In this document: one piece after another, positions 1-64,000 of the stretch | Layout of the letters: every line of letters starts with the position of its first letter | Position numbering within the stretch: position 1 is the first letter of the stretch | NCBI GenBank assembly: GCA_032161105.1 | Contig: JAVHTD010000009.1 | Source of the DNA: Candidatus Thermosaccharophagus tengchongensis | GTDB taxonomy: Bacteria > Armatimonadota > Fervidibacteria > Fervidibacterales > Thermosaccharophagaceae | Length of the DNA: 64,000 nucleotides | Strand: one strand, 5' to 3' | Program-made: the position numbers and the translations under genes | Notes under the pieces: model-generated | What the model was told of the DNA's origin: nothing | Databases searched by the model: none | The model's input: only the letters and a program-made list of their open reading frames with translations

Positions 1-2
1 CA

Positions 3-365
3 CGCCCAACACGCCCATTTGAAGCATACTCGGCAAAGTTCGTCAAGGTGAGCGGGGAGTTGAAAACGATTGAGGAAGAGTGTGTGGTCAATGTTGAGGC
101 GCTGCTGAGCGAACTCACATGCTGCAACGAACGAACGGTCATCTGTGGCGCATTGAGGGATGAATGGAAAATGTTGCTATCTGAGGTTGCCACATCCAAC
201 AGCCTTATCTGGGTGATTCATATCTTCCCAACTGCCTGGGGCATCGGGCAGCTGGCGTATCGCCGTTGGGAGAGGCAAGGATGCGGCGATGATGTATTTC
301 AACTCAAACCGCTTTATGTGCTGCCGTCACAGGCTGAAGAGAAGTTCGGCATAAGGGTGACATGA
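3..365 (+). CDS. tsaB: tRNA threonylcarbamoyladenosine biosynthesis protein TsaB, C-terminal part (5' truncated by window edge)
   Basis: Frame is open from position 3; C-terminal FPTAWGIGQLA...LKPLYVLPSQAEE matches the typical TsaB/YeaZ tail. Confidence 0.6.
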   Translation, partial: RPTRPFEAYSAKFVKVSGELKTIEEECVVNVEALLSELTCCNERTVICGALRDEWKMLLSEVATSNSLIWVIHIFPTAWGIGQLAYRRWERQGCGDDVFQLKPLYVLPSQAEEKFGIRVT

Positions 366-403
366 GTAGCATTGGTTGTGGATGAGCAAGACGAGCTCAA
401 GCA

Positions 404-499
404 TCACGGGCGAAGAAGGACGCGGGTGAAGCAATACACGACCAAGCTTATCACCAAGCCCCATCCGATGAGCATGAACAGCCATCCTTGCCAACTCAC
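404..499 (-). CDS. 31-aa single-TM protein, putative MetS-like small subunit of the NSS transporter
   Basis: GTG start overlaps the transporter stop (GTGA, 496-499); MSWQGWLFMLIGWGLVISLVVYCFTRVLLRP is one hydrophobic helix. Confidence 0.6.
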   Translation of the reverse strand: MSWQGWLFMLIGWGLVISLVVYCFTRVLLRP

Positions 500-2319
500 C
501 TTTTGACGCCCTCCCTGATTCGCCACGCGATTCCGACGGCAACGCACATTGAGATAAATACGGTTAAGAGGAACGCCCTCGTTATCCAAATAGTCGCTCC
601 CGGACGCTGCCCTTCAACGCTTCTTGCGATGACGGTGTAATACGAATCGCTGTCGGCGATGAAGCTGAATACATTGCTCCCTTTGAAGTAGCCTGCGAAG
701 ACTTCATCGCCAGCCTTGAACTCGCTTAAGCTCGCCCTCTCGCAATTGCGCAGCAGCGTAGTTCCGTCGGCTTGCCTGACTGTGCCGACTATCTCACCCC
801 TTTCAGTCCTGATTGCCACACGAGCTTCTTCACCGATGAGCTCAATTCGCTCTATGGAGCCGTAGTAGGTTTTGGGTGGCAACAGGTTCCGCCAAATCCA
901 GCCAAAGAAGATGAGGATCAAAAACAGTGGTGTCACATATTTGCTTGTGTAGTAGAAGAAGCGAGGCGCGCGAAGCTCGGCACCACGGTGCATCTCCTCC
1001 CACATCCTATCGGCTCCGAATATCCACATCATGATGATGACTTCAATCAGGGCGAGCAGCGGTGGACCGAATGTGCCAGCCCAAAAATCCATCACATCAA
1101 CGCCGCCGCGAAGGAAGATGCAAATTTGGGTTGTGACGAAGTAGAAACAACCGAGCACGAGAGCTGCGTGAACTCTCCTGATGCCGAAGTGCTCTTGAAG
1201 GAATGCCATTATGGGTTGCGACATGGCAACGGAAGATGTAAGGCCGGCGAAGAAGAGAAGTAAGAACCAAAGTGCGCCAAATAAGTTGCCAAGAGGCAAG
1301 TAGCTGAATATCGCCGGCATTGAAATAAAAGCGAGGTAGAAGACGCCCTTTCCGGCAGCCTCAAGTGCCCCAACCAAGCCAAAGAAAGTGACCGCTGCCG
1401 GAATGGCAATTGAGCCGCCAAGCACGACTTCAGCAAACTCATTTGTAGCCGTCGTTGTCAAGCCAGTCAGCATGACATCGTCATTCTCGTCCATATAGCT
1501 CGCATAGGTTTGTATGGCACCCATACCTAAGCTCAGCGTGAAGAACATCTGCCCAGCTGCTGCCAGCCATATCGTTGGATCAAGCAAAGTGATGACAGTA
1601 TGTCCGGAGCGCTCCATCACCCATTTTGGCTCCCAGAGGAATGACAAGCCTTTAAGTGGTGTCCATTCCGGGTGGACTTGTGCACCGAGCGTGAAAACCC
1701 TTATTACAAGCACTATCGCAAATAGGAATAGCAGTGGCATTGCCACCTTAGCGAGCACTTCAATGCCGCGGGAAACGCCTCGGGCAAGTATCCACATGTT
1801 GAGCATGAGCGTGATGAGGAAGAACGCATACGCTGTTGGGCTGACGGAGATAAACCATTCACCGCCCTTACCGATGTAGGAGGCAAAGTATTCCTCAAAC
1901 TGCGCCAAAACCTCCCTCGGCGACATGCCGGGTTCAACAGTCGGCATCTTCCCAATGAGCGCAAGGAAGCTATAGCCAAGCGTCCAGCTCTCAATGTAGG
2001 TGTAGTAAATCATGATCACCGTCGGGATGAATATGCCGAGCACCCCGAGATATTTACTTATGCGCGCACGCCACATCTCGTGGAACATCCCTGGCGTTGT
2101 CCCATAGCCTCGTGAACCGCCGAAACGCCCCTGGGCGAATTCCATCCACATTAGCGGTATGCCCATCATGACGAGGGAGATGAAATAAGGTATCATGAAT
2201 GCGCCGCCGCCATTGCGAGCTGCCTGTCCGGGGAAGCGCAGGAAGTTTCCAAGCCCTATGGCATTGCCAGCCATCGCCAAAATGAGCCCTATCCTCGTCG
2301 CCCATCGTTCACGCCGCAT
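496..2319 (-). CDS. Sodium-dependent amino-acid transporter, NSS/SNF family (LeuT-like)
   Basis: RERWATRIGLILAMAGNAIGLGNFLRFP, GGGAFMIPY, QMFFTLSLGMG and NEFAEVVLGGSI are LeuT-family signatures. Confidence 0.95.
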   Translation of the reverse strand: MRRERWATRIGLILAMAGNAIGLGNFLRFPGQAARNGGGAFMIPYFISLVMMGIPLMWMEFAQGRFGGSRGYGTTPGMFHEMWRARISKYLGVLGIFIPTVIMIYYTYIESWTLGYSFLALIGKMPTVEPGMSPREVLAQFEEYFASYIGKGGEWFISVSPTAYAFFLITLMLNMWILARGVSRGIEVLAKVAMPLLFLFAIVLVIRVFTLGAQVHPEWTPLKGLSFLWEPKWVMERSGHTVITLLDPTIWLAAAGQMFFTLSLGMGAIQTYASYMDENDDVMLTGLTTTATNEFAEVVLGGSIAIPAAVTFFGLVGALEAAGKGVFYLAFISMPAIFSYLPLGNLFGALWFLLLFFAGLTSSVAMSQPIMAFLQEHFGIRRVHAALVLGCFYFVTTQICIFLRGGVDVMDFWAGTFGPPLLALIEVIIMMWIFGADRMWEEMHRGAELRAPRFFYYTSKYVTPLFLILIFFGWIWRNLLPPKTYYGSIERIELIGEEARVAIRTERGEIVGTVRQADGTTLLRNCERASLSEFKAGDEVFAGYFKGSNVFSFIADSDSYYTVIARSVEGQRPGATIWITRAFLLTVFISMCVAVGIAWRIREGVKR

Positions 2320-2342
2320 CCTGACGCCACCTCAAGCCAATT

Positions 2343-3107
2343 TCAGATGTCCAGTATCCCATCAACTTGCGTCAGGTTTATGAAAGCATCGCATGACCTT
2401 ATGAGCTCGGGCGATGTGAGTTTATCCGGACCAATGACCTTGACCATCTTGCCCATCCTTGCAAGCTGATCAATTAGCGGCGCAAAGTCACCATCACCGG
2501 TGACGATGACTATCTCATCAAGGTATGGTGCTTCGGACAATATTTCAATTGCCATCTCCATGTCCATGCTTGCCTTCACAGATCCATCGGGGAGGCGCTT
2601 TATAGGCTTTGCTACGACTCTGTATCCCATAAGCGCGAGCGCATGGATAAACTCAAGCTGCGGGCGATTGTCCGGGTCGTAACATGTGAATGCGGTCATC
2701 TTGACGATGGCTCCATTGCGGGATAAAAAATCCTTGAGCGCACGGTAGTTTATCTTCGCCTGATTGAAAACGCTCTTCACGCACAAGTAAAGGTTTTGCA
2801 CATCTATAAACACACCCACCCTCCAAGGTTGCCCATATGGGCGCGGGACAAACTCCTCCTTTGTAATGCTCCATGAGTGCTCACGCTGCTGCGGGAATAA
2901 GTCACCTTGCTCATCATTGTTAAAGCCCCTGCCAAAATGACTTAAAGACGCATCCTGCACATTTTCTCCCATTGCTTTCACCCCCCTCATGGGCTGCGCT
3001 GGCTGCCTTGTTTTAGCTTCAAACCCATCGTGTGTCTTTTTAACTCCTACAAGACGACGCCAGATGCTCCAAAGCCAACCTGCACGGTGCATATGCTTGC
3101 TTTTCAT
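2343..3107 (-). CDS. NYN domain protein (LabA/DUF88, PIN-like fold); true start may be downstream
   Basis: VFIDVQNL, KASMDMEMAIE, IVTGDGDFAPL, SPELIRSCDAFINL. Confidence 0.85.
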   Translation of the reverse strand: MKSKHMHRAGWLWSIWRRLVGVKKTHDGFEAKTRQPAQPMRGVKAMGENVQDASLSHFGRGFNNDEQGDLFPQQREHSWSITKEEFVPRPYGQPWRVGVFIDVQNLYLCVKSVFNQAKINYRALKDFLSRNGAIVKMTAFTCYDPDNRPQLEFIHALALMGYRVVAKPIKRLPDGSVKASMDMEMAIEILSEAPYLDEIVIVTGDGDFAPLIDQLARMGKMVKVIGPDKLTSPELIRSCDAFINLTQVDGILDI

Positions 3108-3239
3108 GAGTAATCACCAACCACGGCAATCACTGCAGCGTTTGATGAGGGGACAAAAACCACACTCATTTTAGCGCGCCTTGAAATTCACATAAGTTGA
3201 GTGCACTGTCAGCTGGTCGCGATCTTTTGAGGCAATCGC

Positions 3240-3884
3240 TCAGGTTAGTTCGTTATGCTCATCAAATCTAAACTTTGAAACTGCTGCCTCTTTCCTCCGG
3301 TGGTAGAGCCACAGCAATGCGAAAAAGCCAGAGAGAGCTAAGACGAGAAGCAAGCTTACGATGTCCAGTTGCTTGACGAACGCCTGCCCGATGAAGCGCA
3401 CGGAATATGCCACAAGGAAGAAGCGTGCGCCACGCCCGATGAACGACATGAAGAGCAGCGCAAAAATGCTCAGCCTGAAGACACCGCTTGCAATCGTGAA
3501 TACCTTGTAGGGGATTGGCGTGAAGGCAGCTATGAGGACTGCCCATGCACCATAGTTGTTGTAGAGGTTTTCGGCGGCTTCCACCTTGCTCCGTTTAAAG
3601 AGCTTGAGCAACAATGGGCGTCCGCCAATCAACCCAATTGCATATCCCAGTAGCGCACCGAGCACGCTGCCAATTGTGCAAACAGTGCTGGCAGCTAAAG
3701 CAACCATCGGTGCTCTCGTCGTGATGGCGATTAAAAGCACATCCGGTGGCACCGGGAAGAAGGACGACTCAATGAATGCCACGACGAATAGCCCGATCAT
3801 GCCATAGCGGTCAAGCAGTTGCAATGCCCACTGTTGCAATGCCACCAACTCATCCTCATCTCCCTTCACTCTCGTTGGCGCCAT
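3240..3884 (-). CDS. DedA/YqaA family membrane protein (start uncertain)
   Basis: AFIESSFFPVPPDVLL, GSVLGALLGY, AFTPIPYKVFTIASG, GRGARFF. Confidence 0.9.
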   Translation of the reverse strand: MAPTRVKGDEDELVALQQWALQLLDRYGMIGLFVVAFIESSFFPVPPDVLLIAITTRAPMVALAASTVCTIGSVLGALLGYAIGLIGGRPLLLKLFKRSKVEAAENLYNNYGAWAVLIAAFTPIPYKVFTIASGVFRLSIFALLFMSFIGRGARFFLVAYSVRFIGQAFVKQLDIVSLLLVLALSGFFALLWLYHRRKEAAVSKFRFDEHNELT

Positions 3885-4566
3885 AACGCTGCTGCGTTTC
3901 CCATGCGACCAAACTGTGCAGCGCATTGTAATGATCCAATATGTCGCTCAAGTATGAGGTGATGTTCGCCACATTCGGTATGCCGAGGCGCAATTGGATC
4001 AGCTTTGGACCAAGCCTATATGAAGCGAGTGCCATTTCAATGAGATCATCCCTATCATGCCAGAGCTGCATCAGCATGCCAATGTAGCGTGCAGCCCCAT
4101 CCAAGTTTTGAGCGATATCGTATGGGTCTATCACGCCGAGCATGGTTGCAGTTTGTGGCATCAGCTGGGCAAGCCCGATGGCGCCGCTCGGCGAGCGAGC
4201 CTCCGGGCGGAAAGATGACTCTCTCGCCACAACGGCTGCAAGCAAGAGTGGGTCAATGCAATTTCGCCTCGCCGCATCAAGCAATGCAAGTGCAATCACT
4301 TCTGCAAGCTCCCTTTTAAGCCGTCCGTTCAACTTCATCGCATACTCAGCTATGGCGTTTGCGATGACCATCTCATCAGCTTCGCTTCGCTGTTTAAGCG
4401 CCTCAGTCAGCCGCGTGCACTTCGGCAAAAGCGGCGCATGTAAAGCCACCAAGGCGCGTTCGTTTGCGCTTAGCGCATTTGCATATGGACGGATTGCATC
4501 GCAGTCACTTCGCACAAGCAACTGCATCATCAGAGCTGTTAGGATGAGCGCTCCACCGAGTCCCAT
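3856..4566 (-). CDS. Lytic transglycosylase (SLT domain) with N-terminal hydrophobic segment; start uncertain
   Basis: AVVARESSF (catalytic Glu), ARSPSGAIGLAQLMPQTA, DPYDIAQNLDGAARY, ALASY. Confidence 0.85.
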   Translation of the reverse strand: MGLGGALILTALMMQLLVRSDCDAIRPYANALSANERALVALHAPLLPKCTRLTEALKQRSEADEMVIANAIAEYAMKLNGRLKRELAEVIALALLDAARRNCIDPLLLAAVVARESSFRPEARSPSGAIGLAQLMPQTATMLGVIDPYDIAQNLDGAARYIGMLMQLWHDRDDLIEMALASYRLGPKLIQLRLGIPNVANITSYLSDILDHYNALHSLVAWETQQRYGANESEGR

Positions 4567-4612
4567 TCTCGTCACCGCAGTGGCACAGGCAAAGTAAAAG
4601 CATGAGCGATAG

Positions 4613-5500
4613 TCAAAGTGAGAAGCCCTCCCCGAGGATGAGGTCAATGAGGCGTTGTAAGTCGCCATCGGAGAAGTATCGGATCTCAACCGTGCCGCCG
4701 CGCCTGCCCGGCTTTATGCGGACGCGCATTTGCAACCTTTCCTGAAGCGCATCCTGCAAAGAGAGCAAGTTCGGATCAACCTTTGGCTTCTCCTTTGGCG
4801 GCTTCTCATGTTGCTCCTTGAGGCGGCGCACAAGCGCTTCAGTTTGCCTCACTGAAAGGTTGTGCCTTTGAATGAGCGAAAATGCGTGAAGGATGAGATG
4901 CTCTTCATCAAGCGCAAGGAGTGCTCTGCCATGTCCCTCGGATATTTCTCCCCTTCGTATAGCCTCCTTCACCGGCTCTGGAAGCTGTAAGAGGCGCATG
5001 GAGTTGGCTATGGCTGCCCTACTCTTACCGACGCGCGCTGCTATCTCCTCTTGCGTCATCCCGAAGCGCCGAGAGAGCTGAAAGTATGCTTCTGCCTCCT
5101 CAATTGGGTTGATGTCCTCTCGCTGCAAGTTTTCAACGAGCGCAAACTCTATCATCTCCTGATCGTCACATTGCCTAATGACAGCCGGCAGCTTCCTAAG
5201 CCCGGCAATCATTGCGGCACGCCATCGCCTCTCACCAGTTACAAGCTGATAGCCATCCTCAGTTTGCCTGACAACAACCGGTTGAAGCAACCCGTGCACC
5301 CTTATGGAGTCGGCGAGTTCCTGTAGCGCCTTTTGATCCATGTCGCGGCGCGGTTGAAATGGGTTTGGCTTTATGCGGTCAATATCTATCTCAACGATGC
5401 TGGCTGCCTCTGGCGTTACTGTTGCAAGCCAATTTTCATCCACTGCTGGTGGTATGAGGGCATCCAGTCCACGACCGAGACCGCGTTTTCGCATCTTCAA
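4613..5500 (-). CDS. parB: Chromosome partitioning protein ParB/Spo0J
   Basis: RGLGRGLDALI N-terminal peptide, PNPFQPR, GERRWRA, ENLQREDINPIEEA, HTH region. Confidence 0.95.
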   Translation of the reverse strand: MKMRKRGLGRGLDALIPPAVDENWLATVTPEAASIVEIDIDRIKPNPFQPRRDMDQKALQELADSIRVHGLLQPVVVRQTEDGYQLVTGERRWRAAMIAGLRKLPAVIRQCDDQEMIEFALVENLQREDINPIEEAEAYFQLSRRFGMTQEEIAARVGKSRAAIANSMRLLQLPEPVKEAIRRGEISEGHGRALLALDEEHLILHAFSLIQRHNLSVRQTEALVRRLKEQHEKPPKEKPKVDPNLLSLQDALQERLQMRVRIKPGRRGGTVEIRYFSDGDLQRLIDLILGEGFSL

Positions 5501-5753
5501 TCCACCACCTAATTGCTGCGTGTCTGCAATTGCAAGTGGTCCTCAACCCGGTCTGACAAAGGGCTGCATCAATTCAATTCAACTTTAGCTGCGCGATGCT
5601 GCATCCTCGTTTGCAAAGATAACAGCTTTTGGCAAAGCCGTCAATCACCGCACTGCATGGCGCATGTGCTGTAGAGGGCATCCTTGCAAACTGCTTTACT
5701 CGTAAGCTGTGCCATCCAAGCTGCGACAATGCTCAATAGCTATGGGCAGCTTT

Positions 5754-5782
5754 TTGGACCGACATTTTGAATGCGCTATAAT
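5754..5782 (+). promoter_or_regulatory. Putative sigma70 promoter of the riboswitch-led operon
   Basis: TTGGAC (5754-5759), 17-nt spacer, TATAAT (5777-5782), about 70 nt upstream of the riboswitch. Confidence 0.6.
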
Positions 5783-5851
5783 GAAGTGACGATGTTTCTG
5801 CATTGCGCCAGTAGGAGGAACTTCAACTGCTCACAATCAATGCGGTGCGAA

Positions 5852-6032
5852 GCGGGTGGATGAGCGGGAAGACGGTGCAAATCCGTCGCTGCCCCGCAGC
5901 TGTGACCGGGGACGAAACCCGTATGGCGGTGCATTTAACTTGGCACCGTCAAAAGCCACTGGTGGGGCTGATCCCCACTGGGAAGGCACGGGGAGTAGGA
6001 TGATCCGGGAGCCAGAAGACCGGTCCACCCGC
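5852..6032 (+). ncRNA. Cobalamin (B12) riboswitch aptamer
   Basis: GGGAA-GACGGTGCAAATCCGTC-GCTGCCCCGCAGCTGT core, GCCACTG...GGGAAGGC, B12 box GAGCCAGAAGACC; P1 GCGGGTGGA/TCCACCCGC; upstream of btuF/cobUTS. Confidence 0.93.
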
Positions 6033-6347
6033 GGGAATGCTCGTGCCGCCTCGCGGGAGGGCGATGAGCATGCTCAAAGAGCGGTTTGGCAGACCCCCGG
6101 CAAGCTGCTAAGGGAGCTTCCAAGGATGGGGATGGCTGCCGGGGGTAATTGCTTTATGCACCGCAGCAGCGCCGCATGAATACCCCCGCTGTGTAGGAAG
6201 TGCAGCTACTCCCCATCTGATGCCTTGGCTTTCTCCGGCAGCAAAGCTTTCGCCATCCATACTCTCAGCCTTGCCGGTGCACTAACACAGTCAAACGCGC
6301 TCACCGGTTGTTTGGCATAACCAAAACCAAAAGCACGGAGGTGCGTC

Positions 6348-7157
6348 GTGATGAGGCGCTATAGGTGCAGCTCAAATTTGGGCTTTGGCGCAGCAAGATG
6401 CACAGGACAACAGACGCCGGGAGCATTCACGCTAATTGAGCTGCTGGTGGTGATTGCCATAATCGCCATCTTGGCAGCGATATTGTTCCCGGTGTTTGCA
6501 CGGGCGAGGGAGAAGGCAAGGCAAGCTTCATGTCAGTCCAACCTGAAGCAGATCGGTCTGGCTTTCCTAATGTATGTCCAAGACTACGATGAAATGGCGA
6601 TGCCAGTGCAAGTCAGTGGCGCCGGAAAAACATACTACTGGTGGGGCAGTTGGGATGGGAGCACATTAAATGAACAAGAGGGGCTTCTTTACCCCTACAT
6701 GAGGAACACGCAAATTAGGGCATGTCCATCATTCCCTGAGACATTGCGCACAGCGTTGGGGCTCACAGGATATGGGTATAACTACGCCTACCTATCTCCA
6801 TACCTTCCACCCGACTGGGATGTGCATCCGGTCTCCATAGCCAAGATTCAAAACCCGGCTGAGACGGTTCTTATGGCGGACGCAGCCCGGATAAATACAT
6901 GGAGCTACCCTCAACCAACTTTGGAAGGCAATGCCTACCTTGACCCGCCTTCTTACAGTTACCCTGGCTTTCACGCTCGCCACAATGAGACGGGAAATGT
7001 CCTATGGATGGATGGGCATGTGAAAGCGAGGAAACCGGTATACCGAACCGGGACTTTCGGATGGGGATATAACGCCGATGACTTTCGCAAGAACAATCTC
7101 GGCGACATTGATGAGGATGGCGACCTGACCACAGATGAGCTGTTTGACCTGAACTGA
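6348..7157 (+). CDS. Prepilin-type N-terminal cleavage/methylation protein with DUF1559 and H-X9-DG motif
   Basis: [67 protein letters not shown] before start. Confidence 0.92.
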
Positions 7158-7302
7158 AGCGCAATGCTCACGCCCTGTGCAAGGTGGCTGAGGAATGATT
7201 GAGTGAGACTCCCCTGCGCCTTTGATGCTGGGGCGCAAACAGCCCGTGCAGTTCTAACTGACGGAATGCTGCTGCCAGCACAGACGGTTGAAATGAAAAG
7301 GG

Positions 7303-8241
7303 GTGGGCAATGTGAACGATAGATGTCACTGTGCTGGTGGGCTGATAGCGGTGCTTCTGATGGCGCAAATCTGCGCCCTCTGCACCGCTGAGACAGCTCG
7401 TCACGGGTGCGCAGTCAAAGATGATTTGGGAAGGCTCATCAAACTTGATGTGCTGCCGAAACGCATCATATCGCTCTCGCCGAGCACAACCGAGATACTC
7501 TTTGCCATAGGCGCCGGCAGGCTCGTCGTTGCCGTTGATGATTGGTCCGACTATCCACCTGAAGCACGCCGCTTGCCGAAGGTGGGTCCTTTTATGCGCC
7601 CAAGCATTGAGGCTGTAGTTAAGCATCACCCGGATTTGATCGTGCTCGCATCAGTTGTGCTTCCGATGAGTGAGGTTGAAACGCTTGAGGGGAGGGTGCG
7701 TGCGCCAATATTCGTCATGTCCCCAAGGAGGGTCATTGACATAGTGAGCAGCATTGAGAGAATCGGGATGCTCGTCGGTAAGCAAAAGGAGGCCAAGCTG
7801 GTTGCCGATAGGATGCGCTCCGACATAAAACGCATCACGGCGATGCAACAAAAGCGCTTCAGGAAGCCGAGTGTGTTCATAGAGGTCTCGCCGCCACCAA
7901 GTCTGATGGGCGTCGGCGCCAACAATTTCATTGATGATGCCATTGAGCTCGCTGGCGGATACAACATCATGAGGCGGCTCAAATCAAGGAGTGAATTCCC
8001 AACGGTCAGCCTTGAGGTGCTGATGGCGCTTAACCCAGATGTTTACATTTTGGCGAGGCACGGTCGTTTGAATTCGGCTCGTGCCCTTTGCGAGGTCAGG
8101 GGGAGAAGCGGCTTTGAGCAACTCAAAGCGGTGCGCATGGGTAGAGTATACGCGCTCAACGCTGATTTGATTTTCAGACCCGGACCGAGGATCACATCGG
8201 GGATAGCTGAACTGCACCGCTTCCTTTATGGACGCAAGTGA
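7303..8241 (+). CDS. btuF: Cobalamin/corrinoid ABC substrate-binding protein (helical backbone family)
   Basis: DDLGR...PKRIISLSPSTTEILFAIGAG, SDYPPEA, AGGYNI, RPGPRI; riboswitch and cob context. Confidence 0.85.
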   Translation: MGNVNDRCHCAGGLIAVLLMAQICALCTAETARHGCAVKDDLGRLIKLDVLPKRIISLSPSTTEILFAIGAGRLVVAVDDWSDYPPEARRLPKVGPFMRPSIEAVVKHHPDLIVLASVVLPMSEVETLEGRVRAPIFVMSPRRVIDIVSSIERIGMLVGKQKEAKLVADRMRSDIKRITAMQQKRFRKPSVFIEVSPPPSLMGVGANNFIDDAIELAGGYNIMRRLKSRSEFPTVSLEVLMALNPDVYILARHGRLNSARALCEVRGRSGFEQLKAVRMGRVYALNADLIFRPGPRITSGIAELHRFLYGRK

Positions 8242-8282
8242 TGTTTGGTGCGGGCATGATGTTTGTGCCACAGTGTGGGGGT

Positions 8283-8843
8283 ATGAGCATTGTGGGATTA
8301 ATCACACTACTACTTGGTGGGGCGCGCAGCGGGAAGAGCAAATTCGCTGTTGAGCTTGCAAGGGGCAATGGAAAAGTGGCTTTCATAGCCACAGCAACAT
8401 GCACCGATGGCGAAATGGAAAAGCGAATTGAAGCGCACAGGCGTTCTCGCCCGAGGGAGTGGCTGACCGTTGAAGAGGCGCTCAATGTATCCGAATGGAT
8501 TGATGAGCATGGCGATGAATTTGATGTGGTGATAATTGACTGCATCACGCTATGGCTCAGCAATTGCCTTGCATTTGGCATGAGCGATGAAGCGATATTG
8601 GACGCCGTTGAGAAGCTGCTCAATGCGTGCAAGGGGCGCAAGTGCAACGCCATCATAGTGAGCAATGAAGTTGGTATGGGAGTTGTCCCAATGACGCACA
8701 TTGGCAGGCGATTTAGGGACTTGCTCGGTGAAGCAAATCAAAAGCTCGCCTCATGTGCTGATTGTGTATACTGGCTTTGCGCCGGCATACCGGTGCGTTT
8801 AAAGGGGCAAGATTTGCGCAACTGCCCTCAGGTGAATGAATGA
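8283..8843 (+). CDS. cobU: Adenosylcobinamide kinase / cobinamide-phosphate guanylyltransferase
   Basis: GGARSGKSKFA, RIEAHR..RP, DCITLWLSN, VSNEVGMGVVP, RFRDLLG. Confidence 0.95.
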   Translation: MSIVGLITLLLGGARSGKSKFAVELARGNGKVAFIATATCTDGEMEKRIEAHRRSRPREWLTVEEALNVSEWIDEHGDEFDVVIIDCITLWLSNCLAFGMSDEAILDAVEKLLNACKGRKCNAIIVSNEVGMGVVPMTHIGRRFRDLLGEANQKLASCADCVYWLCAGIPVRLKGQDLRNCPQVNE

Positions 8844-8866
8844 AGCGGTGGGCGTGGTGATGCGAT

Positions 8867-9931
8867 GTGGACAACAAAAGCCTTCAAGCACTCTTGAACG
8901 CTATAAAGCCGTTGGATAGGCTATCAATGGTTAAAGCGAGTGAGCGCATGGACAGGCTAACCAAGCCGCTCGGGAGCCTCGGCAAGCTGGAAGACATTGC
9001 CGTGCGTGTTGCCGGAATTACCGGGACACCATTGCCGAGCGTGGAAGGCAAGGCTGTAGTTGTGTTTGCAGCTGATCATGGTGTCACCGCTCAGGGCGTG
9101 AGCCTTTACCCGAGGGAAGTTACGGCGCAAATGGTGATGAATTTCGTCCGTGGCGGCGCGGCGATAAGCGTGCTGAGCAGGCATTGCGGTGCAAGGCTTG
9201 TGGTGGTTGATGTTGGGGTTGCGGCAGAACTGCCACAGCATGATGGTTTGATCTTGAGGAAGGTTGCATGGGGCACAAGGGATCTTTCAACCGAACCAGC
9301 AATGACGCTTGAGCAGGCGATGGAGGCGATTGGCATCGGCGTTGAAGTGACCAAGATGCTTATCAACGATGGCGCACGCATGATCGCCCTCGGTGATATG
9401 GGGATAGGCAACACAACGCCGAGCGCAGCCATTGCTGCGGTGCTGCTCGGTAAGCCAGCAAGGGATGTGACGGGGAGGGGCACGGGGTTGGATGATGAGC
9501 GCTACGAGCATAAGGTCGCTGTTATTGAAGCAGCATTGAATTTGCACCGTCCAACCCCGGATGACCCAATTGGAGTGCTCACAAAAGTTGGCGGGCTTGA
9601 GATTGCGGCGTTAATTGGCGTTGTGATAGCTTGTGCGGCGGGGCGAATCCCGGTCGTGCTTGACGGGTTTATCACAACCGCTGCAGCGGCACTCGCATTC
9701 AAGATGCAACCGCTTGTGAGAGAATACATGTTTGCCGGGCATATCTCAATGGAGCCGGGGCACCGCCTGTTGCTTGACTGGCTTGGGCTTGAGCCAATAT
9801 TGAATCTCAACATGCGCCTCGGGGAGGGAACTGGTGCTGTCTTGGCGATGCACCTGATTGACGGTGCGTGTAAGCTGCTCTCACAGATGGCTACATTTGA
9901 TGAGGCGGGTGTTTCCGGTCCGGTGGCGTAA
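8867..9931 (+). CDS. cobT: Nicotinate-nucleotide-dimethylbenzimidazole phosphoribosyltransferase
   Basis: LTKPLGSLGKLE, FAADHGV, GDMGIGNTT, LDGFI, MRLGEGTGA. Confidence 0.96.
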   Translation: MDNKSLQALLNAIKPLDRLSMVKASERMDRLTKPLGSLGKLEDIAVRVAGITGTPLPSVEGKAVVVFAADHGVTAQGVSLYPREVTAQMVMNFVRGGAAISVLSRHCGARLVVVDVGVAAELPQHDGLILRKVAWGTRDLSTEPAMTLEQAMEAIGIGVEVTKMLINDGARMIALGDMGIGNTTPSAAIAAVLLGKPARDVTGRGTGLDDERYEHKVAVIEAALNLHRPTPDDPIGVLTKVGGLEIAALIGVVIACAAGRIPVVLDGFITTAAAALAFKMQPLVREYMFAGHISMEPGHRLLLDWLGLEPILNLNMRLGEGTGAVLAMHLIDGACKLLSQMATFDEAGVSGPVA

Positions 9932-9934
9932 GGC

Positions 9935-10726
9935 ATGTTTGTGAAAGCCATATTGTGCAGGTTGCGCAGGGCTGTTAATTGGCACCTTAACACCATATGC
10001 TGTGCCATCTCTTTCCTCACGATTGTGCCGATGCCTCGCCCACACTCGGAAAGCGCCATCAAGATGTGCAGTTGGCTCTTTCCATTTGTCGGGTTGCTCA
10101 TTGGTGCTCTAATAGCCACGGTGGACAGCCTGCTTCTTCTGCTCATGCCCGAAAGCGCGACGAGTGCCATAACCGTCGGAATGCTTGCGGCTATCACTGG
10201 TGGACTTCACCTTGATGGGCTGGCAGATTTGGCGGATGCAATTGGCAGCCTTAAGGACAGGCGGGGGCAACTTGAAGTGATGCGTGATGCGCACATCGGC
10301 GCTTTGGGGGCTGCGAGTGTGTGCATTGTGCTGCTGTTAAAGTATGCCCTCATAGCCTCCGTTAATCCGCCTCTGAGGTGGGTTGCACTCTCGCTTGCGC
10401 CGATGCTCGGGAGGTATTGCGCTGCGCTATCAATGCTCCTCTTCCCGTATGCGCGCTCCGAAGATGGGATAGCCTTTCGCATGAGAGAACACAGGATGGA
10501 GCAACTCATCGCGGCAACGGCATACACAGTCATAGCAGTGCATGCTGCTGCAAGCTATGTCGGGCACATCAGCATGTGGTTGTGCATCGTGATCACCCTC
10601 CTCATTTCACTGCGATTGACGAAGAGGTTTGGTGGTCTGACCGGCGATTGCTATGGGGCGACGGTTGAAATATGTGAGACGGCATCGTTATTCGCCTTTG
10701 CCATGCTGCAAAAGGTTTTCCTGTGA
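9935..10726 (+). CDS. cobS: Adenosylcobinamide-GDP ribazoletransferase (cobalamin synthase)
   Basis: TGGLHLDGLADLAD, MRDAHIGALG, FGGLTGDCYGA. Confidence 0.95.
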   Translation: MFVKAILCRLRRAVNWHLNTICCAISFLTIVPMPRPHSESAIKMCSWLFPFVGLLIGALIATVDSLLLLLMPESATSAITVGMLAAITGGLHLDGLADLADAIGSLKDRRGQLEVMRDAHIGALGAASVCIVLLLKYALIASVNPPLRWVALSLAPMLGRYCAALSMLLFPYARSEDGIAFRMREHRMEQLIAATAYTVIAVHAAASYVGHISMWLCIVITLLISLRLTKRFGGLTGDCYGATVEICETASLFAFAMLQKVFL

Positions 10727-10875
10727 GTGTGAACGGAGCAATACCCAGTGTGCGCTATACTGGTAAAGGGTTTGCTTGACCAAAAGTGAGGGTTAATGGC
10801 GGGCAATCACGGTGCAGATAAGGTGCTTATAAACAGGGAAGGCGAATTAGCCACTTGCAGCGAGGAGTGAGTTCA

Positions 10876-11094
10876 ATGGAGTTCACCACGGAGCGAAGAA
10901 AGCGCTTTGATGGAGTTGAGGTTGAAATACTCGGAGAGACATATGAGCCCGGTAAGCCGCAGCCGGAAGGGGAGGGCGACTGGAAGAGCAAATTGCAGAC
11001 GATAGAGGAGATTGAGAAGTATCTCCGTTACGCTGAGCGCTACTGGTATAGCACCGAATGGTATGGCTCCGAGAAGCGCAAGACACCCGCTTAA
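10876..11094 (+). CDS. 72-aa hypothetical protein immediately preceding acsD
   Basis: SD GAGGAG at 10862-10867, ATG 10876; charged/aromatic protein-like composition. Confidence 0.7.
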   Translation: MEFTTERRKRFDGVEVEILGETYEPGKPQPEGEGDWKSKLQTIEEIEKYLRYAERYWYSTEWYGSEKRKTPA

Positions 11095-11145
11095 CCTGCA
11101 GCTGTCCATTCCTTGCCTCAGATGATGAAGCGCAATTGGGGGTGA

Positions 11146-12099
11146 ATGGCTGTGAGTTTAAACATCCCGAAGGAGACCTATGTCGGTCGGATAAGGGAAA
11201 TCACGATTGGCAGCGGTGATAAGGCGGTGAAAGTTGGCAACGAAGGCTGCCTACCGTTCTACACATTTGAGGGCGAGATGCCAAACCCGGTCCGCATAGC
11301 AATGGATGTGTATGACTATCCACCTGAGGGCTGGGCGCCTGCGTTGCTTGAAGTTTACGGTGATGTGCTCAACGACCCAATTGCGTGGGCGAAAAAATGC
11401 GTTGAGCAATTTGGCGCTGAGATGATTTGCCTCCAGCTTGCGAGCACTGACCCTTACGGGATGGATAGACCATCCGAGGAGGCGGCACGGATAGCAAAGC
11501 AAGTTGCTGATGCAATTGATGTGCCGCTCATAATCTGGGGGTGTGGCAACGAGGCAAAGGATGTAGAGACGCTGAGGCTTGTTTGCGAGCTGTGCGAGGG
11601 TAAGCGAGTGGTGGTGGGACCGGTCGTTGAAAAGATCTACGCAAAAGTTGGCGCGCAGGCGATAGCTTATGGGCAAGTTGTGGCAGCCTCCTCGCCAATT
11701 GACATTAACCTCGCAAAGCAACTTAACATACTGCTCTCCAACCTCGGCGTGCCGGATGAGCAAATTTTGATTGACCCGACCGTTGGCGGGCTTGGCTATG
11801 GGATTGAATACACATATTCGGTGATGGAACGCATCAGAATCGCAGCCCTGCTACACGAGGATGAGCGGCTTGCCTTCCCGATGATTTGCAATGTCGCAAA
11901 GGAAGTTTGGGGCACAAAGGAAGCCAAGTTGAGCGAGGAGGAAGCGCCACTGCTTGGAAAGGCGAAGGAAAGGGGTATCCTGATGGAAGCAATCACAGCA
12001 ATGCTGCTTGCGCTCGCCGGCGCTGATATACTCATCATGCGCCATCCTGACGCAGTTGAGCTTGTCCGGAAGGCTTTGAACGAATTGATGAATGCCTAA
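11146..12099 (+). CDS. acsD: Corrinoid iron-sulfur protein small subunit
   Basis: SPIDINLAKQLN, DPTVGGLGYGIEY, MERIRIAAL, LAGADILIMRHP. Confidence 0.95.
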   Translation: MAVSLNIPKETYVGRIREITIGSGDKAVKVGNEGCLPFYTFEGEMPNPVRIAMDVYDYPPEGWAPALLEVYGDVLNDPIAWAKKCVEQFGAEMICLQLASTDPYGMDRPSEEAARIAKQVADAIDVPLIIWGCGNEAKDVETLRLVCELCEGKRVVVGPVVEKIYAKVGAQAIAYGQVVAASSPIDINLAKQLNILLSNLGVPDEQILIDPTVGGLGYGIEYTYSVMERIRIAALLHEDERLAFPMICNVAKEVWGTKEAKLSEEEAPLLGKAKERGILMEAITAMLLALAGADILIMRHPDAVELVRKALNELMNA

Positions 12100-12150
12100 T
12101 TGCGCAAAGTGCCTTACGGCGCGATCAATCGGCAAAGGATGGTGATTGAG

Positions 12151-14094
12151 ATGCCTCAAAATAATTACAGCATAGACCCAGCAGTTGTTGAGCTCCTTGA
12201 GCGAGCAAAAAGGGACGGTGTAATGACAGCCTTTGACAGGGCTGAGGCAATGCGCCCATGCCCAATTGGAAGGGACGGAATATGCTGTAAGCTATGCGCT
12301 ATGGGACCGTGTCGCCTGGTTGCACGGAAGGGCGAGGAGCCACCGAGAGGGGTATGCGGTGCAACTCAGGACACAGTTGTGGCGAGGAACTACCTCCGAA
12401 TAGTGGCGGCTGGATGCGCCGCACATGCTGATCACGGGAGGGCTGCAGCCGAGCTTTTGCTTGCGGTAGCTAATGGTGAGACGAAGGACTACGAAATTAA
12501 GGACGAGATGAAGCTGATCAAGCTCGCCATGGACTTCGGGGTTGAGGTATCGGGGCGACGAATTGAGGACATAGCAAGGGATGTGGCGATGTTGGCGCTT
12601 GAGGAGTTTGGGAAGCAGGAGGGCGAATTGGCATTCATCAAGCGTGCACCATTGCGCCGCCAACAGCTTTGGCGAGAACTCGGCATTGTCCCGCGAGGCA
12701 TTGATAGGGAGATAACCGAAGCGTTGCACAGGACACACATGGGCACTGACCAAGATTACGAGAACTTGCTCATGCACGCTGCAAGGGTAGCGCTTGCCGA
12801 CGGCTGGGGTGGCTCAATGCTTGCAACCGAAATTCAGGATGTGCTTTTTGGCACTCCCTACCCAACCGTAAGCCAAGTCAACCTCGGCGTTTTAAAGCCA
12901 GACCATGTCAACATAATCGTGCACGGTCATGAGCCATTGCTCTCGGAAGTAGTCGTGCTCGCTTCAAGGGAGCCGAAGCTTGTAGAGCTCGCGAGGAGCA
13001 AGGGTGCAAAGGGAATCAACATAGCTGGTATATGTTGCACTGCCAATGAGGTGCTAATGCGCCATGGCATACCGTTAGCCGGAAACTTCCTGCAGCAAGA
13101 GGCTGCTCTCCTCACTGGCGTGGTTGATGTAATGGTTGTTGATGTGCAGTGCATAATGCAATCGCTGCCTGAGATAGCTGAATGCTATCACGGGCGCATC
13201 ATAACGACCTCACCGAGGGCGAAGATAAGGGGCGCAACACACATTGAATTCAACGAGCACAATGCGCTTGACTCCGCAAGGAAGCTCATTGAGATCGCAA
13301 TTGATGAGTTTGAAAAGCGCGGTGGGAATGGCTATGTGCCAAACTACGCCGTTGATTTGGTAGCCGGATTCAGTCATGAGACAATCACCTATCTGCTCGG
13401 CGGTCTGTTCAGGGCATCCTATCGCCCATTGAATGACAACATCATCAACGGGCGCATAAGAGGGGTTGCCGGCGTAGTTGGATGCAACAATCCGAGAGTG
13501 ACTCAGGACAGCGCCATTGTGACGCTCGTAAAGGAACTCATAAAGAACGATGTTCTCGTCCTTGAGACGGGCTGCGCGGCTATGGCGTGTGCGAAAGCCG
13601 GATTGATGAACCCAGATGAAGCCCTGAAATATACAGGCGATGGTCTTGGTGAGGTCTGTGAGGCGGTTGGCATACCGCCAGTCCTTCATATGGGTTCGTG
13701 CGTTGACAACAGCCGAATATTGATTGCAGCAACAGCGATGGTCAAGGAGGGCGGCTTGGGCGATGACATAAGCGACCTACCCGCAGCCGGTGCAGCACCG
13801 GAATGGATGTCGGAAAAGGCGATAGCCATAGGCATGTATTTCGTTGCGTCGGGCGTCTTCACAGTTTTCGGTGTTCACTATCCGACGCTCGGAAATGAGG
13901 CTGTCTCCAACTGGCTCTTTAGGGATATGGAAAAGCTGTTCAAGGCAAGGTGGGCTTTTGAGCCAGACCCTGAGGAGATGGCGAAATTGATGATCAACCA
14001 CATTGACCAGAAGCGCAAGGCACTCGGCATTGATAAGGCGAGGGAGCGAATACTGTTTGACATGGCCATGAGGCGGCAGTTGGAGGCGGTTTAA
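12151..14094 (+). CDS. cooS: Anaerobic Ni,Fe carbon monoxide dehydrogenase catalytic subunit (AcsA)
   Basis: D/B-cluster CPIG..GICCKLCAMGPC and CG; C-cluster ligands in HGHEP, GICCTANE, DVQC, GCNN, TGCAA, GSCVDNSR; catalytic AHADH and MSEKA. Confidence 0.97.
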   Translation: MPQNNYSIDPAVVELLERAKRDGVMTAFDRAEAMRPCPIGRDGICCKLCAMGPCRLVARKGEEPPRGVCGATQDTVVARNYLRIVAAGCAAHADHGRAAAELLLAVANGETKDYEIKDEMKLIKLAMDFGVEVSGRRIEDIARDVAMLALEEFGKQEGELAFIKRAPLRRQQLWRELGIVPRGIDREITEALHRTHMGTDQDYENLLMHAARVALADGWGGSMLATEIQDVLFGTPYPTVSQVNLGVLKPDHVNIIVHGHEPLLSEVVVLASREPKLVELARSKGAKGINIAGICCTANEVLMRHGIPLAGNFLQQEAALLTGVVDVMVVDVQCIMQSLPEIAECYHGRIITTSPRAKIRGATHIEFNEHNALDSARKLIEIAIDEFEKRGGNGYVPNYAVDLVAGFSHETITYLLGGLFRASYRPLNDNIINGRIRGVAGVVGCNNPRVTQDSAIVTLVKELIKNDVLVLETGCAAMACAKAGLMNPDEALKYTGDGLGEVCEAVGIPPVLHMGSCVDNSRILIAATAMVKEGGLGDDISDLPAAGAAPEWMSEKAIAIGMYFVASGVFTVFGVHYPTLGNEAVSNWLFRDMEKLFKARWAFEPDPEEMAKLMINHIDQKRKALGIDKARERILFDMAMRRQLEAV

Positions 14095-14182
14095 AGGGTT
14101 ACATGGATGCCAAATTTGTGGCTGGTCAAAGAAGCATTTGAAAGGCAGCCCATGAGCAGCGCCTGTGGGGAGGGGATATGCG

Positions 14183-16387
14183 ATGTCAAAGTTGATTTGC
14201 TCTGCAGCAATCAGGGGCGCACATAAGATAGTGGCGAGGGCTGAACAAAAGTGGCGAGAGGCGATGGATAGGTGGGGGGCTAAGCAGGAAGTCGGCTTTC
14301 CAAACACAGCATATTACTTGCCAATCATCTACGGCATAACTGGCATCGCTGTCAAAACGCTCGGCGACATGGAGCAAGTCCTTAAGCTGTGCAGGAGATT
14401 GCTCCCGCCGCCGGTCAGGGAGAAGGTGCACCTTCCGTATCTTGCGCCGGCGCTTGATGCTGGCATGGCTACATTCTTCGCTGAGGAGATAATTGAGGCG
14501 ATCAAGTATCTTGAGAATCCGAACATGTATGTTGCGAGCGCGGAAGAGCCAACCGATGAGAACATCTGGCTCGGTGCAGCCGATGATATCATCATGCGAA
14601 AGAGGGGCGTTGAATTCGTTGATGGAACTGCGCCCGGCTTCGCGGCGATACTCGGTGCACCGCCGGATGTTGATACAGCGGTTCGCATAGCCAGAGAGCT
14701 TCAGGAGAAGAACCTGTATGTCTTCATGTGCTCGGATAACAACGGCGTGAGGATGGCTGAGCAACTTGTGGAAGCCGGCGTGCAAATTGGATGGACGACA
14801 AGGCTTGTTCCATTTGGTCCGGATACCTCGGCGACCGTCTTCTCAATCGGCTTTGCCACGAGGGTCGCAATGGCATTTGGTGGTATAAAGCCCGGCGAGT
14901 ATAGGCGCATCCTCATCTACAACAAGGATAGGGTTTTTGCGTTTGTCCTTGCGCTTGGCTTTGTGACCGACGAATGGTATGCTAATGCGGCTGGGGCAAT
15001 AAATTGGGGCTTCCCGACGATAGCCGACACACCCATACCGCAAGTTCTCCCGACGGGCATTTGCACATACGAACATGTTGTCTCAAATGTGCCACACTCG
15101 GAGATCGTTTCAAAGGCAATTGAGGTGCGCGGTCTCAAGGTGACTGTGACCAAGGTGCCAGTGCCAGTTGCCTATGGACCAGCGTTCGAAGGCGAGAGGG
15201 TGCGTAAGGCTGATCTGTATGTTGAATTTGGTGGCAATAGGTCGCTTGCACTTGAACTTTGCAGGATGCGGCGCATGGATGAAGTGCAAGACGGCAAGAT
15301 TGAGATCGTCGGTCCAGACATTGATACTGCCGAAGAGGGCGGTGCAATGCCGCTCGCAATACTCGTTGAGATTGCCGGAAGGAGGATGCAGGAGGACTTT
15401 GAGCCGATACTTGAGCGTCAGATACATCACTTCATCAACTACGCTCAGGGCATCTTCCACATGGGGCAGCGTGATATAGTTTGGTTGCGCATAAGCAAGG
15501 GCGCATTCAATCAGGGCTTCAGGCTCAGACACATTGGAGAGATACTACACGCAAGGTTCCATCAGGACTTTGGAAACATTCTGGACAAGGTTCAAATCAC
15601 CATATTCACCAACGAGGAGGATGTGCGCAGGTTGCTTGATGAGGCACGGGCAATATACCATGCAAGGGATGCGCGCATGGAGGGCATGAGAGATGAGGAT
15701 GTGGACATATTCTACTCGTGTGTGCTCTGTCAATCATTTGCGCCAACGCATGTCTGCGTCATAAGCCCAGAGCGCCCGGGATTGTGCGGCGCATACACAT
15801 GGCTTGATGCGAAGGCAATGTATGAAGTCAATCCGGAGGGACCAAACCAACCAGTCCAATATGGTGAGTGCATAGACCCGCTCAAGGGTGCATGGAAAGG
15901 CGTGAACGAGTTCGTTAAGAAAGCCTCAAGGGGTGCAATTGATGGCTATAACTTCTACAGCGTTGTGGATAGCCCTATGACAACATGCGGTTGCTGTGAG
16001 TGCATAACTGCTGTCTTGCCGTTGTGCAACGGCGTCATGACTGTAAACCGAGAATACATGGGCATGACGCCGTGCGGTATGAAGTTCACGACGCTCGCCG
16101 GAACAATCGGCGGTGGAGTCAGCACGCCGGGGTTCGTCGGGCATGCGAAGATTTGGATTGTGCAAAGGAAGTGGCTTCAAGGTGATGGCGGGATAAAGAG
16201 GCTCGTTTGGATGCCCAAGATGTTGAAGGAGGAGCTCGGTGAGAGGTTGGTCAAGCGCCTCGCCGAAGTCGGGATGTCGGTTGACATGATTGCCGACGAG
16301 ACAGTCGGCACTACCGAAGAGGAGATATTGCCATACCTGCAGGAGAAAGGGCATCCGGCGCTCGAGATGCCGCCGATAATTGGGTGA
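14183..16387 (+). CDS. acsB: Acetyl-CoA synthase (bacterial type with N-terminal domain)
   Basis: FPNTAYYLP, GPAFEGERVR, GQRD, A-cluster CVLCQSFAPTHVC, PERPGLCGA, PMTTCGC, RLVWMPK. Confidence 0.97.
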   Translation: MSKLICSAAIRGAHKIVARAEQKWREAMDRWGAKQEVGFPNTAYYLPIIYGITGIAVKTLGDMEQVLKLCRRLLPPPVREKVHLPYLAPALDAGMATFFAEEIIEAIKYLENPNMYVASAEEPTDENIWLGAADDIIMRKRGVEFVDGTAPGFAAILGAPPDVDTAVRIARELQEKNLYVFMCSDNNGVRMAEQLVEAGVQIGWTTRLVPFGPDTSATVFSIGFATRVAMAFGGIKPGEYRRILIYNKDRVFAFVLALGFVTDEWYANAAGAINWGFPTIADTPIPQVLPTGICTYEHVVSNVPHSEIVSKAIEVRGLKVTVTKVPVPVAYGPAFEGERVRKADLYVEFGGNRSLALELCRMRRMDEVQDGKIEIVGPDIDTAEEGGAMPLAILVEIAGRRMQEDFEPILERQIHHFINYAQGIFHMGQRDIVWLRISKGAFNQGFRLRHIGEILHARFHQDFGNILDKVQITIFTNEEDVRRLLDEARAIYHARDARMEGMRDEDVDIFYSCVLCQSFAPTHVCVISPERPGLCGAYTWLDAKAMYEVNPEGPNQPVQYGECIDPLKGAWKGVNEFVKKASRGAIDGYNFYSVVDSPMTTCGCCECITAVLPLCNGVMTVNREYMGMTPCGMKFTTLAGTIGGGVSTPGFVGHAKIWIVQRKWLQGDGGIKRLVWMPKMLKEELGERLVKRLAEVGMSVDMIADETVGTTEEEILPYLQEKGHPALEMPPIIG

Positions 16388-16420
16388 TGCAGACCGAATG
16401 ATGTAGAGGGGGCATGAGAT

Positions 16421-17776
16421 ATGCCATTGAGTGGCATTGAGATATTCAAGCTGCTTCCAAAAAAGAACTGCGGTGAGTGTGGCGTGCCAACATGCCTTGC
16501 ATTTGCAATGAACTTGGCGCAGGGCAAGGCTGAACTTGATGCATGCCCATACATCTCCGATGAGGCAAGGGAAAAGCTGGCTGAGGTTGCTGCACCTCCA
16601 ATTAGGGAAGTTGTCATAGGCAGTGATGGCAGAGTTGTGAAAGTCGGCGGTGAAACCGTCCTCTTCAGGCACGAGAAGACATTCGTCAACCCGCCCGGAA
16701 TAGCCATGCTCATCAGCGATACGATGGACGATAGCGAAATTGATGCTCGCATTGACAGGATCAACAGCATGGTCTATGACAGAGCCGGATTCATATTGCG
16801 CCCTGAGATAGCCGCGCTGCGCTGCGACTCCGGCAGCAAGGAAAGGTTCACCGATGTAGTCGGGCGGATCATCAGCAGTTCAGATTGCAGCATCATGCTC
16901 ATCAGCTATGACCCATCAATTCAATGTGCTGCGCTTGAGGTATGCAAAGCGAAGCGCCCGCTAATTTACGCCGCCACCAGTGAGAACATTGATGAGATGA
17001 TGGAGCTGGCAAAGGAGTATGCATGTCCGCTGGCTGTAAAGGGGAATGGCTTGAGCGAAGTTGCGAGGTTGACATCAACAGCCATTCAAGCCGGCTTAAA
17101 GGACCTCCTAATTGACACCGGCGCACGCTCGCTCAAGGAGGCTTTCGTGCATCACATAATGCTGAGGAGGGGCGCCCTCATAGGCAAGATTAGGGAGCTT
17201 GGCTTCCCGACGGTTGTCATGGCGTGCGAAATGAGCGACGACCTTTTGATGCAGACGCTCATTGGGGCGATATTCATTGCCAAGTATGGCGGCATAATTG
17301 TCCTCTCGGATTTCCAAGGGCACTCGCTTTATCCGCTCCTGCTTGCGAGGATGAACATTTACACAGACCCGAGAAAGCCGCTTGCAGTTGAAGAGGGCAT
17401 CTACGAGATAGGAAAGCCAACGGAAGAATCGCCCGTGCTGCTGACCTGCAACTTTTCTCTCACATACTTCCTCGTCTCAACCGAGATAGAAAACAGCCGA
17501 GTGCCATCATGGTTGCTGGTCAAGGATACCGAGGGGCTTTCGGTGATGACCGCATGGGCTGGCGGCAAATTCACAGCGGATGTGATTGCTCCATTCATCA
17601 AGAAGTGCGGCATTGAGAGCAGAGTTAAGCACCGCAAGCTGATCATACCGGGCTATCTTGCACCCGAGAGCGGCGCGCTTGAAGAGGAACTTGGCGGTGA
17701 ATGGGAGATACTTGTCGGTCCAAGAGAAGCAGCAAACATACCTGCATATTTGCGCACCGTCTGGCAAGCTGCCTGA
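16421..17776 (+). CDS. acsC: Corrinoid iron-sulfur protein large subunit
   Basis: LPKKNCGECGVPTCLAFA [4Fe-4S] domain, GGETVLFRHEKTF, NIYTDPRKP, NFSLTYF, GPREA. Confidence 0.97.
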   Translation: MPLSGIEIFKLLPKKNCGECGVPTCLAFAMNLAQGKAELDACPYISDEAREKLAEVAAPPIREVVIGSDGRVVKVGGETVLFRHEKTFVNPPGIAMLISDTMDDSEIDARIDRINSMVYDRAGFILRPEIAALRCDSGSKERFTDVVGRIISSSDCSIMLISYDPSIQCAALEVCKAKRPLIYAATSENIDEMMELAKEYACPLAVKGNGLSEVARLTSTAIQAGLKDLLIDTGARSLKEAFVHHIMLRRGALIGKIRELGFPTVVMACEMSDDLLMQTLIGAIFIAKYGGIIVLSDFQGHSLYPLLLARMNIYTDPRKPLAVEEGIYEIGKPTEESPVLLTCNFSLTYFLVSTEIENSRVPSWLLVKDTEGLSVMTAWAGGKFTADVIAPFIKKCGIESRVKHRKLIIPGYLAPESGALEEELGGEWEILVGPREAANIPAYLRTVWQAA

Positions 17777-17939
17777 GGTCAATGCAACCTCGTCATAAAG
17801 GTTGCTGAATGCGAATTGAAGGGTGCCCTATGTGGGGCGGGATCTTCCATTGCAGTTAACTCCGCGCCTTAAGTGAGCTTGTTTGGCGATGGCTATATTG
17901 CACGGGCGGGAAAATCGCCCTATGCAGGGGTGGTGAGAG

Positions 17940-18818
17940 ATGATCCTTGTGGGTGAGAACATCAACATCATGTCAAAGACGATAGGGGCTGCGATAAGAA
18001 ATCGCGATGCGGCTACAATACAGCAGCTTGCAAGGCAGCAAGCGGGAGCCGGGATGGATTACCTTGACCTCAACATTGGGCCGGCGAGGAGAGACGGTCC
18101 CGAGCTTATGGAGTGGATAGTTAAGACGGTGCAAGAGGTCGTTGAATTGCCGCTGTCACTTGATACAACGAATCCGGATGCAATGGAAGCCGGCTTGAAG
18201 GTGCACCGTGGTAAGGCGATCATCAACTCAATCTCACTTCAACCGGAGAGGCTTGAGAGGATGCTTCCACTTGCCAAGCAATATGGCGCTGCAGTTGTCG
18301 GACTGCTGTGGGGCACCGAGGGAATGCCGAGGGATGCGGATGACCGTGCCGCATTATGCGTTGAACTTGTCCAAAGGGTTATGGATGCCGGCGTCCCGCC
18401 GGAGGACATCCTGATTGACCCCATTGTCACACCAGTTTCAGCCGACATAGGGCAGGTGATTGCGGTAGTTGAGTTCATGAGCGCCTTTAAGGACCTTGCG
18501 CCCGGATGCAAGTCCATCGTCGGCTTATCAAATGTCTCCAATGGAACTCCAACTGAGCTGCGCCCACATTTGAATCGTGCATACCTTGCGATGCTCATGA
18601 AGTATGGCTTAGATGCGGCGATAGTCAACGCTTTTGATGAGGAGTTGGTTAAGCTCGCAAGGGGTGAGATGCCGGAGATACTGAACTTGGTTCACCGCAT
18701 AATGGATGGCGAAAGATTTGATGTGAACGAGTTGCCCGAGAAAGAGCGCATATACGCAAAGACGACGCTTGTGCTCATGGGAAAAGTCGTTTACTCGCAC
18801 TCGTGGCTTGAAGCCTGA
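17940..18818 (+). CDS. acsE: Methyltetrahydrofolate:corrinoid/iron-sulfur protein methyltransferase
   Basis: Pterin-binding TIM barrel: GENIN, LDLNIG, LSLDTTN, IINSIS, IDP, GLSNVS; follows acsC. Confidence 0.9.
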   Translation: MILVGENINIMSKTIGAAIRNRDAATIQQLARQQAGAGMDYLDLNIGPARRDGPELMEWIVKTVQEVVELPLSLDTTNPDAMEAGLKVHRGKAIINSISLQPERLERMLPLAKQYGAAVVGLLWGTEGMPRDADDRAALCVELVQRVMDAGVPPEDILIDPIVTPVSADIGQVIAVVEFMSAFKDLAPGCKSIVGLSNVSNGTPTELRPHLNRAYLAMLMKYGLDAAIVNAFDEELVKLARGEMPEILNLVHRIMDGERFDVNELPEKERIYAKTTLVLMGKVVYSHSWLEA

Positions 18819-18929
18819 GCCGAGTTCCGTGCACCATTTGAGTAATGCTAAACATCCATGTTGGGATCGGAAACACAAGACGCAATTTGCGCTTCTAACT
18901 TAAGCCTCTAATTTTGGGCTGTAAGAGCC

Positions 18930-19589
18930 GTGAGGGTGATGATGCCATTCAACACCATCCCAAAGGATGAGCATGAGGGGCACAAAATAGCCTATGAACT
19001 CTCAAAGGAAGGCTTGAGGGCGCTTGATATCAAACTGCAATGTGAACTTGCTGGTGCGCACTTTGTTGAGGGGGAGCGTAAAGCTCGCCTGAAGCTGCTC
19101 GGTGATGTCTACGAAATTTCGCTTCCTGATTGCGATGTCAGGTGTGTGACGGATGAGGATGCACCAATCCACCTGAAGATACTCGCATTGCACTACCTCA
19201 CACAAGCCACCGGTAAGCCGCTCACAGGCAGGTTGATTGACTTTAGGGAATTGCCCGGCGGGATCGCTTACCATGTGAGCTTTGATAGCCGCGTGAAGAA
19301 GCCGCTAATAAACGCATTTGGTGATGACGATGGGAGCAAGTTGCGCCAAGCTGCTATGCGCCTTGATGCGGAAGATGTGAACTACGGCGATGTCGGATTG
19401 AGGATATGGGCGCTACCGAAGGTGCCAATCATAATCGCCTTCTGGGCAGCAGATGAGGAGATGCCGGCGAGCATCAGCATCCTCTTTGACTCATCCATAT
19501 CGGACTATCTTACAACCGAGGATGTGGCAGTCCTCGGCGAGCACTTAGCCGAGAAACTCATAACCGCAGCTAAAACGATGCAGCGGTAA
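18930..19589 (+). CDS. DUF3786-type protein associated with CODH/ACS clusters
   Basis: ILALHYL, FRELPGG..Y, LPKVPI..FW.ADEEMPA..SILFD, TEDVAVL. Confidence 0.85.
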   Translation: MRVMMPFNTIPKDEHEGHKIAYELSKEGLRALDIKLQCELAGAHFVEGERKARLKLLGDVYEISLPDCDVRCVTDEDAPIHLKILALHYLTQATGKPLTGRLIDFRELPGGIAYHVSFDSRVKKPLINAFGDDDGSKLRQAAMRLDAEDVNYGDVGLRIWALPKVPIIIAFWAADEEMPASISILFDSSISDYLTTEDVAVLGEHLAEKLITAAKTMQR

Positions 19590-19682
19590 AATTTTGATTC
19601 CCTGTGAGATGGCCGGGGCTAATTCAAAGCCGCTGAATGTGGACGATTTCAGCCGTTTGAGTGAAGGGGGCGAAATGACAAG

Positions 19683-20426
19683 GTGCACATTTCAATTGCT
19701 GGGAAGGGTGGCACAGGAAAGACAACATTTGCCGCTCTGCTCATAAAGTGGCTTGCCGAAAATGGCAAAGGACCGATATTGGCGATTGATGCTGACCCAA
19801 ACTCAAACTTAAATGAAGCCCTCGGCATGGAAGTCAACGCATACATTGCCGACATACTCTCGCGGGTGCGCACGGCGGCTCCATCGCCCAACATGCCGAA
19901 GTTGCGCATGATTGAGTATCAACTGCACGAAGTCATCACCGAAGGTGACAAAGTTGACCTGCTTGCAATGGGTGGACCTGAAGGTCCGGGATGCTATTGC
20001 GCTGCCAATCAAATGCTGCGCGATTTCATTGAGCGGCTGCGCCCAAGCTATGCCTATCTCGTGATGGATAACGAAGCCGGGATGGAGCATTTGAGCAGGC
20101 GCGTTGCGCAGGATGTTGACATCCTGTTCATAATGAGCGACCCGACAGTGAAGGGCATACGCTCCTCTGGAAGGATTGCCGCTTTGGCTAAGTCACTTGA
20201 ACTCAGCGTGCGAAGGGTATATCTCGTGCTTAACAGGGCAGGGGAAGATGCGGTTGAAGCGCTCTCCGATGAGATTGAGAAGACGAGATTGGAACTCGCC
20301 GGAGTCATACCTGAGGATGAACTCATCATCAAGTATGACATTGAGGGACGACCGCTGGTGGAGCTCCCGCACGATAGCCTCGCATACAAAGCTGTGCGTG
20401 AGATAGCGCAGAGGGTAATCGGATGA
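19683..20426 (+). CDS. cooC: CooC/AcsF nickel-insertion ATPase
   Basis: GKGGTGKTT, IDADPNSNL, GPGCYC, DNEAGMEHLSR. Confidence 0.92.
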   Translation: MHISIAGKGGTGKTTFAALLIKWLAENGKGPILAIDADPNSNLNEALGMEVNAYIADILSRVRTAAPSPNMPKLRMIEYQLHEVITEGDKVDLLAMGGPEGPGCYCAANQMLRDFIERLRPSYAYLVMDNEAGMEHLSRRVAQDVDILFIMSDPTVKGIRSSGRIAALAKSLELSVRRVYLVLNRAGEDAVEALSDEIEKTRLELAGVIPEDELIIKYDIEGRPLVELPHDSLAYKAVREIAQRVIG

Positions 20427-20704
20427 CCGATGTGTTAAATTGTTCACGATGGCTGTCCCGCTTTGAACTGTCATTTGAGATGCTCAAATGTTAGCCGCAA
20501 GCAATTCGCAACGAGTCGGAACACATCAAGATGCGTCAGGAACGAGGGAGCTTCCATTTGCCATTCACTTATATGGTTGGCAACGGCTGAAGAGCGAGCA
20601 AGCGAGGGTGTATGTTCAATTGCAAGTCCTCACTCCTCATGAGCAGATGCGCTTACATGCCGTTACCTACGAGGCAGCGATGAAATTCGGGAGGGTGAGC
20701 ATCG

Positions 20705-22654
20705 GTGCCGCTCAGGAGGATACGGTTTCTTCCAGAGGGCGTCTCAATCTTCGTTGAAGAGAGCACACCGGTCCTTCTGGCTGCGAGGGATGCCGGCATT
20801 GAAATAGCGAGCGTTTGCGGCGGTCAGGGCACCTGTGGGAAATGCCTTGTGAGGTTGCTCTCGGGCAAGGCGCGCATGACGGAAAGGGTGTCAATGATTA
20901 GTGAAGAGTTGCGTTCAGAGGGATACACGCTCGCATGCCAAACATTCCCAGTTGAGGACTTGGTTGTTGAAGTCCCAGTTGAATCGCGCTTGGCGTTTTC
21001 CGAGGAGGCGATCAAGCACATTGAGCTTGAAGTTCCAGAACACGAAGCCGGGTTAAATGTTTACCCACCGAGCCCGATGGCGATCAAAGTGCATATCAAA
21101 ATGCACCCGCCATCGCTCACCGACAACATCAGCGATTTGACAAGGTTGCTTAATGCCGTGAAGCGAACGCTAAGCGAGAAGCAAGGGCTCACGGGGGCGC
21201 AATTTGACATTGGGCGTCCAATGAGGGCGAGCATCAATGCCCTCCGACAACTGCCATTTGCTGCAAGGGCTGGTGGCTGGGAAGTGACGGTCACTTTGGT
21301 GAACTGCCTTGACTATTGGGAGGTTGTAAGGATAACCCCCGGCGTTGACGAGAGGCATGTTTATGGCGCCGCAATTGATGTGGGAACAACGACAGTCACA
21401 GTTCACATCGTTGACTTGAAAACCTTTGAGACAGTTCAGCGGCTGGCAAAGTATAACGAACAGTTTGTCTTTGGTGAGGATGTGATAAGCCGAATAGCGT
21501 ATGCCTCTCGCAACGCGAATGGCTTGAATGAGCTGCGTGAGGCTGCCTTGAAGACCATCAATTCGCTTCTGAAGCACGCTGTAAGTTCACTTGGCATATC
21601 GCACGATGACATAGCATGTGCAACTGTTGCGGGCAATACCATCATGACGCATCTTTTGCTCGGCATTGACCCAGCGAACATACGCATAGAACCATACATC
21701 CCAGCCGCCACTGTATTCCCACCGCTGAAGGCAAGCGATGCCGGGATCGCCATCCATCAGGATGGATGTGTCCTCATATTTCCATGTGTTGCCAGCTATG
21801 TTGGCGGCGATATTGTGGCTGGCACTCTCATCTCCGGGATGTCACTGCGAGATGAAATCTGCCTTCTGATTGACATGGGGACGAATGGTGAGATGGTTCT
21901 CGGGAACAGGGACTTCATGGTGGCGTGCGCATGCTCCATAGGTCCGGCATTTGAGGGCAGCGGAATAACTTGCGGTATGCGCTCCGTTAGGGGCGCAATA
22001 TCCAGTGTCAGGATTGATCCAAAAAACCTTGATGTGAGCGTTAAAACCATAGGAGATGCAAAGCCGATTGGGATATGCGGCTCTGGGCTTGTTGACCTGC
22101 TCGCCGAAATGAGGCATGCCAACATCATTGACATGGCTGGCAACTTCGCTGAGCGTAATGGCAGCGGGAGGCTGAGGCAGACTGCCGACGGCGATTTGGA
22201 GTTTGTGCTTATGCGCTCAAAAGATGCCGGCATAGCCCGTGACATCACGATAACACAATCGGACATAAAGAACTTGATTCGCTCAAAGGCAGCCGTGTAT
22301 GCCGCGCTCAGGTCCATGCTGAATTCAATCGGGATGGAAGTTAACCAGATAAAGCGCATCTTCGTTGCGGGTGCATTCGGAAGCCATTTGAATGTTCGTG
22401 GGGCGATTGAAATAGGCTTGCTTCCGGACATCGCTGAGGATAGGTTCATCGTGCTCGGCAACAGCTCGGTCAAAGGTGCACGGCTGGCTCTGCTGTCACG
22501 GGCAGCATTTGACGAGGCGCATAGGATCGCATCAAAAATGACATACATTGAGCTAAGCGTTGACCCGGGTTATATGAGCGAGTTCATTTCGGCAAACTTC
22601 ATACCGCACACGGACTTGCGCCAATTCCCATCGGTCAAATTGGATGCGAGGTGA
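20705..22654 (+). CDS. acsV: Reductive activator of corrinoid proteins (RACo/AcsV; 2Fe-2S + ASKHA ATPase)
   Basis: CGGQGTCGKC...LACQ ferredoxin; IDVGTTT, FGEDVISRI, VGGDIVAG, DMGTNGE, GPAFEG, GICGSG, AGAFG. Confidence 0.92.
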   Translation: MPLRRIRFLPEGVSIFVEESTPVLLAARDAGIEIASVCGGQGTCGKCLVRLLSGKARMTERVSMISEELRSEGYTLACQTFPVEDLVVEVPVESRLAFSEEAIKHIELEVPEHEAGLNVYPPSPMAIKVHIKMHPPSLTDNISDLTRLLNAVKRTLSEKQGLTGAQFDIGRPMRASINALRQLPFAARAGGWEVTVTLVNCLDYWEVVRITPGVDERHVYGAAIDVGTTTVTVHIVDLKTFETVQRLAKYNEQFVFGEDVISRIAYASRNANGLNELREAALKTINSLLKHAVSSLGISHDDIACATVAGNTIMTHLLLGIDPANIRIEPYIPAATVFPPLKASDAGIAIHQDGCVLIFPCVASYVGGDIVAGTLISGMSLRDEICLLIDMGTNGEMVLGNRDFMVACACSIGPAFEGSGITCGMRSVRGAISSVRIDPKNLDVSVKTIGDAKPIGICGSGLVDLLAEMRHANIIDMAGNFAERNGSGRLRQTADGDLEFVLMRSKDAGIARDITITQSDIKNLIRSKAAVYAALRSMLNSIGMEVNQIKRIFVAGAFGSHLNVRGAIEIGLLPDIAEDRFIVLGNSSVKGARLALLSRAAFDEAHRIASKMTYIELSVDPGYMSEFISANFIPHTDLRQFPSVKLDAR

Positions 22655-23457
22655 CCGAGTTGAAGTTTGCAATATCAGGGAAGGGCGGCGTTGGCAAAAC
22701 GACGATAGCAGCAGCGCTGTCGCGGATGCTCGTCCTTAACGGCTATACAGTGTATGCGGTTGATGCTGACCCGGATGCTAACCTTGGTATCGCGCTTGGC
22801 TTCCCTCCGGACGAAGTTGATGCGCTTACACCGATAACCGAGCTGAAGGAATTGATCGCGGAGCGGACTGGCGGTGCGGGTCCTTATTTTGTGCTCAATC
22901 CGAGGGTGGACGATGTCATTGAGAAGTTCGTTGTGGCTCGTGAGGGCATCAAGCTGATGCGGATGGGCATGGTTAAGAAGGCGGCTTCAGAATGCTACTG
23001 CCGTGAGAATGCGTTCCTGAGGGCAGTCATTCAAGGGTTGTTAATTGAGAGGGATGAAGTCGTGATCATGGACATGACTGCTGGGATTGAGCATCTGACG
23101 AGGGGCACAGCGATGTATGTTGATGGGATGCTCGTGATAACAGAGCCGACGATTGCGAGCATGCGCACAGCACTAACCGTGTGCACGCTCGCACAGGATT
23201 TGGGCATCAAAGAGGTGGCAATCGTCGGGAACAAGGTGCGCAACAGTGAGGAGGCGAATTCCATTGCATCGTTTATTGAGGGTGAACAAGCGAAGTTGAG
23301 AAAGCCCATTCAGCTGCTGTGCTGCATACCGTTTGATGAGGGCATTTGGGGGAGGGCAGTTGCAAGCGTCCCGAGGGAGAGCGAAATTGATGCCTCGCCA
23401 TTTTGGGGCGCTATAAGGCGCATATGCGATTGGCTCATCGGGTCCGTGATGGGATGA
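22651..23457 (+). CDS. cooC: Second CooC/AcsF-family nickel-insertion ATPase
   Basis: GKGGVGKTT, VDADPDANL, ECYCREN, DMTAGIEHLTRGT; GTGA overlap with acsV. Confidence 0.9.
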   Translation: MTELKFAISGKGGVGKTTIAAALSRMLVLNGYTVYAVDADPDANLGIALGFPPDEVDALTPITELKELIAERTGGAGPYFVLNPRVDDVIEKFVVAREGIKLMRMGMVKKAASECYCRENAFLRAVIQGLLIERDEVVIMDMTAGIEHLTRGTAMYVDGMLVITEPTIASMRTALTVCTLAQDLGIKEVAIVGNKVRNSEEANSIASFIEGEQAKLRKPIQLLCCIPFDEGIWGRAVASVPRESEIDASPFWGAIRRICDWLIGSVMG

Positions 23458-23565
23458 TGATAAGACCTCGCACATAGGACGGCTGTCGCGTTTAATTCCG
23501 CGCTGACCGAACCTGTGAACCAATGCCTTATCGCAGGTTGAATTGCTCACCCTTTTGAGGATGGC

Positions 23566-24237
23566 TTGCAAGTAAGATGGTCGCCTTTGATGGGGTGGTG
23601 CAATTTGCTTCGGAGGGGTTTAGCATCTGCTGCTGCGTTTGTCATTATCGTCGGCATAATGCATTTGCTCCCAAGATGCGCAAAGCGCATTGGCGAGTAT
23701 TACATCGTCACATCGGTCATTGACGGTGACACCGTGCAACTTTCAAGGGGGCAGATTGTGCGCTACATAGGCATTGATGCGCCAGAGCGTGATCAGCCGT
23801 TCTACTTGGAGGCGAAGCGAGCCAATGAAAAGCTGGTGCTTAAAAAGAGGGTGCGCCTTGAGTTTGATGTGCAGAGGCAAGACCGCTACGGTAGATGGCT
23901 CGCCTATGTGTTCGTCAGAAGGGGTGGTAGGGAAATATTCGTCAACGCTGAGTTAATCAAAGACGGCTATGCTACTGCGTATACAGTGCCGCCGAATGTG
24001 AAATACGCCGACCTGTTTGTGAGGCTTCAGCGTGCGGCAATTGAAGGTGAAAAGGGGCTGTGGAAGGGGCAAAGCGAGAAGGTGGCGAGATACATCGGCA
24101 ACAGGAGGACATTCACATTTCACCGTCCGACATGCGTGTATGGCAAATCCATCTCGCCATCAAACCGCGTCATCTTCCGAAGTCGCAAAGCAGCGCTGAA
24201 AGCTGGATATAGACCCTGCAAGGTGTGCCGACCGTGA
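23566..24237 (+). CDS. Thermonuclease (SNase) family protein with C-terminal Ada-type metal-binding domain
   Basis: VIDGDT, VRYIGIDAPE, DRYGRWLAYV, GLW; FHRPTC...AGYRPCKVCRP; N-terminal TM. Confidence 0.9.
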   Translation: MQVRWSPLMGWCNLLRRGLASAAAFVIIVGIMHLLPRCAKRIGEYYIVTSVIDGDTVQLSRGQIVRYIGIDAPERDQPFYLEAKRANEKLVLKKRVRLEFDVQRQDRYGRWLAYVFVRRGGREIFVNAELIKDGYATAYTVPPNVKYADLFVRLQRAAIEGEKGLWKGQSEKVARYIGNRRTFTFHRPTCVYGKSISPSNRVIFRSRKAALKAGYRPCKVCRP

Positions 24238-24377
24238 AGAGTGAGAGTTGACTCACGATGCTCAGTTTATTGTGATGCCAACCCTTTGTGGCAAACACTT
24301 AGTGGGAGTGTTTGATGAGCGGTGCGCGAACCAAACAGCGCCAAGCATGTTAGCGCTCAAATTGATGGGGAGATGAG

Positions 24378-25352
24378 GTGGTGACATGCAGCATGGCAGC
24401 CGTGAGAAGGTCTATTAATGTGACGGTGCGCTGCGCCGCGAAGGTGAATCTTTTCCTTGACATACGCGGCAAGCGTCCCGATGGATACCATGACATTGTC
24501 AACGTGATGTGTCCGATTGATTTGCGTGACACACTTATCGCAACTCCGCTGCCGCCAGAGGAAGGATTCAAGATCATCATCAACAATGCCAACATCCCAA
24601 GCGGTGAGGAGAACACGGTTTGGAAGGCTTCCGAGGCGCTCGCAAGAGCTGCGAATGTCCCGATGTGCGCACTGATCAGGCTATACAAGCAAATACCGGT
24701 AGCAGCTGGGCTTGGTGGCGGGAGCTCTGATGCAGCTGGTGCACTTATAGCTTTGAACAAGCTTTGGAACTTGGGTTACAAGCAATCCGAGCTCGTAGAG
24801 ATTGCGAAGTCAATTGGCGCTGATGTCCCATTCTTCCTTCACGGCGGTTGGGCGCTCGTGGAGGGCTACGGGGATGTGATTGTCCCTTTGAACATCAAGG
24901 TGCAGCTTTGGATGCTCCTCGTGAAGCCGCCAATTGAGGTCCCAACTTCGTGGGCGTATAAAGTTTGGGACTCAAAAGGTAAACCAGAGAACCGTGATCC
25001 GACGCCGTTGATTGAGGCGTTGCAGCGCGGCGACTTAAGCGCTATTGGGGAGCACATTTACAATGCCTTTGAGAAAGTCGTCTCGGAAACGCACACGGAG
25101 ATAAGCTATCTCAAGAAGTTGCTCATGCGCACCGAACCATTGGGGGTTGTCATGAGCGGCAGCGGTCCGACAATAGCTGCACTCTTTGCGAGCAAGAAGG
25201 ATGTGGAGGACGCAAAGCAAAAGTTCAGCGAGGAGTTGCGCCGATGTTATGAAGGCAGCAGCTTGCTCCCAAGCGGCGCTGAAGTTAGCGACAGTGTCTG
25301 GATGGCTGTCGCATCGGTTACACAACGGAGTTTGATAACACGGATAACATAG
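24378..25352 (+). CDS. ispE: 4-diphosphocytidyl-2-C-methyl-D-erythritol kinase
   Basis: AKVNLFLDI.GKRPDGYH, KQIPVAAGLGGGSSDAA, IGADVPFF, MSGSGPT. Confidence 0.95.
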   Translation: MVTCSMAAVRRSINVTVRCAAKVNLFLDIRGKRPDGYHDIVNVMCPIDLRDTLIATPLPPEEGFKIIINNANIPSGEENTVWKASEALARAANVPMCALIRLYKQIPVAAGLGGGSSDAAGALIALNKLWNLGYKQSELVEIAKSIGADVPFFLHGGWALVEGYGDVIVPLNIKVQLWMLLVKPPIEVPTSWAYKVWDSKGKPENRDPTPLIEALQRGDLSAIGEHIYNAFEKVVSETHTEISYLKKLLMRTEPLGVVMSGSGPTIAALFASKKDVEDAKQKFSEELRRCYEGSSLLPSGAEVSDSVWMAVASVTQRSLITRIT

Positions 25353-25357
25353 GGGCG

Positions 25358-26356
25358 TTGAAGATGAGCGTGGGCAACAAGAGCGCATACGAGAATCTCG
25401 CTGAAGCAGTTGACTCACTTGAAGTTGGCGGTGAAGGGCATAGCAAGGCGGTAGCTCGTTGGGCGACATTGATTGCAGTTGAGCAACAGCTGCCAAGCCA
25501 ACTTGTAAGCATCGTTGAGCGCGCCGGTCTGTTGCACGACATTGGGAAAGTGGAGCTCCCAAAGGAGTTGCTCAACAAGCCTGACAGGTTAACGCGGGGG
25601 GAGTTTGAGCTTGTCAAACAGCACACTACCATAGGCGCGCGCATAGCAAAGGCGCTCCCGTCAGCAAGCGATGCTGCGGATGCCATTGAGCATCACCACG
25701 AACGGTGGGACGGAAAAGGCTATCCGCACGGTAAGCACGGCGTTGGGATCCCAATTGAGGGGCGCATAATTGCCGCTGCAGAGGCATTCGCATCAATGAC
25801 ACGACCTGTGCCATACCGCCAACCGCTCACCCTCTCACAAGCGCTTGATAGGCTTAAATGGGCTGCGCATGCGCAGCTTGACCCGCAGGTGGTCAGGGCG
25901 CTGATCAAAGCTGTAGAGCGCTCAATACCGGCGCATATGATGGGGGATTACTTATCAACGCCGCTTGAAGTGGTTATCTCATCCGAGACAGCGAGGTTGA
26001 AAAGCGCCTTCACCGGGTTAGGGCAGCAGCTATTGTGGACTGCAAAAAGGCTGCTCGGGGAGGCGTTAATGCAGCACCTCGCTCAAAAGTTGAATGAGGC
26101 ATTGGTGAGGGATGGAATACCGGTCAGCATTAGCGGCGCTCAAATCGTTGACGAAATACCGTGGGTGATCGCTTTAGAGGAGAGAGCCAAGGTTTACCGA
26201 AACGCCTTGTGGCATATAGCGTCAACGCTGTCAAAGATCTTCGGTGATGCTTTTGTCGCTCAATTGCTCAAAAGGTTTGCGGAGGCTCTCCCGGAGGAGC
26301 TTCGTGAGATATGCTCTCAGTATGAGTTACATCCGGTGTTGGCTCACGCCGCTTGA
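25358..26356 (+). CDS. HD-GYP domain protein with helical C-terminal extension
   Basis: GHSKAVA, LLHDIGK, HHHERWDGKGYP, QLDPQVV. Confidence 0.85.
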   Translation: MKMSVGNKSAYENLAEAVDSLEVGGEGHSKAVARWATLIAVEQQLPSQLVSIVERAGLLHDIGKVELPKELLNKPDRLTRGEFELVKQHTTIGARIAKALPSASDAADAIEHHHERWDGKGYPHGKHGVGIPIEGRIIAAAEAFASMTRPVPYRQPLTLSQALDRLKWAAHAQLDPQVVRALIKAVERSIPAHMMGDYLSTPLEVVISSETARLKSAFTGLGQQLLWTAKRLLGEALMQHLAQKLNEALVRDGIPVSISGAQIVDEIPWVIALEERAKVYRNALWHIASTLSKIFGDAFVAQLLKRFAEALPEELREICSQYELHPVLAHAA

Positions 26357-26366
26357 GGTGATCCAT

Positions 26367-26810
26367 GTGACACCTTGGAGTATCACAATTGGATTGCTCA
26401 CCATCGCCACCTTCTTTCTCTCCATCTTTGCAGCCATACTTTGTGCCGAACTCTATTTGCTGCTGAGCACCGGCATGCTCGGTAAAATGTGGCGCATGTT
26501 CACACTCTCCGTGATGATATTTGCCATAGCCGAGATAGTTTCCTTCAGTGAGGCAGTGGGGCTCATAAGGATTTATGGATTGTCTCAGTTTTTGAGGGTC
26601 ACCTTCTTGGCGCTCTTTTGCATTGGCTTCTGGCAGCAGCGTCAGGCATTCGTGAAGGCGCTCGGAATAAAGCATAGCAGCATGGTGCTGCACATCCTCT
26701 CAGCCAAGCTCTTTGCGCATCGGCGCCGAATTAATGTTGCCGAGTTAAATGGAGTGGATAAACCGCAGGGGAAGCAAGTTCAGAGGGCGTCGGGCAACGG
26801 CAGCAAGTAA
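26367..26810 (+). CDS. Small membrane protein (about 3-4 TM), function unknown
   Basis: SD GAGGTGA overlapping the HD-GYP stop, GTG 26367; successive hydrophobic segments. Confidence 0.6.
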   Translation: MTPWSITIGLLTIATFFLSIFAAILCAELYLLLSTGMLGKMWRMFTLSVMIFAIAEIVSFSEAVGLIRIYGLSQFLRVTFLALFCIGFWQQRQAFVKALGIKHSSMVLHILSAKLFAHRRRINVAELNGVDKPQGKQVQRASGNGSK

Positions 26811-26839
26811 GCATTTGCGCTCAAAATCAAAGCGCCCAA

Positions 26840-27229
26840 TTATGCCGTTCGGCAGGCAGTGACTTTCGGCAAGTGAACGAATAGCATGCGGCGCCTCTCA
26901 TCCATGGTTGCGTATCCATGCGAAGCGTCAACTTCAATTGGCAATCTCCTCGTATGGCGCACCGTCACGCTTATCATCAATGCTGTGCTGTGCTGGCGAC
27001 GGGCAAACTGATGTAAGAGGATGACGCTTCCGCTCGCCTCCACGACAACCGATGTTGATGATGCCCTGATGCGAGCGAAGTTAAAAACACCGCGTGGCAT
27101 CGGGAAAGCTATGACGATATGATCATCGCTCTCAAGCACCGTTGCAAGCGACCTTTTAATGATGCGTCGCGTGATCGTCCTTTGGCGATTTAACTTGCCG
27201 CAGCACAATGCGCTGCGAAGCCTCTCCAT
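26840..27229 (-). CDS. Divergent Hsp20/alpha-crystallin-like protein
   Basis: LESDDHIVIAFPMP and RRLPIEVD....ATMD...MLFVHLPK resemble the Hsp20 beta-sandwich pattern. Confidence 0.4.
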   Translation of the reverse strand: MERLRSALCCGKLNRQRTITRRIIKRSLATVLESDDHIVIAFPMPRGVFNFARIRASSTSVVVEASGSVILLHQFARRQHSTALMISVTVRHTRRLPIEVDASHGYATMDERRRMLFVHLPKVTACRTA

Positions 27230-27345
27230 AAGGCAAATCACCGATGAGAGGGAAAAAGCTGCCGCCCGCATAAGTGATGTAATAACGCTCATTGCCACCG
27301 CTCTCACCGCAAGCCCCCACCTTGGGCAGTTATTCCAACAGGATG

Positions 27346-28440
27346 TCAGACACGCTCACTTTGTGCGGAACTCATCATTGCAAGCTGCTGGTTCATCTCG
27401 TGCCTGCGCAGGGCATTGATTATCTCATCAAGTTCCCCATCAAGCACCTCTTGCAAGTTGTATACCGTCAATCCTATCCTGTGGTCGGTCACTCTATTCT
27501 GAGGGAAATTATATGTGCGCGTCTTTTCGCTCCTGTCGCCAGTCCCTATCTGCGCCTTGCGAACTTGCGTCATCTTTTGCTCCTGCTCTCGGCGCATCAT
27601 CTCAATCAGCTTCGCTCTGAGTATCCTCAAGGCGCGCATCTTATTCTGATACTGCGAGCGTTGGTCTTGGCAGACGACAACTATGCCTGTAGGCTTATGC
27701 CTTATTCGCACAGCTGTTTCGTTCTTCTGCATATGTTGTCCACCCGGCCCGGAGGAGAGCATCGTTTCAATCTCCAAATCGTCCTCATCAATCTGGACAT
27801 CAACTTCATCGGGCTCTGGCAATATGGCGACTGTGGCGGTTGATGTGTGAATTCTTCCGCTTGATTCCGTAATGGGTATGCGCTGAACCCTGTGCACACC
27901 GCTCTCATACTTCAAGTTGCGCCAGACATCTTTGCCGCTGATGGCTAAGATGACTTCCTTGAACCCGCCGAGCTCCGTCGGGTGGGAATGGAACACTTCA
28001 ACCTTCCAGCCCTTTCGCTCAGCATACTTGGTATACATGCGAAAGAGATCGGCAGCGAATAATGCAGCTTCTTCACCGCCGGCGCCAGCCCGTATTTCCA
28101 TAATGACCGTCTTGCCCTCGTTTGGGTCCTTTGGGAGCAGCTCCTCAATCAGCTCCATCTCAAGCTGCTCAACCTGAGGGCTTATCCGCTCCACCTCCTC
28201 TTGGGCGAGCTGGCGCAACTCCTCATCCTCTTCAACTTCAAGTAGCCCCTTTGCCTCCTCCAAGCGGCGCTTGAGCTCACTGTAGCGCCTATACTTTTCA
28301 ACGAGCGGATAAATTTCGCTGTAGCGTTTTAGGAGCGATTGAAGCCGCTCTTTATCGGAAGCAGTTTGTGAGTCCGATAGCTCCCTCTCTATCTGTATTA
28401 GCTCAGCCTCAAGCTGCTCCAACTTCTCAAACATACTCAT
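27346..28440 (-). CDS. prfA: Peptide chain release factor 1
   Basis: GGEEAALF, ESGVHRVQRIPITE (PxT specificity motif), GPGGQ, RTYNFPQNRVTDHR. Confidence 0.97.
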   Translation of the reverse strand: MSMFEKLEQLEAELIQIERELSDSQTASDKERLQSLLKRYSEIYPLVEKYRRYSELKRRLEEAKGLLEVEEDEELRQLAQEEVERISPQVEQLEMELIEELLPKDPNEGKTVIMEIRAGAGGEEAALFAADLFRMYTKYAERKGWKVEVFHSHPTELGGFKEVILAISGKDVWRNLKYESGVHRVQRIPITESSGRIHTSTATVAILPEPDEVDVQIDEDDLEIETMLSSGPGGQHMQKNETAVRIRHKPTGIVVVCQDQRSQYQNKMRALRILRAKLIEMMRREQEQKMTQVRKAQIGTGDRSEKTRTYNFPQNRVTDHRIGLTVYNLQEVLDGELDEIINALRRHEMNQQLAMMSSAQSERV

Positions 28441-29423
28441 CGCTCCTCCGAATGCTGATTGTGACCTTTACAACGATTGTCCGTCACCTCGTCATCCATG
28501 TTCCCCTGCGAAGTTGCTGCTTCGCTTTGCAACAGTGAACTCAGCGCAGCCAATGCCACTTCCAATTGTTGCACTGATGGCTCTGCCGTTGTCAGCCGTT
28601 GGACTTGCATTCCAAGGGCGTTTATCACCTTTGCCCATGTTGCCCCCTTTAGCGTCCCAGCGATGATAGCTTCGTAAGATAAACTCGCAACGGCGGGCAA
28701 AAGCAGGAGGCGCCCAATCAACCTAATCGGTATGCTCGTCCAAGGAACGAACGAAAAGAGCACCATAGCGACTATGAACACGGTGAGCATAAATGTCGTC
28801 CCACATCGCCCATGCAATCTCGGTTGGCGAATCAATTCATCAACAGTTAGCTCACTACCGCTCTCGTAGGCGTTTATTGCCTTGTGCTCAGCACCATGAT
28901 ATGCGAAATAGCGGCGCATCGCTGGGAGCAGACGAACCATAAGGACAAAAGCGATGAACACAAGCAGGCGCATTATGCCCTCAACCAAATTCAACGCAAA
29001 GTGAGCTGCGCTATACAAGCGCACCGGAGCACTGCCGTATAACGAAGCACAGCGCAGGGCATCGGCAAGCATGTGCGGTATAACCACGAACATGGAAAAG
29101 CTGACCGCCAACCCTATGGGGAGTTCTATGGCAAAGATTGTGCGATGGGATAACCGCTGCCTTTTCCCAGCTAACTCAAGTGACTCACGCAAGCCATAAA
29201 AGCCGCAAGACACCGCCTCATAGAGCGCAACGATGCCGCGCGCAAATGGAACTCGCATCCACCTCCATAATAGCTGTCCACATTTTGCTCCCCTAACCGA
29301 AGTGATGATTGAGCCGTTGGCAGCGCGCACGGCAATGGCAACAAAGCTTTGACTGTGCATCATCACGCCCTCGTAGACAGCTTGTCCGGCAATGATGACC
29401 CTCACACTGTCACCGCCCCCCAA
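28437..29423 (-). CDS. DUF1385 membrane protein
   Basis: GQAVYEGVMM, YHGAEHKAINAYE, RCGTTF, QRLTTAEP; typical rpmE-prfA context. Confidence 0.9.
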   Translation of the reverse strand: MGGGDSVRVIIAGQAVYEGVMMHSQSFVAIAVRAANGSIITSVRGAKCGQLLWRWMRVPFARGIVALYEAVSCGFYGLRESLELAGKRQRLSHRTIFAIELPIGLAVSFSMFVVIPHMLADALRCASLYGSAPVRLYSAAHFALNLVEGIMRLLVFIAFVLMVRLLPAMRRYFAYHGAEHKAINAYESGSELTVDELIRQPRLHGRCGTTFMLTVFIVAMVLFSFVPWTSIPIRLIGRLLLLPAVASLSYEAIIAGTLKGATWAKVINALGMQVQRLTTAEPSVQQLEVALAALSSLLQSEAATSQGNMDDEVTDNRCKGHNQHSEER

Positions 29424-29439
29424 GAGCCCGCATCTTAAG

Positions 29440-29691
29440 CTATGCTTTCTCCTGCTGCTTGGTTGAGCGCTGCGCTTTCCTCTGAGCAGCTCTCAACCTT
29501 TGCTGGAAGCGCTCAACACGCCCAAGCGTATCAACCAACCTTTGACCACTTAACTGCCCAGTGTATATCGGGTGGCACTGTGAGCAGACCTCAATGTGCA
29601 ATACTGGTTTTGTTGAGCGCGTCTTGAACGAATGCCCGCAGGCGCATATCACGGTGCATTCAACATACTCCGGATGGATGCCCTTCTTCAT
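29440..29691 (-). CDS. rpmE: 50S ribosomal protein L31 (Zn-binding type)
   Basis: [29 protein letters not shown]. Confidence 0.97.
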
Positions 29692-29751
29692 AGCGTGAGA
29701 ACCCCCTTCAAAGTGGAAGGATTACCCAAAGGGAGCAGTTGTCCCTAACCG

Positions 29752-29780
29752 ATCTCATCGCACACCTGTAGCAGTGTCAA
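29752..29780 (-). promoter_or_regulatory. Possible sigma70 promoter of rpmE operon
   Basis: Perfect TTGACA (29780-29775), 17-nt spacer, weak -10 TGAGAT. Confidence 0.35.
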
Positions 29781-29831
29781 GTTCATCATTATGCCGAAGC
29801 TATTAATCGCATGACAATCGCAGGCAGCGGC

Positions 29832-31367
29832 TCACTTCGGCACAGTTATTCCGACCAAATCAATGACCAATCTAACTTCGCGCCTCGCCAACCTGTAAGT
29901 TAGCCCCCATTCAATGCAGTGAGCGCGATATACTACGCCGACGCTCCAATCTCGCATCTTCCATTGCGAGGGATCGTAGCGCAGGTCATAAGTTAGCTTC
30001 CAGCGGTCGCGTGTGAGCCATACATGCCCTCTCATTCTGCACTCGGTTCGTATGTCAACATCATCAAATTCAAACGGTGTCCTGCCGGATTGAATGTGAT
30101 GCAAAACCATTATGGAGCTGTCTATGCGGCGTCCAACTCGCCCCCTCAAACCCATCAACAAGCGGGCAAGCTTAAACTCGTCATCCCTGTAAAGCGAGTA
30201 GCGCAGTAGCAAATCAAAGTTCCATCGCCAATATCCGTCGTTGCGCGGGATGTTTCTCAGACCAAGCTGAATGTTCACCCTCGGTGAGGATACGCGCTTT
30301 ACATACCTTTCGGTATACCGCCCCCAAGAGATGTCGCCGTAAAGTGAAAAGCCGCCGCGTGGAATATCGTATGCACCATTGATACCGACTTCCGGGACAG
30401 CATCCAAAAACAATCTCCTTGCAAGCTCATCTGACATTGTGTCCTTGTGTGCCATCCCCACACGCGCTTCGCCATGTCCCCACGACCTTAGAAGCGAGAT
30501 CTTGCCACGCCATGTTTCCTTTGCCGATAGCCCAATTGTGCCCGAGAGCATTAAGGGGTGTTGACTGACTGAGCCCCCAAGTTGGCGTGAGTAATTGAAC
30601 CCAGCGTAAACGCCATCTGCTGAGTTGATGTGGGCTATGAAGGGAAATTCACCACCGCCACCATCACCAATTCTCAAGCGATACCTCGGCAGCGTTGGCA
30701 AATGCAGCCCGTATATTCGCCCACTCAAGCCATCCAAAATAACTTGCCCTCCGGGAACAACCTGAATTCGTTTGGCAGTTAGCTCAAAGTGTGGATGAGC
30801 TCGGTTGCAAGTTGTGACTTTGCTATCCTCAAGGACGATGCTATCACCTAACATGCTTGCCTTGTAAGCCGCAAAGTTAAAAGCGCCATATGAAGCTTTA
30901 ACAGATGCGAGGCTTCCACGGCGGTCATTCAAGTTGTAGCTAAGGGACTCACTTACAAGCGTTAACTCGTCCCCCATCAGCAGTGTCGCTCCATCCTGAG
31001 CCACCACACAGCTGCTTTTCACATCATACTGCACCTGGTTGGCGCGCAGCAAAAATTTGTCATACTTCAGCTCCACATCGCCGACAGCGCTAATGGAACC
31101 AGATTTTGGCTCCCAGTGGATATGCCATGCGCGCAGAGTTGCTGCTTGGATAGCTGTGGTTTGGATTGTGTCCTTTAAGTCGCTGCTCATGCTGGTTGCG
31201 GGCAGGCTTGACTTAGGGGACGCTTCATTAAGCGCATCAACACTTTGCGCATCTTTAATGGGCTCTTCGGTGAGAGCCAAGCAAAAAGTTAGTGAAACTG
31301 TGGGCACCAAGAGGGTTAAAACGATAAAGTGAGCGAGTTTCATTGGATGCGTCATTGTGCCATTCAT
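29832..31367 (-). CDS. LptD/OstA-like outer-membrane assembly protein
   Basis: Signal peptide; beta-jellyroll-like N-terminal region; TTCNRAHPHFELTAKRI motif; C-terminal beta-strands, HCIEW. Confidence 0.7.
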   Translation of the reverse strand: MNGTMTHPMKLAHFIVLTLLVPTVSLTFCLALTEEPIKDAQSVDALNEASPKSSLPATSMSSDLKDTIQTTAIQAATLRAWHIHWEPKSGSISAVGDVELKYDKFLLRANQVQYDVKSSCVVAQDGATLLMGDELTLVSESLSYNLNDRRGSLASVKASYGAFNFAAYKASMLGDSIVLEDSKVTTCNRAHPHFELTAKRIQVVPGGQVILDGLSGRIYGLHLPTLPRYRLRIGDGGGGEFPFIAHINSADGVYAGFNYSRQLGGSVSQHPLMLSGTIGLSAKETWRGKISLLRSWGHGEARVGMAHKDTMSDELARRLFLDAVPEVGINGAYDIPRGGFSLYGDISWGRYTERYVKRVSSPRVNIQLGLRNIPRNDGYWRWNFDLLLRYSLYRDDEFKLARLLMGLRGRVGRRIDSSIMVLHHIQSGRTPFEFDDVDIRTECRMRGHVWLTRDRWKLTYDLRYDPSQWKMRDWSVGVVYRAHCIEWGLTYRLARREVRLVIDLVGITVPK

Positions 31368-31395
31368 TCTTTGTCAGCGGCGGTGAACCGGTGCC

Positions 31396-32784
31396 TCAAA
31401 AGCGAAGTTGCACCTGCAATCTTGCCGTCTCCTCTTGAGAGTCCCTCTGCTTGCTCTCATAATCTGTGATTTGGTAGAGGAGGCGCAACTCGGCTTGCGG
31501 TGATATCATGTAACTGACCCCTAAGACAGCCCCGGTTGAAATTGCATCAGCGTTAAATGGAGCTATCGCCCGCCGCAAACCGAAAGTGAGCGTCCATCTC
31601 TTACCCCACAGATAATCAACTTGCCCCATATGCACCCTATAAGCTCTTCCATCCTCCCCAACGCTTGAGAGCAACTGCAAGCGATACCTCGCAAGCAGCC
31701 TTTCCGATGGATGCCACGCAAAGCCAAAAGCCACACCGTGTAAAGCATCGCCTGTTCTCCACATAGATTCAAGGTCGGAAAAAGCCCCGCCCTCACCGAA
31801 GCGCGTGTAAAGCGCAAATGCGCTTAGCCTGTCACCCTTATACTGCCCGCCCACCTCCACGCTGCTGTAACGGAGCAGGTCTGATATCCTCATGCTCTTA
31901 CTCCATGCGGGCAAGCGCTGTGTATACCCGCCAAGCAACCTCCATTGTTCCCCAAACGGTATAGCGACTTGAGCGCTAAATACTCGGTCGGCAGTATATG
32001 GCGGGGTGGATTGCAAACGCCAGTTTGATATCCTCAGCGACATGGAAGGCAACACAATTGTGGTTGTCGTATCGTTCAATAACACTTTGCTCTCGCCCAA
32101 CCAGTAAGCAATCACGACATCGTGAGCCGATTCAAAGGCATCCTCAAGCCGATCCAGCGTGGAAGGCGCAAAGCCAGCCTTAGCGGTGTCCTGACGAGCG
32201 GATGACAGGGTGGCGTTGCTGTGCTGGCTTTTCTTCAGGGGCATGCTTGTGGACTCCGCAATGCTTGGTTGTTGTGTTCCCAAACGGGGCTTGCTCGGGA
32301 ATGCTTTCATCGTTGACTCAAACAAATCCACAATGTGAAGTAAATGCTTGGCATCCTCTTCCAGCGACAGAGTATTGATGTCATTGGCGAAGTAGTTGAT
32401 CAGCGCCCTCAGGAGGGCGGCAATACGCTCCACATCGCCCACTGTCATCGCCGGTAAGCTAACGGCTTCACATATCTCCTCAAGCGATGGATTAGTAAGC
32501 GATGGTTTCTTTTCCTTCACTCGTTCAAGCACCAAGCGGAGCGCATCAACTGCTGACATGATGTCCCTAACGAACTGCAGCCTGCTGAGCGGTTGCGGCT
32601 TTGCATACTCGCTAAATGGGATGCCCCAAGTGAGCTTTACACTCCCAAGCTCTTGCATCCATGTATATGGAGGCTCGCTGCGTTCCACCTCATCATACCA
32701 ACTCGTGTATCCGAATGCAATGCTCCCGCCCATGAGAATGGCGCATAGGGCGATAATTGCCTTTCCTCCACAACGCCGCTTCAT
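31396..32784 (-). CDS. Secreted protein with degenerate SLH-like N-terminus and C-terminal beta-barrel (putative outer-membrane tether/porin)
   Basis: Signal peptide; WYDEV...PYTWMQEL..LTWGIP....PQPLSRLQF; amphipathic strands ending ARLQVQLRF. Confidence 0.55.
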   Translation of the reverse strand: MKRRCGGKAIIALCAILMGGSIAFGYTSWYDEVERSEPPYTWMQELGSVKLTWGIPFSEYAKPQPLSRLQFVRDIMSAVDALRLVLERVKEKKPSLTNPSLEEICEAVSLPAMTVGDVERIAALLRALINYFANDINTLSLEEDAKHLLHIVDLFESTMKAFPSKPRLGTQQPSIAESTSMPLKKSQHSNATLSSARQDTAKAGFAPSTLDRLEDAFESAHDVVIAYWLGESKVLLNDTTTTIVLPSMSLRISNWRLQSTPPYTADRVFSAQVAIPFGEQWRLLGGYTQRLPAWSKSMRISDLLRYSSVEVGGQYKGDRLSAFALYTRFGEGGAFSDLESMWRTGDALHGVAFGFAWHPSERLLARYRLQLLSSVGEDGRAYRVHMGQVDYLWGKRWTLTFGLRRAIAPFNADAISTGAVLGVSYMISPQAELRLLYQITDYESKQRDSQEETARLQVQLRF

Positions 32785-33013
32785 CTCCTTCGCCTCCGAG
32801 GGATTGGTTGCAATTTAAGTATAGCGCATAAGCAAAATTGCTGTTGCCACAACACCGCTCCCCCAATTCACGGTTCCGTAACCGCATATGTCACCATGAA
32901 GATGTGCTGAGTCATCATCCTTAAGTGATGTCATTGCGCAGGCTTTGCAACCCCACTCAATGTGAGTGTGTCATGAGCCGACGAGAGATTTCAAACCAGC
33001 ATAATGCCTCAAG

Positions 33014-34885
33014 TTGGTGAGCGCCATGATTGCGAAAGCCGTAACGGAGTATAATGGGCAGCTTGAACATTCGTTTTGGCTCAACGGCGCTCAATCACGC
33101 ATATATGTGACTGCGCATGTGCCGGCTGAGTTGCATCTGCGCGGTGCAGTCATCCTATGCCATGCCTTCGCCGAGGAGCATAAGGCATCCTACCGAACTT
33201 TGGTGGCACTCGCAAGGGAGCTTGCAAGGGTTGGTTTTGTCACCATAAGATTTGATCATCGTGGCTACGGTGACAGCTCCGGAGAATTTGAGCGCTTCAC
33301 AGTGAGCCATTGGATTGAGGATATTAAATTGCTTGCCAAGCTTGTCAGGGAGCGTTTGCCCGATGTGCCGTTGGTCATCGGTGGGCTGCGCCTTGGGGCA
33401 ACACTCGCTGCACTTTCATCCAACGACCTCTGCGCCAACGGGTTAATACTTTGGCAGCCAATTGTGAGCGGCGAAAGGTTTGTGCAATTAAACATGGCGA
33501 GGATGAAAATTCAGCGCCAATTGATAGCTTATGAAAGTGGTGAGGCAGATAGCGCCGCCGGGATACAACTGGCGCCACATGATGTTGAGGACAGCATTGG
33601 GCAAGCCGCCGATGAAGAAATCTTCACCGACTTCAACGGTTACATAATCACCAAAAGGTTGCACGGTGAACTGTGCTCAATTGACCTCACCGAGATCAAA
33701 CTGCCGGGTGAGGCAAATTGCCTGCTGGTGCAAATCTCCGGGAGCGCGAAGCTGAGCGGTGAGTTGGCGAAGTTTGAAAAGCATCTCCATTCATCGGGGC
33801 ACCGATACAGTGTCCTCACCATACGGGAGCAACCCATCTGGAGCTTGCTCGGGTTGGTTGAAGCGAAGGAGCTCGTCAACGAGACAGTCAAGTGGGCATT
33901 GGATTCGTTTCCCGAGAGACGCAAGCTTGACTTGCACGCACAAGGGCTATTTTCGGACATGCCTGCATCCACAGATGGTGAGAGCATCATTGTGATTGGC
34001 ACTCCAAGGGGCTGGTTAAAGGGCATACTCGGCATCCCGAAGGGGCACTCTGACACCGCTGTCCTTTTCCTTCACGGATGGTCTGGCAACCGCTCCGGAC
34101 CGCATCACATGTTTGTGAAACTCGCCCGCTTGCTCACAAACGACGGGCTTGTCAACCTCCGGTTTGACTTCTACGGGCGCGGTGAGAGCAGCGGCGAGTT
34201 GTTTGATGGCACGCTGCTCACCATGATTGAGGATGCAATCTGCGCCATTGAGTGGCTCTCCGATAATCTTGGCGTAAGAAGGTGCATCACCATTGGCATA
34301 TGCTCCGGTGGCGAAGTCGCTGTCGGGTGTGCCACTCACCCGAAGGTTCATGGGTGCGTTCTTTGGTCCGCACCGATATTTGCCGGGCTTCAAGCGCGCC
34401 AAAGGGAGAGGCGAAAGCGATGGAGTTACTTCGTTGAATACCTGCGGAAGATGTTTCGCCCGACAACTTGGAGAAAGCTTTTCAGCGGGCAAGTCCAATT
34501 CGGCATAATAATGCGCGTGCTCTTCGGAAGGGTTGGAGATGCGCACAAGCCAAAGGGGAGTCCAAGCAGCACACCGTATGACGAAGCGCAGGCAAAAAGG
34601 TCTATTGATGCTGTGCCAACGGATGTGCTGAACCGAGAGAGGGCGCAGCTTGAGAGGTTGCTTGATGAATTTGAGAGGCACTACAGGAAGCCAACTCTGA
34701 TGGTCTACGGCACGGGTGACCCGGAGGCAAAGCCAGCAATAGCATGGTATGGGCGCATACTTGACAGGAGCAGGGCTCCATACACGGTTCATCTTGTGCG
34801 CGGCGCAAACCACAGCTTCTACTCCCTTGTCTGGGAACGAGAGGTGCTCAATGTCACAAGGCAGTGGCTATCCTCAAAGGCTTAA
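33014..34885 (+). CDS. Tandem alpha/beta-hydrolase fold protein (resembles exosortase-associated hydrolase 2 + hydrolase 1 fused)
   Basis: Domain 1: HAFAEE, RFDHRGYGDSSG, GLRLGA, LWQP. Domain 2: LHGW, RFDFYGRGESSG, GICSGG, GANHSF. Confidence 0.75.
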   Translation: MVSAMIAKAVTEYNGQLEHSFWLNGAQSRIYVTAHVPAELHLRGAVILCHAFAEEHKASYRTLVALARELARVGFVTIRFDHRGYGDSSGEFERFTVSHWIEDIKLLAKLVRERLPDVPLVIGGLRLGATLAALSSNDLCANGLILWQPIVSGERFVQLNMARMKIQRQLIAYESGEADSAAGIQLAPHDVEDSIGQAADEEIFTDFNGYIITKRLHGELCSIDLTEIKLPGEANCLLVQISGSAKLSGELAKFEKHLHSSGHRYSVLTIREQPIWSLLGLVEAKELVNETVKWALDSFPERRKLDLHAQGLFSDMPASTDGESIIVIGTPRGWLKGILGIPKGHSDTAVLFLHGWSGNRSGPHHMFVKLARLLTNDGLVNLRFDFYGRGESSGELFDGTLLTMIEDAICAIEWLSDNLGVRRCITIGICSGGEVAVGCATHPKVHGCVLWSAPIFAGLQARQRERRKRWSYFVEYLRKMFRPTTWRKLFSGQVQFGIIMRVLFGRVGDAHKPKGSPSSTPYDEAQAKRSIDAVPTDVLNRERAQLERLLDEFERHYRKPTLMVYGTGDPEAKPAIAWYGRILDRSRAPYTVHLVRGANHSFYSLVWEREVLNVTRQWLSSKA

Positions 34886-36080
34886 AGTTTTATTCGCCAA
34901 TCACACGGGCAAAGTTGGTGGTGCCGAAGTAAGCTTGCTGACATTGCTTGAGGTGCTTGCCTCCTCGCATGGCGATAAAGTTGAGCTTATCATTGCAGCG
35001 CCAGATGACGGTAACCTGCTTGAGCGCGCCAAAGCCATCGGCGTGCACGCAATCAGCACAGGGCGAATAAGGCGTCTTCGGCGTCCAAAGAGCGCTTCGG
35101 AGTTTATAACGGTAGCAATGGCGCTCACGCGTGGCATCGCAGATGCCATCCAAACATTGCGCATAGCATCGCCGCACATCGTCTATTGCAATAGCCTTCA
35201 GTCGGCGCTGTATTTTGCCCTCCCGGCGGCGCTTAAGCGAATGCCGATAATTTGGCACTGCCGTGATTTGCTCATGCCTCACTCAATCGCAAAGCTTGTG
35301 GGAATGCTAAGCAGTGCCGTCATTGCGATATCAAACTCGGTCGCAAAAGCCCTCTTTGAGCACGGCGTGCCGAGGGGCAAGGTCAGGGTCATTTACAATG
35401 CCGTCAATGCGGCACAGTTTGAGCACCCGTGTGAGAGTGCCGTAAGGGAATTCCGAAAGCGATGTGGTGTCCCAAATGGATGTCTGTTAGTCGGCATGGT
35501 GGCGCACATCGTCCCGTGGAAACGACACGACATCTTCGTCAGAATGGCGAGCATGATTTCAAGGCACTATCGTGATGTGCGGTTCGTCATCGTCGGCGGT
35601 GACATATTCGGTGAGCATGAGCAATGGCTAAAGCAACTGATGCAACTTAGTAGCGAACTGTCGCTCAATGACAAGTTGGCATTCGTTGGTGCGCAGACGG
35701 ACATGGCTACAGTGATGAACGCAATTGACATTCTCGTCCATCCATCACCAATGGAGCCATTTGGCAGGGCGATCATTGAGGCGATGGCTGCGGGGAAGGC
35801 TGTTATCGCTGTCAATTCGTTCGGGCCGGCGGAAGTTATTTCGGACGGTGAGAATGGGCTTTTGGTCCCGACGGCGACACCGGAAGCATTCGCGCATGCT
35901 GTGACCAGACTGATTGAGGATGAAGCGCTCAGAGAGCGCATAGGGAGAGCAGCACGCAAATTCGTCATAGAGCGCTTCTCGCCGCAGCTTCATGCCGAAG
36001 CGATTTTGCGCCTATGGTTTGAATTGCTCGGCATGAAGGCGTCGCAAGCGAACGGCAGCCGCGAACAACACCAGACATGA
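34851..36080 (+). CDS. Glycosyltransferase family 4 (GT-B)
   Basis: GGAEVSL, WHCRD, PWKRHDIF, EPFGRAIIEAMAAGKAVI; SD GAGGTG. Confidence 0.92.
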   Translation: MSQGSGYPQRLKVLFANHTGKVGGAEVSLLTLLEVLASSHGDKVELIIAAPDDGNLLERAKAIGVHAISTGRIRRLRRPKSASEFITVAMALTRGIADAIQTLRIASPHIVYCNSLQSALYFALPAALKRMPIIWHCRDLLMPHSIAKLVGMLSSAVIAISNSVAKALFEHGVPRGKVRVIYNAVNAAQFEHPCESAVREFRKRCGVPNGCLLVGMVAHIVPWKRHDIFVRMASMISRHYRDVRFVIVGGDIFGEHEQWLKQLMQLSSELSLNDKLAFVGAQTDMATVMNAIDILVHPSPMEPFGRAIIEAMAAGKAVIAVNSFGPAEVISDGENGLLVPTATPEAFAHAVTRLIEDEALRERIGRAARKFVIERFSPQLHAEAILRLWFELLGMKASQANGSREQHQT

Positions 36081-36170
36081 ACTCTTGATGACATACTGTC
36101 TCCGTGGGCATCAGTGTGCCGTTTTTGGCTGCGGGAATTAACCGCTCTCAAGTGGTTGGGGTGATGCGGT

Positions 36171-36755
36171 GTGCGCCTAAAGTTGACCAAGAGAGATGCG
36201 CTAATAATCGTTGATGTTCAGCGCGACTTTTGTCCCGGCGGAGCTTTGGCTGTCCCTAACGGCGATGCAGTTGTTGAGCCGCTAAACCGCTACATTGGTC
36301 CCTTCAAATCCAACGGGCTGCCGATAATAGCCACGCGGGATTGGCACCCGCCAAACCACATCTCATTTCGCGAGCGCGGCGGTCCGTGGCCACCACACTG
36401 TGTTCAAGGCACACCGGGTGCCGAGTTCCATCCCACTTTGGAACTGCCAGAAGATGCCATCATCATCTCAAAGGCGACCGACCCGGATAGCGAGGCTTAC
36501 TCCGGATTTGCGGGCACAGGACTTGAAACGCTCCTGAGGGAGAGGGGTATCACACGCGTGTTCGTTGGGGGGCTTGCCACGGACTATTGTGTCAAGATGA
36601 CAGTGCTTGATGCGCTCGCTTTCGGCTTCACGACATTCCTGCTTGAGGATGCCATTAGGGGCGTTGATGTTAACCCGGGTGATAGCGAACGAGCTGTTGA
36701 TGAAATGCTCTCAAACGGCGCAATCGCTATAACCATCGGTGACTTGGGGCTTTAA
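36171..36755 (+). CDS. pncA: Nicotinamidase/pyrazinamidase
   Basis: VDVQRDFCPGGAL, DWHPPNH, WPPHCVQGT, YSGF, GLATDYCV. Confidence 0.93.
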   Translation: MRLKLTKRDALIIVDVQRDFCPGGALAVPNGDAVVEPLNRYIGPFKSNGLPIIATRDWHPPNHISFRERGGPWPPHCVQGTPGAEFHPTLELPEDAIIISKATDPDSEAYSGFAGTGLETLLRERGITRVFVGGLATDYCVKMTVLDALAFGFTTFLLEDAIRGVDVNPGDSERAVDEMLSNGAIAITIGDLGL

Positions 36756-36778
36756 AGTCTCACGCCGTGCTTGGGCAC

Positions 36779-39562
36779 CTATTGCATCTTGATGAAACGC
36801 TCTCGCTTAACTTCAATCACTTTCCCTCGCCACATCAATCTTGCGTCACCAAAGCCATGGTATATTCGCACAGCCGTTGAATGCTCAAGTGGCTTTCCAT
36901 CAAGGCTTCGTATCGTGAACAGCGGCGCATCAGCATAATTTAAACCATTGAAACTCGCGGCATGAAAGGCAACGAATGTTGGCGCATCAGCTATGAAGCC
37001 GTATGGTGGGAGCACAATTTCGCCGAAGCGCTTTGACTCCAACTTATAGTTCTTGGAACCCAAGTTAACGACTATACTCACCCGCCCATCGCCGAAGGTT
37101 GATTGGCGCACCATCAAATCCGGCGTTAAGAAGCGATACGCACTCATGAGCATCTGCGCTGTAATTTCGTTGAGCGGTGAGAGCACCTCATGCGTGTTTT
37201 TCATGAAGCGGTCAAGCGGATGCATGCCTTCAGCCCAACCGTTGTCGGCACGCGCAAAAACAGCTGTGTCCATAACAGTCTCATCGGTCGGCGTGAGCGG
37301 TTCAAATTCAACCCCGTCGGCTTTGATGTGGACTCTGCCAACTATGTATCGCCTTTGCCCATCGTCAATTCCGATAAGCCTTGCACGCTCACCTTGCGGT
37401 GGTCTATACAATCCCATGCGCACATCAAATGTCCCAATCAGCCCCTCGGGTATGCGCACCGTAAGCGGACCTATAGTGACTTTTGGTGGTTGCCACTTGC
37501 TTGTTGGCGGTGCGGGATCGTGGTCGTTCTGGAACTTAATGTTCCCAGACGCGTCGGTGAAGTGGACAAAGACGCGCCAATCCTCACTCACCGGCTTTCT
37601 GACGAGCCACCGGTATGAGATGCGGAATTGCCTCTCATCAATTCGCTCAACGCCAATCACAGATGGCTGTGCCTCAACCATCAACTCGCGCCACCCCTCA
37701 CGCCAATACAACCCCGAAGGGACACTGTGATAATTCAATGGACGCCCTATGAGGATGTGATGAAGCACATATTCGGCTGCATTGAATATGTCGTAGCCAT
37801 ACTTGCCATACACTTGGATGCAGTCTCGGTAAACCATTTCAAAGATCGGCACAACGGTAGCTCCGAGCTTCTTGAGCAGGTTGGCATCGTGATAGTATGT
37901 TCCGCTCACGCCGCTTAACCCCTCAAAGAAGTCAGCCACCGGTATGCCCCATTCACGACCGCACTCAGAGCCGAAGATGCCAAAGAGCCCCCTTGCGTAT
38001 CGGCATAACTCCTGCTTCCAGAACATGTCATCGGAGCGAGTGAGCCTGTGCTCCGGGTCATAGCACTCATACAGACCAGCTGCGAATGTCGTATCAATGA
38101 AGTAGGCATTGGGGGCAAAGAGCTCTTTAACGGCTGGCAAGTTTTGCGGGCGCTTCGCGAGTTCAATTGCTTTCCTTGAGCATGTGATGTATGCGCGCCC
38201 ACCAAGCCACCTACCACCTTTAACCAGACTGCCATCGCGAGCTTTCATGATGTATCTCTCATCCCAAGAGGGAGCATCGCGATACATGTCCTGATAGTTG
38301 TCGTGCAGGCAGAACAAGTATCCGAGCCCTTTGACGCGCCTTGAGCATTCAGCCAACCCTTCATTGCCACCGCACTCAGGCGCTGCCGGCAATATGTCAG
38401 GGTGCTGATTGTCATAACCGCGATGAATCCACCCGCCGAGGATGAAGAGCACCCTCTCCATGCCCATGTCGTTTTTGAGGTGCTCAGCAATTTGCGCGGC
38501 TTGCTCAAAAGTCCAATTGACCCTCACCCACTCCTCCTGCTTGCTCTCCTCATCCATTCGCCTTGCAAGGCATGTCCAAAGCTTGAAATTGGAAGCGCCA
38601 AACAACTTGCTCCGCTCCGGATTCTCCCTCAATTTCTCGTCCCATGTGACGAGCCATCCTTTTGACTTAGCCACAGTGCGGTAGGCTTTTGCTATGTTCA
38701 CATAATCACCCTTGCCGAGTAGGCGTATGCTGAAGCGCCTCGCATCACCGGACAGCTCAAGCGTCGGGAGGAGAAGCTGTCCATATGGCTCAAGCTTGGT
38801 GTCACCGATAATGCTTCTTAGGCGCAATGTCACATATGGACTGTGCCATGTGACGAGCATTGCAGAGGCATCCTTGACAACGCCGAACATCTCCATGTGG
38901 CAACCCTCATACGAGAATGTCGTGAAGGCATGCTCAAATGAGATGCCGCTCTTGCCCGGTATGAGCATTCCGAGACGCACGGGGACGATGATATAGCCAT
39001 CATCCGCATCGCCCACGAAAAAGGAGCTGTCAAGCAGGCGCACGCTGCGAACCTGTGTGCCATCAGCCTCATATGAGACTTCAAGTTCCTCACCCTTTAA
39101 TTCAAGCCGAATGACAACGGATGGTTCCCCATCGCTGGGCAGATAGCGCAGCTCAATTGCATTTGCGCTGATGAGGCGCGAGGCAAACTTGTTTAACTCC
39201 ACCCTTTTGTCCGTGCCCCCGATTGCAAATGTGGCTTCACCAAAGCGCGCCACATAAGGGTTACTAAACCACCTTACGCCGCTGCGCTTATCCACAACCT
39301 CATACGCCCCGGTGCGCCCGCAAATTCGCAGAGAAGCAAACTCAGATTGGAGCTCAATCGGCTCAACGATGCGCTTTGAGAGCACTTCCTGAGTGAGCCT
39401 CACCTGCCCTTCAAAGCTCATTGCCATCCCTCCCGTTACTCGTAACCACAGCAACACAGCACAAGGCAAAATCAATGCCAACAGTGTTTTCCATCGCAGC
39501 CAAGATGCAGCTTCGTGCTGCATAGTCAAGCACCCCATCTTGCCAGCAATTTGCGCCTCCAT
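36779..39562 (-). CDS. Secreted DUF5696 / GH101-GH129-like glycoside hydrolase
   Basis: GGWIHRGYDNQHPD..PA...CGG, LHDNYQDMY, YFIDTT, FGSECG, VPIFEMVY; N-terminal hydrophobic segment. Confidence 0.65.
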   Translation of the reverse strand: MEAQIAGKMGCLTMQHEAASWLRWKTLLALILPCAVLLWLRVTGGMAMSFEGQVRLTQEVLSKRIVEPIELQSEFASLRICGRTGAYEVVDKRSGVRWFSNPYVARFGEATFAIGGTDKRVELNKFASRLISANAIELRYLPSDGEPSVVIRLELKGEELEVSYEADGTQVRSVRLLDSSFFVGDADDGYIIVPVRLGMLIPGKSGISFEHAFTTFSYEGCHMEMFGVVKDASAMLVTWHSPYVTLRLRSIIGDTKLEPYGQLLLPTLELSGDARRFSIRLLGKGDYVNIAKAYRTVAKSKGWLVTWDEKLRENPERSKLFGASNFKLWTCLARRMDEESKQEEWVRVNWTFEQAAQIAEHLKNDMGMERVLFILGGWIHRGYDNQHPDILPAAPECGGNEGLAECSRRVKGLGYLFCLHDNYQDMYRDAPSWDERYIMKARDGSLVKGGRWLGGRAYITCSRKAIELAKRPQNLPAVKELFAPNAYFIDTTFAAGLYECYDPEHRLTRSDDMFWKQELCRYARGLFGIFGSECGREWGIPVADFFEGLSGVSGTYYHDANLLKKLGATVVPIFEMVYRDCIQVYGKYGYDIFNAAEYVLHHILIGRPLNYHSVPSGLYWREGWRELMVEAQPSVIGVERIDERQFRISYRWLVRKPVSEDWRVFVHFTDASGNIKFQNDHDPAPPTSKWQPPKVTIGPLTVRIPEGLIGTFDVRMGLYRPPQGERARLIGIDDGQRRYIVGRVHIKADGVEFEPLTPTDETVMDTAVFARADNGWAEGMHPLDRFMKNTHEVLSPLNEITAQMLMSAYRFLTPDLMVRQSTFGDGRVSIVVNLGSKNYKLESKRFGEIVLPPYGFIADAPTFVAFHAASFNGLNYADAPLFTIRSLDGKPLEHSTAVRIYHGFGDARLMWRGKVIEVKRERFIKMQ

Positions 39563-39595
39563 AATCCGTCACGCTGTTCGCCAACGCTCTCACCG

Positions 39596-40420
39596 CTAAT
39601 CATCGCCATCGTGAAAGGCGCATTGCTCAATGTAATCCATAGCCTTTGGAAGCTCAACAAACGGGTCTCCGGGTATGTGACACTCAAATCCAAAGAAGCC
39701 ATCGTAGCCGCTACTCATTAACTCCTTCAGCGGGCGCGCAAACTTCGTATGTCCATATCCGGGCAACCATCTATTGCTGTCGGCAAGATGGACATGTTTT
39801 ATGCGCGTGGCAGCCTCCTTGATTGACGATGCGATGTCAGCTTCCTCTATGTTCATGTGGAAGAAGTCCGCCAATATAGCCATTGCCTCATTTCCAACTC
39901 TTTCGCATATCGCTGAGGCTTCCTTCAGCGTCCTCGGATACCATTGCTCGTAGCGATTGAGCGGCTCAATCAGAAGGCTGCAATTTCGTTTTTGGGCGTG
40001 CTCTGAAAGCTCACTCAGCATCTCAACCATGACTTCCATCTCAACCTGCTCCTGACTTTTCCATGGCGAGAGGTCTGGAATTCTCGGTCGCCCGCCAAGC
40101 TTGATCGGCAACAGCGTGACGACGATTATTCCCACACCGCCAAGCTCACCACACATGTCCAATGTTTCCTTGGCGCATCGCAAATAGCGCATGCGTTCTT
40201 CCTTCCGCGCATCAAGCAATGCGCCCTCCCTGACACTCCATATTGCTGGCACAACTCCGGTTTCCTCTGACGCCCTTCTCACATCATCAAAATGTTCGCG
40301 TGAAGCACTCGCCACAAGCTCAATTCCGGCAATCTCCATGCTTGCGATGCTCTCAAATTTTTCAATGAGCGTTTTCCCGGGTGCCATGTATTCTCGGAGA
40401 GCGAATTTGAGCCTTCGCAT
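39596..40420 (-). CDS. Sugar phosphate isomerase/epimerase (xylose-isomerase-like TIM barrel)
   Basis: IEPLNRYE, ADFFHMNIEE, HVHLADSNR..PGYGH, GFEC. Confidence 0.9.
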   Translation of the reverse strand: MRRLKFALREYMAPGKTLIEKFESIASMEIAGIELVASASREHFDDVRRASEETGVVPAIWSVREGALLDARKEERMRYLRCAKETLDMCGELGGVGIIVVTLLPIKLGGRPRIPDLSPWKSQEQVEMEVMVEMLSELSEHAQKRNCSLLIEPLNRYEQWYPRTLKEASAICERVGNEAMAILADFFHMNIEEADIASSIKEAATRIKHVHLADSNRWLPGYGHTKFARPLKELMSSGYDGFFGFECHIPGDPFVELPKAMDYIEQCAFHDGDD

Positions 40421-40547
40421 CCCACTTGCACCTCCCCATCCAACCTCTCGTGTCCCACTTTCAAAGGACAAAAGCGCACGATGAGCATCCCTACACCGCT
40501 ATGGGCATAGATTGCCTCGCCACTCAAAAGTTGCTCGGCAGGTTTTA

Positions 40548-42536
40548 TCAACGTTGCTCTTTGATGCGAATGAAGATCGGGTTGGTCATCGCCACTGGTA
40601 TTGGATCACCCTCACGGAAAACTTGAACCAAACTCCAACCGTTGTCAGCTGCAAGGTCCATCTCAACAGAGAACTCAGTTTTTCCTCCGACCGCAAAGCT
40701 GTGAATGACCTCGCCGTTTAAGACGATCTCAATCCTGTCAATGGGCGAAACACTTTGAGCCCAAACTTTGACTCTAATTGGTGTGCTGCTGACAGTGCCC
40801 CCAGGCAAGATGCCATCGGCAGTGAATAGCACCAATGTGCCACGACTCAAGAAGCTGCACCCCTCTCTAAGAGCCTTAACAATGTTGGCAGCCGTCAACG
40901 GCTTATCACCCAAGTAGACATAAGTTCTGCGATGCCCCAATCGTGCGCTCTTTCGGTTATGGCTATCAGTCCCCGCTGCGGCGAAGGCTATCACGCCCCT
41001 GTTGAGCATCTCCCACCAAAGCGAAATCGTCTTCTTGACCTCGTCACTACCACCATCGTTCCATACCTCAATCAGCGGCAACTTCTCAAGCTGGCGAGCC
41101 AACTCCGGTGTTTTGGGTGTGCCCGACCAGTGAGGATGATTGAGTTTGATCGTGATTGGGTGCTCGTCGCTGTCGGCTTTCAAGACAGCCTCAATGACCT
41201 GCTGCAAAGGGGTGGCTGGCGTTTCTAAAACAGTGCCGTTAATGATGTTGGCGTGGTAATTCGGCGTGGTGAACTCTTCACCCGGAATAACTGCGAACCT
41301 GCCCGGCTCCGAAAGAGGCAGCGCTTCCTGGTGAGCCATTAGAACATGCTTAATCGTCGGACCGGCACCGTGATCGGTTAAGACAAACCAATCAAGCCCC
41401 TCGCCGCGAGCAGCCTCAACCATTTGAGCGGGTGTATCGTTGCCATCGGAGTAAACTGTATGGGTGTGCGTGTCGCCACAATACCAGCCATCGGGTCGCC
41501 TCAAAATCCGCTGGATGGAGATGCCAATGGATTTTGAATCGGTGGAGACGGAAATTGTCTGAGCCTCAAATTCAAAACCCCTTGAAGCGGTGATGCGGTA
41601 AGTTATCCCGGGAAGCAGGAACAATACCCCTGCACCATCTTTGTCAGTGAATGCAACATAAGGCTCGTTAGCCGTTTGGGGCGATGTGATGTCAAGCCTT
41701 GCAGCGGCGGGTTGATTTTCACCCGCAATGGCGGTGGTGACTTGAACTGCTTGAGGCATGGGCATGAGGACATCGTCGGCAAAGAAGAGACGCAGCTCCT
41801 GCTCAATCCCGAGTGCGTAGATGCCTTTGACATTGCTTATTGTCAACTTCCACAGACCTCTCAAGTCTGGAGCTGTGACTTCAAGGAACTCAAGTGAGCC
41901 GCGGGATAACCCACCCCACCGCTGCTCCGCATTCACGCCTTCAGGTGGCTGCAGCTGAACTTCAACAGTTTGCTCCTCGCGAGGACGAACAAAATTGAAG
42001 CGGACTCTCGCAAGCTCCGGGACCTGGACTGTGAACCTATGGACAGGCTCACCACCAAATTTTGGTTCAGCGAATCTCAAACCGCGAGCGAGCACAACCG
42101 GTTCAGGCTTGGCAAACAAATCAACATCGCCAATCGTCCGCACAAGGAAATGATTGCGGGCGTTTGGGCGACCTTTCGTGGGTTGTGGTCCGGTGATCAT
42201 CAATCGCCAGATGCCCCAACGACCGTTGACGGCGACTTTGTATTCTGACCAAGCTTTGCTTTGCGGATTGGACAGTTTCATTGCCTCAGAGCGGTCAGGT
42301 GCAAAGAGGACAAAGGATGATGGCTGTCCTACCTCTTCATCATCGGCTTGGTCAAAAATCTCCACCGTGAATTCGCTTGTAGTCGGTGGGACATAAATGA
42401 ACAGCTGCATCGTCCGCGCTGAGCTGGTTGCATCAACATAAAGGCTGTCGGGCGACTGGCAAATCCTTTGCGCCCATCCAAGCGAGATAATCAATACAAC
42501 CGACCATAAGGTGCACAGCGACCGCATGAACCGCAT
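40548..42536 (-). CDS. Secreted PHP-domain (CehA/McbA-type) metallohydrolase with N-terminal beta domains
   Basis: GDTHTHTVYSDG, LTDH, GEE, NHPHW, IEVWN, GTDSH, AMTNPIF; signal peptide. Confidence 0.85.
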   Translation of the reverse strand: MRFMRSLCTLWSVVLIISLGWAQRICQSPDSLYVDATSSARTMQLFIYVPPTTSEFTVEIFDQADDEEVGQPSSFVLFAPDRSEAMKLSNPQSKAWSEYKVAVNGRWGIWRLMITGPQPTKGRPNARNHFLVRTIGDVDLFAKPEPVVLARGLRFAEPKFGGEPVHRFTVQVPELARVRFNFVRPREEQTVEVQLQPPEGVNAEQRWGGLSRGSLEFLEVTAPDLRGLWKLTISNVKGIYALGIEQELRLFFADDVLMPMPQAVQVTTAIAGENQPAAARLDITSPQTANEPYVAFTDKDGAGVLFLLPGITYRITASRGFEFEAQTISVSTDSKSIGISIQRILRRPDGWYCGDTHTHTVYSDGNDTPAQMVEAARGEGLDWFVLTDHGAGPTIKHVLMAHQEALPLSEPGRFAVIPGEEFTTPNYHANIINGTVLETPATPLQQVIEAVLKADSDEHPITIKLNHPHWSGTPKTPELARQLEKLPLIEVWNDGGSDEVKKTISLWWEMLNRGVIAFAAAGTDSHNRKSARLGHRRTYVYLGDKPLTAANIVKALREGCSFLSRGTLVLFTADGILPGGTVSSTPIRVKVWAQSVSPIDRIEIVLNGEVIHSFAVGGKTEFSVEMDLAADNGWSLVQVFREGDPIPVAMTNPIFIRIKEQR

Positions 42537-42897
42537 GTCACTCTCACCCCCTCACAAAACCCACCGCAATTTGGCTTTGTTGCAAAGCCCTCAATGTGAC
42601 AGCGGTGAAATGCAAGCTGCCTGAACGAACGAAGTTGAGCGACCTCACACATGCATCATTATACATGCTCTCATGCGCTCCTTTTAAAGCGGACACATGC
42701 GACAATTCGTCATACTGATTATATGGCTTGCTTGCATCCGACTGCTCACCTTAGCTCAGCCCAAAATCCACAACCGGCTTTGGCGCTTGAATTGACGGTC
42801 TTTATATCGCATCCATAGATGCGATTTGTGCCTGACATTAAAGTGCGTTAAGAAACTTTTGGCGGGCTGGATTTGCCGCGTGGGGGTGAGACTCAGT

Positions 42898-44697
42898 TTG
42901 GCAGTCACCGTGAGGACAATACTGGCAACCGATTGTGGAAGCACAACTACGAAGGCGATCCTGATAGAGCACAGCGGTGGAAGATACAGATTGATTGCCC
43001 GCGGTGAGGCACCAACGACAGTTGAAGCACCGTTTGACGATGTCACCATTGGCGTCCTTAATGCTGTGAGGGAACTTGAGGAGCTCACTGGCAGACAGTT
43101 CCTACTTGATGGCAGGGTGCACACGCGTCAAGCCGGCTCCAACTCCGATGACGACATCGGATGCGACATTTATGTTTCCACATCAAGTGCCGGTGGCGGA
43201 CTGCAAATGATGGTCACCGGCGTAGTTAAGACCATGACCGCTGAGAGCGCACAGCGTGCAGCTCTCGGTGCTGGTGCAATCGTCATGGATGTGATCGCAA
43301 TTGATGACGGTAGGGCTGAGCATGAACGGATACAGCGTATGCGCTCATTGCGCCCCGACATGATACTCCTCTCCGGAGGCACTGACGGTGGGACGGTAAC
43401 ACATGTCATTGAGCTCGCCGAGCTCATACTTGCAGCAAACCCGCGCCCAAGGCTTGGGAGTGGAATGAAGCTCCCAATCATTTACGCCGGGAATAGAGAT
43501 GCGAGGGAGAAAATACGCCAGCTGCTTGAGGGCAAATTTGACCTTCGCATAGTTGACAACATACGCCCGACACTTGAAGTTGAGAACCTTCAACCGGCAA
43601 GGGAGGCAATTCATGACCTCTTCCTTGAGCATGTCATGCAGCAAGCTCCCGGATACTCAAAACTTGCAAGTTGGGTATCCGCCGAAATAATGCCGACACC
43701 TATGGCAGTTGGGAAGCTGGTTGAGCTCGTGGCAAATGAGGGGCGAATAAATGTCCTCGCAGTTGACATAGGCGGTGCGACGACCGATGTGTTTTCAGTG
43801 TTTGATGGCAGGTTCACAAGGACTGTTTCGGCTAACCTCGGATTGAGCTACAGCATATGCAATGTGATGGTGAGCGCCGGAATTGAGAACATATCCAGAT
43901 GGCTCCCGATGCGCATGGACGAGGGTGAGATGAGGAACAGGCTTCGCAACAAGATGATTCGTCCAACGACCATACCGCAGACGATGGATAGCTTGTTGCT
44001 TGAGCAAGCTGTGGCAAGGGAAGCCTTAAGGCTCGCGCTTGAGCACCATAAGCAACTCGCCGTCAGGCTGAAGGGTGTGCATGTCCAAAGGACCATCGGT
44101 GAGGTGCTTGGAGCGATTGAGCAAGAAACGCTTGTGGACTTGATGGCGGTAAACCTGATCATCGGGAGCGGCGGCGTCCTCTCACATGCACCGAAGAGAA
44201 ACCAAGCTATGATGATGCTCACCGATGCATTCCAACCGGAGGGTGTCACCGAACTCGCCGTTGATAGCATTTTCATGATGCCACATCTCGGCGTCCTGTC
44301 GCAAGTCCATCCAGAAGCAGCACTGCAGGTCTTCTGGAATGACTGCCTCATACCTCTTGGGACTGTCATTGCTCCAAGGGGGTCTGGCAAGCTCGGCGAA
44401 CCGGTTGGGAGGTTGAGCGTAAGCGGTGGCGAGTTTAACATCTTTGGCGAGGAGATGAGGCTCGGTGAAATCAAACTGCTGCCTGTTGCGCCAAACCGAA
44501 CGATACGAATCAGGTTTGAGCCAACGAGACAATTTGATGTCGGCGCCGGCTATGGGAAAGCATGGGAGGGTGAGGTTAAAGGTGGCGCCGTTGGCGTTCT
44601 CATAGATGCGCGTGGCAGACCGATTCAATTCAGCGCCGATGAAAACGAGCGCATGCTGCAGGTGCAAAACTGGCTTACTGCGGCTGATTGCATTTGA
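42898..44697 (+). CDS. glmL: GlmL/MutL-family (glutamate mutase L) ASKHA protein
   Basis: TDCGSTTTKA, PTTVE, SSAGGGLQM, LLSGGTDGG, MPTP, VDIGGATTDVFS, GSGGVLSH. Confidence 0.85.
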   Translation: MAVTVRTILATDCGSTTTKAILIEHSGGRYRLIARGEAPTTVEAPFDDVTIGVLNAVRELEELTGRQFLLDGRVHTRQAGSNSDDDIGCDIYVSTSSAGGGLQMMVTGVVKTMTAESAQRAALGAGAIVMDVIAIDDGRAEHERIQRMRSLRPDMILLSGGTDGGTVTHVIELAELILAANPRPRLGSGMKLPIIYAGNRDAREKIRQLLEGKFDLRIVDNIRPTLEVENLQPAREAIHDLFLEHVMQQAPGYSKLASWVSAEIMPTPMAVGKLVELVANEGRINVLAVDIGGATTDVFSVFDGRFTRTVSANLGLSYSICNVMVSAGIENISRWLPMRMDEGEMRNRLRNKMIRPTTIPQTMDSLLLEQAVAREALRLALEHHKQLAVRLKGVHVQRTIGEVLGAIEQETLVDLMAVNLIIGSGGVLSHAPKRNQAMMMLTDAFQPEGVTELAVDSIFMMPHLGVLSQVHPEAALQVFWNDCLIPLGTVIAPRGSGKLGEPVGRLSVSGGEFNIFGEEMRLGEIKLLPVAPNRTIRIRFEPTRQFDVGAGYGKAWEGEVKGGAVGVLIDARGRPIQFSADENERMLQVQNWLTAADCI

Positions 44698-44705
44698 TGG
44701 CATAG

Positions 44706-45470
44706 GTGGCAGCAATGCTTGAGCGGTTGCAAAAGGTTCTTGCAAGAGTTGGAGTGGCTTCAAGGCGCAAGGCGGAGGAGCTGATAAAGCAGGGCAGGGT
44801 GAAGGTTGACGGGGTCACAGTGACACAACTCGGATTTAAGGTTGATGCGGAGCGCTCCGTCATAGAGGTTGACGGAAAGCGCATTGATGCGCGGTTGAAA
44901 GCGGTTTACATTGCCCTTCATAAGCCGAGGGGATATGTCACGACGGCTTCGGATCCGCATGTGCCGTTTGAAAAGACGGTCATGAGTTTGCTCCCGCCAC
45001 AGTATCGCAACCTGCACTACATCGGCAGGCTTGATAAGGACAGTGAGGGGCTACTGCTGATGACAAACGATGGCGAGCTAACGCACCTTGTAACGCATCC
45101 GAGGCATGGAATTGAGAAGCGTTATATCGTGACCGTTGAGGGCATCGTCAGGCAAAGCCATTTAAAGCGGCTTAGAGAGGGCATCATCCTTGACGATGGC
45201 AAAAGGCACACGGCAAAGGCTCGCATCATCTCGCTTGGTAGGCGCACGACGACACTTGCAGTGAGCATTCGTGAGGGGCGCAAGCGCCAAATACGGGTCA
45301 TGATGAATAAGCTCGGGTTCAAGGTCACGAGGTTGGTGAGAGTAGCCGTTGGACCGATAAAGCTTGGTGGGTTGAGCCCGGGCGAGTTCAGGCACTTGAC
45401 CGATGAGGAAGTGACAGCGCTATACGAAGCAGCCAAGAGGGGAATGAACGAGGGCGCAATCGGGGATTGA
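44706..45470 (+). CDS. rluB: RsuA/RluB-family rRNA pseudouridine synthase with S4 domain
   Basis: ERLQKVLA..GVASRRKAEELI, GRLDKDSEGLLLMTNDG, EGRKRQIR. Confidence 0.9.
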   Translation: MAAMLERLQKVLARVGVASRRKAEELIKQGRVKVDGVTVTQLGFKVDAERSVIEVDGKRIDARLKAVYIALHKPRGYVTTASDPHVPFEKTVMSLLPPQYRNLHYIGRLDKDSEGLLLMTNDGELTHLVTHPRHGIEKRYIVTVEGIVRQSHLKRLREGIILDDGKRHTAKARIISLGRRTTTLAVSIREGRKRQIRVMMNKLGFKVTRLVRVAVGPIKLGGLSPGEFRHLTDEEVTALYEAAKRGMNEGAIGD

Positions 45471-45565
45471 AGATGGCGTCAAGATTGCATGGGCATGCCG
45501 AATGTCCGAAGTGAGGGTTGGAAAAGCCAGACCTTATTTCGGATACGCGCAATGGCGAGGTGCGC

Positions 45566-46597
45566 ATGAAGGTGAAAGGGTCTCTCCAGTTTGACTTTTC
45601 GGCGGGCAAGCTGCACGCACAGCTTCTTGAAGCGCTGATTGGCAAGCTGCCGCTTGATGACGAGCGCGTTGTTGTCGGTCCGAGGATTGGTGAGGATGCA
45701 GCAGTGATTGATATGGGCGATAGGTATCTTGTGGCAAAGACGGACCCGATCACATTCACCGCAGAGGAAATCGGTTGGTATGCCGTGAATGTGAACGCCA
45801 ACGACATAGCTGTCATGGGGGCAACTCCAAAGTGGTTTATGGCTACCGTGCTCCTGCCGGAGGGCAAATCCGATGAAGCGCTCGCCGAAAGCATATTCAC
45901 GCAAATCGCAAATGCGTGCCGTGAGCTCAACATAACCGTCATCGGCGGTCACACCGAAGTCACATACGGTTTGGATAGACCGATACTCGTTGGGGCGATG
46001 TTGGGCGAGTGCGATAGGGATAAGCTCGTGGTGAGTTCAAATGCGCAAATCGGTGATGCCATTATACTCACCAAAGGCATACCGATTGAGGGCACATCAA
46101 TCATAGCTCGTGAGAAGGGTGATGAGCTTTTTAGGCGCGGCTACGAGGCTTCGTTTATTGAGCGGGCAAAGCGAATGCTTTATGAGCCGGGGATAAGCGT
46201 TGTAAAGGATGCGCTCATTGCAACCTCCTCTGGGAGAGTGCACGCCATGCACGACCCAACCGAGGGAGGATTGGCAATGGGGCTGTATGAGCTTTCATGG
46301 GCGTCTGGGGTGAGCATTGAGGTTGATGGGGAAGCCATCAAGATTGTTGAGGAGGGTGCAAGGCTGTGTGCTGAATTTGGTTTGAACCCGCTTGGGACAA
46401 TCGCATCAGGCGCGTTGCTCATTGTTGCCCATCCGGATGATGCCGATGGCATCGTCAAAGCGTTAAATGCCTCAGGGATAAGCGCAGCCGTTATTGGGCG
46501 CGTGACATCGGTTGGGAATGAAGTCACTTTGAGGCATGGAAATGAACGCCTCACCATGCCACTGTTTGTGAAGGACGAAATAGCAAAGCTGTTTTAG
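45566..46597 (+). CDS. AIR synthase-related (PurM/HypE-like) protein
   Basis: IGEDAAV, KTDPIT, NANDIAVMGA, GGHTE, AMHDPTEGG, ASGALL. Confidence 0.85.
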   Translation: MKVKGSLQFDFSAGKLHAQLLEALIGKLPLDDERVVVGPRIGEDAAVIDMGDRYLVAKTDPITFTAEEIGWYAVNVNANDIAVMGATPKWFMATVLLPEGKSDEALAESIFTQIANACRELNITVIGGHTEVTYGLDRPILVGAMLGECDRDKLVVSSNAQIGDAIILTKGIPIEGTSIIAREKGDELFRRGYEASFIERAKRMLYEPGISVVKDALIATSSGRVHAMHDPTEGGLAMGLYELSWASGVSIEVDGEAIKIVEEGARLCAEFGLNPLGTIASGALLIVAHPDDADGIVKALNASGISAAVIGRVTSVGNEVTLRHGNERLTMPLFVKDEIAKLF

Positions 46598-46620
46598 CCG
46601 ATTGTGGGATTGGCGCCATG

Positions 46621-46641
46621 TCGGCGAGGCGCCCTCACCGA
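46621..46641. repeat. Short GC-rich palindrome at the left edge of the Doc islet
   Basis: TCGGCGAGG-cgc-CCTCACCGA, 9-bp stem with one mismatch. Confidence 0.4.
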
Positions 46642-46717
46642 AGCGGAGTCTTAAAAGAAAAAGGGGCATCCAATGAATGACTGATGCCGCCGATACTACA
46701 AACTGCGATAAGCAAGG

Positions 46718-47173
46718 GTGAGCACCATGTGGTCTCAAGACGATGGGCATTCAGCAATTCAGCACAAGGTCATTGACCGATATAGCGATGGAGATTTAGA
46801 GGTTGCCCTTGTAGAGCGCCAAATGGTAGGTGGGGCAGTTGACTACATCCTTCATGTAGAGCCAAAGACCTTCACGACTTCAGGCATTCAATGGACGCAC
46901 TTCCTTGAGTGGTTAGGATTTCGTTACTTCAATAATTGCCCCCATGTTTTAAGTCATTGCTGCCTTTGGAGGAAATGGGACAGCAATACAACCGATGCAG
47001 AGAAAATCGCCCGAACTTTGAAGGAAGCATACCAGCGAGTGAAAGAAGGGGATAAATTGCTTTCGGAAACGCCCTTGAAACTTCCAGAAAGCAATTTGGG
47101 GTGGCTTTACTTTCTCGCCCCTGAGGACATGAAACGACACGAACCTTTGATGCGATGGTTGGCGGAGTTGTGA
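46718..47173 (+). CDS. Hypothetical protein A of Doc islet (paralog of 47573-47974)
   Basis: 151-aa ORF ending 4 nt before the doc start; shares DGH.AI.HK and CP-x(6)-C-x-W motifs with protein B. Confidence 0.7.
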   Translation: MSTMWSQDDGHSAIQHKVIDRYSDGDLEVALVERQMVGGAVDYILHVEPKTFTTSGIQWTHFLEWLGFRYFNNCPHVLSHCCLWRKWDSNTTDAEKIARTLKEAYQRVKEGDKLLSETPLKLPESNLGWLYFLAPEDMKRHEPLMRWLAEL

Positions 47174-47177
47174 GGGA

Positions 47178-47576
47178 GTGTCCATCAAATACCTTACGGC
47201 TGAGGAGATAGAGAGCCTTCACGAGCAAATCATGCTTCGTTTTGGAGGCGTTATAGGCGTGCTCAACCGAACCCTGTTGGAATCTGCAGCGGGGAGACCA
47301 AAAATGGCTATTGGAGAGCAGGAACTTTATCCGACACTCGAAGAAAAAGCGGCGGCTTTAATGCACTCGCTCATTGCAAACCATCCTTTTGTAGATGGCA
47401 ACAAACGGACAGCGTTTCTCGCCACTCAGGAATTCTTGCGGCTAAATAACCATCAAATTGTTGCAACAAACGAAGAATTGTTGGAGTTTACCTTAGCCAT
47501 TGCTGAGGGGCGGCTTGAGTTTCACGAAATCGTTGATTGGCTGTGCTCTCATATTCAACCGACAAGGAGGAGATGA
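47178..47576 (+). CDS. doc: Death-on-curing (Doc) family toxin
   Basis: LESAAGRP, LYPTLEEKAAAL, HPFVDGNKRTA. Confidence 0.92.
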   Translation: MSIKYLTAEEIESLHEQIMLRFGGVIGVLNRTLLESAAGRPKMAIGEQELYPTLEEKAAALMHSLIANHPFVDGNKRTAFLATQEFLRLNNHQIVATNEELLEFTLAIAEGRLEFHEIVDWLCSHIQPTRRR

Positions 47577-47974
47577 GAATGTGGGATGGTCACACGGCAA
47601 TAGAGCACAAAATAGCAAAAGACCCTATAAGCCATGGAGGTTTCACTTTCTGCCTCACCTTCGCAACACTGGCAGATGGACGCAAGTCTTTCGTTATCCA
47701 TATCGCTTCCAATGAATCGTTGTCACCCGATGCGAAAAGATGGATGGAAAAGATGGGAATGGTTGAACACTCAAGTTGCCCTTATCTGGGACAGCGACCT
47801 TGCTTTTGGAAAGGGATAGAAGTTTCGGGTCTGACAGATGACCCATATGCCTATCGCCAACAAGTGCACGCTATCCATCACGCCTTTGATCAACTTTGCC
47901 AAAGGTTCCCTGAAGCGCTTGGGAAACTTCAAGAGGCTTCCCAGATTTTGGCTGAAATCGGTTTAGGGTTGTGA
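47573..47974 (+). CDS. Hypothetical protein B of Doc islet
   Basis: SD AAGGAGG, ATGA overlap with the doc stop; paralogous to protein A. Confidence 0.75.
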   Translation: MRMWDGHTAIEHKIAKDPISHGGFTFCLTFATLADGRKSFVIHIASNESLSPDAKRWMEKMGMVEHSSCPYLGQRPCFWKGIEVSGLTDDPYAYRQQVHAIHHAFDQLCQRFPEALGKLQEASQILAEIGLGL

Positions 47975-48228
47975 GCGGAAAGGGTGAGATGCATAGACAT
48001 CCTCAAGTTCATCGGACAGCGATTGCCCGAGGCGCGGGAATTTTGGGTTTGAAGCAGGAGGAAGCAACAAGGCGATTGGGCATAACGCGTGGATATCTTT
48101 CGCAACTTGGGACTGGCAAGCGACGCATCCCGATGAGGCTATTGGCGAAATGCGCTGAACTTTACGCTTCAGGATGCGCGTTTGAGCGATTGGGAAAAGG
48201 TGAAGTCATGTGTATGAGCATCCAATAG
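47971..48228 (+). CDS. XRE-family helix-turn-helix protein, possibly degenerate
   Basis: GLKQEEATRRLGITRGYLSQLGTGKRRIP; GTGA overlap with upstream ORF. Confidence 0.55.
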   Translation: MSGKGEMHRHPQVHRTAIARGAGILGLKQEEATRRLGITRGYLSQLGTGKRRIPMRLLAKCAELYASGCAFERLGKGEVMCMSIQ

Positions 48229-49145
48229 ACCCGCTCGGGTTGTGTTCACCTTCAGCAGTCCTTAGCTTGATGCGAGAGCACCGCATCCGACCAAGCAAGC
48301 ATCTTGGACAACACTTCATCATAGACCGAAATGCCCTCAGGCGAATTGTTAACGCAGCTCAACTTCAAGAGGATGACCATGTGCTTGAGATCGGGACTGG
48401 CTTCGGGACGCTAACAGCGGCGCTCGCAGTCAGATGCAAAACCGTAGTCACGGTTGAGAGGGACAAAAAGTTGGCGCGCATAGCTGAGGAGCTGCTATCG
48501 CCATTTGGGAATGTGCGTGTGATCGCCAACGACTTCGTGAAGCTTGGTTTGCCCGAAGCTTTGGAACAAGGCAATGGTGGGCACGCTGGTTTTTGGAAGG
48601 TCATCGGGAACTTGCCATACTATGCCACAAAGCCCATCCTGATGAAGATACTCTCACACCGCTCACTCTTTGGGCTATGCGTGCTCACGGTCCAGCGTGA
48701 GGTGGCGGAGAGAATTGCATCAAGTCATGGCACGAGGGCATACGGCATTTTGAGCATAGCCGCACAGCTGTTTTCGGATGTTGAGCTGCTCTTTGACATC
48801 TCTCCAAACTGCTTCCTGCCGCCTCCGAAGGTGACTTCAAAGGTTGTGAGGCTTCACATCCTGAAGGAGCCAAGATACGAACTTCCCAATGAGGCTCTCT
48901 TCTTTGATGTTGTTAGGGCTGCCTTCTCCGAGCGCCGAAAGCGCATAATTAACTCGCTGAGCAGCCATGCGCATAAGCTTGGATTGACCAGGGAGCAAAT
49001 TGAAAGCGCCCTTAGAAGCGCCGGAATTGATCCGAGTGAGCGTGCAGAACATGTCAGCATAGCCAGCTTCGTGAATTTGGCATGGGCGATTCAGAGGACG
49101 GGCAAATCACAAGCGGCAAACAAGACAAAACGATTTGAAGGATGA
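48210..49145 (+). CDS. rsmA: 16S rRNA m6,2A1518/1519 dimethyltransferase
   Basis: KHLGQHFI, LEIGTGFGTLT, GNLPYY, VQREVAERI, FLPPPKVTS, RAEH. Confidence 0.95.
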   Translation: MYEHPIDPLGLCSPSAVLSLMREHRIRPSKHLGQHFIIDRNALRRIVNAAQLQEDDHVLEIGTGFGTLTAALAVRCKTVVTVERDKKLARIAEELLSPFGNVRVIANDFVKLGLPEALEQGNGGHAGFWKVIGNLPYYATKPILMKILSHRSLFGLCVLTVQREVAERIASSHGTRAYGILSIAAQLFSDVELLFDISPNCFLPPPKVTSKVVRLHILKEPRYELPNEALFFDVVRAAFSERRKRIINSLSSHAHKLGLTREQIESALRSAGIDPSERAEHVSIASFVNLAWAIQRTGKSQAANKTKRFEG

Positions 49146-49207
49146 GCCCTTGGTGAGTGGGTATCCGAAAAGTTTTAGCATGTCAGTGACGCCACAATGT
49201 ATGCCGC

Positions 49208-51367
49208 TCACTTTGCGATGTTCTCCTCGTGCTGCAGACCCGCATCAATCAAGTCAAGGTAATATTCAGCTGTCTTGCGCAGGCTGCAATATGGATAAGC
49301 CTCAATGAGCTTGAGGAGCTCTTGTTGTGCCCTTTCCTTATCGCCGGGATACGCTTGGTAGTAAAAGTTCAGGGCAAAGTAAAGCCAGACTGATGGTATG
49401 CCATCGTAATCTGGATAGTTGCGCATCAGCTTGAGCGACTCCTCAATGTGCTTTTGCCTGTTGTAGTTCCCGCCCCAGATTGAGTAAAGCTGAGTGAGGT
49501 ATAGCTGCACCGAAACGCATTTATCGCTCTTTGGGTAGCGCTCCAGAAAAAGCCCGTAAGTTTCGGCAGCCTTCTCATACTGCTTCAGCGAGGTGTATAC
49601 TGATGCAATTTGGAGCAAGATATCTTCGCATCTGTCATCATCCGGAAAGAGCTCCATGAACCTGCGCAATGCCTCTATCCTGCGCTCTGTATCTTTAAGC
49701 ACATACCCGTAGATGTATGCAATGCGCTGCATTGAGACAACCGCATAATATGTGTCAGTGAACTCATTCACGACGGCTTCGTATCGCCTTAGCGCTTCCT
49801 CAATGTTTTGGCGCTCCAGTTTGTATGCCTCCGAATACGCCTTTGCAGCCTCTTGCCTGCGCTTTCGCCTTTCAGGGTCTCTGTCAACATAGATTGCTTC
49901 AACTGAGCGCGGAAAGCGCTTGACCAACTCAGAATATGCCTCTTCGGCTTTTGCCGGCTCATTAAGCTGCATCCAGATATCGCCTATGGTTTTCAATACC
50001 GCCGAAAGCCCATCCCAGTCGGGATAAGCCCTGACAATCGCCTCATACTCCCTCAGCGCGGAGTTTGGATCCTTGAGCGCTTGATGATATAGCTGCGCTA
50101 TCTTCAAGTGGACGGATGGGCAGTCATCCCTATCGGGATAGTCATTGATGTATCGCCTATACTCGGCAATCGCCCCGTCGTAGTCTTTCAGCGATGTCGC
50201 CAAGGTATCCGCAATGCGCAGGCGAATACTTGGGCACCTGTCATCATCGGGATAAAGCGAGATGAACTTCCGCCACACTTCAATTGCCTTAGCGGCATCC
50301 TTCAACCTCTCCATGTAAATGTTCCCGAGGTCAAACAGGGCATCTCTGGATGCATGCGCTTTCGGATATTTCCGGACAGCCTCCTCAAGCAACGCTATAG
50401 CTCTCTCAACACTTCCCCTGTTCAGCTCCTTCTGCGCCAACTTGTAAATTGCCGATGCAGCGAGCACCTCAAAATAACTTTTTGCGCGCTGCGTCCTCAT
50501 AGCCTTCAATGCTGCTTCATACAGCCCAACAGCCTTTTGTGTGTCATCAAGCAATTCGGCAAGCAGCGTGTAGTTGTAATGATTTCTCGGTGAGCGCTTT
50601 ATGCCCTCTTCAAGTAGCTGCAAGATGCGCGGGCGAAGCGATTCAAGCGCCCCTTCGTCACCGAATTTGTATTGCCCGGTATAGATGCGTTCAATCTCTT
50701 GATACAGCCTGCACATGTCGCTTGTGAGCGCCGCTTCAGACATGCATGCATCCATGCCGGCTTGCAGTATCTTCAGCGCATCATCATATCGTCTTCGTAT
50801 CATGTAGAGGTGGGCAAGCTCATAGTAGGCTTGCACATTATCAGGGTTGGCATTTATCACCCCCACAAGATATGCCTCACTCTTTGATTCAAGCCTCGCC
50901 TCAACACTTGTAACTTTGCCCTCCTCAACCTTCACCTCCTGCCGCCATGTCACAAAATCCTCTCGCTCCAAATGAAGCGTGTAAATGCCGGGCTCAATGT
51001 CGCGGAGCACAATTGGCGTCTTGCCCCTCAAGACGCCATTCAGGTAAACATTCGCTCCAGAGGGAATGGATGTGACAGAGATTGAGCCGAGCTGGCGCTG
51101 CTGCAAGCTGACTTTGACAAAGACATCCGATTCAAAAACTTCAACTGCGCCAACCCACAACTTATACCCGTGCTTGAGCAGCCTGAGCAAATGCTTGCCG
51201 TATGCCACTCCGTCAACGGTCAGAGGTGTTAACCCGGCATACTTCCCATCAAGGAATGCCATTGCGTTTTGCGGCTCGGAGTTGATGTGCAATTTCCCGA
51301 CTTGCCCACACGCTGAGGCAAACCAAAATGAGGCAAGGAATGTCAAAGCAACTGCCCTGCGGACCAA
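49208..51367 (-). CDS. Secreted protein with two PEGA domains and long TPR array
   Basis: Signal peptide; INSEPQNAMAFLDG..GLTPL and VTSIPSGANVYLNG..GKTP; repeated helical units ending YP(D). Confidence 0.85.
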   Translation of the reverse strand: MVRRAVALTFLASFWFASACGQVGKLHINSEPQNAMAFLDGKYAGLTPLTVDGVAYGKHLLRLLKHGYKLWVGAVEVFESDVFVKVSLQQRQLGSISVTSIPSGANVYLNGVLRGKTPIVLRDIEPGIYTLHLEREDFVTWRQEVKVEEGKVTSVEARLESKSEAYLVGVINANPDNVQAYYELAHLYMIRRRYDDALKILQAGMDACMSEAALTSDMCRLYQEIERIYTGQYKFGDEGALESLRPRILQLLEEGIKRSPRNHYNYTLLAELLDDTQKAVGLYEAALKAMRTQRAKSYFEVLAASAIYKLAQKELNRGSVERAIALLEEAVRKYPKAHASRDALFDLGNIYMERLKDAAKAIEVWRKFISLYPDDDRCPSIRLRIADTLATSLKDYDGAIAEYRRYINDYPDRDDCPSVHLKIAQLYHQALKDPNSALREYEAIVRAYPDWDGLSAVLKTIGDIWMQLNEPAKAEEAYSELVKRFPRSVEAIYVDRDPERRKRRQEAAKAYSEAYKLERQNIEEALRRYEAVVNEFTDTYYAVVSMQRIAYIYGYVLKDTERRIEALRRFMELFPDDDRCEDILLQIASVYTSLKQYEKAAETYGLFLERYPKSDKCVSVQLYLTQLYSIWGGNYNRQKHIEESLKLMRNYPDYDGIPSVWLYFALNFYYQAYPGDKERAQQELLKLIEAYPYCSLRKTAEYYLDLIDAGLQHEENIAK

Positions 51368-51411
51368 ATTGGCTCACCCTCCCCGAAGAGGCAATCAGGC
51401 ATTGTGGATTT

Positions 51412-54264
51412 TTATTTGGCACGCCCAACGCTGCTCGCCTTTGCGCTCACGGCAGTTTCAGCATCGTAAAATGTTCGCCTAACCGGTGCAACGATTGGGT
51501 GCGCCTCCTCCTTGCCGAGTATGCGCTCAGCACAAACCGTAAAGCGGGCCACCATGATCCCGTTATCCCTCGTCCAGATTGCGATGTGCTTGCCATCAAT
51601 TGGCTGCGGGTCGTTGTATTCAAGGAGCAGCTTATCATCAACGAAGTAGCGCAACACACCGCCATGCTTCTCCACCCTGATGAGGAACCACTTGCGATGG
51701 ATATCCTCGCCAAACGGCTTATGCTCAACCTGCGCCACAACCTTTTCCTTGCGGACAATTGCCGACCTTGTCCCGCGCCATCCACCGAGCACAAATGTAT
51801 AGCCGCTGGTCAAGTCACTGCCATCGGCACATATCGTGACATTCAAGTCCTGAGCGTAAGAGGCATAACTGCCGCGCTCACGAGCCATCTTGACAGCTAC
51901 GGCAAACTCAACTGCCATATCACCATCGCAGAGATACTTGCTCCATACTACTGCGAGGTTTGAACCGAGTGACTTGCGCATGGCTTTTGCGCGCTCAATT
52001 TCATCGCGGCTATCCGACATCGCAGTGACCATGTTCCAAGAGATGCCGGAAAAGAATGACCACCTCGGATCGCATTGCCATCTTTGGCTCACTTCCCAGA
52101 GCCCATTTGATGAACGCCAATTTGTTGGAGCACTGCGAAACATGTCGGTGATGCTGTTGGCGGCAAACAGCTCAACATCCTCACGCTGCACTGCATTCCC
52201 TGAGAACACAACGCCGAATTTGCTCCCACGCAACGGCTCCTTATCCTCGTAAGCGAGCAGTGGCTTTCCATCCAAATACGCTATGATGAATTTCCCAACC
52301 CGTCTCACCCTCAGGTAAGTTGGTGACGGCGTGTTCTCCAACTTGAGCTCTTTCACGAGTTCGCCATTGCGGAGCAGAGCAATGCGATCACTTGCAAAAT
52401 GCAACCTATAGCCCGAATTGACATCCTGCTGTGATGCGGAGAGCACGAATGCGACTTCGCCATCGCTCAGATTAAGCCTTGAGCGCACCTCTAAGTCGCC
52501 CCAAAATCCAGCCCTGTGCCAAAGCGCCCTCATTCCACGCCCGCCTAATTGAGCATTACCTTCAACCCAATCACTCTGTGCTGCAGCCCAGTTGCCCATG
52601 CTATACTCATGCGCAAACACCTCATGCACTGTGCTGAATTGCTCAAACTGCCTTCCGCCAAGACGAATGCGCAAGCCGTGAAAGCGCGCCTTGCATGAGT
52701 CCGCATATAACCCGATCATGCCGGATGTGATGGACGGATCAAAGGCTTGAATGAGCTGTTCACCGTTGACGGAGACAGTTAGCAGACCGTCATCGGATGA
52801 GGCGGATAGCCTGAATGGCTTTGTAACATCCAACTTGATCGGCACGCTGGCGAGCGGTTTCTCCTCACCGGAATGGCGGCTGACCAATTCAACGACTGTT
52901 TTATCGCCGAACACAACACGAGCCAAATGATGCGTCTGCTCATCATTGTAGTTGAGGCACAATCCAACAGAGGCACTGCCAGCTACGCCGCCATCAAGTG
53001 AGATGTATGCATCCACGGAGCAATTTGATACGCTATCCCCAATAAGCGCCTTTGCATCGGATGCCGTTTCAACCCTGCACACCCTCCCGATGCCCTTTAC
53101 GCTTACAAAGCTCCAACTTCCCTTCAAACAGCGCACGATGCCATCAAAGCTCCCGTCCTGAAAGTCAATGGCAAACTCGCTTGCATCTCTCACTTGCACA
53201 TCATCAAAGTAAGCTCCGACTGCACTCGTGGTGTATAGACCGACCATGCCGCGATACAAACTCCCATCCCTCACCTCGCACACCTTATGCCCATCAATGT
53301 AAACCCTGATTGAATTGAGCGACGCTTCAATGCGCACTTCATACCATTGCCCGGGAATAAAGCCGCCCTGAGCGTCAAACAAGGTGGTCAACTTGCCCAT
53401 GTGCCGTTTGAGCAATTGTCTTCTGCCCACAGACTTGCCATCGCTCCCAGTCCACCTGAAGAGGTAGTAGTTTTGGGGGTCAGTCCAGCATGCGATGAGC
53501 CCAATGGAACTCGCATCCATGCACCTTACGGATGCTTGAATTGAGTAGTCGCTCCAGAACTCATATCCGGTAACCGATATTGCCGCGCCGCCTTTGCTCC
53601 TCGCAAAGTATGTAAAAGCATTTGCGCTGCGCAGAGGATTGTTTGATGCCCTCACTTTCCAATCGCCGGAGATGACATGCCAATCACTCCCCTCGTTTTC
53701 CAAGCGCATGAAATCGTCCGAAAAGTAAACCTCACCAGCTGGCTGAAGTGAAACGGCAGTAACAGCCGCAGCCTTATCGTGGACGAGGTAACCAACATGA
53801 CCGGCATGCATTCCGATGGCAAATTGCGAGAGCACAATTTTGCGCACACCGTTAACAAACACTTCCATCCACATGCGCCTTTGCCTGATCATAATGCCGA
53901 TTGGCTTTCCCTTTGCTATTGTGGGCATGCTCGCGGATGCAAGCTCAACTTCAAGTCCCTCTTCAACCTTGCCCACATGTATGGATGAAGCACCCACCTT
54001 CACGAACGCATAGTTTCTCTCATCCTGATAGTTGGTGAGGACTTTGACAAGCTCGTTTGATGGTGACGCCACTTGCAACCTCATAGTGAGATCAAACTCG
54101 CTTATCGGCTGATCGCTCAAGAAGCGGCATGAGTTCACATCCAACTTTTGCTCACTCAACGGTGGGAATAAAGCCTCACCACAAACAGCATGCGCTATAA
54201 ACCAACAGGACAGCGCAAGCGAGGTTAAAGTGGCTTTAAGCATCCGTCGCATGGCACTCCTCAC
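51412..54264 (-). CDS. Large secreted protein with about 5 concanavalin-A-like (DUF1080-type) beta-sandwich repeats
   Basis: Signal peptide; repeated V/Y-x-DG/NG ... D ... G-x-V/I-G-L units (IRVYIDG...RGMVGLY; VSVNG...SGMIGLY). Confidence 0.65.
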   Translation of the reverse strand: MRSAMRRMLKATLTSLALSCWFIAHAVCGEALFPPLSEQKLDVNSCRFLSDQPISEFDLTMRLQVASPSNELVKVLTNYQDERNYAFVKVGASSIHVGKVEEGLEVELASASMPTIAKGKPIGIMIRQRRMWMEVFVNGVRKIVLSQFAIGMHAGHVGYLVHDKAAAVTAVSLQPAGEVYFSDDFMRLENEGSDWHVISGDWKVRASNNPLRSANAFTYFARSKGGAAISVTGYEFWSDYSIQASVRCMDASSIGLIACWTDPQNYYLFRWTGSDGKSVGRRQLLKRHMGKLTTLFDAQGGFIPGQWYEVRIEASLNSIRVYIDGHKVCEVRDGSLYRGMVGLYTTSAVGAYFDDVQVRDASEFAIDFQDGSFDGIVRCLKGSWSFVSVKGIGRVCRVETASDAKALIGDSVSNCSVDAYISLDGGVAGSASVGLCLNYNDEQTHHLARVVFGDKTVVELVSRHSGEEKPLASVPIKLDVTKPFRLSASSDDGLLTVSVNGEQLIQAFDPSITSGMIGLYADSCKARFHGLRIRLGGRQFEQFSTVHEVFAHEYSMGNWAAAQSDWVEGNAQLGGRGMRALWHRAGFWGDLEVRSRLNLSDGEVAFVLSASQQDVNSGYRLHFASDRIALLRNGELVKELKLENTPSPTYLRVRRVGKFIIAYLDGKPLLAYEDKEPLRGSKFGVVFSGNAVQREDVELFAANSITDMFRSAPTNWRSSNGLWEVSQRWQCDPRWSFFSGISWNMVTAMSDSRDEIERAKAMRKSLGSNLAVVWSKYLCDGDMAVEFAVAVKMARERGSYASYAQDLNVTICADGSDLTSGYTFVLGGWRGTRSAIVRKEKVVAQVEHKPFGEDIHRKWFLIRVEKHGGVLRYFVDDKLLLEYNDPQPIDGKHIAIWTRDNGIMVARFTVCAERILGKEEAHPIVAPVRRTFYDAETAVSAKASSVGRAK

Positions 54265-54615
54265 CTGCCAATCGCAAGCCGCCGTTCAATGGCAAACGAT
54301 TCCACAGGCAGCTCAACAGTTGCCTTTCGTTCATCGCATGACTCCCGCTCAAGTTGAGAGCAACAGTGTCGGCTCACAAGCATTTGGGAGCAGTGACAAA
54401 GTTGGCGTTGAAGCAACACAATCGCAAGCCACCACTCATCATTTTATGGCGCGATGCTCAGCCATCACCACCAAAGCGTCGTTAAGTTAGATGGAATGCA
54501 CAAAAGGGCGGTTGCCACTATTGAGCCACTCACAGCAATGTTGGCGATGCTCATGCCATCTTCAGTGCGAGCTTTCAAGACGGCATCAGTGGGGTCACGA
54601 GCCATTTAGTCAAAC

Positions 54616-56376
54616 TTAGTTGTGTTCCACCCACTCACGCCATCGGTTGGTGATGGGTAACCTGCGGTCTTTGCCGAAGGCGCGGTGGGTTATTTTCGGT
54701 CCGGGGGCAAATTGGCGGCGCTTGTATTCGCTGCTGTCAACCATCCATGCGACTTTTCGCACCGTCGTTTCATCATATCCCATTGCAACGATGTTGTGAA
54801 CGCTTCGGTCTTCCTCAACATAAGCCTGCAAGATCGCATCAAGCAGCGGATACGGCGGCAATTTCTCCTGGTCAACTTGTCCTGGTCTGAGTTCAGCGCT
54901 TGGCGGCTTTTCAAAAACACGCTGCGGGATGATTTCACGCCCCGCCTTCTCATTCACATACCTCGCCAACTCATAAACGAGCGTTTTGTAGACATCTTTG
55001 AGCACTGCAAAGCCACCAACGGTATCGCCATAAAGGGTGCAATAACCTGTGCTGCCCTCGCTTTTATTTCCCGTCGCTAAAACGAGCCAACCGAACTTGT
55101 TTGACAGCGCCATCAAAATCGTCCCGCGAATGCGAGCCTGCAAATTCTCCTCGGTGACATCTTGGGGCATGCCGCGAAAGACATCGCTCAAGGCTTTCAG
55201 GAACGCTTCAAAGACGCCAGTGATGGGGATGACGAGAAAACGGATGCCAAGATTGCGTGCCAATGCTTCGGCGTCTTCAAGGCTGTGTTGCGACGAATAG
55301 GGTCCGGGCATCGCCACGCCAGTGACATGTTCATGTCCCAGCGCATCGGCAGCAATGCAGCAGGTTAGCGAACTGTCAATACCACCGCTCAACCCGACGA
55401 CTGCGTCAGTCATACCGTTTTTGTGCAAATAGTCACGCGTCGCTAAAACCAATGCCCAGTAGACTTCAGCGACTCTCGGCAGCGGAGTTTCAATTCGTTG
55501 CTCAATTGCGGGTTTCGGCTGTGCTTGCTCAAAAGGCAATTCCACGACTTTCACTCTGTCCAGTCCCCAATCCGTAGTGCCCAACGCCACCTTATCCTGC
55601 CGCCTTCTCGCGTCGTGAAGTCTTGCCCTCGTGATGCCAATCAAGTCAATGTCGGCGACGAGGAAATCTTCTTCAAACTGTTTGGCTCGGGCGATAATTT
55701 CCCCTTGTTCGTTCACGACCAAACTTGCCCCATCAAAAACGAGTTCATCTTGCCCACCGACCAAATTGACATAAGCGATTGCAGCCAAGTTATCGTTTGC
55801 TCTGACGGCGAGCATACGCTCTCGCCAAGCCAACTTGCCCATGTGGTATGGCGATGACGAAATGTTGAGCAAAATTTGAGCATCACCAAGCAGCGCTTCA
55901 GCACGGGCTGGACCGCTGGGATACCAAATGTCCTCACAAATGGTTATGCCAATGTGGACGCCGTTTAGCGCCAAAACGAGCGCTTCGTTGCCTTGCTGGA
56001 AGTAGCGGAATTCATCAAAAACGCCGTAGTTGGGCAAGTAATGTTTGCGATAGACAGCGACCACTTTGCCGTCGTGCAAAATAGCCGCAGCGTTGAAAAT
56101 GTCACCGTCTTCATCAACGAAACCGACGACGGCTATAAGGGATTTGGGGACAAGTTTTGAAAGCTCCAAAACGGCATCCTTGTTTCGCTGAACAAAATGC
56201 GGCTTGAAAAGCAAATCCTCTGGTGGGTAGCCCGTCACCACAAGTTCGGGAAACGCCACAATGTCAGCCCTCGCATCCATTGCCCGTTTAATCCCTTCGG
56301 CAACTTTGTGAATGTTTCCCTCAATGTCGCCAACCGCCGCGTTGATCTGCGCAAGCGCAACCCTTAAAGCTTGCAC
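54616..56376 (-). CDS. nadE: Glutamine-dependent NAD+ synthetase
   Basis: Nitrilase domain FPEL, KHYLPNYGVFDE, ICEDIW; synthetase GLSGGIDSS, ENLQARIRG, TGNKSE, PPSAELRP, EYKRRQ. Confidence 0.96.
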   Translation of the reverse strand: MQALRVALAQINAAVGDIEGNIHKVAEGIKRAMDARADIVAFPELVVTGYPPEDLLFKPHFVQRNKDAVLELSKLVPKSLIAVVGFVDEDGDIFNAAAILHDGKVVAVYRKHYLPNYGVFDEFRYFQQGNEALVLALNGVHIGITICEDIWYPSGPARAEALLGDAQILLNISSSPYHMGKLAWRERMLAVRANDNLAAIAYVNLVGGQDELVFDGASLVVNEQGEIIARAKQFEEDFLVADIDLIGITRARLHDARRRQDKVALGTTDWGLDRVKVVELPFEQAQPKPAIEQRIETPLPRVAEVYWALVLATRDYLHKNGMTDAVVGLSGGIDSSLTCCIAADALGHEHVTGVAMPGPYSSQHSLEDAEALARNLGIRFLVIPITGVFEAFLKALSDVFRGMPQDVTEENLQARIRGTILMALSNKFGWLVLATGNKSEGSTGYCTLYGDTVGGFAVLKDVYKTLVYELARYVNEKAGREIIPQRVFEKPPSAELRPGQVDQEKLPPYPLLDAILQAYVEEDRSVHNIVAMGYDETTVRKVAWMVDSSEYKRRQFAPGPKITHRAFGKDRRLPITNRWREWVEHN

Positions 56377-56569
56377 CGCTACCGCCTCCGATGACGAAGG
56401 TCTGCCTTACACTCCACTGTAAAGTTTAACGACCAATACCCCTTGTGTCCCTTGCGGCAAATATCTTACCATTGCCCCGACAGCGATGACCTTTTGAGTT
56501 TTCGGATGCCAACCAGGGGTGACATTGGCATGGAAATTTCTCAGTTTGAAGCCACTTCCACGGCGCATC

Positions 56570-59506
56570 TCACTTTGCCAACTTTGCAATCTCGTCATCG
56601 CTTAAGGCACGATGCCAGATGCTAACTTCATCAATGGCACCGATGAAGAAGCCGGGCATCTCACCGCTTGGCGGTTCACCACCCCATGCATCGCGCCCAA
56701 AAGCCAATGGCTCGTTGTTGCCACACAGTGGGCGCACAATGCTATGTTTTTGCACCATCTGACCGTTCACATACAGGCGAACATGTGGATATTCAATGAC
56801 AACGGCAATGTGTTGCCACTCGTTTGATTTGAGCACAGGTGGCGATGCGCAATTGTAACTCCACTGCCCACTATCATCCATCGCATCAAAAGTCAATTGA
56901 CCGTCACGGATGCAAATGACAAATGGCGAACCGACATTGCCGATGCGCTTCGCAACGATGCCACGACGCCCTTTAATGCTCTCTGGCTTAATCCAAGCGG
57001 TGATAGTGAACGAGGACAAGTTGAGCGCATAGCGTGCGTCATCTGTGTCCACGATAGCGAATGTTTTGCCATCCAACATTAATCCCTTGCCGCGCTTTCC
57101 ATCAACGAGTTGCCAGTTGCCCTGCAACGATGCGGTGAAGTTTGCATCGGCGATTGGTGAACGGGCAAGGATGAGTTTTCTGGTTGTATCCACTTCATCA
57201 AATGACCAATGAACCAGTGATTGTGCGGTTGGCAGTTGGGAAAGGCGAGCCTGCCACTGTTGGCGCAGAAGCGCAAGACTGTAAACCTCCCTTCGGACAT
57301 CTGTGAAGCGATTTTGACCCAAAATAACATTGACGCAACCGTCGTCAATATGAATGCCCGTTTTCGTGCGCTCAATCGTGTTGCCTTCAATGAGCACATT
57401 CTCCACTGCCTCTTTGCCAACCACGCGGATTGAAGCATTGTTGTGCAAGTGATTGTCCCGCACAACGCAACCGAAGTTGATGCTTTGTGGGTGCGCCATA
57501 ACCGTTATTTCTGAAGGACCAGATGTCACTGCATTGTTTGGACCAAAGTGATACGAGTTGCCCTCAACAATTTCATTGCCGAGAAGCTGGACATAAAAGT
57601 TTGGTTGCACGCCACCTGCATACAAATGCCCGAATGACCAAAATCCGCCAGAACGCCAAACTCGGTTGCCAGCGACGACATGCTCAATTCCAGTCCCATA
57701 AAACTGGATGGCAACACCTGCATCACGAAATTCGTTGCCATAAAAGATGTAGCGATGATGCAACATTGTGATGGTGATGCGAGAGGTTCCGTCAGGTGGC
57801 ACATCAAACGGTCGGTCAACTCTCACACGCTTTCCATCCCACTCTTTTACCGTTCGCCATTGCCCTCTACCACGACCACGATAAATTGCCACCAATGCGC
57901 CACGCCAATCGCGGTTGCCCCATTTCGGCTCGTCTGCCAAGAGCAGCTCATTGCCATGACATTCGGCAACCGCGCCAAAGTATGCTCCACCACCTGCATC
58001 TGAAGTGAAAGCTTCCCTGTCCCAACCGTGCATGTTCTCGTAAGCATTTTGAGCCGTGTAAATGTTGCGTGAGACTGCGCCACCGTAGTAGCAGGCATAA
58101 CTACCGCCAGTTGACATTAAGTCCGCACCAACAATCCTATTGCGTTCCATTACCACATTCTCGCAGCAGTTTAGGTTATACCAACCCCAACGACCGTTAT
58201 AAAGCGTGCAATTGCTGATGACGACTCCAATGGCACGGTGCAGGAATAACGAGCGTCCAGAGCCGTAAAGGTCACAATCAATGATGCGAATGTCAGGTCC
58301 ACTAAGGCGAACTGTATCGCCGCCACCAGTTGACCATTTCAACGACGCTCGGAAACGAGCATCAACTTCCTCAGGCTTTAAGTGCCCACGGTAAGCATTG
58401 GCACGAATGCGCACACGAATCAGGCGAATATGCCCAGAGCGCTTCGGATCGCCACTCATGTCAGAAGCGATAACATGCCTATGGTTGCCACAAAAGATGG
58501 TCAAATCCTCAATGGAGAAGTTATGCAGCCCCATAATCCAAGCTTCCGGCGGCTCATCAGGGTTGGGCAAGAAGCAAAGCGCAGTCAACTCACGACCTTC
58601 GCCGCGCAAAACGATGTTTGGCTGGATAGAAAGTGGCTCGGAAAGAAGGTAGCGACCGCGAGGAAAGAAAACGATTGCACCGCCCTTTTGCTCAGCTTCT
58701 TTGAGAGCTGATTTGATGGCAGCGGTGTCATCGGATGAATCATCACCATCAGCCCCAAATTTGGTGACATTGAGAATTGGCATCACCTTATTAGTGCGTG
58801 GGATGATAGCAAGGGGTAACGGATTACTCCATCCACCCTGACCACCATAGCCGTTGTGGACACGGACTTGATAACGACCAGTGAGCAAGTTTGGGGGTAT
58901 TATGACCGAAATTGACCAAGGGTTGGCGTCTTTAGGGCTCAAATAAACCGCCCTGCCATCCGAAGATTGGAGACAAACCATTGGCTTTCTGTCGCCAATT
59001 TGCAAGCATCGCCCGAAAACGCGCAATGTCCCGCTGGGGTAAGCCGCTGCATTATTAAATTGCCATTCCCCAGATGGCATTTCATCTGTTACGATATCGC
59101 CCAATGCCCACCAAAGTTCTGGCAAGTTGATGCGAAAAGATGCCATAACTTTACCGCCGCTACGCAGTGCAACGCCATAAACGCCATTGCCGCCCAAATC
59201 TGGCAGCGAAAATGCGAGGGCGGTTTCCGTCACCAAGAGCAATTTGACGGTTTGCCCCTTTGCTTCAGGGAGGCTCCATTCAACTTTCGGCAAAGGCTCA
59301 GGCTTACCATCTGGAAGGCGAAAGACAACGACTTCAAATTGATGTGGCTTGGGAAAGTGCCCACAAACCATCACAGTTTGTTTCGGCTTGACTGGCTCAG
59401 AAAACCAGAAAATATGGGCTTGGTTTTGTGAATCCATCGCCATGCCGAAGTTTTGCCACACACTCAATATCATGCCCAAGGCAAGATGCACAATTGAGCA
59501 CATCAT
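56570..59506 (-). CDS. Secreted right-handed beta-helix (pectate-lyase-3-like) protein with C-terminal LamG domain
   Basis: NVTKFGADGDDSSDDTAAIKSA..VFFPRGRY; parallel beta-helix repeats; SFTITAWIKP, WQHIAV, LYVNG, GAIDEVSIW..ALS. Confidence 0.85.
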   Translation of the reverse strand: MMCSIVHLALGMILSVWQNFGMAMDSQNQAHIFWFSEPVKPKQTVMVCGHFPKPHQFEVVVFRLPDGKPEPLPKVEWSLPEAKGQTVKLLLVTETALAFSLPDLGGNGVYGVALRSGGKVMASFRINLPELWWALGDIVTDEMPSGEWQFNNAAAYPSGTLRVFGRCLQIGDRKPMVCLQSSDGRAVYLSPKDANPWSISVIIPPNLLTGRYQVRVHNGYGGQGGWSNPLPLAIIPRTNKVMPILNVTKFGADGDDSSDDTAAIKSALKEAEQKGGAIVFFPRGRYLLSEPLSIQPNIVLRGEGRELTALCFLPNPDEPPEAWIMGLHNFSIEDLTIFCGNHRHVIASDMSGDPKRSGHIRLIRVRIRANAYRGHLKPEEVDARFRASLKWSTGGGDTVRLSGPDIRIIDCDLYGSGRSLFLHRAIGVVISNCTLYNGRWGWYNLNCCENVVMERNRIVGADLMSTGGSYACYYGGAVSRNIYTAQNAYENMHGWDREAFTSDAGGGAYFGAVAECHGNELLLADEPKWGNRDWRGALVAIYRGRGRGQWRTVKEWDGKRVRVDRPFDVPPDGTSRITITMLHHRYIFYGNEFRDAGVAIQFYGTGIEHVVAGNRVWRSGGFWSFGHLYAGGVQPNFYVQLLGNEIVEGNSYHFGPNNAVTSGPSEITVMAHPQSINFGCVVRDNHLHNNASIRVVGKEAVENVLIEGNTIERTKTGIHIDDGCVNVILGQNRFTDVRREVYSLALLRQQWQARLSQLPTAQSLVHWSFDEVDTTRKLILARSPIADANFTASLQGNWQLVDGKRGKGLMLDGKTFAIVDTDDARYALNLSSFTITAWIKPESIKGRRGIVAKRIGNVGSPFVICIRDGQLTFDAMDDSGQWSYNCASPPVLKSNEWQHIAVVIEYPHVRLYVNGQMVQKHSIVRPLCGNNEPLAFGRDAWGGEPPSGEMPGFFIGAIDEVSIWHRALSDDEIAKLAK

Positions 59507-59558
59507 ATCACTCACCCCTCTTTCCGAAGCGGCGTTAGCCATCAACTTAATTGCCACA

Positions 59559-61787
59559 TTATTCGCCAAATTCCCCAACAAATGCCCCATTCCCCCCAGT
59601 GCCCAAGTATATGCGGGCTGGATAAAACGGGTCAATGGCTATTGAAGTTGGCATGGCAATACCGCCAATGTTGTGCCCAATCTCGCTGTCAATTCGCCGC
59701 CAGATTGGCTTCCCCCATTGACTTGTCCTCGTCCAAAAAATTCCAGATTTGTGCTCTTCGGAAACTGCAAACCAAGGTCGCCACGCCCCGACGACCACGA
59801 TGTCGCCGTCTTCGGCACACGCAATTGCGCTTATGTAGCGATTTTGGAAAACGCATTCCCAACTTTCACCGCGGTCTTCGCTCACAAATAAGCCATGAAC
59901 ATCGGAGCCCACAAAAACTCGCCCCGTTTTGGGCTGAACTGCGATTGCCCTCAAAATCCTTCGGTTAGGGTGCACGAACGGCAGCCCATTACCTACATCT
60001 CGCCAACTTTTGCCATCGTCGTCGGAACGCAAAACTGTCAAGCCATCAAAGGCATAAAGCCTGCCCATTTTTGTCGTGTCGGGAACAATGCGCCCTTGCC
60101 ACTTTTCAGGCAAGTTGAGCCTTTGCCAACTCTTACCGCCATCGGGCGTCACGAATGCACCGCAGTAAAGCCGATGCGGGCGAAATGGGTCAAGGGAAAC
60201 TGGACCAAGTTGAGCATCTTCGGGCAATTTGCCATCAGCAACCTGCCAACTTTCACCCCTGTCCGTGCTGACGAGCAATCTTTCACCCGCCACCGAATAT
60301 AATGCCTCCCCATCCCGCCATTCCAAAGCCAAATTGGTGCAATTGCTCGCAGGATACTTGCCAAGATGACGGACTGTCAATCCGTAATCGTCGCTTCGGA
60401 AAAGTTGAACATCCATCAAGCCAAAGTAAACTTCGCCACGCCTTTTCGGATGGCAAAGGACGACGGGCACAACCGTCACCGCCAACCCGCTCATCGCAGC
60501 ACGCCAATGCTCACCACCGTCATCGGAAACCCAAACTCCATACCAATCGTTGAGCATCAACCGTTTGCCTGCCTTTGTGTCAACGCTTATGCCTCGTGGG
60601 TTGAAGCCAAACCAACCTCTTTCACGCCACCATCCAGCACTGTCAATGGCATTCAAGTAGGCAGCGATGTTGAATTTTCCATTAGCGACGCTTGCCGAGA
60701 TAATCGGTCGCCAACTTTCGCCGCCATCTTCGCTGACGAAAATGCCAGGGTGACGCCATCGCCACCATTCTGGCAAAACTTCAAATCGTTCGCTGGCGCA
60801 AAGGTAAACCGTTGAAGGCTTGACAGGATTGACAGCGACTGCCGTCGCCCATTGTCGCTCAAGGAATTGCTCAATTCCCTTGACGGAAATTCTCCAACTT
60901 TTTCCGCCATCGTCGCTCACCATAACGCCCCTGTCACTTACGGCAGCAAAAATGCGGTTGCGAGTTTTGTCAATGGCGATGCTTTGCACCTTCTCGCCCT
61001 TCAGCGATACCGTCCAACTTTTGCCTTCATCCTCGCTTATCCAGACAGCGCCTTCACTTTCGTTCGTTTTGAGCGTCGCCACAGCAATTAGAGCGTGGTT
61101 CGTAGTAAGCCACGCAGCGGCGGAGTGGCGTTTTTCGCTACGAGCAGCTCTGAGCCCCTGTGGGATTGGGTTGCTACTCCCGATTGCCACACCTATGATG
61201 AAATTCCCTTCCAAGCCGAGAATTTGCCAACTTTTACCGCCGTCTGTTGAGCGCATCAACCCATCCCAAGCCGTGCCAGCATAAATTGTCCCATCTTCGG
61301 TCACCTTCAACACATTGCCCCATTGGCGATATGTCCCCATGCCAGAAAAGCGAACTTTTCGCGAAAGCAAATGCCAACTTTTACCACCATCCTCGCTCAC
61401 AAACAAACCGCCATAGTCGCCTGTAGGTTTCCCAAAGCATTTGCCCGTTGCAAGGTAGACGACATTTGGTTTTTGCGGATGCCAAGCGATGTCCGCAATC
61501 GCCAAATCGCCATCCGATTGCAACCCGTTATTGACAATTCGCCAACTAATTCCGCCATCATCGGTGCGGAAGACGCCACCGACATCGCAACCTGCAAGCG
61601 CCAAATTGGGGTTGTGTGGACTGATGGCAACTGCCATGATTGCCCCGCCGCCATCAATTGGGATGCGCTTCCAAGCGAACGGGAGCAAATGCTCATCATC
61701 GGTGAAACTGATGGCTCCAACCAGCAAAGCCACCAAAATAGTCATCGTCAAATGAACTTGCAACGCCCATCGCCCCTCCATGACCAT
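59559..61787 (-). CDS. Secreted BNR/Asp-box beta-propeller protein (GH74/VPS10-like)
   Basis: WKRIPIDGGG, CDVGGVFR, many S/T-x-D-G-G-x-S-W Asp boxes; signal peptide. Confidence 0.8.
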   Translation of the reverse strand: MVMEGRWALQVHLTMTILVALLVGAISFTDDEHLLPFAWKRIPIDGGGAIMAVAISPHNPNLALAGCDVGGVFRTDDGGISWRIVNNGLQSDGDLAIADIAWHPQKPNVVYLATGKCFGKPTGDYGGLFVSEDGGKSWHLLSRKVRFSGMGTYRQWGNVLKVTEDGTIYAGTAWDGLMRSTDGGKSWQILGLEGNFIIGVAIGSSNPIPQGLRAARSEKRHSAAAWLTTNHALIAVATLKTNESEGAVWISEDEGKSWTVSLKGEKVQSIAIDKTRNRIFAAVSDRGVMVSDDGGKSWRISVKGIEQFLERQWATAVAVNPVKPSTVYLCASERFEVLPEWWRWRHPGIFVSEDGGESWRPIISASVANGKFNIAAYLNAIDSAGWWRERGWFGFNPRGISVDTKAGKRLMLNDWYGVWVSDDGGEHWRAAMSGLAVTVVPVVLCHPKRRGEVYFGLMDVQLFRSDDYGLTVRHLGKYPASNCTNLALEWRDGEALYSVAGERLLVSTDRGESWQVADGKLPEDAQLGPVSLDPFRPHRLYCGAFVTPDGGKSWQRLNLPEKWQGRIVPDTTKMGRLYAFDGLTVLRSDDDGKSWRDVGNGLPFVHPNRRILRAIAVQPKTGRVFVGSDVHGLFVSEDRGESWECVFQNRYISAIACAEDGDIVVVGAWRPWFAVSEEHKSGIFWTRTSQWGKPIWRRIDSEIGHNIGGIAMPTSIAIDPFYPARIYLGTGGNGAFVGEFGE
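61091..61150. repeat. Imperfect palindrome (REP-like) embedded in the propeller gene
   Basis: GAGC..TCGTAG..GCCAC / GTGGC..CTACGA..GCTC nested inverted repeat. Confidence 0.45.
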
Positions 61788-61799
61788 CCCTCCTTATTC

Positions 61800-61850
61800 G
61801 TAGGAGGGGCTTTAGCCCCGAATCTCAGAAAGCCATTCGTCGGAGACCTT
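61800..61850. repeat. GTAG-type REP element with a possible truncated inverted partner
   Basis: GTAG-GA-GGGGCT-TT-AGCCCC-GAA (61800-61822), then TTCGTCGGAGACCT. Confidence 0.55.
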
Positions 61851-62834
61851 CAAAATCTTTTCACCACTTACTTTCGGCGCTTTGCCACCTTCAAGCCGTA
61901 TCGTCAACTCCCGCTCATATGAGTTGCCCCAAAGGTAGCGCTCGTGGTCAGGATGCTCATCGTCAGTGTAATCAACTTTGTGGCGTGGCTTTCCGTGAAT
62001 GTTGCCTTTTATGTCAAGCCATTGCTTTGGCGCACTGTGCATTCGCATCTGTATTCGGTCAGGATAAACATCAAACGAGGCAAAATCCGCTGGGTAACCT
62101 GCTGTGCCTGCTGGGCAGATGTGGGCAATGCCTTTGTTCCATCTCACCGCTGTCAAGTGAAGGTGTCCGCAAAGCACAGCAATGACACGCTCGCTCTTGC
62201 ACTCAACAATTCGCAAAAACTCTTCGTCTCTCACCTTCCAACTCTCAAAGCCGAAACTTGCCTTCAAAACTCCTTCGTTCCTCATCGGCAAAAGTGGGAC
62301 ATGGGTGACAACGATTATCGGCATGTCAGCGAGAAACTCAAAGGCACGCTTTACGAAAGCATTGCGTTGACCAGTCACTTCGTCGGGAAGCCGATGAGCA
62401 CCACTCGTGTCCACGACGATGAAGCCGATGCCACCAATCGTGAAAACATAGTTGTGCCATTCCTTTCCGAACCATCGGTCATAAGCAAGGTTGAGTTCCG
62501 CTATGCCCTCATCTTGCCCGTTTTCATAGTTGCCAACGCAGGGCAGGAATGGAACGGTCAGTTGGTCAAGGACGAACTCCTTTAGGAATGCGAAGTCTTC
62601 GTTGTAGTCGGGAATTTCTCCGTCAATGATGTCGCCTGCCGAAAGGACGAAATCAGGTTGTTCAAAGCCATGCCTACCTAAAGCGCATTCTAACGCCCAT
62701 AGCGCTTTCTCATTGACGAAGGGGTAGCCGACAGGTCGCCCACTAACCTTCGGCGAGCGGATATGCATGTCGTTCCAAAGGAAGAAGCGGAACAGCCGAT
62801 TTGGACTTTTTGTTGACGGCGAATTTTTTGTCAT
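61812..62834 (-). CDS. Calcineurin-like metallophosphoesterase
   Basis: NDMH, AGDIID, GNYE, THVP, CGHLH. Confidence 0.8.
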   Translation of the reverse strand: MTKNSPSTKSPNRLFRFFLWNDMHIRSPKVSGRPVGYPFVNEKALWALECALGRHGFEQPDFVLSAGDIIDGEIPDYNEDFAFLKEFVLDQLTVPFLPCVGNYENGQDEGIAELNLAYDRWFGKEWHNYVFTIGGIGFIVVDTSGAHRLPDEVTGQRNAFVKRAFEFLADMPIIVVTHVPLLPMRNEGVLKASFGFESWKVRDEEFLRIVECKSERVIAVLCGHLHLTAVRWNKGIAHICPAGTAGYPADFASFDVYPDRIQMRMHSAPKQWLDIKGNIHGKPRHKVDYTDDEHPDHERYLWGNSYERELTIRLEGGKAPKVSGEKILKVSDEWLSEIRG

Positions 62835-64000
62835 CGCTCCAACCCTGCCTCAATCGCAACTTCTTTCGGCACAACGAAAATGTATTTGCTGACACGGGCA
62901 GCGTCCCCTTTGCCATCTTTCGGCATCAAGATGAGCCGATATTTGCCTTCACGGCTGAACGGAAGCGTCCATGAGTGAACTTTCTCTGCATCAGCACTTA
63001 CAAGGCGCTCTTGCACAACTTGACCTTTCTCGTCCACAACCCGCAAAAGCAAATCGTGTCCGAAAAAGTGGGCACAAGCATAAACGAGATATTCGCCAGC
63101 ACGCTCAATTTGAACTGTCCAGAAAACCTTGTGCTCAGATTTCCCCTCTGGGTCATACCACTCCCATGCGTTGTGCTGCTCCTTCGTCGGATTCCACATC
63201 GTTTTTCGCTCAATGCCGTAACAGCCCTCGGCTTGAGATGATACTGCGAACCGCTCAAAGAGCAGCGGGATTTTGCGAAGCAAATTTGCTTGCTCACCTC
63301 GTTCACGCTCTTCCACCTGCATCGCCCGAAGGAAATTTTCAGCCCTTGACAATCGCAATTGCTCATATCTTCGCTTCAAACTCGTTGGCAAGTTGTTGTC
63401 GGTGCAAAGCAGCAAAAGGAAAGCCGTCTCAATTTCTGGCAAAATCACACGCAACTTATCGCCGATAACTTTGCAAGGCAAGGGCTTAAATTCACCTTCG
63501 CCAACCTTGAAAGCGAATTTCAACGGCAGCCAAATTGGAATGCTTAGTTCCAACTCAGCAGGTGCGATGGTTTGTTTGACAAATCGGTCAGGCAGCGATT
63601 GACCTTTCTCGTTGACGCAAACCACTAAAACCGCATCGGGCGCAACCAAAGGGCGAACGAAAAGACCATCAGTCAGCGATTTAGAGATGTCAAGTGGATG
63701 GGAACGGGCAAGGACAGGTGAAACCAACTCAACCTCACGGTGAACTTTCCCAATTTCTGCCCACACATCGGGGTAATCTTGTGCGCCCCAAAAGATTTGC
63801 TCAGGGTATCGTTCCGTGCAATGAATGTAGGCAATCAAACCTTTCGCTCCACCTGCAAGGGCATAATGCATCATGATGCGAACCTCTTCGGGGAAGGGCA
63901 TTCTTGGAAACTTGGCTTCGCTCGGCTTCTTGACAGGCTCAATCCACATCGCTTGATAGGTGATGGTCATCATGTTAGGCGCGCAAGCAAGGCGAGCCGT
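62831..64000 (-). CDS. Hypothetical protein, C-terminal part (probably 5' truncated by window edge)
   Basis: ORF of at least 380 aa, stop overlapping next gene (ATGA); YALAGGAKGL resembles glycoside-hydrolase-like barrel C-termini. Confidence 0.6.
   Translation of the reverse strand, partial: TARLACAPNMMTITYQAMWIEPVKKPSEAKFPRMPFPEEVRIMMHYALAGGAKGLIAYIHCTERYPEQIFWGAQDYPDVWAEIGKVHREVELVSPVLARSHPLDISKSLTDGLFVRPLVAPDAVLVVCVNEKGQSLPDRFVKQTIAPAELELSIPIWLPLKFAFKVGEGEFKPLPCKVIGDKLRVILPEIETAFLLLLCTDNNLPTSLKRRYEQLRLSRAENFLRAMQVEERERGEQANLLRKIPLLFERFAVSSQAEGCYGIERKTMWNPTKEQHNAWEWYDPEGKSEHKVFWTVQIERAGEYLVYACAHFFGHDLLLRVVDEKGQVVQERLVSADAEKVHSWTLPFSREGKYRLILMPKDGKGDAARVSKYIFVVPKEVAIEAGLER

Follow-up and report, generated by a model that had tools for sequence, protein, structure and literature searches.

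A pilin-like DUF1559 protein encoded behind a cobalamin riboswitch is a candidate vitamin B12 receptor in Armatimonadota

A cobalamin riboswitch operon with a prepilin-type first gene

We analyzed a 64,000-nucleotide stretch of the Candidatus Thermosaccharophagus tengchongensis genome (the window), in which a plus-strand operon opens with a candidate sigma-70-like promoter, TGGACC-16-TATAAT (5755..5782; 10 of 12 in the motif scan). The cobalamin riboswitch aptamer that follows (5837..6042) matches the RF00174 covariance model at full length (model positions 1-189), scoring 87.8 bits where the cut-off is 31.5, and is the sole cobalamin riboswitch found in a genome-wide search. Between the aptamer and a GGAGG ribosome-binding site (6337..6341), we read from the sequence a candidate attenuator within the expression platform (6093..6146), consisting of a perfect 10-bp inverted repeat (6093-6102 / 6137-6146) and then AATTGCTTT. 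The first cistron (6351..7157; alternative start GTG at 6348) encodes a 268-aa DUF1559/H-X9-DG prepilin-type protein, hereafter the pilin. It is followed by genes for a BtuF-like periplasmic binding protein (PF01497; 7303..8241) and for CobU, a cobinamide kinase/guanylyltransferase (8238..8843, start codon uncertain), and by cobT (8867..9931) and cobS (9935..10726); all three cob genes score over their profile cut-offs. The gene order proposed in the initial annotation, with the pilin-like gene as first cistron behind the riboswitch and btuF-like, cobU, cobT and cobS after it, was thereby borne out by profile searches. The operon contains no secretin or pilus-assembly gene. Downstream on the same strand lies an acetyl-CoA synthase cluster (11146..18818) that includes a methyltransferase and the subunits of a corrinoid Fe-S protein, a cobamide consumer near the operon.

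The promoter motif scan is weak alone, returning 3 sites versus 1.0 ± 1.0 in shuffled sequence. Sense RNA reads, however, start in the 5793-5823 bin, just 3' of the candidate, in line with the promoter that had been proposed. The transcribed leader (5793..6226, plus strand) is represented by 34 reads from one hot-spring metatranscriptome, 33 of them matching at ≥99%, in a single orientation and with a peak depth of 22. The same metatranscriptome contains zero reads from 6226 up to 6600, a region that includes pilin-specific coding sequence, and RNA runs X1 and X2 yielded 0 and 1 reads, respectively. Leader-only reads in this one sample are consistent with the off state of the riboswitch. A terminator scan made no call at the inverted repeat 6093-6146, and the RNA fold of 6030-6365 has a z of −1.75.

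The riboswitch-led protein has a predicted pilin core

The pilin scores over the cut-offs for N_methyl, DUF1559, TIGR02532 and TIGR04294, and N_methyl and DUF1559 are its only domains. Its class III signal and N-methylation motif, GA/FTLIELL (6423..6488; PF07963 and TIGR02532 over cut-off), has Ala rather than Gly at position −1 of the GA/FTLIE cleavage site, with F+1 and E+5 present. The H-X9-DG motif (H211 to D221, G222, H223; 6981..7019) matches TIGR04294 at 22 bits against a cut-off of 19 and is followed by a 45-residue C-terminal extension. The predicted model (pLDDT 94) has an N-terminal helix at residues 4-54. Every one of the 18 best structural matches is a pilin or a pseudopilin; the highest Z is 5.9, below the tool's chance band of 8. 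None of the known B12-binding folds (BtuF, BtuG, BtuH, B12-binding domain) is among the VIA-align matches listed for the model; Foldseek returned nothing at E ≤ 0.001, and a PDB sequence search with the pilin gave no match. We predict from the model that the riboswitch-led protein has a type IV pilin core.

Two features of the protein had been highlighted, an aromatic-rich core and an acidic tail likened to a Ca-binding loop. The aromatic motifs YYWWGSW and YGYNY are indeed present, but the aromatic share is ordinary for the family, ranking 15th among the genome's 33 DUF1559 paralogs, and we dropped aromatic richness as a diagnostic clue. The acidic DxDxDG tail (7101..7154; GDIDEDGD) is likewise real, but it is typical only of the pilin's own sub-clade: the pattern occurs in 9/14 sub-clade members, 2/46 other riboswitch-led pilins and 2/32 paralogs, and we rejected it as a required B12 determinant.

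Riboswitch association marks one branch of the DUF1559 family

Relatives of the window's pilin domain (E ≤ 1e-30) occur in 78 of 301 genomes. In 59 of these a riboswitch lies immediately upstream (50 over the Rfam cut-off), and in a further 6 it lies within about 4 kb; the three of those six loci that we opened all carry nrdA-nrdB between riboswitch and pilin. The remaining 13 genomes have a sister pilin behind the riboswitch instead. The predicted association of orthologs with riboswitches held. A looser Rfam scan of 10 switchless loci of clade genes gave no cobalamin match. As controls, a riboswitch was found at 0/11 weaker-paralog loci versus 11/13 close loci, and the host combines its 33 DUF1559 paralogs with a single riboswitch.

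In a quick tree, each of the 60 riboswitch-led pilins that we tested, including 3 from planctomycetes, falls in one moderately supported branch (SH-aLRT 82). The same subfamily is found behind riboswitches in a second phylum. The branch also includes ten rows without a detected riboswitch, and the host's 32 other DUF1559 paralogs fall outside it. G111, F128, G140, Y143, Y147 and G251 are conserved specifically in the subfamily, and the prepilin motif is nearly invariant.

Elsewhere, the riboswitch-led pilins neighbor btuFCD-like, cob/cbi, metE and nrd genes, often with a BtuF-like gene after the pilin. In several genomes, genes for secreted-looking proteins come next, and some of these proteins have weak PEP-CTERM matches below the Pfam cut-off. 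Together with a GspD/E/F/G cluster in the host genome, these would fit a pilin that does not bind B12 and instead gives a T2SS pseudopilus specificity for exporting or displaying B12 scavengers when the vitamin is scarce. We consider such a role quite unlikely, since most close loci lack a secreted-looking neighbor, six of the secreted proteins used as queries found no homolog in the host genome, and a secreted scavenger would still require a route across the outer membrane.

Pilin and TonB receptor rarely share a riboswitch regulon

We compared what lies behind cobalamin riboswitches in 97 evenly drawn Armatimonadota genomes (G000-G096), which include related genomes and are therefore not independent, so that Fisher values exaggerate the contrast. 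A riboswitch-led pilin is present in 69 and a riboswitch-led TonB receptor in 20, with neither in 10; both occur together in 2/97 genomes versus 14 expected. On the BtuB model (TIGR01779), each of the 20 receptor-led genomes reaches a score in the range of 147-356 bits. Some other TonB receptor exists in 37 of the 69 pilin-led genomes; of 35 pilin-only genomes that have a TonB receptor of some kind, 34 fall below the receptor-led genomes on the BtuB model, 11 of these with no match. Because those 37 genomes own some receptor, an anticorrelation of the pilin with any TonB receptor (20/78 versus 169/223), while it holds for the narrow clade, is misleading, and we used the riboswitch-led comparison instead. 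The suggestion that the pilin replaces BtuB is partly supported by this near mutual exclusion, but the exclusion is not absolute: both arrangements are found in 6 of the 158 phylum genomes searched for riboswitches (G069, G084, G107, G116, G134 and G205).

The alternation also bears on two other readings. The pilin could bind corrinoid as an inner-membrane anchor that forms no pilus, trapping B12 that entered through pores and passing it to the importer. The Pfam name of the DUF1559 family (PF07596), SBP_bac_10, would suit this role, as would the solute-binding label applied to DUF1559 in passages of two papers (PMC2754498, PMC4807772), a 423-aa ORF that joins a DUF6580 domain to a close pilin relative, and the operon's lack of assembly genes. 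We nevertheless regard it as unlikely: the pilin alternates with an outer-membrane receptor and not with BtuF, whose homologs often adjoin it, and an anchor does not sit easily with the near invariance of the prepilin motif. Alternatively, the pilin could serve another B12-regulated function, such as capturing cobalt or the lower ligand or adhering to B12 producers, with the BtuB exclusion reflecting lineage history. Cobalamin riboswitches in these genomes do govern non-transport genes as well (metE, nrdAB, nrdD), and the relatedness of the sampled genomes would favor such a history. We judge this quite unlikely given that pilin-led and receptor-led states both occur inside 4 of 37 families, that the subfamily extends to riboswitches of the planctomycetes, and that the host would have little use for cobalt, as it has no CbiC match.

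The host requires corrinoid and lacks a recognizable BtuB

The host genome (2.7 Mb, 97% complete) encodes the diderm markers Omp85 and LptFG. It contains the B12-dependent NrdJ (over cut-off) and a corrinoid Fe-S protein but no match to MetE or NrdB, and the host therefore requires corrinoid. CbiC, CbiB and CobQ gave no match in the genome. Neither did Plug, TonB, or a BtuB-like or other TonB receptor. A weak beta-barrel match on contig C29 (19.7 bits) was rejected as a hidden BtuB: it has no Plug match, adjoins lptF/G, and its look-alikes are LptD-type; its single-sequence fold has a pLDDT of 31. The genome does encode one ExbB/ExbD pair, so a TonB-like route with an unrecognized receptor may exist.

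The genome has no PF01497 gene other than the BtuF-like gene of the operon, which matches NF002894 at 82.9 bits, below the cut-off of 234. For the one full FecCD permease in the genome, as for the best ATPase, corrinoid models score highest, still below cut-off; both genes are unlinked to the riboswitch operon. An absence of btuB, btuC and btuD had been reported for the operon and the window. The window's contig indeed has no FecCD permease and the genome no TonB receptor match, but BtuC-like and BtuD-like genes do lie elsewhere in the genome. The T2SS/T4P-like machine that had been invoked has counterparts in the host: a T2SS, four secretins, the GspD/E/F/G cluster and a prepilin-peptidase-family gene.

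A proposed pilus-type route for vitamin B12

The near exclusion of pilin and receptor behind riboswitches, in combination with a host that needs B12 and has no recognizable BtuB, suggests that the pilin captures B12 and that uptake follows a pilus-type route. Our preferred reading, held with modest confidence, is that the riboswitch-led pilin binds cobamide or cobinamide and does the job of BtuB within a secretin-linked pseudopilus that delivers to BtuF. In the proposed mechanism, B12 would repress the operon through the riboswitch; when expressed, the DUF1559 protein would be processed as a prepilin, built into the pseudopilus and bind the corrinoid. The vitamin would then cross the outer membrane through the secretin and be handed over by the pilin to BtuF, and the unlinked BtuC/BtuD-like ABC importer, CobU/T/S and PduO would complete import and salvage.

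More broadly, and as a possibility we hold only tentatively, DUF1559/H-X9-DG proteins could be interchangeable ligand-specific receptor subunits of a shared secretin-linked pseudopilus that takes up nutrients independently of TonB-dependent receptors. The B12-regulated subfamily would then be the receptor through which most Armatimonadota and some planctomycetes obtain B12, and the dozens of paralogs per genome would serve other nutrients. In this diderm phylum, the B12 switch of most genomes sampled is followed by a pilin and not a receptor. DUF1559, a very large and functionally uncharacterized family with 33 copies in this host, gains a specific, colored and purchasable candidate ligand together with a clean genetic test. 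If the proposal is true, it would describe a pilus-type import route for small molecules.

Comparison with known systems

Our literature search found no paper pairing DUF1559 with cobalamin or a cobalamin riboswitch with a prepilin, and we know of no described B12 uptake system that employs a pilin. The newness of pilin-based B12 uptake would be lessened for readers who equate competence pili or archaeal bindosomes with the proposed route.

The standard route for B12 across the outer membrane is through BtuB-type TonB receptors. The operon resembles the E. coli-type BtuB-TonB and BtuFCD system in its regulator, the first-gene position, the downstream BtuF/BtuCD-like importer and CobU/T/S salvage, but BtuB consists of a plug and a 22-strand beta-barrel whereas the host protein is a 268-aa predicted pilin fold. 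One study describes the DUF1559/H-X9-DG family as functionally uncharacterized and gives 68 paralogs for Planctopirus (PMC10632474). Like other DUF1559 (PF07596)/H-X9-DG (TIGR04294) proteins, the pilin matches all four models, and it differs from them by its riboswitch-led subfamily, own conserved residues and C-terminal extension.

Neisseria ComP is a minor pilin with a role in DNA uptake. The predicted core of the pilin matches ComP (PDB 5hz7) only weakly (Z 4.4). By analogy, the proposed logic would be alike, with a minor subunit determining which ligand a shared, secretin-linked filament recognizes; here, a small cofactor is the proposed ligand, and an ABC importer would receive it in place of ComEA/ComEC. 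In the Sulfolobus 'bindosome', the proteins that bind sugars carry class III signal peptides. It resembles our proposal in placing a pilin-type signal on a nutrient binder and in its ABC importer partner, but it is archaeal, operates without an outer membrane and uses a classical solute-binding fold in place of the predicted pilin fold. The Akkermansia MUL2 pilus locus has a mucin/glycan substrate and a proposed attachment role (PMC13174399). Its pilin family differs and it has no riboswitch, but like the operon described here it links a pilin-type locus of a diderm to the acquisition of nutrients.

Cobalamin riboswitch operon

A full-length cobalamin aptamer lies at 5837-6042 on the plus strand (Rfam, 87.8 bits) and is the only one found in the genome (2.74 Mb, 97.4% complete). 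A promoter-like site is present at 5755-5782, in a scan that yields 3 sites versus 1.0 by chance. The first ORF behind the riboswitch (6351-7157) encodes a pilin-like protein scoring above cut-off for N_methyl, DUF1559, TIGR02532 and TIGR04294, followed by a PF01497 (BtuF-like) protein and then cobU, cobT and cobS. The Rfam match and domain models bear out the order proposed in the initial annotation: cobalamin riboswitch, pilin-like first cistron, btuF-like-cobU-cobT-cobS. An unannotated short ORF of ~72 codons (10877-11095) sits between cobS and acsD, and a Wood-Ljungdahl acetyl-CoA synthase cluster (11146-18818) directly follows the salvage operon, as it does in the same-genus genomes G008 and G024.

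In one hot-spring metatranscriptome (one sample, 5% of one run), 34 reads matching at >=97% (33 of them at >=99%) map in a single orientation over 5793-6226. Depth peaks at 22, and the coding region receives none of these leader reads. At 90% likeness, depth is 0.8-1.7 over the acs genes, none over 6636-9305 and 0.06-0.7 over 9306-10106; several reads at the pilin's first codons have loose ends and likely come from paralogs. The leader-only reads are compatible with a switched-off riboswitch and also with a stable fragment of the leader. The RNA probably stems from a near strain, with 15 of 19 reads differing at 5939. Two other metatranscriptome runs gave 0 and 1 reads.

B12 economy and cell envelope

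The genome encodes an adenosylcobalamin-dependent ribonucleotide reductase (TIGR02504 above cut-off), a corrinoid Fe-S protein cluster lying close behind the operon, one further corrinoid protein and PduO. Since queries for MetE, NrdB, NrdD, CobQ, CbiB and CbiC found no match in this genome, its gene content makes it appear to be an obligate B12 salvager. The single PF01497 gene in the genome is the operon's own copy; together with the FecCD permease (one full copy, one fragment) and the one ATPase best matched by the corrinoid ABC ATPase model, it is spread over three contigs.

PMC11535203 describes a diderm envelope, seen by cryo-EM, in a cultured Armatimonadota member. Our genome carries the outer-membrane markers Omp85 and LptF/G, and we found no Plug domain, TonB C-terminal homolog or BtuB-model (TIGR01779) match in it. 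One weak beta-barrel match was rejected as a receptor: it looks LptD-like. A single ExbB/ExbD pair (L079:3006-9558, a locus on contig C6), flanked by TPR and DUF4159 genes, occurs without any TonB or TonB receptor match; given this pair, an unrecognised TonB-like route may exist.

Pilus machinery and predicted fold

Secretion and pilus genes comprise four secretins, a GspD/E/F/G cluster and one prepilin-peptidase-family gene. AlphaFold2 (38 rows) models the pilin with a helix of 51 residues and a head rich in beta structure (pLDDT 94, pTM 0.88). A Foldseek search with this model returned no significant match, and the top 18 VIA-align rows are pilins or pseudopilins only, the best Z of 5.9 lying below the chance band of 8. 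The modelled fold thus weakly supports the term 'pilin-like' and is silent on ligand. That the protein is a membrane-anchored binder, with no pilus involved, is unlikely.

Conservation of the switch-pilin unit

A cobalamin-clan riboswitch lies directly upstream in 11/13 close GTDB loci (51-88% identity), versus 0/11 loci of weaker paralogs; of the two exceptions, one has no upstream DNA and one no riboswitch at cut-off. These loci partly overlap our genome sample and are kept separate, not summed with it. In that sample, 78/301 genomes of the phylum carry the narrow-clade domain (E<=1e-30), with the riboswitch directly upstream in 59 (50 above cut-off); 6 more have it at a distance of ~4 kb, also upstream, and the other 13 show none there. 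The association suggested for orthologs therefore held. In all 13 remaining genomes a sister DUF1559 pilin is led by a riboswitch, two via a switch below cut-off. At most of the close orthologous loci no btuF-cob genes are adjacent, so it is the pairing of switch and pilin that is conserved.

In the three inspected loci of the six with the ~4 kb spacing, nrdA and nrdB lie between riboswitch and pilin; L059-L061, from some genomes of a neighbouring family, show this riboswitch-nrdA-nrdB operon with the pilin as third gene. That the pilin has another B12-regulated role is quite improbable. In family f27 (L066-L075, L092-L098), the close ortholog lacks a detectable switch while the sister pilin carries one, and at L074 the switch-less pilin gene shares an overlap with one for a PepSY-TM protein, a type often encoded beside iron receptors. 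In L205 and L206 (G008, G024), operon and locus are the same and the btuF-like gene is 67-68% identical, and the pilin comes from another sub-branch (37% head-domain identity in L206), which looks like an in-place exchange of the operon's first gene within one genus.

A quick tree was built from 109 proteins, and all 60 riboswitch-led ones fall in one 70-row branch (SH-aLRT 82). Part of the rows had first been screened at 60 profile bits, a step that removed two unrelated pilins, both of them later genes. The expected clade stands insofar as the branch excludes the genome's 32 other paralogs, but it includes 10 rows in which no switch was detected. Among the positions specific to the subfamily are G111, F128, G140, Y143, Y147, H208 and G251. 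The initial annotation's clues fared less well: the aromatic-rich core is ordinary (rank 15/33 among paralogs), and the DxDxDG tail is present but marks mainly this sub-clade (9/14, versus 2/46 other riboswitch-led pilins). In a second phylum (61 genomes, including a Phycisphaera-titled one), where 1.5 kb could be read per switch, 3/31 inspected switches are followed by a pilin. All three pilins score 95-112 bits on the subfamily profile versus <=53 for ordinary paralogs; behind most of the other switches lie genes for secreted proteins or receptors. By sequence only, gene context apart, 1250 representatives match the profile at 1e-10.

In several riboswitch operons the pilin is followed by proteins that look secreted and belong to no Pfam family (L011:6549-7136, L132:2560-3240, L180:2063-2710, L130-L134, L144, L150); some of them have weak PEP-CTERM tails, and they are candidate new B12 binders. 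The pilin as a secretion adaptor for separate scavengers is quite improbable. DUF6580, fused to a close relative of the pilin in P0010 (a 423-aa ORF and possible gene-calling artefact) and found in a riboswitch-pilin-DUF6580-BtuF-like order at L204:170-3899, may be a B12 importer subunit.

Alternation with TonB receptors

For 80 genomes in which the narrow clade is missing, we ran an RF00174 search and read the genes after each switch. Among the evenly drawn G000-G096 (97 genomes, 37 families; receptors counted within 4 kb), 69 have a switch-led subfamily pilin, 20 a switch-led TonB receptor, 2 both and 10 neither; two of these 10 carry the pilin as a later gene. Independence predicts 14 with both (Fisher 1e-10, overstated because related genomes are not independent). 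By family, 24 are pilin-only, 4 receptor-only and 4 show both states. The proposed anticorrelation with btuB is thus present for switch-led TonB receptors, but not as a strict swap: both arrangements also occur in four genomes outside this set, all of family f5, and 37/69 pilin-led genomes have some TonB receptor. TIGR01779 scores reach 147-356 bits in 20/20 genomes with a switch-led receptor, and 34/35 pilin-only genomes with a receptor score below these; 0/56 genomes reach the curated cut-off. Scoring covered 27-28 candidates per genome, and the genome-wide switch search used RF00174 rather than RF01689, which means that weak switches may be missed.

Mainly because the pilin alternates with an outer-membrane receptor, not with BtuF, we infer that it acts at the outer-membrane step. 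The reading we moderately favour is a B12-switched pseudopilus: at low B12 the operon would be read, the cleaved prepilin would become a minor pseudopilus subunit, its head would bind corrinoid at or beyond a secretin, and the vitamin would be released in the periplasm to BtuF, with BtuCD, CobU/T/S and PduO completing import and salvage. We found no paper on DUF1559 with cobalamin, or on a cobalamin riboswitch with a prepilin, in a search of mostly non-subscription journals; regulon tables elsewhere may list the gene. DUF1559 is described as of unknown function (PMC10632474) or termed a solute-binding family (PMC4807772, PMC2754498), and PMC13174399 describes the MUL2 pilus locus.
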